A DNA stretch of 64,000 nucleotides, from the IMG/VR virus record IMGVR_UViG_3300028666_000022, positions 62,001 to 126,000 of that record. One strand, 5' to 3'. The notes beneath the pieces are model-generated. The model was not told where the DNA came from, did no database searches, and saw only the letters and a list, made by a program, of their open reading frames with translations. Positions 1 through 64,000 of the stretch are shown in pieces (position 1 is the stretch's first letter; the number at the start of each line of letters is the position of its first letter). A program made the translations under genes and the position numbers.

Positions 1-18
1 GAAACATATAGATTTAAT

Positions 19-2794
19 ATGTTTGATACAATTGCTGTTTTAGTTAGATATTTTAAAGAAAATAAACCAAAGGGCAAAAGAACATGGAAAATTGTAGCAT
101 TTTGGGATACATATAATACTAGAGAATCTAAAATTGAAGAACCTGAGTTATCAGAATCAATTAGAAACGAAGCTTTAAATGAATTGTTTAAACTTTGTCA
201 AGTAAAGACATGGGCAGAATGGAAATCTAAATAAAGATATTATATGATTAATGATTATATTAGTTTAAATTATTGTTATAAAATTGATGGTGAAATTTAT
301 AGAAAATTAGATTTTGAACTAGAATTTTCGTTAAATGTTTATTTAACAAATTCGTTAATTAATCAATTGCGCATTGAATTTGATAATGATTTAACTTCTG
401 CTTTAATTAATGTAATGGAATAATTATGAAAACATTAATCAATTTTTTTAAAAATATTTTTTGTGACATTGTTATTTTCATTCCTGCTCCAAAACAAATT
501 TATTTTAAAATAAATACATTAAAAGATGTTCAACGGTATTTAAATAGTATTATATTCATCAACTCTGGTGGTTGTGGTATTGCTGCATTAGCAATGTTTA
601 AGTGGCTTAAGAAAAACAATTTGATTGAAGAAAATACAACTAATTTTGTATTTCTATATAAATCTGACGATGGAACAGACTATTTAAACAATTCCTCTGT
701 TTTAAAACAAAAATCAGGAATACCAGTAGCTCCAGCACATGTTATTTTATTTCATAAAGGTAATTATATTGATTCTGAAGGCATTGTTGAAGTTAACGAA
801 TATCATTGGTTGCAAAATGTTAATGAAGAAAACTTTGTTGTAAGAGCTAATAATAATTTATTCACATGGTGCGGTTTCTTTGATAGAAACAATATTAAAG
901 ATATTGAGAAAATGTTAGAAATTGATATGGACGATATTTTGATATTAAACTAAGAATGTAACAAAATAAAATTATTTTCGTATAATATTTAAACGATAAA
1001 AATAATCAATATGAAAATAGTATTAAATAAATGTATGAATATCAACGAAATGGTTAATACTGTTAGTTCTTTTTCTAATATTGATACTGCTTTAGATATT
1101 ATTAATAAATTTAAACTGAATGAAAAAGTTGTTTTAATTTGGCATAATAATAAACTTATATTAAAATAAATCATGGAAAAATTAACTGAATCTCAAGAAA
1201 ATAATCTTAAATGGTTAGAAGATTTTAGTGGAGCTGAAAAAGAAGTTACTTTTTCAGATGTTTCTAATATTAGTGATGCAATGAATAATATGTTTTTAAA
1301 CGCTTATCTATATTTTTCAAGCGAATTAGATTCTGAAGATAGAATTAATGAACTAATCGAAATATATAAATCAGGTTATAAATTAATTTTAAATGATTAA
1401 ATTATGAAAGCTATATTGAAAATCGGTGATACTATAAAAATATCAAATAAAAACAAAAATCATTCAGATAATGATGTTTGTGCCTATGCAAATATGTGTG
1501 GTGTTGTAACCAATATTTGGGAAGATAATTCCTTTGCTTTATGTTGTGGAAATTCAACATTAATTGTACCAATGCGAAATGCGTTTAAGAAAAAAATAAA
1601 GGGTATTTGGATATATTTAAATGAAGAATTATTATTTCATAAAAGCAAATAAATTATATGCAAGAATATATTACCACACATAAAAAAGAAAATAAAAACA
1701 AATATATTTATTTTACACAAAAAGTAGAATTAGGTATTGAGAATGAAATTGGTTATGAATTAATGTGGAGTGGTAAAGTTAGTAAAGAAGAATGGAATTG
1801 GTCACAAGAAATTGCTAATGAACAACCAAATAGAGTAATAATAAATGAAAATAATGTTATTTGTATAAAAAATTAAACATGACTGATTTACAAAATAAGA
1901 TATTAGAATTAATGAAATCTCAAGATGAATATGAAAAATGGGGATTTTGTTGTATGGGATATAGAGAAATTTCAAATATATTAAAACTAGAAGCTATATC
2001 AGTATCTAATTCAATGCGAACAATGTACAAAAAGGGTATATTAACTAATTATTATTGTAAAGATCAATATGATGATACCCATTATGAATTAAGAAACCCT
2101 AATTTTAAAAAATGATTTATGAAAACAAAAGAAGAAATTTATAAACAAATTGATAAGGCTATGGAAGCCATTAATGAAGGTGGAAAATTTAATGGAATGT
2201 CTTATGAAGATGGCGTAAAATATGCATTAGAATGGGTATGTGGTGATTCGGATGAAGAACCAATGCCAGAAGAAAATTAATGATAAAATAATTTTATTTT
2301 CGTATATTATTAAAAACATTATTATGAAAAATACCGAAAAAGCAATTGAATGGTGGAATAGTTTAGGTAATTTATATAAAAGAAAATTAACCACAGAACA
2401 TTTTGTTGGGAGAAGAGTTAATACATTATGTGATTCTGAAATTGAAGTAATTTATAATGACTTTAATAATTTTGATTTACCTGAAGATTGTACATCATTC
2501 AATGATATAATGTATGATTACAATAAAACAATTAAAATGAAAAAATATAATATTAATAATTATATAATAATTTACCCAAATGAAAGTGGTTGGAGGAAAA
2601 TTATTGAATTAACCCAATCACATTATGAATTAACTCAAGAAAAAGCAAATGATTGGGTTAATATTAGAAAAGAAAATGGTGGTTTTAAAGAACAATTATG
2701 GGTGTTAATTTCAATTTATTATGAAATGTTTTTCAATGGAGAAAAATATTTTAATACTGCAATAATTGATTTATGTGGTGAAGTTATTGAATAA
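19..2794 (+). CDS. Cluster of small hypothetical phage proteins (19..234, 426..953, 1173..1400, 1404..1652, 1658..1876, 1861..2115, 2240..2794)
   Basis: Tightly packed, co-oriented short ORFs with AT-rich leaders; no recognisable motifs. Confidence 0.6.
958..982 (+). promoter_or_regulatory. ECF-sigma-type promoter GTAAC-N16-CGTA (one of 9 copies)
   Basis: GTAAC at 958-962, exactly 16 nt, then CGTA at 979-982. Same spacing at 7019, 7413, 8350 (ATAAC) and 34721 on +, and at 23218, 23963, 27676 and 58048 on -. Confidence 0.75.
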
Positions 2795-2823
2795 TAATAT
2801 ACAAAAATAAATAATATGAGCTT

Positions 2824-3058
2824 AGAGTATGAAAATAATTAAATTTTCTTTATTGATCTTATGTCAATCGGCTGTACTCCTACAACCTCTACCTTATCTT
2901 ACCTAAGTATTTTAAGGTTACATTTATTAGCTATTATTTTTGATTCAATACTTTCGTATTGTCTTGCTAATTTGTTATTAACTTTTATGATTTTACATTA
3001 CCAAAGTATTAATTTAGGTAATAACCACAATATATCAAAGAACGTAAAGATAAATACT
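2824..3058 (-). ncRNA. Stand-alone TnpB omegaRNA-like cassette A (promoter, boxA-like element, structured leader, scaffold; guide read from 2823 downward)
   Basis: Minus strand encodes a TnpB C-terminal-like remnant (VEVVGVQPIDIRSIKKI*). Hairpins ACCTTA/TAAGGT, GGTTGT/ACAGCC and ATTGA/TCAAT plus pseudoknot GGAGTA/TACTCT parallel the tnpB 3' end at 4082-4187. Segment 2978-3058 is identical (81 bp) to 35945-36025. Confidence 0.7.
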
Positions 3059-3185
3059 GGAAATTATGAAAAAAGTAAATAAAAAGAAGCAGAATTTATT
3101 GCCAATATTAGAGCTGCAATACAAAATGAATTAGGCGAGGATGAGTTTAACATATTAATAAAACATAATTTAAAATATTAATACT

Positions 3186-3892
3186 ATGACACAACAAGAA
3201 CTAGATGTTTTAAAAACTTACTTATCTTATGATGAAATCAAAGAGATATGTATTGAAGAATGCAGAAGATTAGTAAGAGAAGGTGTGAATAGTATCAAAC
3301 CAGATAAAAGAATTGACAATTATGAAAGAATTATTTCAAATGCTGTTCACTACTATCTTGAAACTGAAATAGATCAAATACTTGATGTTAATACAAAAGA
3401 ATTAATCAAATCAAATGTATTAAATATTTTAACAAAACCAGAATTTACAAAATATTCTATTTTTAGAACTAAAAATTCTTGGGATAATGAGGATTCTATT
3501 GGAACTAAATATCTTAAAGAAGCAGTTACAGAAAATAAAAATTATATAAAAGAAAAAGTTAAATCCGTAATTGAAGAAATTGATTTTAATAATCTTAAAG
3601 AAGATATTAAAGAATATATTCTTGAAGTTATTGATGAAAAATTTAGTAAATCACTAAAATAAACAACATTATGATTGGTATTGAATTTACATTTAATGAT
3701 GGAACAAAGGACAATTATGATCCCATTAATTTTCCTGATGATTTCGAAGAAACTAATAAAGAATATATTTTACATATGGTGTATGATTATGTAATTGAGA
3801 AATCAATAGTAAAAAGTATTCGACATTATGAATTATGCCCTATTTGTGGTCATGAATTGTATGAAGACGGTTGTCACAATTATCATGAATAA
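3186..3892 (+). CDS. Two hypothetical proteins (3186..3662; 3671..3892 with CxxC)
   Basis: ORF track. Confidence 0.6.
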
Positions 3893-4081
3893 AAAATTTT
3901 TCTAATTTATGTGGTTTATTTAAATAGTTTTAATATATTTACAAAATTTATTTTAACCTAAATAATAGAAAGGAAATTTGTGATGGAAGAAAATATTTGG
4001 AGTGAACTAAGATACGAAGAAACTGCTGAAAATATTGTTAATATTTTTGCTTGACTAACAGGTGAACTCGATGAAATTGGA
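3885..4081 (+). repeat. Diverged ~200-bp direct duplication flanking the IS607-like element (partner 6165-6359)
   Basis: The same intergenic region (atgaataaaa...tttaatatatttacaaaa...aatagaaaggaaa) and gene 5' end occur on both sides. Confidence 0.8.
3983..4081 (+). pseudogene. Truncated 5' copy of ORF 6261..6479, ending at the TnpB element right end
   Basis: MEENIWSELRYEETAENIVNIFA*LTGELDEIG vs MDENIWSELRYEETGENIINIFGWLTGELDETG; TGA at 4052-4054. Confidence 0.9.
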
Positions 4082-4190
4082 ACAGTACAAAATAATATAA
4101 TAATATTACTTCTTTATGATCGAAACCATTGGCGATACTGCAATCACCTCTATCCCATTATCAAACTCGATGTTTGGAATTGCTTTTCTT
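4082..4190 (-). ncRNA. omegaRNA scaffold overlapping the tnpB 3' end; predicted guide TCCAATTTCATCGAGTTCAC
   Basis: Hairpins ATTCCA/TGGGAT, GGTGAT/ATCGCC and ATGGT-TTCG-ATCAT; loop GCAGTA can pair with terminal TACTGT. Confidence 0.7.
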
Positions 4191-5440
4191 AATATATTTA
4201 AACTCCCGTTTAAATCTGCATTTATCAATTTCTTTGATTTTGATCTATATAAACCCCTATAAATTCTTCTACCACTAAATTTATGTTTATTAATATCATT
4301 GTCTTCAATACCAATATTATTATTTTCACATTTTTTATCTTTCTTTTTATACACTGGTATCTCATCTTCATCTATAAAACTAGCCTTACTCGTATAACTT
4401 TCTTCCTGTATTAAGACATTTATACCAAGTAATTTAGCCTTATATTCTAACATCCATATAAACCTACTGTGTGGTATGCCTACAAATTTTTGATTACTCT
4501 CCTTGCCCATATTTATCTCTTGCTTCCACTCCTTATTATTACCAATTATTAAGGTATTAATATTGTTGTCAACTAAATGATTAATAATATATCGACTTGC
4601 TTTATGCAAATAATCATCAACTTTGTTATTCCTTTTATTTGTTAAATTCTTAATTCTATTGCTTGTCCCATATTGTTGTTTTTCTCCTTTCTTATTTATA
4701 TAATGATTTAAATCTGATTTGTAATGAGCTAAATTTTTATTATAATATTGATTAATACTTTTTAATGGTTTACCATTAATAATTATTGATTTAATTACAT
4801 TACTACCTATTGTTGCTAAATTATTTAAACCCAAATCAATACTAGCATACCTATTATTATTTGGCTTTAACTCAACTTCTTTTACTTCATATAATACTTC
4901 AATTACATAATGATTACCTTTTGGTATTACTCTACATTGCTTAATATTTTTAGAATTTATTTTAGTTTTAACCCTAATATTAGTTCTCGATAATTTAACT
5001 ATATTATTTTTTAATTCTTTTTTCGATATAGCATCTAATGTATAAATCAACATAAATCTACCATTTATCTTATCTTTATAATTGGGTAATTCAGGCTTAC
5101 CTTTATATTTAGATTTATTTTTATTATAATCCTTAATAGAAGCAAAGAAAGATTTCCAATTTTTATCTAATTGCATTAGGGTTTGATTTGATATTTTTCT
5201 AGGTAATTGTATATAATCAATATCATTAGAATCAATCATTAATCTATTAATATCATAATAATTTAAATAATTAGCATGATCAACTAAACCTAATTTTTTC
5301 TCATTACTTGTTTTAATAAATTCTTGTCTGATTATATAATTAGCTTTATTGTAAAGGTTTTTACTAAGAAAACATAGTTTATCAATTTCAATAAAATATT
5401 GATTAGATTTTTTAATTATATGTTTTTCTGTTAAAATCAC
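4106..5440 (-). CDS. tnpB: RNA-guided endonuclease TnpB (IS607-associated; rearranged RuvC-II type)
   Basis: SIDLGLNNL (RuvC-I); IIGNN with downstream QEESYTSK; INADLNGSLNI (RuvC-III). Confidence 0.92.
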   Translation of the reverse strand: MILTEKHIIKKSNQYFIEIDKLCFLSKNLYNKANYIIRQEFIKTSNEKKLGLVDHANYLNYYDINRLMIDSNDIDYIQLPRKISNQTLMQLDKNWKSFFASIKDYNKNKSKYKGKPELPNYKDKINGRFMLIYTLDAISKKELKNNIVKLSRTNIRVKTKINSKNIKQCRVIPKGNHYVIEVLYEVKEVELKPNNNRYASIDLGLNNLATIGSNVIKSIIINGKPLKSINQYYNKNLAHYKSDLNHYINKKGEKQQYGTSNRIKNLTNKRNNKVDDYLHKASRYIINHLVDNNINTLIIGNNKEWKQEINMGKESNQKFVGIPHSRFIWMLEYKAKLLGINVLIQEESYTSKASFIDEDEIPVYKKKDKKCENNNIGIEDNDINKHKFSGRRIYRGLYRSKSKKLINADLNGSLNILRKAIPNIEFDNGIEVIAVSPMVSIIKK

Positions 5441-5479
5441 TTTAAATTATTAATGTTATTAAATTATATTTTACTTATT

Positions 5480-6058
5480 TTAGTTTTCAATGAATTGTTT
5501 TATTTCTTCCTTATTCTTCTTTCTCCTTAAGCCATATATCCTTTCTGAAAATGAATAAAATATACTAATTAAATCATTTAGTAAATCTTCTTTATCTTCA
5601 TTTACTTGATTTATTACTAATATTTGTTTTCCTTTTAACTTAAGTAATAATTCAATATAATTAAAACCAAATCTTGTTAATCTATCTTTATTTTCAACAA
5701 TAATCATATTCCAATCATCTCTAACCAATATTTTATTTAATTTAGGACGATTATCATTCATACCTGAAGCAATTTCTTTAATTTCATCAATAATGATATA
5801 CGCATTTTTTGTTGCAAAATCACGTATTCTATTTAATTGATTATCCAATTCTAATTTCTTGTCATTATTAGAAACTCTAGCATATAAAATTACATTGGTT
5901 TGATTATTAATTTCAGGAAATAAGGGTATTTTAACATGGTTGGTTTCATCTAAGAAAGCACCTTTAATTTTACCAGCAACAAATCTATTCCAAGCTGTTT
6001 TATAAGTAACTGAATTTTCTCTTGCATATTCGGATAATTTTTTATATATTTGTTTCAT
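5480..6058 (-). CDS. tnpA: IS607 transposase (HTH + serine recombinase)
   Basis: N-terminal HTH, ILYARVS, EIASG, VENKDRLTRFGF, FSERIYGLR. Confidence 0.92.
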   Translation of the reverse strand: MKQIYKKLSEYARENSVTYKTAWNRFVAGKIKGAFLDETNHVKIPLFPEINNQTNVILYARVSNNDKKLELDNQLNRIRDFATKNAYIIIDEIKEIASGMNDNRPKLNKILVRDDWNMIIVENKDRLTRFGFNYIELLLKLKGKQILVINQVNEDKEDLLNDLISIFYSFSERIYGLRRKKNKEEIKQFIEN

Positions 6059-6260
6059 GAATAAAATGTTTTATATTTGTATATATAAATACTATTAATG
6101 TAGAAAAAGTTTATATAAATTTCAATAATTTTACATATTAATTATAATTAGTTTAAAATATGTAATGAATAAAATTTATAATTAATGTGTTTTAATTTAA
6201 AAATTTTTAATATATTTACAAAAATTATTTTAATTTAAACAATAGAAAGGAAAGTGAGTC

Positions 6261-6479
6261 ATGGATGAGAATATTTGGTCAGAATTACGTTATGAAGAAA
6301 CTGGTGAAAATATTATTAATATTTTTGGTTGGTTAACAGGCGAACTAGATGAAACAGGAATTGCTATTATTGAAATCAATGTTTTAACTGGTTTTGTAAC
6401 TTATCTTGATGAAAGAGCTAAAGACGATTTATACGCTCAGGAAGCAGTTCAAGAAGTTTTTGATATTTACGGTTTATAA
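6261..6479 (+). CDS. Hypothetical protein (intact copy of the gene truncated at 3983-4081)
   Basis: ORF track; paralog alignment. Confidence 0.8.
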   Translation: MDENIWSELRYEETGENIINIFGWLTGELDETGIAIIEINVLTGFVTYLDERAKDDLYAQEAVQEVFDIYGL

Positions 6480-6676
6480 TAATATCTATTTATGAAAAAT
6501 TTAATTAATTTTATTTTCTTTAGATGGAGTAAGTGGGAAGTGTATATACCTAACATTACTGAAACAGTTGGATTATTTCCCGAAAAAAAAGTTGTTGTTG
6601 ATATTTACGTAAAAACAAATATCTATACAGGATTAAAAAAATATAAAAGAGTTGTTAAATATCGAATTAGGCCAGA

Positions 6677-7030
6677 ATGAAATCCCTTACTCAAGAAATT
6701 CTTAATGAATTTGTTCTTGATTTAAAGAAGAATCGATTCAAAGATATTATCAAAGATCTTAAAATAGATTTGTCTTCTAATGAAGACAATACAGAATACA
6801 TTTATCTAGGTTTAATCATTCTTAGGAAAAAAGAAAGACATAAGGGATATGGTTCATTAATCATGAAAGAAATTATATCTTTAGCAAACGAATATAATCT
6901 TCCAATTAAGTTATACTCAACAGCAGCTTATGGTTCAAAGATTGATAAACTAAATGAATTTTATAATAAACATGGTTTTGTTTTAGATAATTTAATGTTG
7001 TGTTATTTTCCAAAAATTGTAACAAAATAA
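6677..7030 (+). CDS. GNAT-family acetyltransferase
   Basis: RHKGYGS motif A; FYNKHGF motif. Confidence 0.75.
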   Translation: MKSLTQEILNEFVLDLKKNRFKDIIKDLKIDLSSNEDNTEYIYLGLIILRKKERHKGYGSLIMKEIISLANEYNLPIKLYSTAAYGSKIDKLNEFYNKHGFVLDNLMLCYFPKIVTK

Positions 7031-7993
7031 ATTAATTTTCGTATAATTTTTAATTTAAAATTAATAAATGAATAATATAAAATATATTGAACCCAATAAA
7101 AGCTTAATGGGGCGAATATTTAGATTTTTTGGTATTGAATTAAACACTAAATTCAATGATGGATATTTTCATACATTTGGTTATTCTGGAAAACAAAAAA
7201 ATAATAAAAGAGATATTATCATAATAGAAAAATTAGATGGAAATGTCATTAGTATACCTAACAATAAAAAATATTATACGTTTCAGAATAATTTTATTTA
7301 TAGTGGACACATTAAAAATATTGAAAAGACTATAGATAATAAACATAACACATTATTTTTAAATGAAAAAATAAGTGTTAATTGGGACGCATAAATTATT
7401 TTTAAAGAATTAGTAACAAATTAGATTAATTTTCGTAATATAAACTATAATCAACAAAACAATAAAATTTATGAAAAAAGAACAACAATGTAAAATATGT
7501 AATAATAAAAAACTAATTGAAGTATTGGTTATGGGAACGGATGTTGATTGGGTGGAATGCCCATATTGTTCGAATAAATCAGAATATATTAAATTTCAAA
7601 ACTCAGTTAATTAATAATCTTATGAAAGAATTAGAAATATCAATTAAGATCCTAAAGGAAGATAAAACAGAATTAGAATGTAAACTTTATTATTTCTTTA
7701 GAAATGGAAGAGTTCCAGATGATAATGAATATTATGAAATGATGGAATTATTAGAAAATTGGTCAATAATAAAATCAAATATTAAGTGTGTCGAAGATAT
7801 TCAAAAAACAATTATTAATAATATTTAGAATATGATAATTTACACTGAAGCAACAATCAACTACATGGCTAACTTGGGTTTAAACAACGAAATTCAAGTT
7901 ATTTTAGCTAATAGTGTGGTAAAAGAAACTGAAAAATTAAAGGTTAAATATGTTGTAATGAATGAAATTCCCGAAACAATTTAGTTTGAAATC

Positions 7994-8353
7994 ATGTCAA
8001 ATACGGTTTATTATATTAACACCAATATTGTTGCTAAATATCGAGAATTTAATAGAGAATCTAATCCATTTCCTATTTGGTTGGGTTTACCACTTAAAGA
8101 TGTTAAATCTTTAGAAAATGATATTAAAATAAACGGCATTGTAAACCCTTTAGAAATAATGGTTTATAAAGGTAAAACATTACTAGTTGAAGGAAATCAT
8201 AGATTATCAATTGCATTAAAACTAAAATTTAAAAAAGTCCCAATTAAATTTACTACTCCAACAAGTGATTATGATTTAAATTATTTTCAAGAAAGAAAAG
8301 AAAAATACGTTAAATTAGATAATGATTTAATAAAAATATTGGAGGTTTTATAA
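7994..8353 (+). CDS. ParB/Srx-like domain protein
   Basis: LENDIKINGIVNPL...LVEGNHRL...VPI. Confidence 0.8.
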   Translation: MSNTVYYINTNIVAKYREFNRESNPFPIWLGLPLKDVKSLENDIKINGIVNPLEIMVYKGKTLLVEGNHRLSIALKLKFKKVPIKFTTPTSDYDLNYFQERKEKYVKLDNDLIKILEVL

Positions 8354-8407
8354 CAAAAATAATTATTTTTCGTACTATATTAAATTTAAACAAATAAAAA
8401 TATTTCC

Positions 8408-9592
8408 ATGAAAATGCAAGAAGCACTTAATATTATTGAAACCAAAGAAAGTGGTTTCATGGTACATTTTGAAAAACGTGAGGGTGGAATGTTATCTTCA
8501 GATTATTTTCCTGACAAACATGCAGGAGAAGAATTAATATCAACATTAAATGAAGCATGGGAACTAGCAGAAAGATTTGCAAAAGCAACTAATGATACAT
8601 ATGTTAATATCTATGTTATAGATCATGATTTTTATCCTGTTGAAGCATATGAAATGAGTATACTTAAAAGATTATTAAAATGATATTAGATAAAAACAAT
8701 ACTAAATGTCCTAAATGTGGTGGTAGCTTTATCGGTGACATTGGTTACGATAACTACACTTGTTATAATTGTGAAAATTGTTGGAGACAAAAATCAAAAA
8801 CAGGATTAGAATCTAATTTAAACTCAGAATAAAATACTAATTATGAAAAAATTACAGAAAATTGTAGCAATACCAATCGAAAAGCAACCTGAAGTTGGTG
8901 ATATTTATAAGTGTGATGCTGGTGAGGGGTATTTTCTCATAACAGAAAAGAAACTAAATTGGACAAAAAATAAAGGGAGCGTATATCAATTATTGTTACT
9001 TTCTGATGATGAAATAAAAGAAAATACAAATACCTTTAAAGAGGGTATTAATGGTGATTGGTATTATAATAGTTTATATCAATTTATTGCTAATACTGGA
9101 GACATAACACCATATGATTTCAAAGTAATTGCATCTTATCCACAATTAAAAACATTTGATGGTTATGAAGAGGTTTCTTCAATGCCAATATATTCTAATT
9201 TACCTACATTTCAATTAGATTTTATTAGTGAATGGTGTAAAAATCCTGTTGATGAAGTTGAGGTAGAATTTGAAACAATTGACGATACTTATGATATTAC
9301 AACAAGTTTAAAACTAACGCCATATAAAGAAGTAATTTGTAATATTCCACAACATTTACATAATATTAATTGTGATTGTGAGGAATGTGAAACAGAAGAA
9401 AATAAGAGAATTTTAGAACAAGCTAAGAAAAAAGCTGAAATTAATAATTCAATATATTCTGCAGCAGAAGAATTCTTTCCTATATATGAAAGTACTTCAG
9501 AAGAAAATAGAGAATTTATGATGCAACAAAGAAGAGCATTTGAAAAAGGTGCTTGCTGGATGAAAGAATATGTAATAAGTAAAATATTATGA
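8408..9592 (+). CDS. Hypothetical proteins (8408..8683, 8843..9592)
   Basis: ORF track; downstream of the promoter copy at 8350. Confidence 0.6.
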
Positions 9593-9813
9593 TAACCGAC
9601 AAAGATTTAAAATTAATGTATCATTCAGATACTGGTAAAAACAACACAAACAGATATATTATTAGTTGTTGTGATGGAAGTGAAGATAGTGTTTGTGATG
9701 CTACAATTACAAATGAAGATACGCGGATAACCGATACTGAAATTACTACATATTCCGATGAGTATGTTTTATTTTTAGAAAACAAATTACTTGAATACTT
9801 AAATAAAGATTAA
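9589..9813 (+). CDS. Small hypothetical protein, paralog 1
   Basis: MITDKDL..DTG...YVLFLENKLLE. Confidence 0.7.
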   Translation: MITDKDLKLMYHSDTGKNNTNRYIISCCDGSEDSVCDATITNEDTRITDTEITTYSDEYVLFLENKLLEYLNKD

Positions 9814-9814
9814 T

Positions 9815-9964
9815 ATGTTAACTGAAAGAGACTTACATAGAGAATTTAAACGAGATACCGGAATTGGTGATGTTATTGCAGTATTTTATGATAATACAGA
9901 TAAAATATATAATAGTAATTATGTTAAGTATCTTGAAAATAGATTACTTGAGTTATTAAAATAA
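9815..9964 (+). CDS. Small hypothetical protein, paralog 2 (49 aa, not in the ORF track)
   Basis: MLTEKDLHREFKRDTG...YVKYLENRLLELLK*; shares both termini with 9589..9813. Confidence 0.7.
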   Translation: MLTERDLHREFKRDTGIGDVIAVFYDNTDKIYNSNYVKYLENRLLELLK

Positions 9965-10351
9965 TAATTTTTCAAATCAAGAACATAATTGTGATTATTA
10001 CACATATTCTGAAGATGGGAATCGAAGATGGTGTACTGATTGTGGAAAAGAAGATATTGGTTTTTAATGTTAAATTAAAAAATTTATAATAATGGGATTA
10101 CACTGGTTTTACTTAAAATATACATATAGATTCAATAATAAAATATTTTTTGTTAGTAAAAGATTAAGAATATTTACTGCTGGTGGTAATCCTACTTTTA
10201 GGTGGATACCTAACATTTGTTATGGTTATTATAAACATTGGGGGTTAACTAACTGTTACGAAAATCTTTAACAATCTTACACCAGATTTAACAATAATTA
10301 ACATAAATTTAACATAAAAAGTGAGTTTTTTATAAAAATAAAACTATATAT

Positions 10352-10570
10352 ATGAAAAAGAAGTTTAATAAAATTATGGAAGATTTAAAAAATAAAAATC
10401 TAATTGTTGTTCGAGTTAATAAAATAGAATTTGAATTAGATAATGGAGATATTTATCCTATCCCATTCGAATTAGATGTTGATGAAAATATTACTCTCGA
10501 AGAATTTCAAAAAATATTAAATGATTCAAAAGATGATATTATAAAAATACTTGATAAATATAATGAGTAA
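10352..10570 (+). CDS. Small protein upstream of tnpA, inside the element
   Basis: ORF overlapping the tnpA start. Confidence 0.6.
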   Translation: MKKKFNKIMEDLKNKNLIVVRVNKIEFELDNGDIYPIPFELDVDENITLEEFQKILNDSKDDIIKILDKYNE

Positions 10571-11189
10571 ACTATTATCATTACAAAAAGTATCAGAAAT
10601 ATTGGGTGTAACTAAGAAAACATTAAGAATATGGGATAATGATGGTAAATTAGTTAGTATTAAAACTATTGGTGGTCATAGAAGATATAAAGAAGATGAT
10701 GTTAATAAATACATCGGTGAATATGTTGAAGTTAATATTAATAATGTTTTAACATATAGTAGAGTAAGTAGTCATGAACAAAAAACCAAAGGAGATTTAG
10801 ATAGACAATCACAAAGAATAAGTGAATATTGTGCTAAGAAAAAATACAAAGTAGAATATATTATTAAAGATGTTGGTTCAGGACTATCAGATACAAGAAG
10901 TGGATTTGTTAAAATGGTTGATTTGGTAATTAAGAGAAAAATTAATAAAGTAATCATTGAAAATAAAGATAGATTAACCAGATTTCAATTTAATTTAATT
11001 AAAGTATTTTTTAATAGTTATGATGTGGAAATTGAATGTATTGAAAATACGAATATATCAAATGAAGAAGAATTTGTAAATGATATAATGATGTTAATGG
11101 CAAGTTTTTCTGGTAAATTATATGGTAAGAGAAGTGTGAAACGTAAAAAAGAATTAAAAGAACAAAAATTAAAAGATAAAAATTTTTAA
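10551..11189 (+). CDS. tnpA: IS607 transposase (MerR-like HTH + serine recombinase)
   Basis: LGVTKKTLRIWD...GGHRRY, YSRVSS, DVGSGL, ENKDRLTRF, SFSGKLYG. Confidence 0.93.
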   Translation: MINIMSKLLSLQKVSEILGVTKKTLRIWDNDGKLVSIKTIGGHRRYKEDDVNKYIGEYVEVNINNVLTYSRVSSHEQKTKGDLDRQSQRISEYCAKKKYKVEYIIKDVGSGLSDTRSGFVKMVDLVIKRKINKVIIENKDRLTRFQFNLIKVFFNSYDVEIECIENTNISNEEEFVNDIMMLMASFSGKLYGKRSVKRKKELKEQKLKDKNF

Positions 11190-11205
11190 AACGATACTAA
11201 TTATT

Positions 11206-12003
11206 ATGAAATTAATTCAGAAATATTTAAAAACCGATGATGAGATTGAATTATTAAGAGAGAGTAATTTATTAGTATCAAAAACACTTGCAGAAATTGC
11301 TAAAAATATAAAAGTTGGCGTTTCTACACTTTATCTTGATAAAATTGCTGAAGAGTTTATTATGGATAATAATGCAATACCTGCTTTTAAAGGATATAAT
11401 GGATTTCCAAATACATTATGTACATCAGTAAATGATGAAATAATTCATGGAATTCCATCTGATTATATTTTGAATGAAGGTGATATAATATCGGTTGATT
11501 GTGGTGTGATATTAAATGGATGGTATGGAGATAGTGCTTATACGTTTCCTGTTGGTAAAATTTCAAAGGAAATACTGCAATTATTGGTATATACTAAAGA
11601 ATCTCTTAAAGAAGGAATAAAAAAAGCAATCATAGGAAATAGAATTGGTGATATTTCTTATGCAGTTCAAACTAAAGTAGAAAGTGGTGGATATAGTGTT
11701 GTAAGAGAAATGGTTGGTCACGGTATTGGAAGAAATCTTCATGAAGAACCTAATATTCCAAATTATGGTAAGCAAGGAACGGGAATAAAACTTGAAAAGG
11801 GACTTGTAATATGTATTGAACCAATGATAAATCTTGGAAAAAGAGAAATGTTGTTAATGAAGGATGGATGGACAATAAAAACTGCTGATGGAAAACCTTC
11901 AGCACATTTCGAAAAAGCAATTGTGATTCACAAAGAAAAAGCAGATATATTAACAAATTTTGATTTTATTGAAAAAATTTTAGATAATAATGAAAATAAT
12001 TAG
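11206..12003 (+). CDS. map: Type I methionine aminopeptidase
   Basis: CTSVNDEIIHGIP, SVDCG, GDSAYT, GHGIG..HEEP, CIEPM, SAHFE. Confidence 0.95.
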   Translation: MKLIQKYLKTDDEIELLRESNLLVSKTLAEIAKNIKVGVSTLYLDKIAEEFIMDNNAIPAFKGYNGFPNTLCTSVNDEIIHGIPSDYILNEGDIISVDCGVILNGWYGDSAYTFPVGKISKEILQLLVYTKESLKEGIKKAIIGNRIGDISYAVQTKVESGGYSVVREMVGHGIGRNLHEEPNIPNYGKQGTGIKLEKGLVICIEPMINLGKREMLLMKDGWTIKTADGKPSAHFEKAIVIHKEKADILTNFDFIEKILDNNENN

Positions 12004-13126
12004 GTCAACTAAATGTAGTTTGAAGTTTTCTACTAAAAAGAAAATAAATGATTTGTCAACTATATTAGCAGAATATGCTAAAGTGGTTAATATTTTCATA
12101 AATTATTTTTGGTTAAATCCTGACAATACAAATAAAAATAAATTATTAAAAGAAATAGTTGATTTACCTTCAGAAACATGGTTGAGTGCAAGATTAAGAA
12201 AAGTGGCAGCAAGAGAAGCGATTGATATGATAAATGCATCTAAATTAAGATGGAAAAATAAAGCAGTAATTCCTGTTCATAAAGGAAATAGGATGTATGT
12301 TAGTTGTACCATTGCTGACTTAGTTCCTACTAAAAACACTAATTATAAAACTGAAGAAAGTCTTAGATTCGATGCTTGGTTGCATATACAATCAATTGGA
12401 AATAAAATGATAATGGATTTACCAATTAAATATCATAAACATTTTAATAAGTATAATAATATAGGTAAAAGATTAAACTCATACATAATAACAAAGAATT
12501 ACGTTCAGTTTAGTTTTGAAATTAATACACAACCTAAGAAAGAAGGTAAGAAATGTATTGGTATAGATACTGGTATTAACGCACTTGCTAGTTTGAATAA
12601 TGGTAATCAATATGGAAAAGATATTAAGGAATGTATTGAAAGAGTAAAAAGATGTCAACAAAAATCAAAAGGATGGTATGTTGCTAAAAGAGCATTAAAA
12701 CAGCGTATTGATGAAGTAGTAAAAGAATTAATGATAAAAGAGAATCCTGATTTAATAGTTGTGGAACGACTAAAGAATATGGGAGTTAAATCAAAAGCCA
12801 AACGTTTATTGGCTAAAAATATTAGACGTTCTATTGGAACATGGAACTGGAAGTATTGGTTAAAAAGGTTAGAAGGATATTGCGAAATTAACCGTGTTAG
12901 TTTTCGTTCGGTATTACCTTATTATACCAGTACAACTTGTCCTGTATGTGGTCATTCTGATAGGGGAAACCGAAATGGAAAGATATTCTTATGTCTTAAA
13001 TGTGAACACAAAGACAATGCTGATATAAATGCAGGAAAGAATATTTTAAATCGGTTTCTTATGGGACTCTACGGTGTCCATTACAAAGAATGTGAAGATG
13101 TACAATTTTGTGCAACTTTAGTTTAA
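11990..13126 (+). CDS. tnpB: RNA-guided endonuclease TnpB
   Basis: GIDTG, VVERL, TSTTCPVC...CLKC zinc ribbon, NADINAGKNI. Confidence 0.9.
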   Translation: MKIIRSTKCSLKFSTKKKINDLSTILAEYAKVVNIFINYFWLNPDNTNKNKLLKEIVDLPSETWLSARLRKVAAREAIDMINASKLRWKNKAVIPVHKGNRMYVSCTIADLVPTKNTNYKTEESLRFDAWLHIQSIGNKMIMDLPIKYHKHFNKYNNIGKRLNSYIITKNYVQFSFEINTQPKKEGKKCIGIDTGINALASLNNGNQYGKDIKECIERVKRCQQKSKGWYVAKRALKQRIDEVVKELMIKENPDLIVVERLKNMGVKSKAKRLLAKNIRRSIGTWNWKYWLKRLEGYCEINRVSFRSVLPYYTSTTCPVCGHSDRGNRNGKIFLCLKCEHKDNADINAGKNILNRFLMGLYGVHYKECEDVQFCATLV

Positions 13127-13522
13127 CGGTCATTCACTTTAAGATAATAAAATGAAAAAGAATAGAATTATACCTTATGTTCCTCCAAAAGATAGATGTG
13201 TAATATCTGAAGGAAATAATAAAAAATTATCATATAAATATATTATGAACGAAAAACACATAATGATTGAAGATACTGGATGCTGGGTATACAAACTACC
13301 TAATTTCATTAGTAAATATTTTGTTAAAACATACACTATTCAAGGTGCTGTTTATGTTAAGAAACATGGAATTGATGAGAAACCCGTATTTTATTCAGAT
13401 ACAATAAAAGGACTAGAAATACTTAAAATTATATCAACTTCTGAAAAAAGAGCAGATAAACTATCGTTTGAATATTACAATAAAAAATATCCACAATATG
13501 GTGAATTTATTAAATTCATAAA

Positions 13523-14275
13523 ATGAATTATATGAACTACAAAATAATCTGTGATGAGCAAAAACTAATTGATTTTATCAATTGGTTACCAGAACTTCAA
13601 AATGGTGAATGTTATTATGTTTGTTTATTTTGTAGATCCAAATATGTTAAGGGTTTACCATTTACGCATATTAAGTCAGATAAACAACAATTAAAAAGAT
13701 TCACTTCAACTAAAGAATTTCTTTTTGAAAAAATTAAACAACTTGAAATTGAAGTGGGTTGTTATTATCAGAAACACACACCAATACCTCAAGAAGCACT
13801 TGCTGTTTACATTAATCCAAATCCTCGTAGTTATGAAAAAGCTGCTAAAGAAGGTCTTAAAAAGCTTGCTGAACTAATAACAAAACCATATAACGGTTAT
13901 AATCCGCATCAGGAATTAATGTCTGAAATTCAAAAAGCTTGTAGTAGAAAAATATTTTTTGATATTGACTTTGATAATGTTGAAATAGAAACAATAAGAA
14001 GAGAAGTATTGGGTTTAATTAATCCAGAATGTTTAAACTTCTTACAAACACGTGGTGGTTTTCATCTACTTATTGAGTTAGAGAAAATCGATAAATTATT
14101 TCAAAAAACTTGGTACAAAAATATTACCAGTCTTGCAGGTGCAGATATTAAAGGAGATATGGTTTTGCCTATACCGGGCACATATCAAGGTGGGTTCGTG
14201 CCTCATTTTTATGAAAAAGAAGAAAATAATATAGTAATTGATTTTGATGTTAATAACTTTTTTAATATAATATGA
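13523..14275 (+). CDS. Putative AEP (primase-polymerase) superfamily protein
   Basis: FFDIDFD (motif I-like) and QTRGGFHLL (motif II-like). Confidence 0.5.
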
Positions 14276-15777
14276 TGACATCCGAAGAAATAAAAAAAAT
14301 AATGATTGATGGTGGTTATGAATTACATAGTCATTCTGGTGATGATAAATTATTTACTTTTATAAAACATTTTAATAATAGAGGACAACATGAGCCAGAT
14401 GTTTTAAAATCAACGCATTTTATTTATTGTGAAGTTAATACTTCTAATGAATTTAGATTTACTGCAATTACAAATAGAATGTCATATTTTTTAGATTCTG
14501 GTTGGATGGGTTCTGTTGATAATGATCAACATTTCGTAACTAACGAATGTAATTTTGCTTATTATGCACGACTGATTCAAATTAATAATCCGTTTTAAAA
14601 TATATCATTAAATAAACATACTTTATATATTTTATTATTCACAGCAATTTAAAACTTAAAAAACATGGTAGCAGAGGACAGACTAACAACAGAATTTAAC
14701 TTACCTACACACGAGAATGAAATTTTTAAAGCAGAAGAGGTGCTTGAAAAGATTAGAACCAAATTTTATAAGGTTCAGTTATTAAAGAGTATTGATAATG
14801 AAACACACGAAAAACTGTATGAAGAAGCAATGAGAGTATTATATTATGTTGGCAGTTTATCAATGCCAGCATTTAATATTAGAGAAGAATTAGAAACAAA
14901 ATATACATTATTATACATAAAATCACCACAATTAGGAAAGAAGTTATTTTTAGATGATTATGAAAAGATACATTATAATTATAATATCTTAAAAGCAAGA
15001 TGCTATAGATTGCTCGATGATATTGATAAAGAATTCTTTAAAAGACACAAGAAAAGGCCAAGGAATTGGTAATAAAATATATTATTAGCATCTGTATTAT
15101 CGGATGCTTAAATTTTCTAATAATTTAAAATCATTTAATTATGAGTTATGATATTTACGGAAATAATTTAGCTCGTGGTCATTGCGAGGTTCATCCTTGG
15201 GTTGGTGAAGAATACCCTTGTTCATTATGTTATGAAGAAAACGATAAACATAATAAACAAAATAAGATATATAATCAACAAGAAAAAGATTATTACGATG
15301 CAATGGAACGAGAACATTATGATGAAATAATTAAGAAAAATTATTTTAAATATAGAATATTATGTTTCATTGTATTAATTTTACAGAATTCATTAAATCG
15401 ATTGAAAATCAAATTAGAAATGATTTATCAAAAAGAAAAACGAAAATATTAACATCATGATCCTCAAAAATAATAAAATTTTCGAGTCAATCTCTTCTGA
15501 ATTGGCTCTATTTTTAGTAAATAAAACACGTTATAAGATTTACTACGTTTTTCATTTAAATGATAATCAGCCAATGATTCTACTAACAAAAGAAAACATT
15601 GATAAATATACTGAATTACATGATGATGCTATAAATAGAAGAGTTGCTGACAATGGAATATTTCAATGTTTAGGAGAACTACCAACTTTAGTAATTAAAA
15701 CATTTTCGAATAATAAATATCCGATGCAAATCGAAAGTTTTTATGATGATTATCAGTGGCTTAATTGGTCTGAATAA
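14272..15777 (+). CDS. Hypothetical proteins (14272..14598, 14665..15072, 15141..15452, 15457..15777)
   Basis: ORF track. Confidence 0.6.
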
Positions 15778-16055
15778 TGAATATTAATTTAATTCCAATT
15801 ATATTAAAAGATCTAAGAAAACTATATCTTCTTGATAAGAAAATATTTAATAAGAATGATTACTATTCTTTAGATATTTGGAGAGATGTTTTAGATGAAC
15901 ATTTAAACGACATATTTTATGTTAAATATAATACTCAAATTGTTGGTACAATAATATCTTATGTTCTTGATGTTTATTATATAGATTCAATTGGTATTTT
16001 ATCTGAGTTTAGAAACAAAGGCATTTGTGAACTACCAAATAAATCGGCTTCTTAA
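15777..16055 (+). pseudogene. 3'-truncated RimI-like GNAT acetyltransferase, interrupted at 16027 by the tnpB right end
   Basis: Paralogous to 17454..17897 up to FRNKGIC, then reads into element sequence (ELPNKSAS*). Confidence 0.88.
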
Positions 16056-16150
16056 CTAATGTTAAGAATTTTAAACGTTTCATAGATTGTGCCTATTGTT
16101 ATAGGTCTTATTTTATCTCCACGTCTGTTATCGTTAGTCCCTAACGATTG
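16027..16150 (-). ncRNA. IS200/IS605-type omegaRNA and right end; predicted guide AAATGCCTTTGTTTCTAAAC
   Basis: Ends GGTAGTTCAC; hairpins ATCGTTAG/CTAACGAT, CCTAT/ATAGG and TTCTTAAC/GTTAAGAA; GTGGA/TTCAC pseudoknot. Confidence 0.75.
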
Positions 16151-17354
16151 TAATATTATCTTTGGTATTAATAGTTTGATTTTCATTAATTAAATCATTA
16201 TTAATACCACTCTCTTTTACTTTTCTTCCTTCTTTTAAAATATTTAAGGCTGCATTTAGATCCCTGTCATGTTTCATCCCACATTTAGGACAAATCCACT
16301 CTCTTACCTTAAGAGTCAAGTTCTGGTTAATATACCCACATTCATTACATGCCTTACTTGAAGGATAAAAACGGTTTATTTTAGTGATAGTTTTATCACT
16401 CCAATTAGCTTTATATTCAAGCATGTTAATGAATTTGCCCCATGAGGCATCTGATATTGACTTATTTAATCCTGACTTAGCTGACTGACCATTAGGTAGG
16501 TATTTACCATTATCATCCTGTTTTGGTTTACAAGATTTTAACATACCTTTAATATTCAAGTCTTCTAAATAAATTTGATCATATTTTTTTATTAAATCTG
16601 TACTGATCTTATGTAAATTATCTACACGAGAATTGGTTATCTTCTTATGTATTCTCGCTACCTTTAATCTTTGTTTTTCATATCTATTACTTCCTTTAGT
16701 TTTTCTACTTAAATGTTGCTGTCCCCTTTTTAGCTTTTTCGCATATGTCTTTGTATATTTATTGTTTTTATATTTATAACCATCTGATGTAATAATTAGA
16801 TCCTTAATTCCCAAATCAATACCAACCTCTTTACCAGTTTTAGGTAACTTAACATGAGATGTTTCAACCAAAATAGAAACAAAATATTCATTAGTTGGTG
16901 TTTTAGAAACAGTGCATTGATGTATTTCACCTTTAAATTTTCTGTCAATTATAATTGGTATTCCTTCTTTAAATTTAGGTATATGTAATTTATTTTTTAT
17001 TAACTTTGTAAATTGTGGCACACAAAAACTATTTCTATCATGCTTACTCTTAAATCTTGGAAACCTTGTTCTTCCCTTAAAGAAACCATTATAAGCTCCA
17101 TCTAAACATTTAAGAGATTGTTGCATGGATTGAGAATTAGTTTCATTTAACCAAGTAAAATCATTATTTTGTTTTAGTGTGGTGAGAGATTTACAATTAT
17201 CAACATAACTTAAACCTTGTTTATTTGTTTTGTATTCTTCAATCCTTTCGTTTAAATAATAGTTATAAACAAACCTAATACACCCAAAATGTTTATTTAA
17301 TAAGATCATTTGGTTATTATCAGGTTTTAGTTTATATTTGTAAGCTTTTAACAT
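16134..17354 (-). CDS. tnpB: RNA-guided endonuclease TnpB (IS200/IS605 OrfB type), no adjacent transposase
   Basis: MLKAYKYKL..HFGCIRFVYN, GIDLG, YLEDL, PSSKACNEC...WICPKC, HDRDLNAA. Confidence 0.95.
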   Translation of the reverse strand: MLKAYKYKLKPDNNQMILLNKHFGCIRFVYNYYLNERIEEYKTNKQGLSYVDNCKSLTTLKQNNDFTWLNETNSQSMQQSLKCLDGAYNGFFKGRTRFPRFKSKHDRNSFCVPQFTKLIKNKLHIPKFKEGIPIIIDRKFKGEIHQCTVSKTPTNEYFVSILVETSHVKLPKTGKEVGIDLGIKDLIITSDGYKYKNNKYTKTYAKKLKRGQQHLSRKTKGSNRYEKQRLKVARIHKKITNSRVDNLHKISTDLIKKYDQIYLEDLNIKGMLKSCKPKQDDNGKYLPNGQSAKSGLNKSISDASWGKFINMLEYKANWSDKTITKINRFYPSSKACNECGYINQNLTLKVREWICPKCGMKHDRDLNAALNILKEGRKVKESGINNDLINENQTINTKDNITIVRD

Positions 17355-17453
17355 TTATTCTATTCTGTTACTTTAGAATAAATACTAAAATATTTTAAAA
17401 AAGTCAAGAATGTTTAATTTATTTTAATTATATTTGTAGTAAATGATTATATT

Positions 17454-17897
17454 ATGAACATTAATTTACTTCCAATTACTTCTAAAAATCTCTTTAATGT
17501 AACACTCATTGAAGATCATTTATTTGATGTGAATGAACGTTATGATTTAGAAACATTTAAATCAATATTAATTGATTATCCAAACAATATATTTTTCATT
17601 AAATTAGATAATATAGTTGGTATATTAATATCGTATGTTCTTGATGAGTATTACTATCTTGATTCAATTGGAATATTACCCGAATTTAGAAATAAGGGAA
17701 TGTGCAAACAATTATTTAACGATTATCTTATTCCAGAAGCTAAGAGATTATCTTGTGATGAAATTAGATTACACGTAAATAAAGATAATACTGCAGCAAT
17801 TGGATTATATATGAAATTAGGGTTTGAAACTATTGAAGTAATTGAGAATTATTATGGAGATAATAGAAATGGATATTATATGAAAAAGAAAATATAA
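17454..17897 (+). CDS. RimI-like GNAT N-acetyltransferase (intact copy)
   Basis: PEFRNKG; LHVNKDNTAAIGLYMKLGF..IENYY; preceded by TATATTTG at 17429-17436. Confidence 0.88.
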   Translation: MNINLLPITSKNLFNVTLIEDHLFDVNERYDLETFKSILIDYPNNIFFIKLDNIVGILISYVLDEYYYLDSIGILPEFRNKGMCKQLFNDYLIPEAKRLSCDEIRLHVNKDNTAAIGLYMKLGFETIEVIENYYGDNRNGYYMKKKI

Positions 17898-17915
17898 CCT
17901 TGTGGGGTTATATTT
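17890..17915. terminator. Hairpin between convergent gene blocks
   Basis: aaatataacc / ggttatattt inverted repeat. Confidence 0.65.
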
Positions 17916-17944
17916 ATTAATTATATATCTGCAGGGTTATATTT

Positions 17945-18487
17945 TTATATAATTCTAAATGTTTTGGTTTCCATCTCAGGCCACCAATATTTACCATTAT
18001 TAAAACCTTCGTCTTCGGGAAATTTTTTTAAATAGAAGTTTCTATCTTTTTCAATTAACCTTGCTCTCATAGCTCTGTGAAAATCTTCGTTTCCAAGCCA
18101 AAAAGGTTGTTCAATTAAATTACCATTATCATCTAATCCATCTTCCCAAATCATTAAAATATTGTGATTAGTAAATGCTGGATAAGAATATGCACAAGTA
18201 ATATATTCTAATTTTGTGTTAATTTTATGAAAATCTAAACAATATTTAAGAAAAATATTATAATAATGTTTCAATAAATCATCATAATCCTTCCACATTT
18301 TTACTGCGGGGTGATTTTTATACTTTTGATTAATATAATCCTTTGAATTTTGCCATTCGATTGGAAGATTTTCTGTTCTCAAATTACATAACATTTGCTT
18401 TGCTTCAACAACTTGCTTCCAACATCTTCTTTTATCCAAAGAGACTGCACATTCAGTAAAAAACGGAGAACTAAGAAACGTTTGCAT
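17945..18487 (-). CDS. Pyrimidine-dimer DNA glycosylase-like protein
   Basis: MQTFL...LDKRRCWKQVVEAKQ...NHPAVKMW. Confidence 0.8.
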   Translation of the reverse strand: MQTFLSSPFFTECAVSLDKRRCWKQVVEAKQMLCNLRTENLPIEWQNSKDYINQKYKNHPAVKMWKDYDDLLKHYYNIFLKYCLDFHKINTKLEYITCAYSYPAFTNHNILMIWEDGLDDNGNLIEQPFWLGNEDFHRAMRARLIEKDRNFYLKKFPEDEGFNNGKYWWPEMETKTFRII

Positions 18488-19015
18488 GTTATTTATTTTA
18501 AATTTTGTTTAATTCTGTGCCAAGTTCTATTACTAACTCCAATATATATCGATTGTTCATTTACACTATCAAATAGTAATTCAGCTAATTCAATCTTAAA
18601 TGCATCATCTTTCATTAGACTTAACAACAATTTACTATCGTGCGAAACCTTAATTAGGTTTTTATAATCTAGCTTAGTTAGTTTAGATTTGTTAAGTAAA
18701 TCAAAACCATGTGATTGTTGTAAATCATTGGGTAATACAAATAATGAATTAAGATCCTTATTTACATAAATGTATTTCATGATATTTTATTTTTAAATAA
18801 ATCACAAATATTTCCTTCACCAACCATTTCGCATGATTTTTTATCACAAGTTCCACAATAATCTGGTTCTAATGGATCTTCATATATTAATTCATATGAA
18901 TAAAAATGTATACAATCACAACAATCTGGCTTAATTTCTATTTCTCGAAAATTATTCATAATAAAATATTTAGATCACAAATATAATTAAAATTTAATGA
19001 ATTTACAACAATAAT

Positions 19016-20026
19016 TTAAATTATTTCTTCATACTTAATTTTGGGCATACTACCAGAAAGAATTGCATTGCCACATGTAATTAAACCCAAGTCCTCATCA
19101 TAACTTGGAACAAAAACAATTACATCAAACCCAACTGCTTTTAATTCTGCCTCTGGTTTCTGATATGGGGTGAAGCATTCATAACCACCAGTTGTTTTAA
19201 TATTATTCTCATCACAAGTCTGGGTTTGGTGCATTGGTGTAATCTTCACCATAAACTTATTAGGATTAAATAGTTTAGCCAATCTTTTTGCATTTACTTT
19301 ATATTCATCAGCAAGTGCAAAATTTAGTGCAAATTTTCTTCCTTTAGGATCTGGAAGCATTACTCCAATTTCAGAAATTTCTTCTAATGTTAAAGAATTA
19401 TTACTAAACATTAATTTTCTTTGTTTATTATCGGTAGAATTAATTGAGAACTGTAGACCAGCATCTCCACGATATGTTTCATTTTTGATATCACACCATT
19501 CATTTAAAAATTCCATCAATTTCTTATTTGCTTTAGGTAGCATAGTTGAAATAACTGGATGAATCATTGAATTTCCAATATAAGGCTTAACTATCTTATG
19601 TAATAATTTAGCGTGTTCTAATATTTTAAAATTAAACGTAGGTTCTCCCATCCTTGCATAGTGAAGATTTAATCTCTTAGTGCTTGTTATTTCAGGATGA
19701 AGTTTCAATCCTTCAATCAATTGATTACTTAAATCATTTAATGTTGCATTAACACCTAATCCAACTTTAGGAACATTACAGAATTTACAATTCATTGAAC
19801 AACCATATTGAGTAGAAATAGTAATTACCCATTTTTCACTTAATGACATTATTTCTCCATTAGGAACTCCATTTAATTCTCTTGTTATCCCAAGAAAATC
19901 TGCTTTAATATTAGAATTTTTACCATAATCACCAATAGAAAGAAATTCAATTTTGCCTTTCTCTCCTTCCATTACACAAATATTTCCAGTAGGAACTTTT
20001 ATGTTTCTAAGTATTGTTGATATCAT
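19016..20026 (-). CDS. Radical SAM enzyme, RlmN/Cfr-like
   Basis: ISTQYGCSMNCKFC (CxxxCxxC), MGEP, C-terminal TCG. Confidence 0.8.
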   Translation of the reverse strand: MISTILRNIKVPTGNICVMEGEKGKIEFLSIGDYGKNSNIKADFLGITRELNGVPNGEIMSLSEKWVITISTQYGCSMNCKFCNVPKVGLGVNATLNDLSNQLIEGLKLHPEITSTKRLNLHYARMGEPTFNFKILEHAKLLHKIVKPYIGNSMIHPVISTMLPKANKKLMEFLNEWCDIKNETYRGDAGLQFSINSTDNKQRKLMFSNNSLTLEEISEIGVMLPDPKGRKFALNFALADEYKVNAKRLAKLFNPNKFMVKITPMHQTQTCDENNIKTTGGYECFTPYQKPEAELKAVGFDVIVFVPSYDEDLGLITCGNAILSGSMPKIKYEEII

Positions 20027-20035
20027 TATTTATTT

Positions 20036-23000
20036 TTAATTAATAATTTCATCATTTGGAATAAATATAAATTTCGGTACAAAAATATTCAATTCCATTA
20101 TTCTCACATAAACGGCATTACACATTTCCATTAGTATAAAACCATTATTTTTAGTTAATTCATAACCAGTTCCAACTTGTGTATATTCAACCATTAGTTT
20201 TTTACCTGTTTTATTATCAATAACATAATCTAAAATACCTTTTTTATTGTATTCTAAAATTAATTCACTATCACAATAATTTAAATTTATTTTCATGATT
20301 TACTGTTTTAATTTTTATTATTTAATTCATTTAATTTGTTTTGTGCTTCTTCTAATTTATTTGTCCATTCTTTAATTTCCTTATTTTCTTTATTTTTAAT
20401 AAAATCATTTTTCTTTTTTACTAATTGAGGTGTTAATAATTCATCGCCAACTCCAACTAAATAATATTCATTAAAATAATCAAGAGGTTTTGAATTAATT
20501 CTCTTTTTTGTTATTTCGTTTAGTTCTTCATCTGTTATATCAATTAATAAACCATACTCAGGATCGATATAATTACTATAACCATTCCAACTATCACCAT
20601 CGTTTAATTCATAAGTCCAAATGCTCATTTTACCTTCAAAAATAGAAAAACTCAACGAAAATTTCATACTATTTTTAGCTTTATCTGACACTGTTTGTGG
20701 TAAAAGTGTTCTGTCATTAAAAAACGATATTCTTTTAGCATTTTTAATTTCAGACTTATTAAAAATAAGTTTATTTAAATTTGTTTTTTGAGCTTTAATG
20801 TTTTCTAATTCATATTTTTCTTGATATAATTTTTGATTCAATTCTTTAAGCTCGTTTTCTTTTTCAATAACCTTATCATTAATTTTCTTATATTCGTCAG
20901 AAATTTTTTCAATTGGACAACTAGTAAATATTTCATTAACAACAATATTATTACCACTTGGTTCAATACTTTCATTTCCATCATGATCTTGATAAATCAT
21001 AAGAGTTTCAACAAGATAACCATCTTCACCTAGTTCTTTTTTTAATAAAACTTCCTGTCCGTTTTTTAAAAATACTGTTTTCATATTATTTTTCTTTTAG
21101 TTTAACAATTATAAGAAACTTTAAAAAATTTATCATTTTTCAATTCAAATAATAAATATCCAAAATAAGAATCACCTTCAAGACTAGTGGTAGTTTGCCA
21201 AACATAACAATCATTAATATTTTTCACTTCATTAAAATTTCTTTTAATGTATAAAAGTTTTTCATTATCTCCAACAATTCTACAACATTGATTTGGATAA
21301 CCATTTTGTTTTTCATTAGTTAATTCAATTTCAACAATATCTTCGGGCATCCAATTATCTTGAGTATTATTAAGCCAGTAATATAAACCATTTACATTTA
21401 TTTGCCCTTTAAGTTTTTTTCTATATTCAGAATTTAATTTTTTTTGTTTAATTGCTAATTTTTTAATTTCTTTAGCATACTCATTCCACATTTTATCTTC
21501 TTTTTCATTTAAAAGGAAAAGATTATTTATTTCTTCCATATCTATTAATATTTAATGTTTCAAAAAATTCTTTTCTTGTTTCTTCACCAGAAACTTCACC
21601 ATCCCACATAAAACAATCTCCCCATCCTTCTTGATATATAAATTTCATACATTTTTCAAATATCTCAATAGTAATTGGATGTCCTGCTTTAATTTCTGCA
21701 ATAGTTTCTCTCAAATAAATTAAATTCCCTTTATATTCATTTTGAATCCTTTGACATCGAGGAATATTTTCTTTCATTTAATTTTTCTTTAAAATTATTA
21801 TTTGTTAGTTTATCTTTATGAATCTCTAACCATTCATCATAACTTATTTTACTTAATCTTTCTGCTTCTGGTAATAATTTAATACGTTCTTTTGTGCTTT
21901 TAATCCAAACATCGATATTTAGTTGAAATTTTAAAAATTCTTTTTCAAAAGTAGGTTTAGTTGCCATATTACATAAGATTTATGTGAAATTCGGTTATTT
22001 TTCACATAAATAGTATAGTAAATGTTATGGTTTATTTAATACATATTAAAACAATCACAGTTATTATTAAAATCAAATAAGCAAGTAAAGTTAATATGAT
22101 TTTGCTTTTAGTACACATAATTTTTATTTAACCTTAAACAAATATTCATTAATTAATTTTTTAAATTTTTCAGTACATTCACCACATAAATCTAATGACA
22201 TATTTGGAAATGCATTATGATCATTTTCCGAAACATAACCACCCAATAATTTTATGTTAATTTTAATTTCACTACTATCAAAATAATGATATTTGGGTGA
22301 CTCAAAATCATTTTGTGGTTTTCCACAAAAATCACATGAAATTTTAATTGTTTTCATTTTCTTTCAATAAAATTATGAACAAGACTAAATATTAATGTAG
22401 CATTTTGAAGATTAGGTTCTTTCTTTGCAGAATTAAACTCTTCTTTAGTTACTTGTCCAAATTCAATACTATTTCCATAAAAATAATAGGTATTAGTATC
22501 TTTGTGATATATCCAATAGCCACCACCAATAGTATTGCTTTTAATCCTATCTTTCACTAAATCTTCATGAAATTCAACTTCACCTAATATTAGAATATTG
22601 TCATTAATTACAAACTTTTGTGCCATTACAATAATTTTAGTTAAACAATAGTAAATATATTTCAATTAATTATCAAACCAAAAAACAATACGTACATCAT
22701 CTAGTTCGCCTAATTGATTCAATTCTTCAAGATGTTTAAAAAACGACTCACCTAAGTGTTCTCTATATGTGATCATTTTTCCTTCACCTTCATTTGCTAA
22801 TGCCGCACCATTAAAACAATTTGGTGATTCTTCTCTTGTTATCCTTCTGTCCCAAAGAATTTGATTATAATCAAATTCAATTAATTCACGTAATGTTAAA
22901 TATGAAGCAGAGTGAGCATCTGAATCCCATCTCTCATATTCTTCTTTTATTTCTTCGCAAACATCTTCTGGAATTCCTTTTGACTCAGAAATTGGTTCAC

Positions 23001-23187
23001 AACAACTATAGTTTCTAACACCAGCTAGAAATCCAAACATACTATATGATCTCCAATCAAAAGGATTGTCACCCTTTTCTTTATTATAATACTTACGATT
23101 AAATTCATCTAATGAAAAATGTTCTTTAACTATTTCCCATTTATTATTTCTTCTTACTTCAGCAAAAGAATGAATATCACATCCCAT
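20036..23187 (-). CDS. Cluster of hypothetical phage proteins (incl. 20308..21084 and 22666..23187)
   Basis: Co-oriented ORFs below the promoter copy at 23218-23242. Confidence 0.6.
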
Positions 23188-23230
23188 ATTATTAATATTA
23201 TTAAGTTAAATATATTATACGTAATTAATT

Positions 23231-23926
23231 TTATTTTGTTACAACTAGTTTACATTTTATTAAAAATCTTAAAAAATTTAAATAAGCAAATAATCTTCTA
23301 AATCCTTTTAAATTTGATTTTATTTTGTAAGTGAAATACAATTCATAAATTAATTGAAAATAATTAGGTAATCTTGTTTGAATTAAATCCCATGCCATTG
23401 CATCAGCACCTTCTTCACTATTATCATTATTAAGTTTTATTGAGAAATGATGTCCTATTTCATGGAAAAATGTTCCATAATAATATTTAATATTATAAAA
23501 TCTATCTTCAATTGAACATAATAATATTTTGGGATAGTGAAGTTCTTCTTTTATTATATTACTTTCATAATTTGCTAATTTACAAATTTCTTCATATGTT
23601 TTATGGTATTTCTTTTCAAGATCATTTATTTGTTTCAATGTTTTATTTAATGAATTTAAATATTCGACATCTGTAACATAAATATATTTTCCCAATGCTT
23701 TATTATCTTCATTAGAAATATTAATATTTAATTCATCGTATGTTTTAATAAAAACAGAAATATTTTCTTTTTTACAAATATTTATTGCAGTTTTTTCTAA
23801 TACCTCGATTAATGAAGGATATTTTTTAAAATCAAATAACAATATAAATATATTAAATTGTATTATATATAAAAATATTAGAGAAATTAGTAACAAAACA
23901 AATAATGTAATCATTGTTAGTATCAT
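23231..23926 (-). CDS. Membrane-anchored HExxH metallopeptidase-like protein
   Basis: N-terminal hydrophobic helix; FFHEIGH...SEEGAD. Confidence 0.6.
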   Translation of the reverse strand: MILTMITLFVLLLISLIFLYIIQFNIFILLFDFKKYPSLIEVLEKTAINICKKENISVFIKTYDELNINISNEDNKALGKYIYVTDVEYLNSLNKTLKQINDLEKKYHKTYEEICKLANYESNIIKEELHYPKILLCSIEDRFYNIKYYYGTFFHEIGHHFSIKLNNDNSEEGADAMAWDLIQTRLPNYFQLIYELYFTYKIKSNLKGFRRLFAYLNFLRFLIKCKLVVTK

Positions 23927-23983
23927 AATTTTAATGTTAAATTGTTTATACTATCTGTAATATACGTAAATAGATTTATTTTG

Positions 23984-24505
23984 TTACAATTTTTTAATTA
24001 ACTTTTCTTTTAATTTCCATATTCGTAAACATCCTAATGTAGCAACTTTTAATTTTTCTTCAGTAGTTAATTTCCTACACTCTTTAATTCTACTTGCTTC
24101 TTTATCTATTCTAGCAAAACATCTACCATTTTCATATTTACTACATGTTATTATTCCAGCATCTTCTGGAATAAATTCAATACTTTTCTCTAATAGTTCA
24201 ATAGGTATTGCATAGTATAACTTGCTTATTCTATTTTGTTTATCTTTGTGGTTGTGTCGTTTTTTAAAATCTGCCTTAAGATCAGAAATACTTCTTTTAA
24301 TTTCTACTTCAATAGCGAAACCAGATTTCATAATTATAAAAAGATCGGTTTCATGCATTCCTACTAGTCCCCATGAAATATTTGGTACTATTATATGAGT
24401 TCTTATTCCAAACAGTTTAGAAATAGCTACCTCCATTTCAATTAATGAAATGGTTTTAGATTTAATGATATTTGATTTTCTTTTTATTCCCATTTCACTC
24501 ATCAA
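23984..24505 (-). CDS. PD-(D/E)XK nuclease-like protein
   Basis: ETDLF...EVEIKRSISDLKADFKK. Confidence 0.65.
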   Translation of the reverse strand: MMSEMGIKRKSNIIKSKTISLIEMEVAISKLFGIRTHIIVPNISWGLVGMHETDLFIIMKSGFAIEVEIKRSISDLKADFKKRHNHKDKQNRISKLYYAIPIELLEKSIEFIPEDAGIITCSKYENGRCFARIDKEASRIKECRKLTTEEKLKVATLGCLRIWKLKEKLIKKL

Positions 24506-25988
24506 TTTTTGAAGTTAATACAGTTGCTGAAATACTTGGTCTTGTTAAACTAACATATTTTAATTGATTACGTTCTTTAACTAACCAATTATCATTCATA
24601 TCAGTTTCTAATACCATTACATGTGAATATGTGCTTCCCTGTGCTTTATGTGCTGTTATACAATAACCATAATCTAAATCCTTAACAATAACATCACTAT
24701 TATCGCGATGCGTTCCGTTTCGATGTTTATTTATTGTTATCATAATTAAATTATTACGCCTAAATTCATAATATTGAGGCCATAATTTCTTATTTGATTT
24801 TCCAAGATCTCTATAATAGTCATGCTTTTCCGCATATTTATGTAAATTATCATGATCATTTGAATCTACAACAAATACATCTTCATAATTAAATAATCCT
24901 TGACCTAAACTTTCTTTTAATTTAACTCTAAATCCTTTAATATTATATTTATTTTCTTCAAGATTTGATTTATATATTACATTATAGTCTGCAGAATTTT
25001 CAATAATATTACGTCTATTATTATTTGTAGTAATTGACCTATATCCCATAATAATATCATCCTTTTCAATAACATCCACATTATCACCAATTAATGCGGT
25101 TCTAATTATTTTATTACTTTGCATGACAGTAATATTTTTCCATGCAATTACTTTAATAAAATCACTATCGGTTTTAAATTCATTTGATTTAAATTTTTCA
25201 ATTATTTTATTTCTAAATTCTTCTTTGTTTATAGTAAAAATAACTCCTTCCCCCAAATTATTAACATTTGTTTTTCTTTCGAATCCGCCATCAATAACAT
25301 TTAAATTATTTCTAAGTGCATCATAAATAAATGCTAATGGATTTGTATCATTTTGCCTCTCTACTTTAGTTAATTGATGAAATTCATTTGTTTCTTGATT
25401 AAACACAACACTCTCCTTTTCTCCAACAGGAGGTATTTGAGCAGGATCACCCATGAAAAGTACTTTGGTTCGATTATTTTTTATTTTACTTAGTGTTAGC
25501 TTAATTAAATCATATAATGATTGATTTATCATACTTGCTTCATCAATAACACATATATTATAATCAGAAATTCTAGGTATTGCTATTGGATTAAATTGAG
25601 GTCGATTCGGATCAAACTGATCTAAATCAAGATCTGGTCTTAAACCAAGAAGAGCATGAAGTGTTTCGGCTTGTTTACCAGTTGTATTTTTAATGACTTT
25701 TTTTGCTTTATGAGTTGGAGCACTAACAACAATTCCACCATGATATTCATCTAATATTTTTTTAATACACGTACTTTTACCAGTTCCAGCATATCCTGAA
25801 AGGGTAAAAAACGTTTTATCACTTTTTAGCCATGTACGAATTTTATTAATTCCATCATATTGTTCATCATTAAATGTAATTAATTTACCATTAGGTAATA
25901 ATAGTTGATTATCAGGTAATTTATTATCCATTTCAAATAAAGATATTGTTTTAATTCTAGTGATATTTAATTTACTTTTTATTGCCAT
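24495..25988 (-). CDS. Dda/RecD-like SF1B DNA helicase
   Basis: GYAGTGKS, APTHKA, IDEASM, GDPAQIPPV, YCITAHKAQGSTY, YVSLTR. Confidence 0.92.
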   Translation of the reverse strand: MAIKSKLNITRIKTISLFEMDNKLPDNQLLLPNGKLITFNDEQYDGINKIRTWLKSDKTFFTLSGYAGTGKSTCIKKILDEYHGGIVVSAPTHKAKKVIKNTTGKQAETLHALLGLRPDLDLDQFDPNRPQFNPIAIPRISDYNICVIDEASMINQSLYDLIKLTLSKIKNNRTKVLFMGDPAQIPPVGEKESVVFNQETNEFHQLTKVERQNDTNPLAFIYDALRNNLNVIDGGFERKTNVNNLGEGVIFTINKEEFRNKIIEKFKSNEFKTDSDFIKVIAWKNITVMQSNKIIRTALIGDNVDVIEKDDIIMGYRSITTNNNRRNIIENSADYNVIYKSNLEENKYNIKGFRVKLKESLGQGLFNYEDVFVVDSNDHDNLHKYAEKHDYYRDLGKSNKKLWPQYYEFRRNNLIMITINKHRNGTHRDNSDVIVKDLDYGYCITAHKAQGSTYSHVMVLETDMNDNWLVKERNQLKYVSLTRPSISATVLTSKIDE

Positions 25989-26314
25989 ATTTTAATTACC
26001 TTTTCTTTTTTTCTTGGGTTCTTTAATCTCTTTTAGTTCTTCTTTTTTTAATCTAAAAGATTTCCCTTCTTTACGTAATTTTTTCTTCAGGTCTTCTTTT
26101 AGTTCTAAACCAATTTCTTCTGCAGCAAATAATGCATTAACATAATGATTTAGATCTTTTTTATCATAAAAAGAACCATTTAGAAATGCAATTCCTCTGT
26201 AAATGTTTTCATGGGACTTGAAATATTCATTATTCCGTTTTAATTCTACTTCGACACGTAAAGTTTCGGTGTTATTATCTATAGAATATTCAAGAATGTA
26301 AATTGCTTTTAAAA

Positions 26315-26845
26315 TCATAAGTTATAATTTTCTTTTAAATCAATTAAACAATCTTCGAAAGATTTTAATATCTTTCCTCCAGATAGTTCAATCGATTCCT
26401 GTATCATTAAATTTACACAATTTCCTTCAAATGATTCAATTATTGGAAATTCAGATTGTTTTAAATCAGAACCTTCTGTAATATCAAAATAAAATTGTAT
26501 GATTTCATTCATTGTCATATTACAATACTCGCTATAACCATACATTAGCTTTTCTTTAGCAAAGCCCAAACCAATTTCAAAAGCAGTGCCATCATCTATG
26601 CAAACACCTCTAAATGGAACTAAATTAGCTATGATTATATCACAATTATTAATTTGTTTTATATTACCAAGAAAAATATGACAACTATGTTTCTTTGAAA
26701 GCAATTCACCATCAAAATTAACATCGTTGTCAAAAGGTGAAAGTCCTTCAAAACCATATTTATTACATAATGTTTTAAGCATTTCAAAATGTTTCAATGC
26801 ATTTGCACGAAACACATCGGGTCCAGCTAAATAGATTTTTTTCAT
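26315..26845 (-). CDS. Nucleoside 2-deoxyribosyltransferase family protein
   Basis: IYLAGPDVF, DDGTAFEIG, NLMI. Confidence 0.88.
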   Translation of the reverse strand: MKKIYLAGPDVFRANALKHFEMLKTLCNKYGFEGLSPFDNDVNFDGELLSKKHSCHIFLGNIKQINNCDIIIANLVPFRGVCIDDGTAFEIGLGFAKEKLMYGYSEYCNMTMNEIIQFYFDITEGSDLKQSEFPIIESFEGNCVNLMIQESIELSGGKILKSFEDCLIDLKENYNL

Positions 26846-28195
26846 ACTGCTAAATTATCATTAGATTCATCACTAGCTTTAATTACCCAAATAAAAAATA
26901 TACAAATTCCAGTTATCCACCATTGGTAATGATTTGTAAATCCACCAATAAATGTTACAATAACTACAACTAATAGTAGTGTAACTAATTTGTTTTTTAA
27001 AAACCATTTCATAATAATATGTTTTATATTAATACTATTCTTTATTTAACCAATGAACTACTGGCTCATGTCCTTCTTCAACACCAAATTCTTTTAAATA
27101 ATTATTATATGTTTGATCCCATTCATCGATGCTATACCACCATCCTTCAGGTAAAAACATTTTAGCTGCAGCATCTGCTTCTTCATGTGTTTGGAATACA
27201 AAGGTTTCTTCGCACATCAATACTGTAATTAAAAGTGGTTTAAAACCTGCTTGGATTATTTCTTTTAGAAGATCACTTTTTGGTGTGCCATAAGTATATT
27301 CTTCTTGTTCATTAATTGGAAAATTATTTTCCATAATACAACTCATCATTAAGTAGTTGAAAATTTCTCTCTGCTGTTTTTAATTTAAACATAAGATTAT
27401 TTATTTCATCTTCAAGCCTAGAATATTCATTTATTATAATTTTCTTAAATTCAGGATCTGTCGATTTAATCACCTTTGTTTCAAAATCACCATCTTCTTT
27501 CATCCATTTTGGTATTTCAAAATGAATTGCATCACCGATGTTTGATGAATAAGTAGCAGCAGAATTAGCCTGTTTATATGAATTATAACCACTATCTTTA
27601 ATTAGATATCTTATGGAATATTTCTGATATTTTTCTTGATTTGTCATAAAACTAATTTATTTAAAATAATAATAATACGAACAATAATTCATTTTGTTAC
27701 AAAATTGAATTTATATTTTCATGTCCATCGGTCTAAATTTAACTCTTCCAAACCAGCACAACATCTCATAGCATTTACTATCTCAAGCCATTCTGATTGT
27801 AAACCTTTACTAACCAATATTTCTTTTACAATTTTAAGATCATTTAATGATTTCTTAAAATTTATCTGATTTTCAACATTAAGCCAATCCACTCCTTTAG
27901 AAAAACAATAAATAGGTGTTTTTTCTGTCAGAGGTTCTCCACAAATTTCATCTTCATATAGAAGTTTTGCTGCATTTAATACTTTTTCTGAAGTCATAAT
28001 TAATTATTTTAAATATTATATAAACAATTTTTTTCTAACAAATTACAAATGTAAGCAAAAATAACCAAATTTACAAGTATTTATAAAAAAATATCTAAAT
28101 ACTTGCAAATTTCAAAAATTATTCAGATCTTTGCAAAAACATATCATATAAACGTATGATATTTCTCATAAAAATAACCTAATAAAAAAAATCTT

Positions 28196-28837
28196 ATGAA
28201 ATTAAAAAAATTAATAATTTATAAAATAATTATGCTTTGTATTACTTTTATTATATCTACTGATGTAATCAATAATGGTATAATAGCAAGTCCATTAACT
28301 AAAACGACAGGTAATAATAGCTTAAAACATACATATAATAATGTTATTACTCCTAGAATTATTTTAATGTATGAAAACATTTGGGGAACAATATATAATC
28401 CAGTAGCAAGTCAATGTGATGGTGATCCATCAAAAACTGGTGATGGTTCACGTATTAATATAAAAAAAGCAAGTAGACATCGTTGGATTGCAATAAGTCA
28501 AGATTTATTAAATGATACATATAGAAAAAATATAATTAATGATTCAACAGATAAACGTTTTGTTGGTAAGTTAAAGTATGGTGATACCATTTGGATTAGT
28601 AGTCCATATAAAAAAATTAATGGTTGGTGGGTTATTCATGATACGAAAAATTCTAGGTTTTCTAATAGTATTGATTTCCTTCAAACAGAAGGAGATTATA
28701 ATTTAATTAATGATTTTTATATAAAAAAAAATAAACGTAATCTATGGCCGGGTAAATGGAATAATATAAGAATTTATAAAATTAAAAACTTTGATTATGT
28801 TTCTTTTCAAAAAATATCTAATCGTATTTTATTATAA
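28196..28837 (+). CDS. Secreted 3D-domain (double-psi beta-barrel) cell-wall protein
   Basis: Signal-like N-terminus; YNPVASQCDGDP..TGDG, IAISQD, IHDT, IDF. Confidence 0.65.
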   Translation: MKLKKLIIYKIIMLCITFIISTDVINNGIIASPLTKTTGNNSLKHTYNNVITPRIILMYENIWGTIYNPVASQCDGDPSKTGDGSRINIKKASRHRWIAISQDLLNDTYRKNIINDSTDKRFVGKLKYGDTIWISSPYKKINGWWVIHDTKNSRFSNSIDFLQTEGDYNLINDFYIKKNKRNLWPGKWNNIRIYKIKNFDYVSFQKISNRILL

Positions 28838-29600
28838 AATAGATTATTATATTAATATTTAAAAATTTTCATATTTATTTTTATTTTAACATAATAAAAT
28901 GAAAAACTTTTCATAATATTACAAAATGAATTAACATGATTTCTTTAAAACTAAGAAAAATGGATGCTGAATGGATTTTCTTGTGCGGAATGGTGGGATT
29001 TATTGTACTCATCTTTGTTTGTTTAAATTTACAAATGAATGGGACTTTTTATAGATTAAATGAAAAGATAAAGAAATGGAAAAAGAAAAATTAACTAAAA
29101 ATAATATTCATGAATAATTTCAAAAATTTCTTTCACATTATTCCAATAATTTTTTATTATTTATTGGAATCTGCTTTCTTAGCATTAATCGTTAATATTA
29201 TTTGGAGACTAATGTTTCAAAGTAGATGTAATATTATATTATCCTATGGTGATTTTGTTGCAATCATATGGGTGATAAAAATGTTATTATTTGATGTATT
29301 TAAAATTAGCAACACTTTTGGAAATAATCAAGAAATAAATAAAGAAAACAATAATTAATCATGAGTAGATATAAAAAAGAAACGTCAAGACTGACACTTA
29401 AATACATTAATGCAGATACTGAAGAACTTCTTTTTGAGGTGAGAGACAAAAATCATCTTGATATAGGATCATTTTTAAGCGATGGGGTAGTATCACAATT
29501 GTTACAAAATGAACTTAAGGGTAAAATTTTACCTGAAAATGTTATGGTTTTGGTTGTTGGTGAATTTAAATTAGTAGAATAAAAAATTTAAATATATTTT

Positions 29601-29632
29601 AGTAAAGTATGAATTAATATTCATACTTTACT
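29601..29632 (+). terminator. Intrinsic terminator
   Basis: agtaaagtatgaat/attcatactttact followed by a T-run. Confidence 0.7.
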
Positions 29633-29870
29633 TTTTTATAACTAATTAAAATCTACTAAAATACGTTAGTTGTTTTTTGTTTAACTAACAAACATAATGT
29701 TTTATCACAATCAAACATTTAATTTACATAATTCCCACCCAGTTTTTATTATAATATGTTGATTTACAAATGATTATAAAATAAATTAGTAATCAAATTT
29801 TGCCATTGTCTTAATTTTCAGGTATTTATAGTTAAATAAGAAACATTATAAATAATAAAAAATTAAAACA

Positions 29871-31154
29871 ATGGCACAATTTATTAAAGTCGAATGGCAA
29901 GCAAGTCCATCACCAATTTCTGGGTATAACATATATCGTGGTAATTCTGATGGCAATGTATCTAATACACCCCTTAACAATTTTCCAATTTTAACGTCAT
30001 TTTATGAGGACTACACAATATTTCCCGGTCAAACATATTGTTATGTAGTTACTGCTGTGTTAAATGGAGTGGAAAGTACTAGTTCATTACAAATATTTAC
30101 TGAACCAATTGCATTTATTAACTCACCATCACCTTTAGCATTAAATGCTTTTGGAGGATTTGGGTTATTAGCTGCTTCTACAATCACTAATGTTCCGGGA
30201 ACAGAATCAAGTGTTACAGGTGATGTTGGTGTATATCCGGGTTCATCTATTACTGGATTTGAAAATGTAAGAGTTTCGGGTTCATTTCACTTAGCTGATT
30301 ATGTTGCTGGTTATGCACAAAATTCATTAACAAACGCATTTAATGTTGGTATGGGTATTACTGGTGCAACAACAATACCAGCAGAATTAGGTGGACTTAG
30401 ATTAACTCCGGGTGTTTATTCAAATGTCACTTCAGTTCAAATTACTGGTACGTTAGTATTAGATGGTCAAGGAAATCCTAATGCAGCTTGGGTTTTTCAA
30501 ATAGGTTCAACATTAACAACTGCAGCAGGAAATAGTCATGTAGTTCTAGTTGGTGGTGCTCAAGCCACAAACGTAACTTGGTTAGTTGGTTCTTCTGCAA
30601 CATTAGACGTTGATACATTTTTTGCTGGTAATATTATTGCATATGCATCAATAACTGTTAATACCAACGCTTGTGTTAATGGTAGATTAGGTGCAAGAAC
30701 AGGTGCAATTACATTGGATGATAATGCTGTTATTGTTTATGGTGCATGTCATGAGGCTTTACCAGCATCACCTCCAAATACACCTCCATCACCACCTTCT
30801 GCACCAACAGGTATTATTATTGTTGATAGAAATGCTGATGGTGTTAATAACAATGGACCAGTACTACCAATTGTATTTACATCTGAAATTACTGATATTA
30901 CATCTACTAGTGCTAATGGTGGTGGAAACGTAACATTTGATGGTTACACACCAATTGTTTCACGTGGTGTAGCATTTGCTACTTCACCAAGTCCAACTGT
31001 ATTAAGTACAAACAATGGTATTGGTGCAGGTATTTTCGGTAGTTCTATTACTGAATTATTGTCAGATACAAGATATTATGTGAGAGCATATGCGATAAAC
31101 TCTGTTGGAATTTCTTATGGAGATAATGTAAGTTTCGTAACATTGCCAGCATAA
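29871..31154 (+). CDS. DUF3494 ice-binding-like protein with N- and C-terminal FN3-like domains
   Basis: FGLLAASTITN, GDVG, LTPGVY, LDGQGNPNAAWVFQIGSTLTT, GGAQATNVTW; GYNIYR and YYVRAYAIN FN3-like motifs. Confidence 0.9.
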   Translation: MAQFIKVEWQASPSPISGYNIYRGNSDGNVSNTPLNNFPILTSFYEDYTIFPGQTYCYVVTAVLNGVESTSSLQIFTEPIAFINSPSPLALNAFGGFGLLAASTITNVPGTESSVTGDVGVYPGSSITGFENVRVSGSFHLADYVAGYAQNSLTNAFNVGMGITGATTIPAELGGLRLTPGVYSNVTSVQITGTLVLDGQGNPNAAWVFQIGSTLTTAAGNSHVVLVGGAQATNVTWLVGSSATLDVDTFFAGNIIAYASITVNTNACVNGRLGARTGAITLDDNAVIVYGACHEALPASPPNTPPSPPSAPTGIIIVDRNADGVNNNGPVLPIVFTSEITDITSTSANGGGNVTFDGYTPIVSRGVAFATSPSPTVLSTNNGIGAGIFGSSITELLSDTRYYVRAYAINSVGISYGDNVSFVTLPA

Positions 31155-31163
31155 TAAAATTTG

Positions 31164-31203
31164 AACCATCAAAACTAAATAATTAATAATAGTTTTGATG
31201 GTT
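31164..31203 (+). terminator. Inverted repeat, possible terminator
   Basis: aaccatcaaaacta / tagttttgatggtt. Confidence 0.6.
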
Positions 31204-31242
31204 TATATATAAAAATAAAATTAAATAAAAATAAATAAAATT

Positions 31243-32322
31243 ATGAGTTCAATATTTAGAAAATTAAAAATAGCAAATAATGCAACTGTCACAGCTACAT
31301 TATTTAATAAACTAATGGATGCATTTGACAATGGTGTAGATGGTGTTTTTTTCACAACTCCTATTCGTTATTCTACTAATTATGGTATAACATCTCATTC
31401 AAGTGGTGGTCAAACACTAGCAACAATATTAACATCAGAAATAAATAATGTAAGTCTTGTTAGAGCAAATGGTGATAGTGTAAAATTAGTATCAGCAAGA
31501 CCGGGTTATTCTATTACAGTAAAAAATAATGGTCAACATAATCTATTGGTTTATCCATATGAATTAGATTTTATTGATGATGGATTAGTAAATGTGCCAA
31601 TAACAATGTTACCTGAAGAAACGAGAGTATTTAGATCAATTAGTGATTCGCGTTGGGAAAGTATGTCTGATAAAATTCAAAATAGTATATCTACACCATC
31701 GGCATATAATTTACATTTTGCTTCAACATTTGCGGTTCTTACTAACGGTACAATTACAATTAGTAATCCAAAATTAATAATACCTGATGGGGATTCAGGT
31801 GAAACTACGTTAACACCATTAACAGGTATAAAATTTATAAATGGTTCTAACAAAGGATTAAGTACAAGTGCAGTAACTAGTGCAAATAATTTATATAATG
31901 AATTAGTTACTTTAAGTGGTCATACTTTCGGTGCAGTAAATTTAGAAACTGTAAATGTTGGTTATGGTACAGGGAGATTTGTACCCGGTGTTTATATTGG
32001 CTCAACAGGTATAGTAACATCTGCTTCACAAACAATTACATTGGTTGGTGATGGAGATTATGTATTCATAAGTCAAGGTGCAATGACATTTGGTGCAACA
32101 AACACAATTTTATTAACACATGGTGCTCAAGCAAATAGAGTATTTTGGGTATCTGTTGGTGCAATCACCACTGGTGCAGTAAATGTTGTTAAAGGAAACT
32201 TTATAACCACTGCAGCAATTAATATTGGTGCAACAAATGATATAGAAGGAAGACTTTTATCAACAATGACAGCAGCAATCACATTTGATGGTACAGCGAC
32301 TAACCTTTATTTATCAAAATAA
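31243..32322 (+). CDS. Second DUF3494 ice-binding-like protein with a tail-fibre-like N-terminus
   Basis: FAVLT, VPGVY, YVFIS, GAQANRVFW, KGNFI, EGRLLS. Confidence 0.8.
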   Translation: MSSIFRKLKIANNATVTATLFNKLMDAFDNGVDGVFFTTPIRYSTNYGITSHSSGGQTLATILTSEINNVSLVRANGDSVKLVSARPGYSITVKNNGQHNLLVYPYELDFIDDGLVNVPITMLPEETRVFRSISDSRWESMSDKIQNSISTPSAYNLHFASTFAVLTNGTITISNPKLIIPDGDSGETTLTPLTGIKFINGSNKGLSTSAVTSANNLYNELVTLSGHTFGAVNLETVNVGYGTGRFVPGVYIGSTGIVTSASQTITLVGDGDYVFISQGAMTFGATNTILLTHGAQANRVFWVSVGAITTGAVNVVKGNFITTAAINIGATNDIEGRLLSTMTAAITFDGTATNLYLSK

Positions 32323-32685
32323 CAATTTATTAATGTTTTTTATCATGTAATAATATGAAAAATAGTAAACCCTTAAAAATAAAAGACCAGAACGATATTA
32401 TACTCTGGTCTTTTATTACAAAACGTAAAAAATTAGAAATACTAAATGATTCAATAGAATTAATTCGAAAAATTGGTAAAAATAAACCTAAAGATTTGAA
32501 TTTAATAAAAAAAATAATAAATCTTCATAATGAATATAGATTTCCATTGGTTCAACTTATGGACACTACACAAAAAAGTATTGATATTGCATATCAATTT
32601 TTAGTTTTTTTAACTAAATGAAAATTAATCAATAGATATTTATAAGTAATTATTAATATCATATCTACTATAATAAACTACTAAA

Positions 32686-34125
32686 ATGAATGATATTATA
32701 ATTGATTATAAGAAACAACTTAACATTAGTCTATCTAGTAATATTACAACAAAAACATTATCGTGTGTTTGTACATGGACTACTATTGGCTCAACAGTAC
32801 TGACTATTTTTCGTACAACATTATCTAATGATATTCCAAAGGTAATTATACCAACTCCAATCATAAATAACGATAGACAATTAAATTATTTAAAAGTCAC
32901 TAATTATGATAGTGTTAGTGCAATGGTTTTAATTAACGTAGGTAATGTTGATACCATAGGTTATAATATGAATATTATTAGTGTTTTATTATCACCCAAT
33001 GAGATATTATCTTATAATATCAAAGATGGCTTTTATATTATAGATTATAGGGGTAAAATAAAAAATATTCAAAATACCATTGAGATAACTTCTATACCAA
33101 TAAATACTGGAACTACAACCAATTCTATATTAGATTATTATACTAAGCCACAAACAAATTCATTGTTACTTCAAAAATCTAATACAGGTCATACACATTC
33201 TCAATATTTAACAGGATTAACAATTAATTACTCACTAATTAATCTATCTGGTATTACACATGTATTAAGTGGATATACACGTGGTTGGGTTACTGGATTA
33301 GATGCGTTTGGTCGTTCACAACAAAATTTTCGAGGTCAAAATTCGATATTAACTCTTGGTGGTTGGCAAGCTGATGGTAGTTCAACAATTTCAAGTGAAG
33401 GTGCTGTTTTTTATGGAGTAAACGCTAAAGGTATTCTAAGTGATGCTGAAGGTGGTTATGCTAGAATTAAACCAAACCGTTTTGGATTGGGTAATATTAT
33501 TACGGGTATCGATGGTTCAAACTTATTTTATTATTTTAGAGTGGATGATATTGAATTATATTTAAAAGATAATAATAATATTAAAACCTTTGCTGTAGAT
33601 AGAGCCAGTGGTGTAGTATCAGCTAATATGTTTCGAGGTGATATTGATTGGAATTACGTTACAACAAAACCTGATTTTTTGAGTAGTTATGGTTCATTAT
33701 ATGAACATAATTCAACTGGAACTACAATTACTGTATCAAATACTGAAACCAAAGGATGGATAACAGCATCAAGTTCTAGCAATCATTTAACTACCTTAAC
33801 AAAAAATATTACTTCTGATAGAATATCTATTTTAAGCGGTGGTTCTGGTACATATCAGATAAATGTTAATATAAATAACAGTTATTCAAATAATACTCCA
33901 CTTTATTGGATGGGTATATATAAAAATAATAATTTAATAACACAATTACAAACTTATTTGAGTGCAACAAACACAAATGATAGGTATAATTCGAGTATTA
34001 ATTCAATTATTTCTAGTGTTTCAGTAGGTGATTTTTTTGACATAAGATTTAATAGTAATAATCCCACGCCAAGTAATATTATCATATATAATATATCATT
34101 TAATATGAATCGGATAGGTACTTAA
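32686..34125 (+). CDS. Putative structural or fibre protein
   Basis: Thr/Ser/Asn/Gly-rich and beta-rich; YYTKxQ and HTH fibre-like repeats; lies next to the DUF3494 genes. Confidence 0.45.
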   Translation: MNDIIIDYKKQLNISLSSNITTKTLSCVCTWTTIGSTVLTIFRTTLSNDIPKVIIPTPIINNDRQLNYLKVTNYDSVSAMVLINVGNVDTIGYNMNIISVLLSPNEILSYNIKDGFYIIDYRGKIKNIQNTIEITSIPINTGTTTNSILDYYTKPQTNSLLLQKSNTGHTHSQYLTGLTINYSLINLSGITHVLSGYTRGWVTGLDAFGRSQQNFRGQNSILTLGGWQADGSSTISSEGAVFYGVNAKGILSDAEGGYARIKPNRFGLGNIITGIDGSNLFYYFRVDDIELYLKDNNNIKTFAVDRASGVVSANMFRGDIDWNYVTTKPDFLSSYGSLYEHNSTGTTITVSNTETKGWITASSSSNHLTTLTKNITSDRISILSGGSGTYQINVNINNSYSNNTPLYWMGIYKNNNLITQLQTYLSATNTNDRYNSSINSIISSVSVGDFFDIRFNSNNPTPSNIIIYNISFNMNRIGT

Positions 34126-34167
34126 AAAATAATTTATGATATTTTTAGATAAAAAAATTTTCAATAT

Positions 34168-34707
34168 ATGATATTAGCAATAAGAAATATGAAAGGAACT
34201 GCATGTATTATGTATGTGAAAAATGTTTTTAAAAAATTACATTTACACTATATCTCGATTGAACTTGGTAAAATTGAAACTATTGAAGATTTAGACGATA
34301 AAACATTATATAAGTTAAATGCCCTTCTAAAAGAAGGTGAACTTGAAATAATAGATAATAAAGAAATAACTATAGTAAAACAAATAAAATTAATCATATT
34401 TAATTTGATACAAAATAATAGATCATTAAACAATACTATATCTGTTTTAATTAGTAAAAAACTAAATAAAAAATATAGATATTTATCCAAAATATTTACA
34501 ATACAATGCGGTATTAATATTAACGAATATATTAAACAAGTAAAAGTAGAGAAAATAAAAGAATATCTTAAAGAAGATAAGTTAAAGATTTCTGAAATTT
34601 CTACTAAAATGCATTTTAGTAGTTCATCACAATTATCACATATTTTTAAAAAAACAACAAATATAACCCCCACACAATTTAAGAAATTATATTTCAATAA
34701 AAAATAA
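34168..34707 (+). CDS. AraC-family transcriptional regulator
   Basis: YRYLSKIF...KISEISTKMHFSSSSQLSHIFKKTTNITPTQF. Confidence 0.88.
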   Translation: MILAIRNMKGTACIMYVKNVFKKLHLHYISIELGKIETIEDLDDKTLYKLNALLKEGELEIIDNKEITIVKQIKLIIFNLIQNNRSLNNTISVLISKKLNKKYRYLSKIFTIQCGININEYIKQVKVEKIKEYLKEDKLKISEISTKMHFSSSSQLSHIFKKTTNITPTQFKKLYFNKK

Positions 34708-34771
34708 ATTTCATTATTTTGTAACAAATTCAAATCTTTTGCGTAATATATCATAACTTAAAAATATTGTC

Positions 34772-35770
34772 ATGAAAAAGATTTTAATTATATTATCAGT
34801 TCTTTTGTTTACATTTACTGGATTTTCACAATCAAGTATATTTCTAAACAAAATTTCTGATACTGAATTATCCCAAGCATATACAACAACCTTTTATGAA
34901 GGTCATCAAAGAAAATATAATAAAACCATTGAAGATTTTATTCAAGAATTTATTCAAGAATATGGTAAAGATGAATTAAATCTAGTTCTTTCTAAAATAG
35001 AAGATAATACACTTGACGATTATCTTAAATCTATTGATGATAAAGAATTAAATTTTGAAATAATTGCACTTAATTACGTTCTATTGAATAAACTTTCATT
35101 TGTTTCAAATGGTAAAATTTTTGTACTTACTTATGAACCAATAAAAAGTAGAAAATCATTTGATAGGGACTTAGATATTATTAGTGAAAAAAATTTATAT
35201 CTTTATCGTAGAGATGATGATGGTTGGAAAAAAGCATCTGATTTAATTAGAGTTGATTTCTTTTCTGATGTTTCGAGTAGAGAAGTAGATTATCATACTA
35301 CACATTTCAATGATGGTGAAGAAGTATTTTCTCCATATAGGTTGGGTTTCGGTATTGTTAAAAAGACTTCAAATAATTGGGTTTACATTACTTTTAAAAC
35401 AATATCTTGGCATTCTAATGTTGGTTATCAGAATTATAATTCAATATTAGTTTTAGTTCCCAAAGATAATAAAGAATATAATATATCTTTATTTGAACCA
35501 GAAAATAAGATTGGTAAAATAATTAAAAGATATCCTCTAAAGGTTTATAATTATAGTAATCAAATTTGGAATGAATATTTAAAAGACATAAATCTACCAG
35601 TATTATATGGTTTAAGTAAAATAGAATATGTTGAAATAGATAATGGTTTAACAATAAATTATTTCGATGGTAATAAAAATAAACCAATTACTGCGGGAAC
35701 ATTAAAATTCGAAAAGATTGATAATCAGATTATTTGTAGTGGTACAATTAAAATGAATAAAATTAAATAA
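34772..35770 (+). CDS. Secreted hypothetical protein
   Basis: Signal peptide MKKILIILSVLLFTFTGFSQ; promoter copy at 34721. Confidence 0.7.
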   Translation: MKKILIILSVLLFTFTGFSQSSIFLNKISDTELSQAYTTTFYEGHQRKYNKTIEDFIQEFIQEYGKDELNLVLSKIEDNTLDDYLKSIDDKELNFEIIALNYVLLNKLSFVSNGKIFVLTYEPIKSRKSFDRDLDIISEKNLYLYRRDDDGWKKASDLIRVDFFSDVSSREVDYHTTHFNDGEEVFSPYRLGFGIVKKTSNNWVYITFKTISWHSNVGYQNYNSILVLVPKDNKEYNISLFEPENKIGKIIKRYPLKVYNYSNQIWNEYLKDINLPVLYGLSKIEYVEIDNGLTINYFDGNKNKPITAGTLKFEKIDNQIICSGTIKMNKIK

Positions 35771-35783
35771 ATCTCACACATGG

Positions 35784-36025
35784 ACAGTACGTAATAACAT
35801 ATAATTTATATTAACTCTTTATGGTCGAAACCATTGGCGATACTGCAATCACCTCTATTCCATTATCAAACCGATGTTTGGAATTGCTTTTATTAGCTAT
35901 TATTTTTAATTCAACATCTAAAAGATATTGTCTTGCTAAATTGTTTAACTTTTATGATTTTACATTACCAAAGTATTAATTTAGGTAATAACCACAATAT
36001 ATCAAAGAACGTAAAGATAAATACT
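35784..36025 (-). ncRNA. Stand-alone TnpB omegaRNA cassette B; predicted guide CCATGTGTGAGATTTATTTA
   Basis: 35816-35891 matches 4111-4187 (2 substitutions + 1 loop indel); same ACAGTAC end; leader shared with cassette A. Confidence 0.8.
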
Positions 36026-36074
36026 ATAAATTTTGAAAATTTTAAATAAATTTATATAAAAATTATAATAAGTT

Positions 36075-36800
36075 ATGAACAGCATTTTATTAAATAACAT
36101 AGTTTTTAAAACGCAATCATTTAGAAAAAATTTTGATTTAATTCTTAAAAATGAAAATATTATAACTGAATGCGAAGGTACTATATCAGAATTGAGAATA
36201 TCTGAACGTAAATTACCTTTAGTTATTGGTGAATATGGTTTCTCTGTTTGGAATATATCATTAGCTAAATTATTAAATATAGATTTAATTAAATTAATTA
36301 AATCACATGAATTAGAAAATAGTTATGATGAATTAATTAAACTTATCGAAAATAATAAATTTAGCATATTTAATTATGACAAAATAGTTATAATACATAC
36401 TTTATTAATTCATCCTGATTATCGAAAATCAGAAATAACTGAAGAATTTATTGAATGTATATATAGAGAGTATCATTCAAATAATACTGCAATAATTGCA
36501 TTAGTTAAACCCATACAAGATAATATCATCGATTCTGATTTTTATTTTAATCATAAAACAATTTCAATAAAAAATAAAATTGGAAACACTAATGAATGTA
36601 ATTTAATTCCAACTATTGAATATTATTCTTTAAAAGATCTAATGAAAAATAAAGACAAAGAATTAAATGAATATAAATTATTTGCTGTTGCGAATAGATG
36701 TGGATTACAGAGAATAGAAGATTCATATTTATTTTTATTTTCTCCCGAAAAGACTGTTAAACGAATTAAAGAGAAAAATAATATAAAAGTTAAGTTTTGA
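36075..36800 (+). CDS. Hypothetical protein (possibly degenerate GNAT fold)
   Basis: LLIHPDYRK motif only. Confidence 0.5.
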   Translation: MNSILLNNIVFKTQSFRKNFDLILKNENIITECEGTISELRISERKLPLVIGEYGFSVWNISLAKLLNIDLIKLIKSHELENSYDELIKLIENNKFSIFNYDKIVIIHTLLIHPDYRKSEITEEFIECIYREYHSNNTAIIALVKPIQDNIIDSDFYFNHKTISIKNKIGNTNECNLIPTIEYYSLKDLMKNKDKELNEYKLFAVANRCGLQRIEDSYLFLFSPEKTVKRIKEKNNIKVKF

Positions 36801-37693
36801 AAAAACAAATAAATATATCAATATTATATTTTCCAATTATTTTAAAAAGAATTGTTGTAATATTACTATTGTTTTTATTATCACCATTGAATTCTAAAAC
36901 TATTGATATTAAACCCATTCATAATAGAATTAGTTTAGAAAACGAAAATCTGGAATTAAGAAAACATTTGAAATTAATGGAAGATAAATTAACTAATTTA
37001 GAAAAAGATATCAATGTAATAATTGAGTATGATAAACATGTTTATGCTAAATTATTAGATATTAGTGATGATACAATTAGTTTTTCAAAATATTATAACG
37101 ATACTATTAATTTAAATAAAGATAGATTTGATTCAATCATTATTAATCTTAATTATAAAAGTAAATATGTTTCTCAATTAATTGCTTTTCAATTAAAAAA
37201 ATTTATTAAAGAATCTAAATTAATTCAGAAAAATAAAAAAATTTTAACATATTACCCAACAATAGCCCCAATTAAAACAAAAGATTTTATTTGTATAACA
37301 ACAGGCTTTGGTTGGACTATTCATCCAATATATAAGATGCCAATATTTCATGAAGGAGTAGATATTTCAGCAAAAATAAATACACAAGTATTTGCTTCTG
37401 CTAATGGTATTATAGATGATGTCTTATATAGTAAATATGGTTATGGAAATCATATTGTAATTAGACATTTATATGGTTTTGAAACACTTTATGCACATCT
37501 TAATTCGATCTATATTAAAAAGGGACAATATGTTAAAAGAGGGCAGTTGATTGGAACTGTTGGTGATACTGGTATGTCAACAGGTCCACATTTACATTAT
37601 GAGATACATAAAAACGATAAATCTGTTGATCCTCTTGGTTATTTTTATACTTATATTACTGAAGAATTAATTAACAAAAAGAAAAATAAATAA
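36797..37693 (+). CDS. M23 family peptidase
   Basis: HEGVD, YAHL, STGPHLHYEI; N-terminal TM and coiled coil. Confidence 0.92.
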   Translation: MKKQINISILYFPIILKRIVVILLLFLLSPLNSKTIDIKPIHNRISLENENLELRKHLKLMEDKLTNLEKDINVIIEYDKHVYAKLLDISDDTISFSKYYNDTINLNKDRFDSIIINLNYKSKYVSQLIAFQLKKFIKESKLIQKNKKILTYYPTIAPIKTKDFICITTGFGWTIHPIYKMPIFHEGVDISAKINTQVFASANGIIDDVLYSKYGYGNHIVIRHLYGFETLYAHLNSIYIKKGQYVKRGQLIGTVGDTGMSTGPHLHYEIHKNDKSVDPLGYFYTYITEELINKKKNK

Positions 37694-38460
37694 TAAAACT
37701 TAAATTTATGAAAAAAAATAATTTTACTGGTTACTTTGATGATAATAATGAACCGATTTTTGTTGGTGATAAATTAAAAAGTGAATGGAATTACGAAATT
37801 ATTGTTGTAAAAGATAGTGATAATAGTTATTACGGAAAATTAATTTGTAATGATAATCACAGTTGTAAAAACATTCCATATGCTCTTAATAATGGAAGTG
37901 GATATTGTAAAATTAACCTAATTGACAATTAATAAATTTAACATAATATGATAACTTATCTAAAAACAATTCACGAAGAAACCTATAGTGATAATAGTAG
38001 AACTCTTGGAGTTTTATTAAATTATAATGATGATGAATCATTTAAAGAAAGTTTTGTTTATATTTATCGTGATAAGACATACATTTTCTTTGAAACAATA
38101 ATTAACATGATCGATTATCTAATGTATGGAGAAGTTAAAATGAAACGAGCATATATGGAAGAATCTGAATTTGATTTATTGTTGGATGCAGAGAATATTG
38201 ATGGTAAATTTAGTAAAAAATTAAAATGGTGAAATAAGATGGCTACACATGTAAGAATTAAAACTGATTCGGATTATCTGGTGCACATAGATACACACAA
38301 AAATAACTATACTTTATGTGGACTTGAAATTGCGGGAGATAAAAGATTCGAAATTATGCCTTCGGAGTTAGTTCCTAATAAGAGAGTTAATTGTCCAATT
38401 TGTATTGAAATAATAGAGTTTTGTAAAGCAATTAATAGATATGAATATATTTAAAAATTA

Positions 38461-38496
38461 ATAATGGTGACTAAAATTAATTTTAATCACCATTAT
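38461..38496. terminator. Bidirectional terminator at a strand switch
   Basis: ataatggtga / tcaccattat. Confidence 0.7.
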
Positions 38497-38970
38497 TCTA
38501 CTTCTATTTTACTAGAATATATCATTCTTTATATTTTTTCAGCAAAGAATCTAACATTAAATAATCACCTTCTGTTTTACAGATAGGGTTATTGAAACCA
38601 AAAATATAAACTCTGTAATCATCATTTAATTCTTCTAAATCATTTGTAATTAATTCAATATCATTATACATTTTAACATAATAACAATATTTTTCACCAT
38701 CATCTTCATCATCAAATCTTTCAAAACCATTCTTTAATAAGAAATCTTCTGTAAGCAAATTATTATTTGAAGATAGATTATCTAATATTTTTGCCATTGA
38801 TTTTTCTTTATTGTTACAAGATATAATATCACCCAATAGTGGAAAACCTAATTCTAATCTTTGTTTATTAATTTCTCTCATATTCTTAATTATTTAAATT
38901 CTAAAAACAACCACATCAACTCGTAGGATTGTTAATGTGGTTTAAATGATATATGTGGATCATTTTCGTA

Positions 38971-39759
38971 TCATAATTGCCTTAATTCATTCATTAATTG
39001 AATAACTAAATTTGTTTGTGTTGCTGATTGAAGAGCAACAAATTCTAATGCTTCTTCTGGTTTATCACCAATTGTGTTCCAATAAAATTTAGATAATTCA
39101 GGTAGATCCATTAAATCAACCGTTTTCTTTAAATTAAGAAAATCAGCTACTAACATAAGCGAACAACAATCATTACCATTAAATTTCCAAACATTACAAG
39201 TATCAACCATAATTGACTCCCAAGGTTTGGAGTTTAAACAATTTTTAATGATAAGTGGAAGTTGTTTATTTACTCCAAATTCTTTCTTTTCTTTATTTAT
39301 TAGAAACCTTTTAACTAACATTGGTATATCATAATTAGTTATATTATGTCCACATAGTGTTGGAAAATATTGTGGTGTAGATTTTACCCCTTCACTACTA
39401 AGTTGATGTAATACATCGAAAAATGTGGCTATTACTATTTCTTCTTTTTCGTTAACTATTTTCTTAAAGAATCTTTTTATTGTTCCATTTTCACTATATA
39501 ATGTAGCGTATGTTATTGCTACAATTTTACAAAATTCTGGATGATAAACTGCTTTACTCTGATAAACATCATTTAATGTTTTTGTTTGAGTAAATTCATT
39601 TTGATATTTACTATTAACAATATCATACCATCGTTCATATAAGGCCGAATTTTTCTCTTTTAGTTCATCAAGAGTAGGATATTCCAATACGCCTTTAATA
39701 TTAAAAAATAGCATATTATAAATGCTTGCTTTGTTCAGTACTTCATCAAATAGTTGCAT
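38971..39759 (-). CDS. PolB-like 3'-5' exonuclease-fold protein (possibly inactive)
   Basis: PEFCKIVAI, LCGHNITNYDIP, KPWE, DTCNVWKF; Exo I motif degenerate (FFNIKG). Confidence 0.65.
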   Translation of the reverse strand: MQLFDEVLNKASIYNMLFFNIKGVLEYPTLDELKEKNSALYERWYDIVNSKYQNEFTQTKTLNDVYQSKAVYHPEFCKIVAITYATLYSENGTIKRFFKKIVNEKEEIVIATFFDVLHQLSSEGVKSTPQYFPTLCGHNITNYDIPMLVKRFLINKEKKEFGVNKQLPLIIKNCLNSKPWESIMVDTCNVWKFNGNDCCSLMLVADFLNLKKTVDLMDLPELSKFYWNTIGDKPEEALEFVALQSATQTNLVIQLMNELRQL

Positions 39760-39853
39760 AGTTTTTATTATTTAAATTGTTATTATTTACATTAATTTTC
39801 ATTACAAATATAAGACTATTTATAATAAATAACAATATTTTATAAAAATTTTT

Positions 39854-40237
39854 ATGGAAAATAATAAAGTTCATTTTCATGATATTCGTAGAGTCTTCTA
39901 TGATATTTTACGAGACAACAATTCTGATAAGTATTCCATGACTAAATTTGCAACATTAGCAATTCTAATAGTATTATTATCTACTGTCGGAATAAGTTTA
40001 ACAATCATGTGGCAAAAGAAAGAAATTGATCATGTATTAATTGGTGAATTAATTGGTTTAATCTTAACTCTTCTTGGGTTTAAAAATAATTTTGGTTTTT
40101 CAAGTACCAAAGGTAATCAAACTGCAGATTTAACTGGAAATCCTAATTTAACTCAAAACGATAAACCAATTGTTGATGATCCTGCAAACGCAAAACAATT
40201 ATTAACCGAAGAAATTAAAAACATTGAGAATAAGTAA
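39854..40237 (+). CDS. Two-TM membrane protein, holin candidate
   Basis: Two hydrophobic helices and a charged C-terminus. Confidence 0.4.
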   Translation: MENNKVHFHDIRRVFYDILRDNNSDKYSMTKFATLAILIVLLSTVGISLTIMWQKKEIDHVLIGELIGLILTLLGFKNNFGFSSTKGNQTADLTGNPNLTQNDKPIVDDPANAKQLLTEEIKNIENK

Positions 40238-41570
40238 TTCTTTATTGAAGATTAAACATAAAATGAAAGAATTTAGATAAAACATTTCTATTATTTTTAA
40301 TTTCATTATGAATATTCCTCACATCACTAATTGAATAACTTTTTAGTTGATATGAGGAATATTTATTTTTAGAATGTTTTAAAATAAAAGTAATTAATTT
40401 ATCTTTCTCAATCTCAATGATTTTCTTTTTTTCCTCAATTTCAGCTAATAAATCATCAGCAATTTGATTAAATTCATTAGCTGTTTTATTTTTATTTCTT
40501 TCTAAATCTTCATTAAGATATTCTGAAAAAGATAAATAATCCTTATCATCGTCATCAAAATCGATTGATAATATTTTTTTATCGAGAGGCATATAAATAA
40601 TTATTCTGTGGATTTATCATCAATTACAACTTCATCTACTTTCTCAATAATTTTACTTTTTGTTTTTTTATCTTTTTTTACTTTGTTGTCTTTAATTTCA
40701 TTAACAAATTCATCATTAAGTTTTTTAAATGAATTTTCTTTTAATTCATCTAATTCCTTATAAAACTCTTTTGTTTGATCTTCAAAACTTTTTTTCCATT
40801 CTTCCATTTTATCTGCAAACTCTTTTTCTTTTGTAGCAATCTTTTTATTGGTATCGATAATATTATTCACAAAAAGAAATAAATCATCAGAAATAATATC
40901 ATTATTTTTTGGAAAAACCTTAATTAACTTACCTTCATCAGTTTCAAGAATTATTTCACATCCAATTTCAGTGTTTTCACTAAAAACCCAATTTTTTGGT
41001 ATACCAATTTCAAGCTCATATATACCTTGCATTGTATTTCGCTTTAAGGTTGCAAAATAACCTTCTAATGGTTCTAATGCTGATTCAATTTCTCCCATTT
41101 ATTTTAAAATATAAGTAAAAAATATTGCTAATGAAATCCATAATACTATTTTTTCTAAATTATTTAGAAAAAACCTAGTATTTTCATTCAATTTAAATCT
41201 CCCATACATTTTTATAATTAAATCACCTAAGATATAAACTATAAAAATAATGGAAGAAATAAACAAAAATTTATATAATTCTATTACTGTATTCATGATT
41301 TATTCTCCATGACTTTGACCTTGATGTACTTGTCCTGCTGGTTGTTGAACATTTACTTGTGGTTGGGAAACTGGTTCTTGAAAATATTGTTCAGCTAATA
41401 CTAAATTTGCGTTTATTATTGAAATATTTTTCAATCTAACTACCATATCATTTATTTTATCTTTATAATTTGTATTGGGGTCTTGAGCTAAACGAACTAA
41501 TTCAAGTTCTTCATAATACTTATCATTTTTCAATTTGTTTAATAGATCTAATTTTAAATTTGCCATAATT

Positions 41571-42025
41571 TTAATTTATTTTTAATAATGTTATTTTTGT
41601 TATACTAAAGAATATTTTTCTATTGTTTTATTTGAAAATGCATTACAAAATTCTGCTTCATAATCTTCAGAAATTGGAGTAATATTAAATTTTTCAACTA
41701 AAAACGAATGTTTATTCTCATTATTAGAAAAATCATCATATTCATTCTTACATTTATGAATAATATCAACAAGTTCTTCTTCTGTAATATCAATTTCTCT
41801 AACAATTCTATAAATTGTTGGAAATATCATTGTTTCAAAATCTCCAGTTATAGTGGGTATATGATTTTTCTTATTCTTAAGAAATTTTAACACATATTCC
41901 AATGCATTAGCTACCTTTTCTTTTCGTTCATCAATTATTCCTTCTAGTAATCCAATCTTTTCCCATCTTTCAAGTGGAGATTTTTTCATTTAATTTGTTT
42001 TTAATAATGTTATTTTTATTATACT
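41571..42025. repeat. 36-bp direct repeats (41571-41606 and 41990-42025) flanking ORF 41600..41989
   Basis: 34/36 identical. Confidence 0.8.
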
Positions 42026-42552
42026 TCTGTTATATACAATTTTGTTCTATTATAAAAATCTTTTCTTGAAACCAAACCATTTTGACCACCATTAATAATT
42101 TTAGTTATAGCAACAATATTATCCGCATCAGCTAGTGCATTTAAATTATGTTGATTCCAAAACCAACAAGCAGATTCTACTGCATAATCTGGCTTTTCTA
42201 ATGTTTCTGGATTAGAAAGTAAAATATCATTTCCAAATAATGCTTGTGAACATTTTTCATAATTTGCTCGACCAGTTATTTGAATAAGACCACGACCCTT
42301 AAATTTTATTCCATCACCAGAATTTATATTACCCAAATCTTTACGTTCTTCATATGCACTTCCAGACGCAATTTCAGCTAGATAGTTAAATGAAGCACTC
42401 TCATGAGCAACTTGTGCAATAAAATGTCTTATTCGTAATAACGAATTTATTCCAAGATTAGGCATGTGTTTATTTAATGGATCAACTAAATCTTTTAGTC
42501 TATTATTATCAGCATAGGGACAAATATTTTTTAAAATTTCTACTGTTAACAT
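42019..42552 (-). CDS. GH19 family endolysin
   Basis: HFIAQVAHES, DGIKFKGRGLIQITGRANY, SACWFW, TKIINGG. Confidence 0.93.
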   Translation of the reverse strand: MLTVEILKNICPYADNNRLKDLVDPLNKHMPNLGINSLLRIRHFIAQVAHESASFNYLAEIASGSAYEERKDLGNINSGDGIKFKGRGLIQITGRANYEKCSQALFGNDILLSNPETLEKPDYAVESACWFWNQHNLNALADADNIVAITKIINGGQNGLVSRKDFYNRTKLYITEV

Positions 42553-42581
42553 TTAAACACTATTAAATCAAATTATTTTTG

Positions 42582-42654
42582 AGCAGGGAGTTGGATTCGA
42601 ACCAACATCTCAACACTGGAGGTGTAAAGCATTAACCAATTATGCTATCTCTGC
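42582..42654 (-). tRNA. Atypical tRNA-Gly(TCC) or pseudo-tRNA
   Basis: GCAGAGA acceptor; GCAT/ATGC D arm; GTTGG-TTCGAAT-CCAAC T arm; loop CCTCCAG; U discriminator. A-C and U-U mismatches and C33. Confidence 0.7.
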
Positions 42655-43733
42655 TTGTATAAAAATTAATAAAACAAATGTAATAATAAATATTTTATGT
42701 TGCAAGAGTTTTTAAACAATTTCCAAAATATTTTTTTCTTGATTAATTGATAAATCAAAAACACTATATACTTCAACTAAAATATTAATTATACTTTTAT
42801 TTTTTTGTTTCTCAATATCAAAAATATTTCTCCAAAATTTTTCATGAAGAAGAAATAATGTATTATCATTTTCACCTTCTTTTTTATAAAATTGATTATA
42901 ATAATATTCATAAAAATAATCTCTTAATCCAACATTATTACTGAAATCAATTCCCTCTAATTTAAATTCATCACAAACCTTGTTGTAGCACCAATTATAA
43001 TGATTTCTTATATCAGTATCTTCACTTAATGTTTGTTTATCCAAATAAAAATCTACTATATAGTTAAGTAAATTAATTGTGAAATCCTTATAGATTTCCA
43101 CTCTGTCTTTAATGATAATAAATTTCTGATTTGTAGACATCTCACTGCACCAATTAATAAAATTATTTTTTCTTTATCAAAATAAGTTATAATTTATTAT
43201 AAATACTTTAATGAAAAAAGGCACTGAATTAATTTCAATGCCTTTGTAAAGATAGAAAAATAATTTTAAATATCCTCGGAATATTATAAATAATAATAGT
43301 AAATATTTTTATTTATAATACATTTTAATAAAATTATCATATTCATTTCTTGTGATATTAAGTTCTTTAGTTATTTTATTAATTCTTTTATTGTTTAAAA
43401 TAATTGCAATTAATATTATTAAAACAATTGAAACTATTATCATTAAATATGTTATTATAACAATATGTATAATTGGTTTTGAAATATTTAAAATAGTACC
43501 AATAAAACCAATAAAAAATAATAACATTAAAATATCATTAATTGCATTACTTAATATTAATCTTCTTTTTTCATTTTCTTTAGAAAAATATTTATAAATA
43601 AATATTATAAACTTGTTTGGTAAATGTTTGTAGTAAATACTATTAAAATAATCTCTAGTTATGTTTTCCATGTTGTTAATTTATTATAAATACTAGCAAA
43701 CTAGCCATTTACAATAAATTAACAACATTTTAA

Positions 43734-46172
43734 TTAAAATCCTCTATTTTTCTTTACATTATTAGTGTTAGTGAAAGTATCTGGTTGATAACCCAAAAGA
43801 TGTTTCATTTTATTAAATTCCTCATTAACCACAGGTTTAGTTTTATTATCTGATTCATTTAAGTTTTGAACTTGATTTTTCATTACAAAAACATCCTTGC
43901 CATTAGTATAGAACTTATTTTCATTCATGGCTTTATTTGCACCTTCATTTACTTTTACTTTACTAGTGTAAGTATTTCCAAGGCCTGAAAAATCTAAAGC
44001 AAATAAATTACTATTAACAGCCTTAATTTCTTTAGCTTCATTTAAATTGAAATCAATAAAACATTTCTTATTTAAATCATTGAAATATTTACCAGTAATA
44101 GTAGATTCTTTAATACCTTCTCTTTCATTCCAACCACTCTTTTCTTTATCAAATTGATTCTTTTCAAGACCTTTCTCAGTAGGTTGGCTATCCTTGTTAT
44201 ATAATGGCATTCCAGATCTTGCCTTTAATTTATCTGATCTTTTTTTATACAGCTCTTTACCCATATCCTGCTCCATTCGTTTTTCGAATTTCTCACTAGG
44301 TTTATTATCATAAACATAATCTCCTAATCCCAAACGATAATTATTTACTTCATCTTGTTCACTGGTAGTCATATTACGCTTTGGAATTTTATCACCATCA
44401 TAATTATCATTATCGCCAACGTTCTTTAATGCAGTACCCTTAGTTTTCTTAAGAACATTTTTTTCAATGTCTGCATTTAATTTCTGTGGATCTTCAATTT
44501 CTGTTTGCTGATCTTTATATTCTAAAGAATTTTCAATATCAACAAGATCTTCTATTGAACTATCTTTTAAATCCTTTTTAAAATTCTTTTCGTTTTCAGA
44601 ACCAACCCTATCTCTAAGGATCAATGCTGATGGTTTTCTATCTTCGCTCATTCTTTTTAGTTTATCATGATAAATTTGGAAAGCTTGTAATTCATTATTA
44701 ATTTCTTCTATTAATTTTTCACTTTCATTCATTGAACCAGTTGATCTTGCACCCATATCCATATTAGAGCTTTGATCACCAGTAGGAGTGGCTTTATTTG
44801 ACATTGAAGTACCATTAGATTGTATCATAGTCTGTGAATCTTCATCTACTTTTTCAGGTAGATCTTTATGTTTAGTTCCAGCAAAATCTTCAACATCCTT
44901 TTCTTTCATTGTATCAGCAGCTTTTTTTACTTTATCACCAACTTTGTTTGGTTCTAATTTACCTTTTTGAACAGCATCAACCATTCCCATAAACTTTTGT
45001 TGTTTCTGTGAAACTGCCTTTTCTTCTATATTCTTCTTTTCCATGAGTCCTAAATTTGGATTATCTAATTTTTGTGTTTTAATGTCTTTTTTTATAATAT
45101 TTAAATTATTAGCATTCATGTGATCTAAACTACCATATTCTTCACTGTTTTTTTCAATGAATCCAATGGTCTTATCTTCATCTTCAGTATCTTCTTTAAT
45201 TTTACCTGAAATACCATCATTTTTTAAATTCTTATTCTCTGGATGTGGAAAATATGAATGCTTTTGTGTCATATCATTATGAAGAATGTCTAAGTCCTCA
45301 TCTTCCATATTTGCAGCATCTTGTCCTATATATAAAGTAGTATTCTTTTCTATATTATCTATTTTTTTAGCACGATTTTGACCTTGAGGCAATTCGCTAA
45401 CACCTAAACCATTATTGGTTCCAGTATGTGTTTTATTATATTCATCATTTTTCTCATCATAAAAAGATAAATCTGCTTCGTTTAATTCATTAATATATTT
45501 CTCAAATCCAGCAGGATTAATTAGATAATTTTCTTTTGATTCAGCAATTACTGTTCCACCTTTCCATTGTGGTTTTCTTGCTGCAGGCTTACCGTTCTTA
45601 CTCCAAATAGCAGGACCAGAATATGCACCAGATGAAGCAGCACCTGTTGTTTCTTCTATCTTCTTTTCATATCCCATTGGTGCTGAAAACGCACCTGAAC
45701 CTCCTGCTGCACCAGTGGTTTCTTCGACAGGATTTTCTTCTGTTTTTGCTTTATCTTTATTCATTTTCTCATTACCGATTTTCTTCATTTGGGCTATACC
45801 ACTAGCATCACGGCGAGTCTTTTCTTTAGGAACTGCTTGTTTATATTTTTGTAGATATTTTGGGCTATTCAGGATCATCTCGTTAAAAATTATGTTTAGA
45901 ACAGTCTCATTGTAATGATAACCATATTTTTCAGGACCATTTTCAACCATTTTATCGTATTCTGCAGATAATTTTGGATCTGAAAATACTAATGCTTCCA
46001 TCTTAGGCAAAGAAAATATTTTACGTTTTAATTTATATTCATCTTCTGCTAACATATCATCAAATTCATTTAATTTCACATCACTTTGTTTCATAGTATC
46101 ATTAAATGTTTTTTCAAACTTTTTTGATTGTAAACTTACTGGTTTATTTATCGTTGGTTTAATATTTGCCAT
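43734..46172 (-). CDS. Large charged protein, probable virion-internal protein, with a DUF3008-like motif
   Basis: EKAVSQKQQKFMG...VEDFAGTKHKDLPEKV; tandem ETTGAA..SGA.S.P; many LNE/INE/VNE motifs; AGTATTTATA upstream. Confidence 0.5.
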   Translation of the reverse strand: MANIKPTINKPVSLQSKKFEKTFNDTMKQSDVKLNEFDDMLAEDEYKLKRKIFSLPKMEALVFSDPKLSAEYDKMVENGPEKYGYHYNETVLNIIFNEMILNSPKYLQKYKQAVPKEKTRRDASGIAQMKKIGNEKMNKDKAKTEENPVEETTGAAGGSGAFSAPMGYEKKIEETTGAASSGAYSGPAIWSKNGKPAARKPQWKGGTVIAESKENYLINPAGFEKYINELNEADLSFYDEKNDEYNKTHTGTNNGLGVSELPQGQNRAKKIDNIEKNTTLYIGQDAANMEDEDLDILHNDMTQKHSYFPHPENKNLKNDGISGKIKEDTEDEDKTIGFIEKNSEEYGSLDHMNANNLNIIKKDIKTQKLDNPNLGLMEKKNIEEKAVSQKQQKFMGMVDAVQKGKLEPNKVGDKVKKAADTMKEKDVEDFAGTKHKDLPEKVDEDSQTMIQSNGTSMSNKATPTGDQSSNMDMGARSTGSMNESEKLIEEINNELQAFQIYHDKLKRMSEDRKPSALILRDRVGSENEKNFKKDLKDSSIEDLVDIENSLEYKDQQTEIEDPQKLNADIEKNVLKKTKGTALKNVGDNDNYDGDKIPKRNMTTSEQDEVNNYRLGLGDYVYDNKPSEKFEKRMEQDMGKELYKKRSDKLKARSGMPLYNKDSQPTEKGLEKNQFDKEKSGWNEREGIKESTITGKYFNDLNKKCFIDFNLNEAKEIKAVNSNLFALDFSGLGNTYTSKVKVNEGANKAMNENKFYTNGKDVFVMKNQVQNLNESDNKTKPVVNEEFNKMKHLLGYQPDTFTNTNNVKKNRGF

Positions 46173-46206
46173 TTTAATATAATTTATTATAAATACTTTA
46201 ATAAAT

Positions 46207-47124
46207 TCAATTATTTATATTACCACTTTTAATATGTCTATTAGTATATGAACAAAGTGGTTGAAGATTAGTATAATGATTTAATTTAATTATATCTTCT
46301 TCTGTTTTTGCTGTTGATAATGGTATGATATGATCAAGATCCCATGCAGTATTTATTTCTGTTGGATAACCATTCCAATTACCATAATTTGACCAATTCA
46401 TCCAAGGTTGAAATAATTTCTCAATATGATTTTTAAATTCTTCAAAACTACAATCTAAAATTGTTTCAGTTTTTGATGTTTTTGCATAACCCATTCTTTT
46501 TATTGATGTTGATATTAAAGATCTAATGGTAATTGTTAATTTATATTGTATGTCTTCTGATTTTCTTTTCTTTTTATATTCTTTATTATATAATTTTTTC
46601 TTTTCTTTATTTTTTAAATTATATTTTTTTGTGGTATTAATATATTTATTTCTATTCTCTTTAGTTTTTTTACTAATTTTCTCTTTATTATTAAAATAAT
46701 ATTCAGATCGTTGGTTTTTTATTTTTTCTTTGTTTTCTTCATGATATTCTTTCTGATATTCATCAATTTTCTCTTTATTTTTTTCGACATATTTTTTATT
46801 TTTTAAAATAATTTTTTCTTTATTGGTTTCATAATACTCTTTATTTTTTTCAACAATTTCGTCATGATGATCATTATAGCGTTTATTACTACGTTTTTTT
46901 ATTGTTTCTTTGTTTCCAACATAATACTTAGCTAATTTCTTTTTTAATTTTTCTTTGTTTTTTTGAGCATACTCTTTTTTATATTCTGATATTTTTTCTT
47001 TATTCTTCTCACAATATTCTTTATTATATTCTTTTCCTAGTTGTTTCAATTTTTCCTTATTCTTTTCACGATATTTTTTATTATATTCTTTATCGTATTG
47101 TGCTTTTTCTTCTTTTGATTTCAT
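46207..47124 (-). CDS. HNH-type homing endonuclease with Lys-rich repeats
   Basis: Repeated Y.EKNKEKI; WDLDHIIPL...NHYTNLQPL..N..K. Confidence 0.8.
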   Translation of the reverse strand: MKSKEEKAQYDKEYNKKYREKNKEKLKQLGKEYNKEYCEKNKEKISEYKKEYAQKNKEKLKKKLAKYYVGNKETIKKRSNKRYNDHHDEIVEKNKEYYETNKEKIILKNKKYVEKNKEKIDEYQKEYHEENKEKIKNQRSEYYFNNKEKISKKTKENRNKYINTTKKYNLKNKEKKKLYNKEYKKKRKSEDIQYKLTITIRSLISTSIKRMGYAKTSKTETILDCSFEEFKNHIEKLFQPWMNWSNYGNWNGYPTEINTAWDLDHIIPLSTAKTEEDIIKLNHYTNLQPLCSYTNRHIKSGNINN

Positions 47125-47453
47125 TTCATAATATTTTCAATAAAATTATTTTATTTGATCACTCCAAAAACCCTTCCTTGACCAAAGTGTTTTAAATACT
47201 GCTTCCATACTATTTTTAATTGTTGAAATAAGTTCATCTCTTGAAGCACTATTTCCTTTATGTAATATTTTACCAATTTCCTTATCTAAAGAATCGTTAA
47301 CAAACTTCTTAATCTCACTATTAACAATTCCTTTAACATCAACTTCTGTCATAATTTATTTCTATATAAATACTAATATCATTATTTTTTAAACAAAAAT
47401 GAACAGACAACTATTACATTATCTGTTCAAAAAACATAAATATATTAACTTTT

Positions 47454-48239
47454 TTATTTATGTAAAAACCACATAGCACCAGCACCTGCTGCACCAGCAA
47501 TACCAATAGTAACTATAAATTTACCATTGCCCGAAATCCAACCAGTAAATTTACCCCAAGCACTAGGATCAACAACTTCTTTTTTTAATTCAGGAATTGC
47601 GTAGCTATTAATATCATAGGTCTTAAAATATTCATTAGAATTACTAACACTAAAAGAGATTGGATAACCAAGTTTTTTAACACCCCAATGAAATTCAATA
47701 AATTGTTTATTAGGTAAAATAAATTTATTGAAATGCAACGTAGGTAATGTATTCATACTAAAAGGTTTGGCGTTACCAATTTCAATATTATATTGAATAT
47801 TCTTAGTTGAATCACTAAAGGTAATACTACTATCTCTGGTGTCAACACTAACCTTTCCTTTTCTTAATGAATCAATAATAACATTAGTTTGAATTAAGGC
47901 TGCAGCAATAGTATAATTACTTTTTTCAATTCCTTTAACTCTATCCATCAATTCTTTTTGGGTTGCATCGAGTTTATTATTGAAATCAGTAACATTTTTA
48001 ATAGTGCCTTGAAGTGTGAGTCTTTCCGCAACTAATTCATTATTTTTGTTCACATAAAAATGTGTGCTATCAACCAAAGCATTTTTTAATTTAACTTCAG
48101 ATTGATATTTATCTTTGAGTGTTGCAATTTTTTTATTTTGAAAATAAACAATTGCAAAAAGAATTAATATTAAAACTACCACGATGGTAATTAATAAATT
48201 ATTCTTTTGTTTTAGAAAACTCCAAATTGTTGTTAACAT
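47454..48239 (-). CDS. Membrane coiled-coil protein, spanin-like candidate
   Basis: N-terminal TM, coiled coil, C-terminal TM. Confidence 0.45.
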   Translation of the reverse strand: MLTTIWSFLKQKNNLLITIVVVLILILFAIVYFQNKKIATLKDKYQSEVKLKNALVDSTHFYVNKNNELVAERLTLQGTIKNVTDFNNKLDATQKELMDRVKGIEKSNYTIAAALIQTNVIIDSLRKGKVSVDTRDSSITFSDSTKNIQYNIEIGNAKPFSMNTLPTLHFNKFILPNKQFIEFHWGVKKLGYPISFSVSNSNEYFKTYDINSYAIPELKKEVVDPSAWGKFTGWISGNGKFIVTIGIAGAAGAGAMWFLHK

Positions 48240-48903
48240 TTAATTTGTTTTATTTAAATTACATTTATTTTTATATTCTTTTGCTGCTTCAATTAATTTA
48301 GCATTAGGTTCTTTAGGATTTAAAAGAGCATCAAAAAAGACATCCTTATCTTTCTGAGATTTTAAAATTTCCGTGTATTTCATATCATTATTTTTGTAAA
48401 ACATTATCCCGCCAATATTTATAAAAAGAATCATAATATGATTCAACCTTCTTGACAATCATATCGTTGTCTGGATTATCAGCACTGAAATCTGGTAAAT
48501 AATTAAATTCAACTCCACTTGTTTTTTCATCTGGAGTTACTTTATAAACAAATTGAATAACACCATCAATAGTACCACCCCAAAAAATAAGATCATCAGT
48601 AACTTTTAAGTCAATAAAATCAATATCGACATTCATATCATCAAAGAAATTACGAAACTTTTCTTCTTCTCTATCTTGATCTAAATTAGTTTTTTTGTTT
48701 ACGTTTGGAGTTTCATCATTATCTTCTATATCTTCATTTAACTTACGTGTTATTTTAAGCATATCACGCATGGTTAAATCTTTTTTTGTTTGTTCATTAG
48801 ATTCATCCATTACATAATCATTCTTACGCATTCTATGAATGAGCGTTCTCATTTGGTTTGGCGTTGATTTATTGTTCATTTTATATTTTATAATAAATAC
48901 TTT

Positions 48904-49521
48904 TTATTTATTATGTAACATTTTACTAAAATTATCAATATCAAACAAAGGATTAATATCTGAACTATCCTCAATATAGTTGCTTTTGAAAACAATACCT
49001 TTAAATTTAAGTGTATCTTTATGAAAATAATGAAATTGCATTATTTCTTTTGAAACGTTAAATTCTTCACATAATTTTTTACATAACCATGCAGCACTCT
49101 CAAATTGTTTAATAGGTATTTTTTCCCAATAATCATAACCTAACCATTTTTTTTCAACTACGTTTTTTTTATCGCAAGCTTCATTTAACCAATTAATATA
49201 TTTATCATCAGGATCTTTATATAAAGATCCCATATTTTCTAATATTATTGATATTATTTTTTTATCTGCTTCTTTAATGCCAATATAATCACTATGATAT
49301 TTAGGATCATAATGTTCGTATATTTTGCCTGTTCTTGAAATGGTATAGGTGTTCCATTTTTTTGTTTTACCATAGTCTTTATGTTGTAATCTCAAAATGT
49401 GATTACTTTCTTTTCTTAAACTAGTACCTAAAACAATCTGTGTCTTAGCAATTACTGTTTTATGTCTATTCTCTTCTGAAACAGAATATGTTATACTATC
49501 AATTTTTTTCATATTATTCAT
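48904..49521 (-). CDS. N-acetylmuramoyl-L-alanine amidase-like protein (metal ligands look degenerate)
   Basis: QIVL, YTISRTGKIY, ISIILENMG, DINP. Confidence 0.55.
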   Translation of the reverse strand: MNNMKKIDSITYSVSEENRHKTVIAKTQIVLGTSLRKESNHILRLQHKDYGKTKKWNTYTISRTGKIYEHYDPKYHSDYIGIKEADKKIISIILENMGSLYKDPDDKYINWLNEACDKKNVVEKKWLGYDYWEKIPIKQFESAAWLCKKLCEEFNVSKEIMQFHYFHKDTLKFKGIVFKSNYIEDSSDINPLFDIDNFSKMLHNK

Positions 49522-49963
49522 TTATAAATTCAACCTCAACACCACCTTCATTAAATATTATTTCTGCTATCTTCCAACTATTTCCCCATCTTTCGTGATT
49601 AAAGTCTGGTTTATTTTCACAAACAACTTTACTAATTCCTGCATTAACTATCAAACCAGCACAATTACAACAAGGAAAATATGTTACATACATAACACAA
49701 TCTTTAGTTCTCTGTCCATTTTTAGCAGCATTTATTATCGCATTAGCTTCTGAATGCACAGTAAATGAATATTTTAGCGGTCTTTCTTGTCGTTCGGGTA
49801 TTGTTTCATTTACTTTTGATGGAAATCCGTTAAATCCCATAGATATTGGATTTTTATCAATTGGGTTTACAATTAATGAGCCAACCCTAGTAGATAAATC
49901 TTTCGACCAAGAACTTACATTTTTAGATAATTCTACGAATCTTAAATCCCATTTGTCAATCAT
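49514..49963 (-). CDS. dCMP deaminase
   Basis: SKDLSTRVG, GFNG, HSEANA, PCCNC. Confidence 0.92.
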   Translation of the reverse strand: MIDKWDLRFVELSKNVSSWSKDLSTRVGSLIVNPIDKNPISMGFNGFPSKVNETIPERQERPLKYSFTVHSEANAIINAAKNGQRTKDCVMYVTYFPCCNCAGLIVNAGISKVVCENKPDFNHERWGNSWKIAEIIFNEGGVEVEFINE

Positions 49964-50135
49964 AATATCTTAATTTAGTTTCCAATAACGATTCTTTTTT
50001 ATTTTCTTTGATTTCTCAATAAGATCTTCAATCTCATCAACATCTTCTGTAATATCTAAATCACCAAGTTTATCAACAATTGTTAATGCTTCTTTTAATA
50101 ATTTTCCCTTTTCTATTGATTCAAAATCTTTCATA

Positions 50136-51290
50136 TTATTTTAAATTTTCTAATATTCTTAAACTATTATCAAGATTTTTAATTGTTTCTAAAGCTTCTT
50201 GGAATGTCATTGCAATTAATCTTCTTTTTCCTTGTGTAGTAAATACCATAAGCCTATCCATTTCATGTAAAAACTCATCAACCACTTTACTAGGTAATCC
50301 GCTTTTTTCGGTTACTAATTCTTTCAATTCCAAACCACTTATTACTTTATCACCCGGAGATGCTTTACCATCATTATAAATAAATGTTAATAATGCAACA
50401 TATCTATCTCTTTTTTGATAAATTTTTTCATACTTATTCCTATGTAGTTGATATAGAGTGTGTTCGAAGTTTTCTCTAAAAAATACACCCAAAAGAATAA
50501 TAAGTTCACAGACTATAGCAATAATAATGAATAAAATTATGTTACTATTATCTTCATCTTTATTATTTGCTTTAGCAGTATCAAATTTATTTTTTAATTC
50601 TTCAACTCTTTGTTTTAGCTGATCATCTATTTTAGTAACCTCATTTTGATTACCCTCAATAGATTTAATATTTTTATCGATATTAGATTGATAATCATTT
50701 CTAATAACTCTATATTCAATAGGTGTTTGTAATAATTTATCTCTTAGATTATTATTTATTGTTCTTAAAGTATTATTATCTTTCTCATAAACTTCTTTCT
50801 TTTTTTCAAAAAGAATTGAAAGACTATCTTTTTTTGTTGTCATTTCAGTTTCAGCCTGATTATTTTTAAATAAACCAATGGATGCTAAATCTTTTGAACC
50901 CATTAAAGATAAATAAAAACTTAATAAAACAATTCCAATCGAAACTATGAACCAACCAAATACTGCAGGATTAATTTTTTTATTATTAGCAACATAATCA
51001 GAAGAAAAATTTTTAATTAAATATCTTTTAATTATCTCAAATCCAATTAAAAATACATTAGTAAATAAGAATGCTAAAACAGTTCCCCACATTCCATTAA
51101 CCAGATTTATTGAGATTGCTTTCAATAATGATGGATAAACTAGAAAATAGGCGAAAAATATTGAACCAACATTTCCAACAAACGAAAATCTATATAACCA
51201 ACTATCAAGTCCTTTATTATTACCTTCAAAATCTTTTACACTGATTTTTTTTCTTAGTTTATCGTATTCCTTCAAGTCCATTTTATTCAA
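50136..51290 (-). CDS. Multi-pass membrane protein with coiled coil
   Basis: Three N-terminal TM helices, coiled coil, one further TM. Confidence 0.6.
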   Translation of the reverse strand: MNKMDLKEYDKLRKKISVKDFEGNNKGLDSWLYRFSFVGNVGSIFFAYFLVYPSLLKAISINLVNGMWGTVLAFLFTNVFLIGFEIIKRYLIKNFSSDYVANNKKINPAVFGWFIVSIGIVLLSFYLSLMGSKDLASIGLFKNNQAETEMTTKKDSLSILFEKKKEVYEKDNNTLRTINNNLRDKLLQTPIEYRVIRNDYQSNIDKNIKSIEGNQNEVTKIDDQLKQRVEELKNKFDTAKANNKDEDNSNIILFIIIAIVCELIILLGVFFRENFEHTLYQLHRNKYEKIYQKRDRYVALLTFIYNDGKASPGDKVISGLELKELVTEKSGLPSKVVDEFLHEMDRLMVFTTQGKRRLIAMTFQEALETIKNLDNSLRILENLK

Positions 51291-51707
51291 TTTTTGTTAT
51301 TAATAAATAGTAAAATATAGTATTTGATATAAAATTTTATTGTTTTGGTTTCAATGTAATTATCTCATTTTTTAAAGAATTAATTTTATTTTCATATTTT
51401 TTAAATTTAATATATTCTTTCTTATATTTTTCAATTCGCTTCCTATTTTCTAAAGTATTTTCTGCTAATGACCAAGCATAATTAGTTGTTAATTTTTCAC
51501 CAGTTTCTTTATTAATGAATTCATAACTACCATTAGGTAATTGAATAACATTTGTCATTATTGTTCCAAATCTTATTGATTTATCACCAAGTTGATTTGG
51601 AGTCCAAACCATATTAAACATATAAATATATTCTATGTTAGAATTTGGTTTACCATTATCTTTATCAATTAAAAAATCAAAATATCCCATGTTTTTAAAT
51701 TTAATTT

Positions 51708-54700
51708 TTATTCTAAAGTTAATGTTGATAAATCGTTTTCATCTAATTGAACATTTATTGTATAATCAGGATTGATATTTACTCTATGTTCAACAACTAA
51801 TATTTTTTTAACATAATTTTTTATTATGTGAATTAAATCACGGAATTCTTCTACACTGTCTTCATCCAGTTTCCCCATTACTTCATCCAATAAAAACATC
51901 ATGGGTTTTGCTTTTACGTTTATTTGATTCAGTGCAAATTTTAAAACAATACTTGAAAATGTTCTTTCTTTTCCACAAGCACTAATACAATCAATTATTG
52001 CATCGGGTCTTTTATAATGCATTAACTTAGGTCTTAAATCATCTGGATCTAACCAAACTTTAAATTTACTATCAGATAATATTGTTTCAAGTGTTGAATT
52101 TATTTTAGGTATAATATAATTACTTAACATTTGAGTAGGAATACCATCTCTATGAACACAAGTTTTATATAAATTTATTACAGAATCTCTATATTCTTGT
52201 TCTTTAAATGTAGTGATTAATTCATTACTAGTTTTTATTTTATTTTGTTTTTCAGAAATTAATGATTTTTTTGTGAACATATCTTCTTTATATCCTTGCT
52301 CTTCTGTTTCTAATGTAGTTAATTTTAACTTAGCTGCAGCTATACCAGTTTCAATTTTTTTATTTTCTTCGATTTGAAGTAAACTATTGTTATAATTATC
52401 TATTTTTTGTTGTAAAATACTAATTTTCAGTTCTTCATTCTGAATCAGAATTGGTGTTTGATTTAATTCGGTTTGAAATTCTTTACGTTTTTCAACATCA
52501 TTTTTATCATTAGTTAATTCACCAATTTGTTTTAAAATTACTTCCATTTTAAGACCAGCAGTCTTAATATTATCTTCAATTTTTTTTATTTCTTTATTTT
52601 GTATATTAATCTTGTCTTGATGATCTTTTTTATCTCTAGTTTCTTTAATTTTAATCTGATCTGCAATTTCAAACATTAATTTTTCTTTCTCTTTTATTAA
52701 ATCATCAACATGACTTTGATGTTCAGGTAGAAGTGGTTGTTTACAAGTAGGACAAGTTTTACTTTCTTTTAGTTCAATAATTTCTGTTCTATATTTACCA
52801 CCATCTTTTTTTAAATTAAAAATTTCGCCATTAATGATTTCAATTCTATGTTCTTCATCTCTAATGATTTGTTCTGCATTTTTAATTAAAATCTTTTGAT
52901 TATATTCATTGGTTTTATGTTCATCTTTTTTTCCAATTAAATCAAGTAATTTTGTTTCATCATAACTTTCTTTAAGTAATTTAATGTTATCGTTTAAAAC
53001 TGTCTCACGTGCCTTAAATTCATCTATGTTTTTATTATGAGTGCTTATGTTCCCATTAGTATTAACTATGTTCAAATTACTTATTTCAGTATCTATTTTA
53101 AATAATTTCTTTGTTAGATCTTCAACATATTTTTTCCCAATTGTTACTTTATTTTGTACTTCAGGAATTGTTACAGTATCAAATACTTTAATATCATTTT
53201 CGAGAGTAGTTATGTTTTGTGTTAACTCATCAATCTGTTGAGTGGTTTTAACAACATCAACAGTAATTCTATTCTTTTCATTAACCTTTTTTTGATATAC
53301 TTTTAATGTTTCTAATTTTTTATCAAAAATATCTAAACCACTATCTCTCAATAATTCGTCAAGAAAGTTGGACATTTGATTGGTTGAAAGTATCTTATTG
53401 AGACTGTCTGATGTTGTCATAACTATCCTCATGAAATTATCATAATCGCCAATAATTCTTTCAATTTTCTTTTGTGTTTTTACTTTTCTGTCTTCATCTA
53501 ATTTTTCTAATGAAGTATTTTCATTCATTTCTTCATCAGGATTAGAAAGTAGATAATAATTTACAGTGGTTGGTGCTCCATTAATAGTACCATCTTTTGC
53601 TTTATTTATTTCTGTTCTTCTCTTAATACCATAATATTCTCCATTAGCATCTAAAACTAAATAAGAGTCACATGAGGTTGCACCATTTCTATTATTCACA
53701 TAACGTAAATCACCATATTTAATTCTGCTTTCAGTTTCTGGAGTTTTATTAAAAAGAGAATATAATATATTTTTATATATTGTTGTTTTACCATTTTCGT
53801 TTTTTCCAACTATCTGATATATACCATCCTGATCTCTCCAATTAATATCAAATTTACCATAAGACATGAAATTGTTACAGCCAAATTTAATAATATTCCA
53901 TTCTATATTTGAAACATCGTCAATAATAATTTTTGAATTAATTTCATCAATATCTAATTTAATTATGTCTTCAATTAATTGTTTCTCTGTACCGATTTTT
54001 TCTAAATATTCTCTAAATATTTTATGTTGAACTGCAGAATTAGTAATGTTTTCTAATGTAATTTTATCTTTTACTTCAATCTTTTCATTTTCAATGAATT
54101 CATTTTTATTTGAAATTGTAATATTTTCATATTTTTTATTGAAATATTGTGTTAATTTATTCTCATTTTCTTTATTACGTGTTTGTGGTAAAGTACCCCA
54201 AATAAAACGTATTTTCATATACTTGGTTGGATTAGATATTTCATAATCCAAATCATCAAAATCAGTATAGGGTGTTATTTTAATATTTTTAAAAGAATAT
54301 TCATTATAAACTGGAATTTCTTTTACTGTTTTATCGACAACATCCCATAACAAATAACCATGAAATGCATCATCTCCTTCAGAAAAATCTTGTGAAATAA
54401 GAGATCCTGAATAAGCTTTTGTTTTATTTTTATCTAAATATTGTTGCAAATGGATGTCACCCGCTAACAAATAATCAGATTTGAAGTCACTTATTTTATA
54501 ATAAGATTTACTGTTCATTTCAAAACCAGTCGTAGATTTACAACCACCAATAGGATCATGAAACAAATCAATATATATTTTATTACTCGTTTGTTTATCT
54601 ATTTCAATTTGCTTACCAGTTTTAGATTTCCAAGGATTATTATTTTTTTCTCCATGATGCCAAACTGCCCATGTTATATTTTCATCGTCATAAAATCCTG

Positions 54701-55043
54701 TTTTATCATAATAAATTATATTAGGATTATTAATCAATGTAACAATTGCTTTTATTGAATCAATCCTCTTTGAATTGTTTGCTAAATAATCATGATTACC
54801 TCTAGTAATTCTAACCGGAGCAATTAATGCTAATGTATTTAATAATTCTGAAGCCAATATTAATTGTTCTCCTTGTAGATTAACATATTCATGAACCAAA
54901 TCACCAACAATCACAATTCGATCTGGTTTTTGTTCGTTAAGAGATTTAATTAAATTTATGAATACAGATTCATACTCTTCATTACGTGTTGGTGATTTAC
55001 GTAAATGTATGTCTGAAAGATGTGCGATTTTAGTTATAGTCAT
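51708..55043 (-). CDS. Fused Mre11/SbcD nuclease and Rad50/SbcC ATPase
   Basis: DIH, GD, GNHD, GDIH phosphoesterase motifs; Walker A GKNENGKT; CPTC hook; Walker B FLLDE; H-loop VEH. Confidence 0.92.
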   Translation of the reverse strand: MTITKIAHLSDIHLRKSPTRNEEYESVFINLIKSLNEQKPDRIVIVGDLVHEYVNLQGEQLILASELLNTLALIAPVRITRGNHDYLANNSKRIDSIKAIVTLINNPNIIYYDKTGFYDDENITWAVWHHGEKNNNPWKSKTGKQIEIDKQTSNKIYIDLFHDPIGGCKSTTGFEMNSKSYYKISDFKSDYLLAGDIHLQQYLDKNKTKAYSGSLISQDFSEGDDAFHGYLLWDVVDKTVKEIPVYNEYSFKNIKITPYTDFDDLDYEISNPTKYMKIRFIWGTLPQTRNKENENKLTQYFNKKYENITISNKNEFIENEKIEVKDKITLENITNSAVQHKIFREYLEKIGTEKQLIEDIIKLDIDEINSKIIIDDVSNIEWNIIKFGCNNFMSYGKFDINWRDQDGIYQIVGKNENGKTTIYKNILYSLFNKTPETESRIKYGDLRYVNNRNGATSCDSYLVLDANGEYYGIKRRTEINKAKDGTINGAPTTVNYYLLSNPDEEMNENTSLEKLDEDRKVKTQKKIERIIGDYDNFMRIVMTTSDSLNKILSTNQMSNFLDELLRDSGLDIFDKKLETLKVYQKKVNEKNRITVDVVKTTQQIDELTQNITTLENDIKVFDTVTIPEVQNKVTIGKKYVEDLTKKLFKIDTEISNLNIVNTNGNISTHNKNIDEFKARETVLNDNIKLLKESYDETKLLDLIGKKDEHKTNEYNQKILIKNAEQIIRDEEHRIEIINGEIFNLKKDGGKYRTEIIELKESKTCPTCKQPLLPEHQSHVDDLIKEKEKLMFEIADQIKIKETRDKKDHQDKINIQNKEIKKIEDNIKTAGLKMEVILKQIGELTNDKNDVEKRKEFQTELNQTPILIQNEELKISILQQKIDNYNNSLLQIEENKKIETGIAAAKLKLTTLETEEQGYKEDMFTKKSLISEKQNKIKTSNELITTFKEQEYRDSVINLYKTCVHRDGIPTQMLSNYIIPKINSTLETILSDSKFKVWLDPDDLRPKLMHYKRPDAIIDCISACGKERTFSSIVLKFALNQINVKAKPMMFLLDEVMGKLDEDSVEEFRDLIHIIKNYVKKILVVEHRVNINPDYTINVQLDENDLSTLTLE

Positions 55044-55253
55044 TAAATATGTTTTTACTTTACAAATATATTTTATTTGATTATCTTTTGCAAGAGTTTA
55101 TAAAAATAAATATTAAATATATGGTGTCAAATTATCACAATGATATTAAATTAAAATTTATAATCTGTCATATCGTCACTCACTTTCTTTTGGCATAAAT
55201 TCTGATAATATTTTTTATTAAAAATAATATTATTAACTTAAAAATTTAAAACT

Positions 55254-55670
55254 ATGGTAGTATTTAGTTCAAAAAATCGTTATTCTTCAATCTCCGATTT
55301 ATTCTCAACTGTTTTTGATGAAATTATTGAATCATCAAACAAAATTAACAAACGACCTTCTTATGATATTATTGAAAATGATAATGAATATATCATCGAA
55401 GTATCATTAGCAGGAATGAAGAAAGAAAATATTAATATTGAGGTTGATAAAGATAATTTAATTATTAAAGCAAAGCGTGAAGAAAATAAAGAATTAAATT
55501 ATAATCGAAAAGAAACTTATTTTGGAGATTTTGAAAAAACATTTAAATTACCCGATTCAATAGATAATAAAAATATTATATCTTCTTTTATTGATGGTAT
55601 ACTAAAAATTACTATTCCAAAGATTATTAATCCTAATACTAAAAAGAAAATAGAAATAAATCAGTATTAA
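55254..55670 (+). CDS. Hsp20 small heat-shock protein
   Basis: LAGMKKENI, FEKTFKLP, DGILKITIPK. Confidence 0.92.
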   Translation: MVVFSSKNRYSSISDLFSTVFDEIIESSNKINKRPSYDIIENDNEYIIEVSLAGMKKENINIEVDKDNLIIKAKREENKELNYNRKETYFGDFEKTFKLPDSIDNKNIISSFIDGILKITIPKIINPNTKKKIEINQY

Positions 55671-55690
55671 GTTATTGTGCTTAATTAACG

Positions 55691-55719
55691 GGAGATAATA
55701 TATTAATTATGTTATCTCC
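55691..55719. terminator. Bidirectional terminator
   Basis: ggagataa / ttatctcc between convergent genes. Confidence 0.7.
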
Positions 55720-55721
55720 TT

Positions 55722-56270
55722 TTATCTAAATACCTCTTCACTAATATTCTTTTTTAGTTTGGTTTTAATATAATTAATTTTATTACTCACAGTACTACTA
55801 GTAATTTGCAATTTATCCCCAATTTCACTATAATTATATCCTTGAACATATTTTAAATCCAATAAAGTAAAATCATATGGGGATAATTGTGTTGAAATAT
55901 AATTAATTGCGTTAATATTATCAAAAGCATTTGAAGTTAATGTTGAACAATTATATAATAAATTTGTAAAATCCGAAGAATAAATTATTGTTTTATTTCT
56001 CCACTTATCAACCATATAATTTTTTGTTATAGTAAGAACCCATGATTTAAATTTCGATTTATTGTTATCAAAATCTTTTATATTTAGAAAAACCTTAATT
56101 AATATCTCAGATACATCATCCTCAATATCATTATATGTAGAATATTTATATACAATATAATTTTTTACTATTTTTTTATATTTATTATAAATAATTTTTT
56201 GTGCTGCCTGATTTCCAATCAAAATTTTTTGAATCAGAATCATATCCTCTTCTTTCTCTGCTACTATCAT
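55722..56270 (-). CDS. ECF-type sigma-70 family RNA polymerase sigma factor
   Basis: Region 2: EDDVSEILIKVF..FKSWVLTITKN..VD; region 4: GYNYSEIG..TVSNKI. Confidence 0.88.
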   Translation of the reverse strand: MIVAEKEEDMILIQKILIGNQAAQKIIYNKYKKIVKNYIVYKYSTYNDIEDDVSEILIKVFLNIKDFDNNKSKFKSWVLTITKNYMVDKWRNKTIIYSSDFTNLLYNCSTLTSNAFDNINAINYISTQLSPYDFTLLDLKYVQGYNYSEIGDKLQITSSTVSNKINYIKTKLKKNISEEVFR

Positions 56271-57267
56271 AAGGTTTTTGTAATTTCTTCATAAAATAAT
56301 CATCAGTAATTAAAGACCTTGCTGTATATAATGCTTTAATTACTTCTTCTTCACCAAAATTTCTCCTTAATTCATCAACATCATCTTTTGTTGGTAATTT
56401 AACTATCTTAACACTATCTTCACAACCAACATATATCGTTTCTAACATATAAAATAAATCAATTGCATTCGCATATGCATCTGGATCAAGTAAAACAATT
56501 ACTTGTGGTTTTAATTCTTTTAATCTTAAAAATAAAGTTGTTGATAATGTCTTGCCTAATAATGGTATTGCATTTGGAACTGAAAACATATCAGTAACAC
56601 CTTCAACTAAACATACTGGAGAATCCCAATTAATATATCCTTCATTAAATATTATTAAATCTTTATTTGATTTTGGATTATCATATTTATTTTTCAATTT
56701 CCTATCATAAGCCCTCGCTACAAAATAATTAATATCACCATTTCTATCATAAGAGGGAAATATTATCCTCTTAGCATATTTTCCTGTTGTACAAAAACCG
56801 ATCCTATATTTTAATATCTTTTCTCTGTTTATTTTTCTGTCATTTATTAAATAATTATATGCCTCAAAATGTTCTGAATTATTTACATCCATTTGTGAAA
56901 ATAATATCATTTCTTGTGGAAGACTGACTTGTACATATTCTTTTTCTTCATCATAATCGTTAGAAGAATAGTTCCCATAAACACTTAAATATGATTTATA
57001 TAAATCATAATCTATTTTCGTTCCATATAATCGAATTAATTTACCTAAAGAACCAGAAAAATTAGGTTCTGAGCAACGCCAACATCTAAAAACTAACCTA
57101 TTCCTATGTGTTGATATTTCTAAATTAAATTTATTATCGGCATATAATAATCCATCTCGTTCTTGACAACGAGGACAACATGTTTGTAGCTGAGAAGAAA
57201 CACCTAATCCTCTTGTATCTGGAAAGATATTTCCAATAATCTGATGAAATTCAATACCATCTATCAT
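56185..57267 (-). CDS. DnaG-like DNA primase (Zn-binding + TOPRIM); start probably the ATG at 57267
   Basis: CPRC...CWRC; RIIFP..YFVAR; LVEGVTD; LLDPDA; TATATTTG at 57273-57280 just upstream. Confidence 0.85.
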   Translation of the reverse strand: MIDGIEFHQIIGNIFPDTRGLGVSSQLQTCCPRCQERDGLLYADNKFNLEISTHRNRLVFRCWRCSEPNFSGSLGKLIRLYGTKIDYDLYKSYLSVYGNYSSNDYDEEKEYVQVSLPQEMILFSQMDVNNSEHFEAYNYLINDRKINREKILKYRIGFCTTGKYAKRIIFPSYDRNGDINYFVARAYDRKLKNKYDNPKSNKDLIIFNEGYINWDSPVCLVEGVTDMFSVPNAIPLLGKTLSTTLFLRLKELKPQVIVLLDPDAYANAIDLFYMLETIYVGCEDSVKIVKLPTKDDVDELRRNFGEEEVIKALYTARSLITDDYFMKKLQKPYDSSRERRGYDSDSKNFDWKSGSTKNYL

Positions 57268-57284
57268 AGTAGCAAATATAAACA

Positions 57285-57322
57285 AAAAATTGCTATAAAA
57301 CAAGAGAGTTATAGCAATTTTT
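57285..57322 (-). terminator. Intrinsic terminator closing the DGR transcript
   Basis: aaaaattgctataa / ttatagcaattttt (14-bp stem). Confidence 0.7.
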
Positions 57323-57335
57323 AAAAATAAGATAA

Positions 57336-57356
57336 TTAATTACCGATTTTCTTCAT
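57336..57356 (-). pseudogene. Putative stub of a DGR reverse transcriptase (MKKIGN*)
   Basis: Sits where the RT normally starts after TR and spacer; resembles MKRIGNL-type N-termini recalled for Bacteroidota DGR RTs. Confidence 0.5.
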
Positions 57357-57466
57357 TCTTTTTGTTTTTTAAAAAATCATCTTCGTTTTCACTACCAATG
57401 CTCTTCCTTTTATCATAGTCATTTTTTGCCATGCTGGCAAGGTCTACACTATTATTTACAATAAAA

Positions 57467-57538
57467 CATAACTGCGAACTAGTATTCGTATTCAGCGTAT
57501 TATAGTAATAATTCGTATTGTAAAAACTGAAACAAGAA
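57467..57538 (-). repeat. DGR template repeat (TR)
   Basis: 72 bp; differs from the VR at 13 sites, all A in TR; rich in AAT codons in the VR frame. Confidence 0.93.
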
Positions 57539-57579
57539 AATACTAATGTGAGGCAATAGTGTACAATCTATAATCTATT

Positions 57580-58017
57580 TTACATTAAATATTCTTCATA
57601 TAATTTTGTAAATGTCTTTCCACAATATTCTGCCTTTTCCTGACTTTCAAGGCAAAACCGCGAACCAGTATTCGCACCCAGCGCATCATAGTAATAACCC
57701 GCATTGAAAAAACCGAAACAAGAATCAGCATTAAAATAAGGATACCATTTCTTTTGATTATTATTAGTGTAATCAGGTTTCCAATCTTGATTTATTACAT
57801 AGATTATATGTTCCAATTTTAATTGAGCAACAATATGTTTTTTATTAATGTTAAGATAATCATTTGGAACTGGTAATACTCTACAAGCATCATCATATGA
57901 CTTAATGTCTCTCCAGTTATAAAAATTAACTAGCTTAAATACAATATTAGTTCTAGTTGATTTTTCATTATCAACTACATAACCCTCTGGAGCACAAATT
58001 CTAATTTCTTTTTCCAT
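57580..58017 (-). CDS. DGR target protein (small, C-terminal CLec-like variable region)
   Basis: Contains the VR ending in GSRFC; ECF-type promoter copy at 58048-58072 upstream. Confidence 0.85.
   Translation of the reverse strand: MEKEIRICAPEGYVVDNEKSTRTNIVFKLVNFYNWRDIKSYDDACRVLPVPNDYLNINKKHIVAQLKLEHIIYVINQDWKPDYTNNNQKKWYPYFNADSCFGFFNAGYYYDALGANTGSRFCLESQEKAEYCGKTFTKLYEEYLM
57653..57724 (-). repeat. DGR variable repeat (VR)
   Basis: Encodes SCFGFFNAGYYYDALGANTGSRFC; TR in the same frame reads SCFSFYNTNYYYNTLNTNTSSQLC. Confidence 0.93.
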
Positions 58018-59181
58018 CTTATTTTAAATTTAATTATTTACTTAATATACGTAAACATATCTTATTTGTTACAAATTATTTTAATATAATCCCAACGATT
58101 TAAACCAATTATTAATCCAATCAATTCTGTATCCCCATTTACCCGAAATAATATATTTAATTGGCATTCCAATAAGTAAGATTAACATAAAAATCAATGC
58201 AAATGGTAATGTAAATCTAATTATTAATGGTGTTTCAATCTTTTCTTTTTTATAAAATTCTAAATCAGAACCACGTAAACGATCGACAATATCATCGGCA
58301 TTACATTTCTTTAATTCAGGTATTCTATTTTGTAATTCAAATGCAACTGAATTATAATCTATTCTTCTTTGTTTAAAATAAAATGACATAATATTATTTA
58401 TTTAATAATTCTATTGAACAATCATTATACCCTAATTTATATGCATAATCTAATGAAATTTTAAATGTTTCAATAAATTCATTTGAAAAATCTTCACCAA
58501 TACTCAAACGATATTTACCTATATCAAAAACATATTTCCCATCAGCTATAGTAAGTTTAATTGGTGTTTCAACAATTATTACACCTTGTAAAATTTCATT
58601 TTCTTTCATAATATTAAATTTAAATAATTATCATTAAAACTTCTTTTCTCCTTCTAAGAAAGGAAAAAACATAATCAACCTATTCATAAATGCAGGTGGA
58701 ACTATTACAAAATTTCTTCCTAGTTTTAGGTGTTGCTGTTGTAATTCGTTGAAAATCCTAACAACAGTTTGTTTTAATGCACTATCATCAACTACATTAG
58801 AATCCATAACATCTGAACTATTTGAACCATTTTTTAACCTTTGATTTTCAGCAAAAATTTTAGCATAATTTTCTTTTGCTTCACCTAATTCAGTCCTCAA
58901 TAATTCCATTTCTGAAGATAATGCTTCTACCTGTTCTTGTAACCAAGAATTATCATTTAATTGAGTACTTGAAGCCACTTCAGATTTTTCCTGTTCCTTA
59001 ACCTTTTCATTTGGATTCAATGGTATGTCCTCCAATAATTTTGCTACTGTTTCTTTAGCTTTTAAATCACGTTCTTCTTCAGGAGTAGTTTTTTTCACTA
59101 CCTTCTTTACTTCTACTTTTTTAACTACTGGAACAACGGCTTTTTTAGCACCTTTGGCTAAACTCATTAATTTGTTTTCTT

Positions 59182-60468
59182 TCATAATATAATTATTTTT
59201 AATTCTTTTAATTTATTTTCTAAATACTCTTCAATATTTTTTACTTTATATGATATTCTAATTAATCTTATATTTTTCTTTTTACAATAATCATTTTTTA
59301 TTTTATCATTAGCTTGTCTTAATTTTAACCCTTTTTCTCCACCAAAAAAATTTATAGCCATAAAATGTTGTCTACCATCAAATTCAATTAATACGTTATA
59401 ATTATTAAGATAAAAATCAAATGATAATTTTTGTTTATTTTTACAATCGTCAAATTTTTTTTGTTGTTCAAAATTAAAATTATTTTTAGCTAAAAAATTT
59501 TTTATTGTTAACTCACCCCTAGAACTACTACAAATTGAACATCCATTACCACTTAAATGACTGTGTGGTGTTTGTAAAAATTCTCCATGAATAGGACAAA
59601 TAATTTTTAATTTTTTATTTGATGATATATATTCTGTTTTAGAATAATCATATTTATTATTATGTATAATATTTGCTTTTTCAATAAAAAAATTAATGTT
59701 TGTTTTTGATCCAGAACATAATGAACATCCATTAGTTCTTAAATGAGAATTTGGTATTTGTTCAAATATTCCATGAATCGGACATTTAATTTTTACTTTA
59801 ATATTTGCACTAATATAATTAGTTTCCGAATAATCATATTTATTATTATGAACAATATTTGCTTTGTTTATGAAAATTTCAGTGGTTTTTTTAATTTTAT
59901 CACTACATTTTGAACATCCATATCCAGTTAAATGACCAGATGGTAATTGTTCAAATATTCCATGAATTGGGCATTTAATTTTTACTTTGATGTTTGCACC
60001 AATATAATTTATCTCTGAATAATCAAATTTATTGTTATGAATAATATTTGCTTTTTTAATAAATTCACTAGTATTAGATTTTTCTGTACCACCACATTTT
60101 GGACATCCATCTCCTATTAAATGATCATTTGGTCTTTGAATAAACTCTCCGTGTGTTGGGCAAATAATTTTTACTTTAGTTTTATTTTGTTTATATTCAA
60201 CTAATGAATAATCATACTTATTTTTATGAATAATTTTTGCTTTTTCAATAAATTCATTAGAATTAGATTTTATATTACCCGCACATTTTGGACATCCTCT
60301 ACCATCTAAATGATCGTTTGGTGTTTGTTCAAAAACATCATGTTTTAAACAAATAATTTTAACTTTAGTAGAACTATTAACATAATTAACAAAAGTATAT
60401 TCATATTTATTTTTATGAATATACTTTGCTTTTTTTATAAACTCTTTTGTTGTTAATTTTTTACCCAT
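59182..60468 (-). CDS. Homing-endonuclease-like protein with five Zn-ribbon repeats and a C-terminal PD-(D/E)XK/Vsr-like domain
   Basis: 5x FI.KA..IH.NKYDYS...IC..HG.F.Q.P..HL.G.GC..C; FDFYL..IEFDGRQH..DKIK. Confidence 0.85.
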   Translation of the reverse strand: MGKKLTTKEFIKKAKYIHKNKYEYTFVNYVNSSTKVKIICLKHDVFEQTPNDHLDGRGCPKCAGNIKSNSNEFIEKAKIIHKNKYDYSLVEYKQNKTKVKIICPTHGEFIQRPNDHLIGDGCPKCGGTEKSNTSEFIKKANIIHNNKFDYSEINYIGANIKVKIKCPIHGIFEQLPSGHLTGYGCSKCSDKIKKTTEIFINKANIVHNNKYDYSETNYISANIKVKIKCPIHGIFEQIPNSHLRTNGCSLCSGSKTNINFFIEKANIIHNNKYDYSKTEYISSNKKLKIICPIHGEFLQTPHSHLSGNGCSICSSSRGELTIKNFLAKNNFNFEQQKKFDDCKNKQKLSFDFYLNNYNVLIEFDGRQHFMAINFFGGEKGLKLRQANDKIKNDYCKKKNIRLIRISYKVKNIEEYLENKLKELKIIIL

Positions 60469-62166
60469 TTATTCAATAACTAAATTTGAATTCAAATGAG
60501 CAACAAGACCGTTATCAAAATTCCAAATAAATGCATCTGCCGCTTTTATTTGACCAATAAATCCTTTAGTATGATGCCAATTATCAGTACCGCTTAAAGA
60601 ACTCAAATATCTAACAGTTACACCCAAATCTTCATTAAGTAATTTTGATTTAGTGTCAATAATATCATATTTAATATTTCTTTTACGATGTATGTGTCCT
60701 AAATGCCACTCGTGATAGGTAGTTTCACTCCAAAATGGTTTTGATTCAATATCACTTGCCATTAATAAAGGTAATGAACTTTCCTTTTCTTCGCTACCAT
60801 GTGTAAATCCAAGTAAAACTTTACCAAATCTATAATATTTTCTTGGCGAAGCACCATTATTTATATTAACCATTGGATCATTATTAAACCATGCTTCTAA
60901 AAAAGATCCAATGTAGTAGCTTCTTGAAAAATCATGATTACCACTCACAACAAGGACTTCAACGTTTACTCCTGTTTGTTTTAATAAATTAATTCCATCA
61001 ACAAGTAATTTTGTACCAATTTGAAAAGTCTTTTGCCATCTTTCGTCTTCACTTTGGGGGGTTCCGTGACTTGTGCAATTTTCAATATTATCTGAGTTAA
61101 AAAAATCATTACCAACAGGAAATAATATTCTATTATATTGAAAACCACTTGCTCTTTTTAATAAAGTTTTTATTGCATCTAAAAACCTTTTGCTTGCAAT
61201 TTTAAGATCATAATTTTCTCCTGTTTCGCCAGCCCAGCAAAGCTTTCCGAGGTGCAAATCCGCAACCGTTATTTCTAGTAAATTATTTTCTTCGTGATTA
61301 AAATTTGCTGGTTCAATATCTAAAATTGTTGGTTTATAATTTTTAACCATATCAACAAATATTTCTGCAGCATTTTTGCATTTAAAAAGTTCTTCAATTC
61401 TTTCTAATCTTGCTTTAACCTGAAAATTTTGTCTTGTATTAGCTTCACCATTTCTTGAAGTAGAAGTAGTGTCCCATTTATTAATAACATAATCTTTTAC
61501 TTTCCAGACATCTAAATCAACATTTCCTGCAGCTAGTAATTGATCAACAGTTCTTATATGATCTTTTGGATAACTAGAACCACCAACCCATTCATATTCG
61601 GCATTACCACCATTTTGTTTAAATGTTGATTTTTCACCCTGAACATTTGGTAAAACATTTGTTTCTTTATTTGGTATTAAAATTTCCTTTTTATTTGATT
61701 CTACACCTCTATTTTTTTCGTAATTCTTATATGCTTCATTAAACAATGAAAAAGATTCACTATCTAAAGTACCATTTTCATGTTTTTCTAAAATAATTGT
61801 TTTATTATTTGAAACATAAGTACTTGCATAACCAGATTTAACAGATGCTTCACTTAACGAAATATTATTGTTTATAGCATAATTAATAATTTCAATAATT
61901 TTATTAATCTTAATATTAATATCCTTTTCTTTAAATTTAAAGAGATTGGTATTGTTACTTACATATTCATTATATAATGAACTGAATTTAGTAAATATTT
62001 CATCATCAACAATACCGTTTTCATATTCCTTAAATAAATCATCTTTTACATTACTAGCATATTTACTAGCATATCCAAATTTAATTGAACCTTCACTAAG
62101 ACTAATATTAGTCTTGATCGCATAATTGATGATTTCAATTGCTTTATCTATTCTTTCACTTGTCAT
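60469..62166 (-). CDS. Calcineurin-like metallophosphoesterase with a duplicated N-terminal helical module
   Basis: DLH, GND, SGNHD, THG, GHIH; IEIINYAI..NISLSE repeated twice. Confidence 0.85.
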   Translation of the reverse strand: MTSERIDKAIEIINYAIKTNISLSEGSIKFGYASKYASNVKDDLFKEYENGIVDDEIFTKFSSLYNEYVSNNTNLFKFKEKDINIKINKIIEIINYAINNNISLSEASVKSGYASTYVSNNKTIILEKHENGTLDSESFSLFNEAYKNYEKNRGVESNKKEILIPNKETNVLPNVQGEKSTFKQNGGNAEYEWVGGSSYPKDHIRTVDQLLAAGNVDLDVWKVKDYVINKWDTTSTSRNGEANTRQNFQVKARLERIEELFKCKNAAEIFVDMVKNYKPTILDIEPANFNHEENNLLEITVADLHLGKLCWAGETGENYDLKIASKRFLDAIKTLLKRASGFQYNRILFPVGNDFFNSDNIENCTSHGTPQSEDERWQKTFQIGTKLLVDGINLLKQTGVNVEVLVVSGNHDFSRSYYIGSFLEAWFNNDPMVNINNGASPRKYYRFGKVLLGFTHGSEEKESSLPLLMASDIESKPFWSETTYHEWHLGHIHRKRNIKYDIIDTKSKLLNEDLGVTVRYLSSLSGTDNWHHTKGFIGQIKAADAFIWNFDNGLVAHLNSNLVIE

Positions 62167-62262
62167 AAATATTGTTTTTAATTAATGTTATTAAATATTT
62201 TCAACAAACTTATTATAAATTATAATTAGTTGCAAGGGTTTTAAAAAATATATTGAATTTTT

Positions 62263-62571
62263 CTAAATAAAAACATTACCATTTTCTTTCAAAAACTTAA
62301 TACTTTCTTCAATTTTTTTACATTCTTCTTTAAAACTAGCCTCATTTTCAAGGCTTAAGTTAAACCATTCACCTTCTTTTCTAAGATGAGTATATCTCCG
62401 ATGTAATGTTCTTTCTACTTTATCTGCAAAATCACATTCATATACCTCAATAAATTTTAATTCTGATGAATTTCCGGTCTGAAGTTGTTTCAGCCTTTTT
62501 TTAGGATTAGTAGAAACACCAATTTTATAGTAACCATCTTCTTGGGATTGAATCAAATAAACGAATTTCAT
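62263..62571 (-). CDS. GIY-YIG (T5orf172-like) protein
   Basis: VYLI..YKIGVS..KRLKQLQTGN..ERTLH..GEWF. Confidence 0.88.
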   Translation of the reverse strand: MKFVYLIQSQEDGYYKIGVSTNPKKRLKQLQTGNSSELKFIEVYECDFADKVERTLHRRYTHLRKEGEWFNLSLENEASFKEECKKIEESIKFLKENGNVFI

Positions 62572-63186
62572 TTCTTTTTAATCCAAATTTTACCATAAAA
62601 TAATTGAAATGTTAGGGTAAAACATAGAAATAAGATTAATGGATCAATATATAGATTATATATTGGTTTATAAAATATAGCACCGAGACAAAGACATACT
62701 ATCATCATAGTTTTGCTGAAATGCCATAAATTAGTTAACCAACAAAAAATAGTAGATGATCCTAAGAATTTTTCACCTTGTTTATAATCACCATTTTTCC
62801 ACATATTTTGCCAAGAAAATGGATTAATACATTTAATTATTTTGGGGTTTTTAATTTTACTAAAAACAGAAACATTCCATCTGGAATTAATAATATCCAT
62901 AATAGAATTAAAAAATCCCGCTAAAACAAATAGTATTGCTGTTATCATTTCTTTTTAAATTTATTGATTAAGAATTTTGTTGGTATAATTATCCAAGCAT
63001 ATATAAGACTTACTAAACCAAACATTATTAAATAAGCAAGAAAGGGTGTTGATAACCAGAAGAATAAATCATTATCTGTTACTGCACATATTAAAAATAG
63101 TATAATACAAGCAAATAACGAAATAATTATTTTAAGTCCACCATCTTTTTCAAAAAGAAAATTAATTATATTTTTCATTTTATTTA

Positions 63187-63804
63187 TTATTTTAGAATTC
63201 CTAATATTTTTAAATATGCGTAACCTGTTGTGTAACTGTCACTTAAATCGTAGTTAATATCTTTAGGTTCTTTAGTATCTTTTTTATAAAACCATTCAAT
63301 TTGTGGTTCGAGTTTAGCAACTTTTTCCCAAATGTATCTTTTTTTGTCTTTTCTATATTTTTCAGGAAAACTAAGTGTTTCTATTTTCTCACCCTTTTTG
63401 TTATATGATGTTTTAACCAATTCAGTTAGAAAAAGTTTTCTTCCTTCATATATTCCAAGTTTATATGGAAATAAACCAAACACTTCATGAAGCACATATC
63501 TTGCCATTCCATTAAAACCAAGTAATAATGCAGTAGTATTAATGTTTACTGGAGTATTTTGTAATGGTGCTTCAACAACAATGTGAATTATTTCACCATT
63601 TAATTCATTTTCAATTCTATTTTTAAAATCAATACAATAGTTTTTAAATACATCGCATTTGTGAAGATCTCTGCAGTCCGTGGATATATTATCATCATTT
63701 TTTAAAGCCAGATGTTTAAGTTCAATAAGTTTACCTTTGTCATTCCATAAAGCACAACCTACATTAGTAGTAGAAATATCTAGTGACCAAATATATTTTT
63801 CCAT
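63187..63804 (-). CDS. RuvC-like Holliday junction resolvase
   Basis: SLDISTTNVG, VVEAP, YDLSDSY. Confidence 0.7.
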   Translation of the reverse strand: MEKYIWSLDISTTNVGCALWNDKGKLIELKHLALKNDDNISTDCRDLHKCDVFKNYCIDFKNRIENELNGEIIHIVVEAPLQNTPVNINTTALLLGFNGMARYVLHEVFGLFPYKLGIYEGRKLFLTELVKTSYNKKGEKIETLSFPEKYRKDKKRYIWEKVAKLEPQIEWFYKKDTKEPKDINYDLSDSYTTGYAYLKILGILK

Positions 63805-64000
63805 AAATCAAATTTTAACATAAATCTTCAACATAATTTTTAATTTCTTCCATTGTTGCACCAGCTTCAATCATTTCTAAAATATCTGATTTAACTATAT
63901 CATAATATTCTTCACTTTTAGCTGAATCAATTTCAGAACAAATAGTTTCAATATTATAATTAGTGTAACTCATTCTACTATTGGTGGCGTGACAAAGTAC

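What the first reader, a model, noticed from the sequence alone, without database searches (positions are those of the whole stretch)
57580..58017. DGR target is a 145-aa protein in a replication region, with strong A-to-G skew
SEEN: 11 of 13 changes are A>G and 2 are A>T, with no A>C, giving mostly Gly/Ala/Asp. The gene lies beside primase and sigma, has no signal peptide or fibre domain, and sits under the ECF-type promoter. KNOWN: classic phage DGR targets are tail receptor-binding proteins. INFERENCE: an intracellular diversified binder, e.g. for anti-defence or host takeover.
Basis: partly seen in the sequence, partly recalled or inferred. Interest (0 to 1): 0.6.

Follow-up and report, generated by a model that had tools for sequence, protein, structure and literature searches.

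The report
Retroelement target left without its enzyme
The repeat pair is a real diversity-generating retroelement (DGR) signature, but this 340-kb phage carries only a broken-off piece of the cassette with no reverse transcriptase, so the protein's variable patch is probably frozen; its family is a widespread, unnamed DGR target found among early and replication genes rather than tail genes.

Summary
TR (57467-57538) and VR (57653-57724), both on the minus strand, differ at 13 positions. All 13 are TR adenines (11 A>G, 2 A>T; P = 7e-9). The 145-aa gene has no signal peptide, lies beside primase and sigma, and sits under an ECF-like promoter.

The DGR is incomplete. The complete 339,898-bp genome encodes no reverse transcriptase (RT). 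The sequence after the TR matches the conserved TR-to-RT spacer of a widespread cassette: one to three small targets, TR, spacer, 316-aa RT, 101-aa accessory gene. It stops six codons into the RT (MKKIGN, then a stop).

That stop lies at the edge of a 1.3-kb island. The island is absent from 45 related phages and, apparently, from a co-occurring variant. The VR is identical in contigs from three other samples. Best reading: a captured, RT-less fragment with a frozen VR.

The A>G skew is mainly a family trait (59% A>G over 110 TR/VR pairs; the window's excess has P = 0.049).

At family level, 64 of 80 viral loci have the RT. The cassettes examined lie among lysogeny-switch, replication or accessory genes, never in a tail module. 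A confident model (pLDDT 88.9) matches no solved fold, C-type lectin included. The intracellular-binder idea is therefore plausible but untested.

The parts
57580..58017 (-). Target gene, 145 aa. It belongs to a widespread small phage protein family (phrog_11581, no Pfam match). The ORF is intact and has no signal peptide.
   Evidence: Exhaustive HMMER search: 1,725 cluster representatives at E<=1e-3. AF2 model pLDDT 88.9.
57653..57724 (-). Variable repeat (VR), covering residues 98-122. Eleven residues differ from the TR-encoded sequence.
57467..57538 (-). Template repeat (TR), non-coding. It has 22 adenines, 21 of them in codon positions 1-2 of the VR frame. It is homologous to the TRs of the complete cassettes.
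57357..57466 (-). TR-to-RT spacer of the DGR RNA. It includes the hairpin TTGCCAGCATGGCAA (about 57426-57442) and a second helix enclosing a GAAA-loop stem. It keeps every invariant column of the family alignment.
   Evidence: Alignments A5 and A6. Consensus structure with compensatory changes in 7 of 9 pairs. Hairpin 1 folds in the single sequence.
57336..57356 (-). Stub of the reverse-transcriptase gene: ATG AAG AAA ATC GGT AAT TAA (MKKIGN, stop). It aligns with the RT start MKRIGN of L008 and L094.
58048..58072 (-). ECF-like promoter motif GTAAC-N16-CGTA, just upstream of the target's ATG.
   Evidence: 8 sites in the window against 0.15 expected; 0 of 100 shuffles reach 8.
57331..58633 (-). 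Lineage-specific island of about 1.3 kb between the conserved 183-aa gene and primase. It holds a 71-aa ORF (58394-58609), a 102-aa membrane-like ORF (58081-58389), the target, VR, TR, spacer and RT stub. The edges are uncertain by a few bases because TTATTT occurs at both ends.
   Evidence: The 183-aa gene and primase are adjacent in the related loci checked, all 45 of which carry both. None has the target, the RT or the 71-aa or 102-aa ORFs. A loose end at 57330 in run X5 matches the end of the 183-aa gene.
57284..57322 (-). Terminator-like hairpin (AAAAATTGCTATAA...TTATAGCAATTTTT) belonging to the phage backbone. It follows the island and precedes the likely true primase start, ATG 57267 (MIDGIEFH).
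   Evidence: Read directly. Peptide pattern and matched residues of the relatives.

Best explanation
The locus is a fragment of a DGR cassette, not a working DGR.

Shown:
- A widespread cassette exists in phages: one to three tandem small target genes, an ~80-nt TR, a structured spacer, a conserved 316-aa RT and a 101-aa accessory gene.
- This jumbo phage carries only the first part: one target with its VR, the TR, the full spacer and the first six codons of the RT.
- That part sits at the right-hand edge of a 1.3-kb island between a conserved 183-aa gene and primase.

Inferred:
- The piece was captured already truncated from a phage in which the DGR was active. The TR and VR agree at all 50 non-A positions, although the TR has diverged from other family TRs.
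- The capture was recent. An island-less variant appears to co-occur, and the TR and spacer show no decay.
- With no RT and no accessory gene in the genome, the phage cannot make TR cDNA itself, so the VR is frozen in one variant.
- The gene is intact and has its own ECF-like promoter of the type used elsewhere in this phage. It is therefore probably expressed under the phage sigma factor as a fixed-specificity ligand binder.
- Given the family's genomic contexts and the lack of export signals, the protein most likely acts inside the infected cell. Its ligand is unknown.
For: DGR signature:
- 13 of 13 mismatches fall on TR adenines, P = 7e-9; adenines sit in codon positions 1-2.

No RT in a genome with direct terminal repeats and a CheckV completeness of 100%:
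- The Pfam RVT_1 six-frame search found no candidate.
- No G...SQ motif in any frame.
- A cognate RT from the same cassette family found nothing by the genome search.
- phmmer --max against all six-frame segments gave no E-value better than 0.5.
- The 101-aa accessory protein is also absent.

Homology to the complete cassette:
- 64 of 80 IMG/VR loci found with the family have an RT about 100 nt after a TR.
- Most of the RT-bearing loci show two A-specific TR/VR pairs; some show one or three.
- The window's post-TR sequence aligns through the spacer to the RT start codon, then stops at MKKIGN-TAA.
- The spacer structure shows covariation, and the window keeps it.

Island:
- 45 related phage loci share the 183-aa gene, primase and sigma in the same order but lack the target, the RT and the 71-aa and 102-aa ORFs.
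- Five related records, four at 100% and one at 91% estimated completeness, have neither an RT nor a family member.
- A contig in run X5 matches up to 57330 and then continues with the 3' end of the 183-aa gene.

Assembly is sound:
- Independent contigs from X3 (57017-58080) and X5 (57013-57330, 57301-57438) cross the RT-stub junction with no differences.

Frozen VR:
- Contigs from X3, X4 and X5 cover the VR with no differences.

Promoter.

Non-tail contexts.
Against: - The TR and spacer are perfectly preserved. This fits recent capture but equally fits continued use with an RT supplied in trans.
- Logan contigs drop rare variants and depth was only 3-6x. Identical VR contigs therefore cannot exclude low-level diversification.
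- The island-less variant rests on a 30-nt loose-end consensus from one contig.
- 'Captured already truncated' and 'full cassette inserted, then RT deleted back to the island edge' cannot be told apart with certainty.
- There is no expression or protein data.
- The intracellular location is inferred from gene context and the lack of a signal peptide only.
Confidence: 0.78

Rival explanations
1. The module is still diversified, using an RT and accessory protein supplied in trans by a co-infecting phage or a prophage that carries a complete cassette of the same family. The jumbo phage would then be borrowing another element's DGR machinery.
For: - The TR, both spacer RNA elements and all family-invariant spacer columns are intact.
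- The TR and VR are identical at all 50 non-A positions.
- In run X5, another contig shares 39 nt of the spacer (2 differences) and continues into ATGAAGAGAATTGGAAATCTTT (MKRIGNL). An RT-bearing cassette of the family is therefore present in the same community (tables 7 and 8).
- From my own knowledge, not tested here: DGR proteins of Bordetella phage BPP-1 work when supplied in trans.
Against: - The VR is identical in contigs from three other samples.
- Nothing shows that the RT-bearing element infects the same host.
- Integrity is equally explained by recent capture, since an island-less variant appears to co-occur.
Confidence: 0.1
2. The 145-aa protein is a virion component: a small tail-tip or receptor-binding accessory, as in classic phage DGRs. 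This is compatible with the RT-less state.
For: - The family member in Bacteroides phage Versailles is annotated 'tail protein'.
- The VR segment of about 25 residues resembles the C-terminus of DGR-targeted tail proteins of crAss-like phage cr55_1 and of Versailles (hhalign E 9e-4 and 2e-3).
- RTs of this cassette are 50-60% identical to crAss-like DGR RTs that sit next to tail proteins.
Against: - The similarity is confined to the TR-templated segment. The rest of the protein matches no tail protein.
- The Versailles gene lies between a NinB-like recombination mediator and the replisome organiser, not in the tail module.
- Other contexts: integrase/repressor/cro/LuxR-type regulator in L066; Mu-like transposition genes in L094; helicase and primase in L129; primase and sigma in the window.
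- No structural match to any tail protein in the PDB. BFVD and ESM Atlas return only uncharacterised phage proteins.
Confidence: 0.1
3. An RT is present but was missed, because it is very divergent, interrupted, read in another genetic code, or lost by misassembly.
For: The first-pass filter of the genome search returned no candidates, so alone would be weak.
Against: - phmmer --max with a cognate RT against all stop-to-stop segments of 50 aa or more found only noise.
- The motif scan found nothing.
- The RT start codon is present and is followed by a stop after six codons and then by backbone sequence.
- The junction is confirmed by independent contigs.
- ORFs are dense under table 11, so nothing suggests another code.
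Confidence: 0.02
4. This is not a DGR at all: a chance duplication of the gene's 3' end that drifted under AT-biased mutation (G>A on this strand).
For: The genome is 25% G+C. Eleven of 13 differences are G in the coding copy against A in the non-coding copy.
Against: - None of the VR's 11 C positions differs, two changes are T against A, and all 13 hit TR adenines (P = 7e-9).
- The non-coding copy is followed by the conserved DGR spacer and the RT start.
- The same layout with an RT occurs in 64 viral loci.
Confidence: 0.005

Closest known systems
Classic phage DGRs (Bordetella phage BPP-1 Mtd; crAss-like and Bacteroides phage DGRs that diversify tail proteins)
   Same: - Adenine-specific TR-to-VR differences, with AAY-rich TR codons.
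- VR near the 3' end of the target, with the TR downstream on the same strand.
- In the complete cassettes of this family, an RT follows the TR. That RT carries the LPIGNYLSQ and YADD motifs, hits RVT_1 and is 50-60% identical to crAss-like DGR RTs.
- The VR peptide ends in a G-S/F-R-L-C motif, like the tail-protein targets.
   Different: - The window has no RT and no accessory gene.
- The target is 145 aa with no tail or fibre domain.
- The VR is followed by two more conserved helices rather than ending the protein.
- No C-type lectin fold was detected.
- No Avd-type gene was recognised. A conserved 101-aa gene (phrog_19665, no Pfam match) follows the RT instead.
- Genomic context is early, replication or accessory, not tail.
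The uncharacterised small-target DGR cassette found here in IMG/VR phages (e.g. L008, L066, L094, L129)
   Same: - Target family: 35-57% identity, phrog_11581.
- Homologous TR, spacer sequence and spacer structure, and RT start codon.
- A>G is the commonest substitution.
   Different: - One target rather than the usual two.
- The RT is cut after six codons, and the 101-aa accessory gene is absent.
- The host genome is a 340-kb, 25% G+C phage, whereas most of these loci come from contigs of roughly 30-60 kb.
- The target has an ECF-like promoter of the host phage's type.
Decayed, RT-less copies of the same cassette (L063, L065, L055; also tandem family genes without a TR such as L001, L057, L082)
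   Same: Family targets persist without the RT. L063 and L065 still show A-specific TR/VR pairs.
   Different: In L063 and L065 the TR itself is cut short (62 and about 50 nt) and the spacer is gone. In the window the TR and the whole spacer are intact, and the break lies inside the RT gene.
Tentaclins and other C-type-lectin DGR targets of gut phages (PMC10743442; PMC8144416)
   Same: They are phage-encoded DGR targets other than the main tail fibre, and sometimes there are two targets per cassette.
   Different: Tentaclins have an N-terminal C-type lectin domain followed by Ig domains (PMC10743442, abstract). This family has neither by Pfam or by fold search.

Membership tests
Diversity-generating retroelement (functional, self-contained) | A DGR-type reverse transcriptase encoded near the TR | tested here: not met
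   No RT in the complete 339,898-bp genome. Only six codons of the RT gene remain, at 57356-57336.
Diversity-generating retroelement (functional, self-contained) | A TR/VR pair whose differences fall at TR adenines | tested here: met
   13 of 13 mismatches at adenines, 0 of 50 at other bases, P = 7e-9.
Diversity-generating retroelement (functional, self-contained) | An accessory protein (Avd or equivalent) | tested here: not met
   The family's conserved 101-aa post-RT gene (58 loci) has no homologue in this genome; best phmmer E-value 0.25. There is no room for a gene between the VR and the TR (114 nt).
Diversity-generating retroelement (functional, self-contained) | Cis RNA elements after the TR (spacer used for cDNA priming) | tested here: met
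   The spacer aligns with 43 complete cassettes, keeps all invariant columns and keeps both helices. The consensus helix shows compensatory changes in 7 of 9 pairs. A priming function is inferred by analogy, not tested.
Diversity-generating retroelement (functional, self-contained) | Ongoing VR diversification within populations | tested here: inconclusive
   Contigs from three other runs have an identical VR. However, contigs hide rare variants and depth was only 3-6x. No raw reads were available.
C-type lectin-fold DGR variable proteins (Mtd, TvpA, TaqVP type) | A C-type lectin fold carrying the VR | tested here: not met
   AF2 model: pLDDT 88.9, pTM 0.76. Foldseek against the PDB: best E 2.1. 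VIA-align against 48,161 chains: best Z 3.4, with no C-type lectin chain among the 50 rows shown. No Pfam FGE-sulfatase or lectin hit. A very divergent variant cannot be excluded, and the VR loop itself is poorly modelled (pLDDT about 55).
Small-target DGR protein family (phrog_11581) | Sequence membership and a hypervariable stretch between the SGFGF and GSRLC motifs | tested here: met
   phrog_11581, E 1.2e-20. 337 representatives at E<=1e-10. The alignments place the variable stretch at the VR.
Phage tail or receptor-binding proteins | A tail-module location, or similarity to a tail domain outside the VR | tested here: not met
   Contexts. hhalign similarity to tail-protein DGR targets is limited to about 25 VR residues. 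Presence in virions cannot be tested with these tools.

The most novel reading that the evidence does not exclude
This family may be a distinct class of DGR: one that diversifies small, non-secreted proteins lacking a C-type lectin fold. They are expressed from early, replication or accessory regions of phages, as tandem paralogues, and would act as intracellular variable binders, for example against host defence or takeover targets. Frozen variants, like the one in this jumbo phage, would be exchanged between phages as ready-made binders. Because the TR and spacer are intact, such a variant might be re-diversified in trans by a co-resident cassette. The papers I could search describe phage DGR targets as tail or adhesion proteins, or as unknowns presumed to be C-type lectin variants (PMC8144416, PMC10743442, PMC6199706). 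I found no description of this family.
Probability: 0.3. Interest if true: 0.8.

Novelty: new variant of a known kind. Interest (0 to 1): 0.55.

Why it matters
DGRs are the only known natural system in prokaryotes and their viruses that rewrites a chosen protein patch at will. In phages they are understood as tools for changing host receptors.

This family is abundant: 1,725 cluster representatives, with an RT next to it in 64 of 80 viral loci. It has a confident model without a recognisable C-type lectin fold, and it lies among early and replication genes. If it really acts inside the cell, DGR biology would extend to phage-host conflicts after entry. It would also offer a second natural scaffold that tolerates massive variation.

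The window itself shows how such cassettes break up. A target with its TR and RNA spacer moved, without the enzyme, into a 340-kb phage and acquired or kept a promoter of that phage's own sigma regulon. RT-based DGR surveys screen for the RT first (for example the method in PMC6199706), so they would miss loci of this kind.

Tried and rejected
- **RT search.** Four independent searches of the genome, all negative: Pfam RVT_1, motif regex, a cognate RT by the genome search and by phmmer --max.
- **Primase as a disguised polymerase for the DGR.** I considered this for the ORF after the TR (56185-57303). It is an ordinary DnaG-type primase, conserved with sigma in 45 relatives that lack any TR. 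Rejected.
- **C-type lectin fold.** No support from Foldseek against the PDB, VIA-align wide, or a profile search of PDB sequences.
- **First search for related loci attempts.** The single protein and the broad alignment A3 found nothing or failed. A narrower alignment, A4, worked.
- **Closer relatives or a donor.** The metagenome contig scan returned only the window's own contig plus 41-45% relatives.
- **A TR in L001.** This 3.2-kb contig holds the two closest paralogues. None was found.
- **The island's 71-aa and 102-aa ORFs.** They have no counterpart next to family cassettes, so their origin is open.
- **AT-biased decay of a duplication.** Rejected (see rival explanations).
- **Complex prediction.** Not used. 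I make no binding claim that a pass would change.
- **Literature.** Searches for orphan or RT-less DGRs, or for intracellular phage DGR targets, found nothing specific.

Full report
**1. What the window is**

The window is bases 62,001-126,000 of a 339,898-bp virus record. The record has direct terminal repeats and a CheckV completeness of 100%. It is 25% G+C and comes from a rhizosphere metagenome.

ORFs are dense under table 11. No other genetic code was used.

**2. The observation**

A 72-nt direct repeat lies at 57467-57538 and 57653-57724. On the minus strand, the upstream copy is the VR. It sits near the 3' end of ORF 57580-58017 and covers residues 98-122. The downstream copy is the TR, which is non-coding.

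- The two copies differ at 13 positions, all of them TR adenines: 11 A>G, 2 A>T, no A>C.
- None of the 50 non-A positions differs.
- The chance of all 13 falling on the 22 adenines is 7e-9.
- Twenty-one of the 22 adenines are in codon positions 1-2 (AAT, ACG and AGT codons).
- Every change is non-synonymous.

This is a textbook DGR signature.
- Primase (phrog_47, 2e-29) and a sigma-70/ECF-type sigma factor follow the TR.
- The protein's N-terminus is hydrophilic, with no signal peptide.
- The motif GTAAC-N16-CGTA occurs 8 times in the window against 0.15 expected. By the ORF list, most of the sites end roughly 25-30 nt before an ORF start. One lies at 58048-58072(-), upstream of the target's ATG.

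**3. No reverse transcriptase**

The ORF after the TR is a primase, not an RT. Every search of the genome for an RT was negative:
- The RVT_1 six-frame search found no candidate.
- A regex for the G...SQ motif seen in the cognate RT (LPIGNYLSQ) found nothing in any frame.
- A cognate RT, obtained later from a complete cassette of the same family (L008), found nothing with the genome search.
- The same RT run with phmmer --max against all 1,432 six-frame segments of 50 aa or more gave no E-value better than 0.5.

**4. The family and its complete cassette**

The target has no Pfam match but hits phrog_11581, a family of unknown function. An exhaustive HMMER search found 1,725 cluster representatives at E<=1e-3. 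Most are about 150 aa; some are tandem fusions of 250-300 aa.

One homologue (P0012, locus L008) is followed by a paralogue, a TR and an RVT_1 gene. A scan of IMG/VR with a family alignment gave 80 loci:
- 64 of the 80 have an RT 57-83% identical to the L008 RT. It starts about 100 nt after a TR of about 80 nt.
- Most of these RT-bearing loci have two VRs in tandem paralogous targets; some have one or three.
- A conserved 101-aa gene (phrog_19665, no Pfam match) follows the RT in 58 of the 84 loci searched.

Over 110 non-redundant TR/VR pairs there are 1,544 changes at adenines and 45 at other bases. The adenine spectrum is A>G 59%, A>T 26%, A>C 15%. The window's 11 of 13 is at the high end but barely significant (P = 0.049; 5 of 110 pairs are as skewed). 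The skew is therefore mainly a trait of this DGR family, or of selection on these VRs.

**5. The window holds a truncated cassette**

The 110 nt after the window's TR align with the TR-to-RT spacer of the complete cassettes (44-sequence alignment A6). The shared elements are:
- the hairpin TTGCC-N-GGCAA followed by an A-run;
- a second helix enclosing a small stem-loop;
- the AAAGCAAAGG box;
- the RT start codon.

RNAalifold finds 9 consensus pairs, 7 of them with compensatory changes. The window keeps every invariant column, and by hand-pairing it keeps both helices.

The RT reading frame begins ATG AAG AAA ATC GGT AAT. That spells MKKIGN, against MKRIGN in L008 and L094. It then meets TAA at 57338-57336.

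What follows is unrelated: a terminator-like hairpin, then the primase. The primase's true start is probably ATG 57267 (MIDGIEFH) rather than the TTG that the ORF listing reports.

**6. The island**

Forty-five related large phages share primase at 52-66% identity, with sigma directly downstream. In the loci checked, a conserved 183-aa gene ends about 60 nt before primase.

None of the 45 loci has the target, an RT, or the window's 71-aa and 102-aa ORFs. Five related records, four at 100% and one at 91% estimated completeness, have no RT and no family member.

In the window, 1.3 kb lies between the 183-aa gene and primase (about 57331-58633). It holds the 71-aa ORF, the 102-aa ORF, the target, the VR, the TR, the spacer and the RT stub.

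In run X5, a contig matches the primase side up to 57330 and then continues with other sequence (table 7). The reverse complement of that sequence matches the last codons and stop of the 183-aa gene, at 20 of 21 bases by eye. So an island-less variant appears to co-occur.

The island's right edge lies within a few bases of the RT stub. The simplest reading is that the cassette arrived already truncated. I cannot exclude a full insertion followed by a deletion back to that edge.

The junction is not an assembly artefact. Contigs from X3 (57017-58080) and X5 (57013-57330, 57301-57438) cross it with no differences.

**7. Is it still active?**

Contigs from X3, X4 and X5 cover the VR with no differences. 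That agrees with a frozen VR. It is weak evidence, though, because contigs hide rare variants and depth was 3-6x.

The TR and spacer show no decay. Together with the co-occurring island-less variant, this points to recent capture.

The same integrity leaves room for trans-activation. Another X5 contig shares 39 nt of the spacer (2 differences) and runs into ATGAAGAGAATTGGAAATCTTT, which spells MKRIGNL. An RT-bearing cassette of the family is therefore present in the same community. I rate trans-activation at about 0.1.

**8. What the protein is**

AF2 with 131 homologues gives a confident model (pLDDT 88.9, pTM 0.76). Its elements are:
- a short N-terminal beta pair;
- three helices (41-76);
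- a beta hairpin (91-108);
- the VR loop, which is poorly modelled (pLDDT about 55);
- two C-terminal helices (126-144).

The fold searches gave:

| Library | Result |
|---|---|
| PDB, Foldseek | best E 2.1 |
| 48,161 PDB chains, VIA-align | best Z 3.4; no C-type lectin chain in the 50 rows shown |
| PDB sequences, profile search | no hit |
| BFVD, ESM Atlas | only uncharacterised phage proteins, some from crAss-like viruses |

Profile comparison with the tail-protein DGR targets of crAss-like phage cr55_1 and Bacteroides phage Versailles matches only the roughly 25 VR residues ending in GSRL/GFRLC. So the templated segment is shared with classic targets, but the scaffold is not recognisably the same.

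Roux et al. proposed that unannotated VR domains are new C-type lectin variants (PMC8144416). I could not confirm that for this family.

**9. Where the family lives**

| Locus | Cassette state | Neighbouring genes |
|---|---|---|
| L066 | complete | integrase, repressor, cro-like and LuxR-type regulators |
| L094 | complete | Mu-like transposition protein and ATPase |
| L129 | complete | DnaB helicase, primase/helicase, DNA methylase |
| L008 | complete | lysis and accessory genes |
| Versailles | member with no TR beside it | NinB-like mediator and replisome organiser; the record's 'tail protein' label probably reflects VR-level similarity |
| L005 | no RT or TR/VR pair found | nucleotide-metabolism genes |
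| L001 | no TR or RT | two paralogues flanking a sigma factor |

None of these lies in a tail module. It does not show what the protein binds.

**10. Decay elsewhere**

- L063 and L065 keep A-specific TR/VR pairs but have a cut TR and no RT.
- L055 keeps the 101-aa gene but no RT or TR.
- Several loci keep tandem targets only.

The targets therefore outlive the retroelement, which suggests they are useful as fixed variants.

**11. Verdict**

The non-tail, likely intracellular reading is plausible. Active diversification in this phage, a special A>G skew and a C-type lectin fold are not supported.
- The window's element is a captured, RT-less DGR fragment (confidence 0.78).
- The more interesting result is the family itself: an abundant DGR cassette, apparently undescribed, that diversifies small proteins with no recognisable C-type lectin fold, outside tail modules.

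Noticed in passing
window 958-982(+), 7019-7043(+), 7413-7437(+), 23218-23242(-), 23963-23987(-), 27676-27700(-), 34721-34745(+), 58048-58072(-): The motif GTAACAAA-N13-CGTA (an ECF-like -35/-10 pair) occurs 8 times against 0.15 expected. By the ORF list, most of the sites end roughly 25-30 nt before an ORF start. This looks like the regulon of the phage's own sigma factor (55722-56270).
   Followed up: partly
L066:6924-7229, L008:10010-10318 and 56 other loci: A conserved 101-aa gene (phrog_19665, no Pfam match) overlaps the end of the RT gene in this DGR family. It is probably the accessory factor standing in for Avd. It is absent from the window's genome.
   Followed up: partly
alignment A6 (window 57334-57481 minus strand plus 43 loci): The TR-to-RT spacer of this DGR family has a conserved RNA structure: a hairpin followed by an A-run, then a helix enclosing a variable stem-loop. 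Seven of 9 predicted pairs show compensatory changes.
   Followed up: partly
L063:2044-2105, L065:5811-5861, L055: Other viral contigs carry RT-less remnants of the same cassette. In L063 and L065 the TR is cut short but still pairs A-specifically with two VRs. L055 keeps the 101-aa gene but has no RT or TR.
   Followed up: partly
window 56900-57050 and 57900-58024 (run X5): Run X5 also holds contigs about 9% diverged from the window over primase and the 5' end of the target gene. There is also a contig that appears to join the 183-aa gene directly to the primase upstream region, which would be an island-less variant.
   Followed up: partly
window 59182-60468(-): A 428-aa HNH/homing-type endonuclease (phrog_559, 7e-116) lies between the exonuclease and the 183-aa gene. 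It is present in only 16 of 45 related loci, so it is itself a mobile insertion close to the DGR island.
   Followed up: partly
window 51708-55043(-) and 55254-55670(+): An 1111-aa ORF combines an N-terminal Mre11/SbcD-type phosphoesterase with a Rad50/SbcC-type ATPase and zinc hook in one protein. Next to it, on the other strand, is an Hsp20 small heat-shock protein.
   Followed up: no
L004 7875-8456 (Bacteroides phage Versailles, WAK79127.1): The family member in this cultured phage is annotated 'tail protein' although it lies in the recombination/replication module. The phage's RT and its tail-protein target are about 44 kb away in the record. The label probably comes from VR-level similarity. 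I did not test whether this gene is a remote VR of that DGR.
   Followed up: no
L073:606-694 and L074:359-439: Some cassettes have a third VR in a family gene 4-5 kb upstream of the tandem pair. It still matches the same TR A-specifically.
   Followed up: no
window 57265-57303(-): The primase ORF as listed starts at TTG 57303, inside a terminator-like hairpin. Relatives and the MIDGIEFH peptide point to ATG 57267 as the true start.
   Followed up: partly
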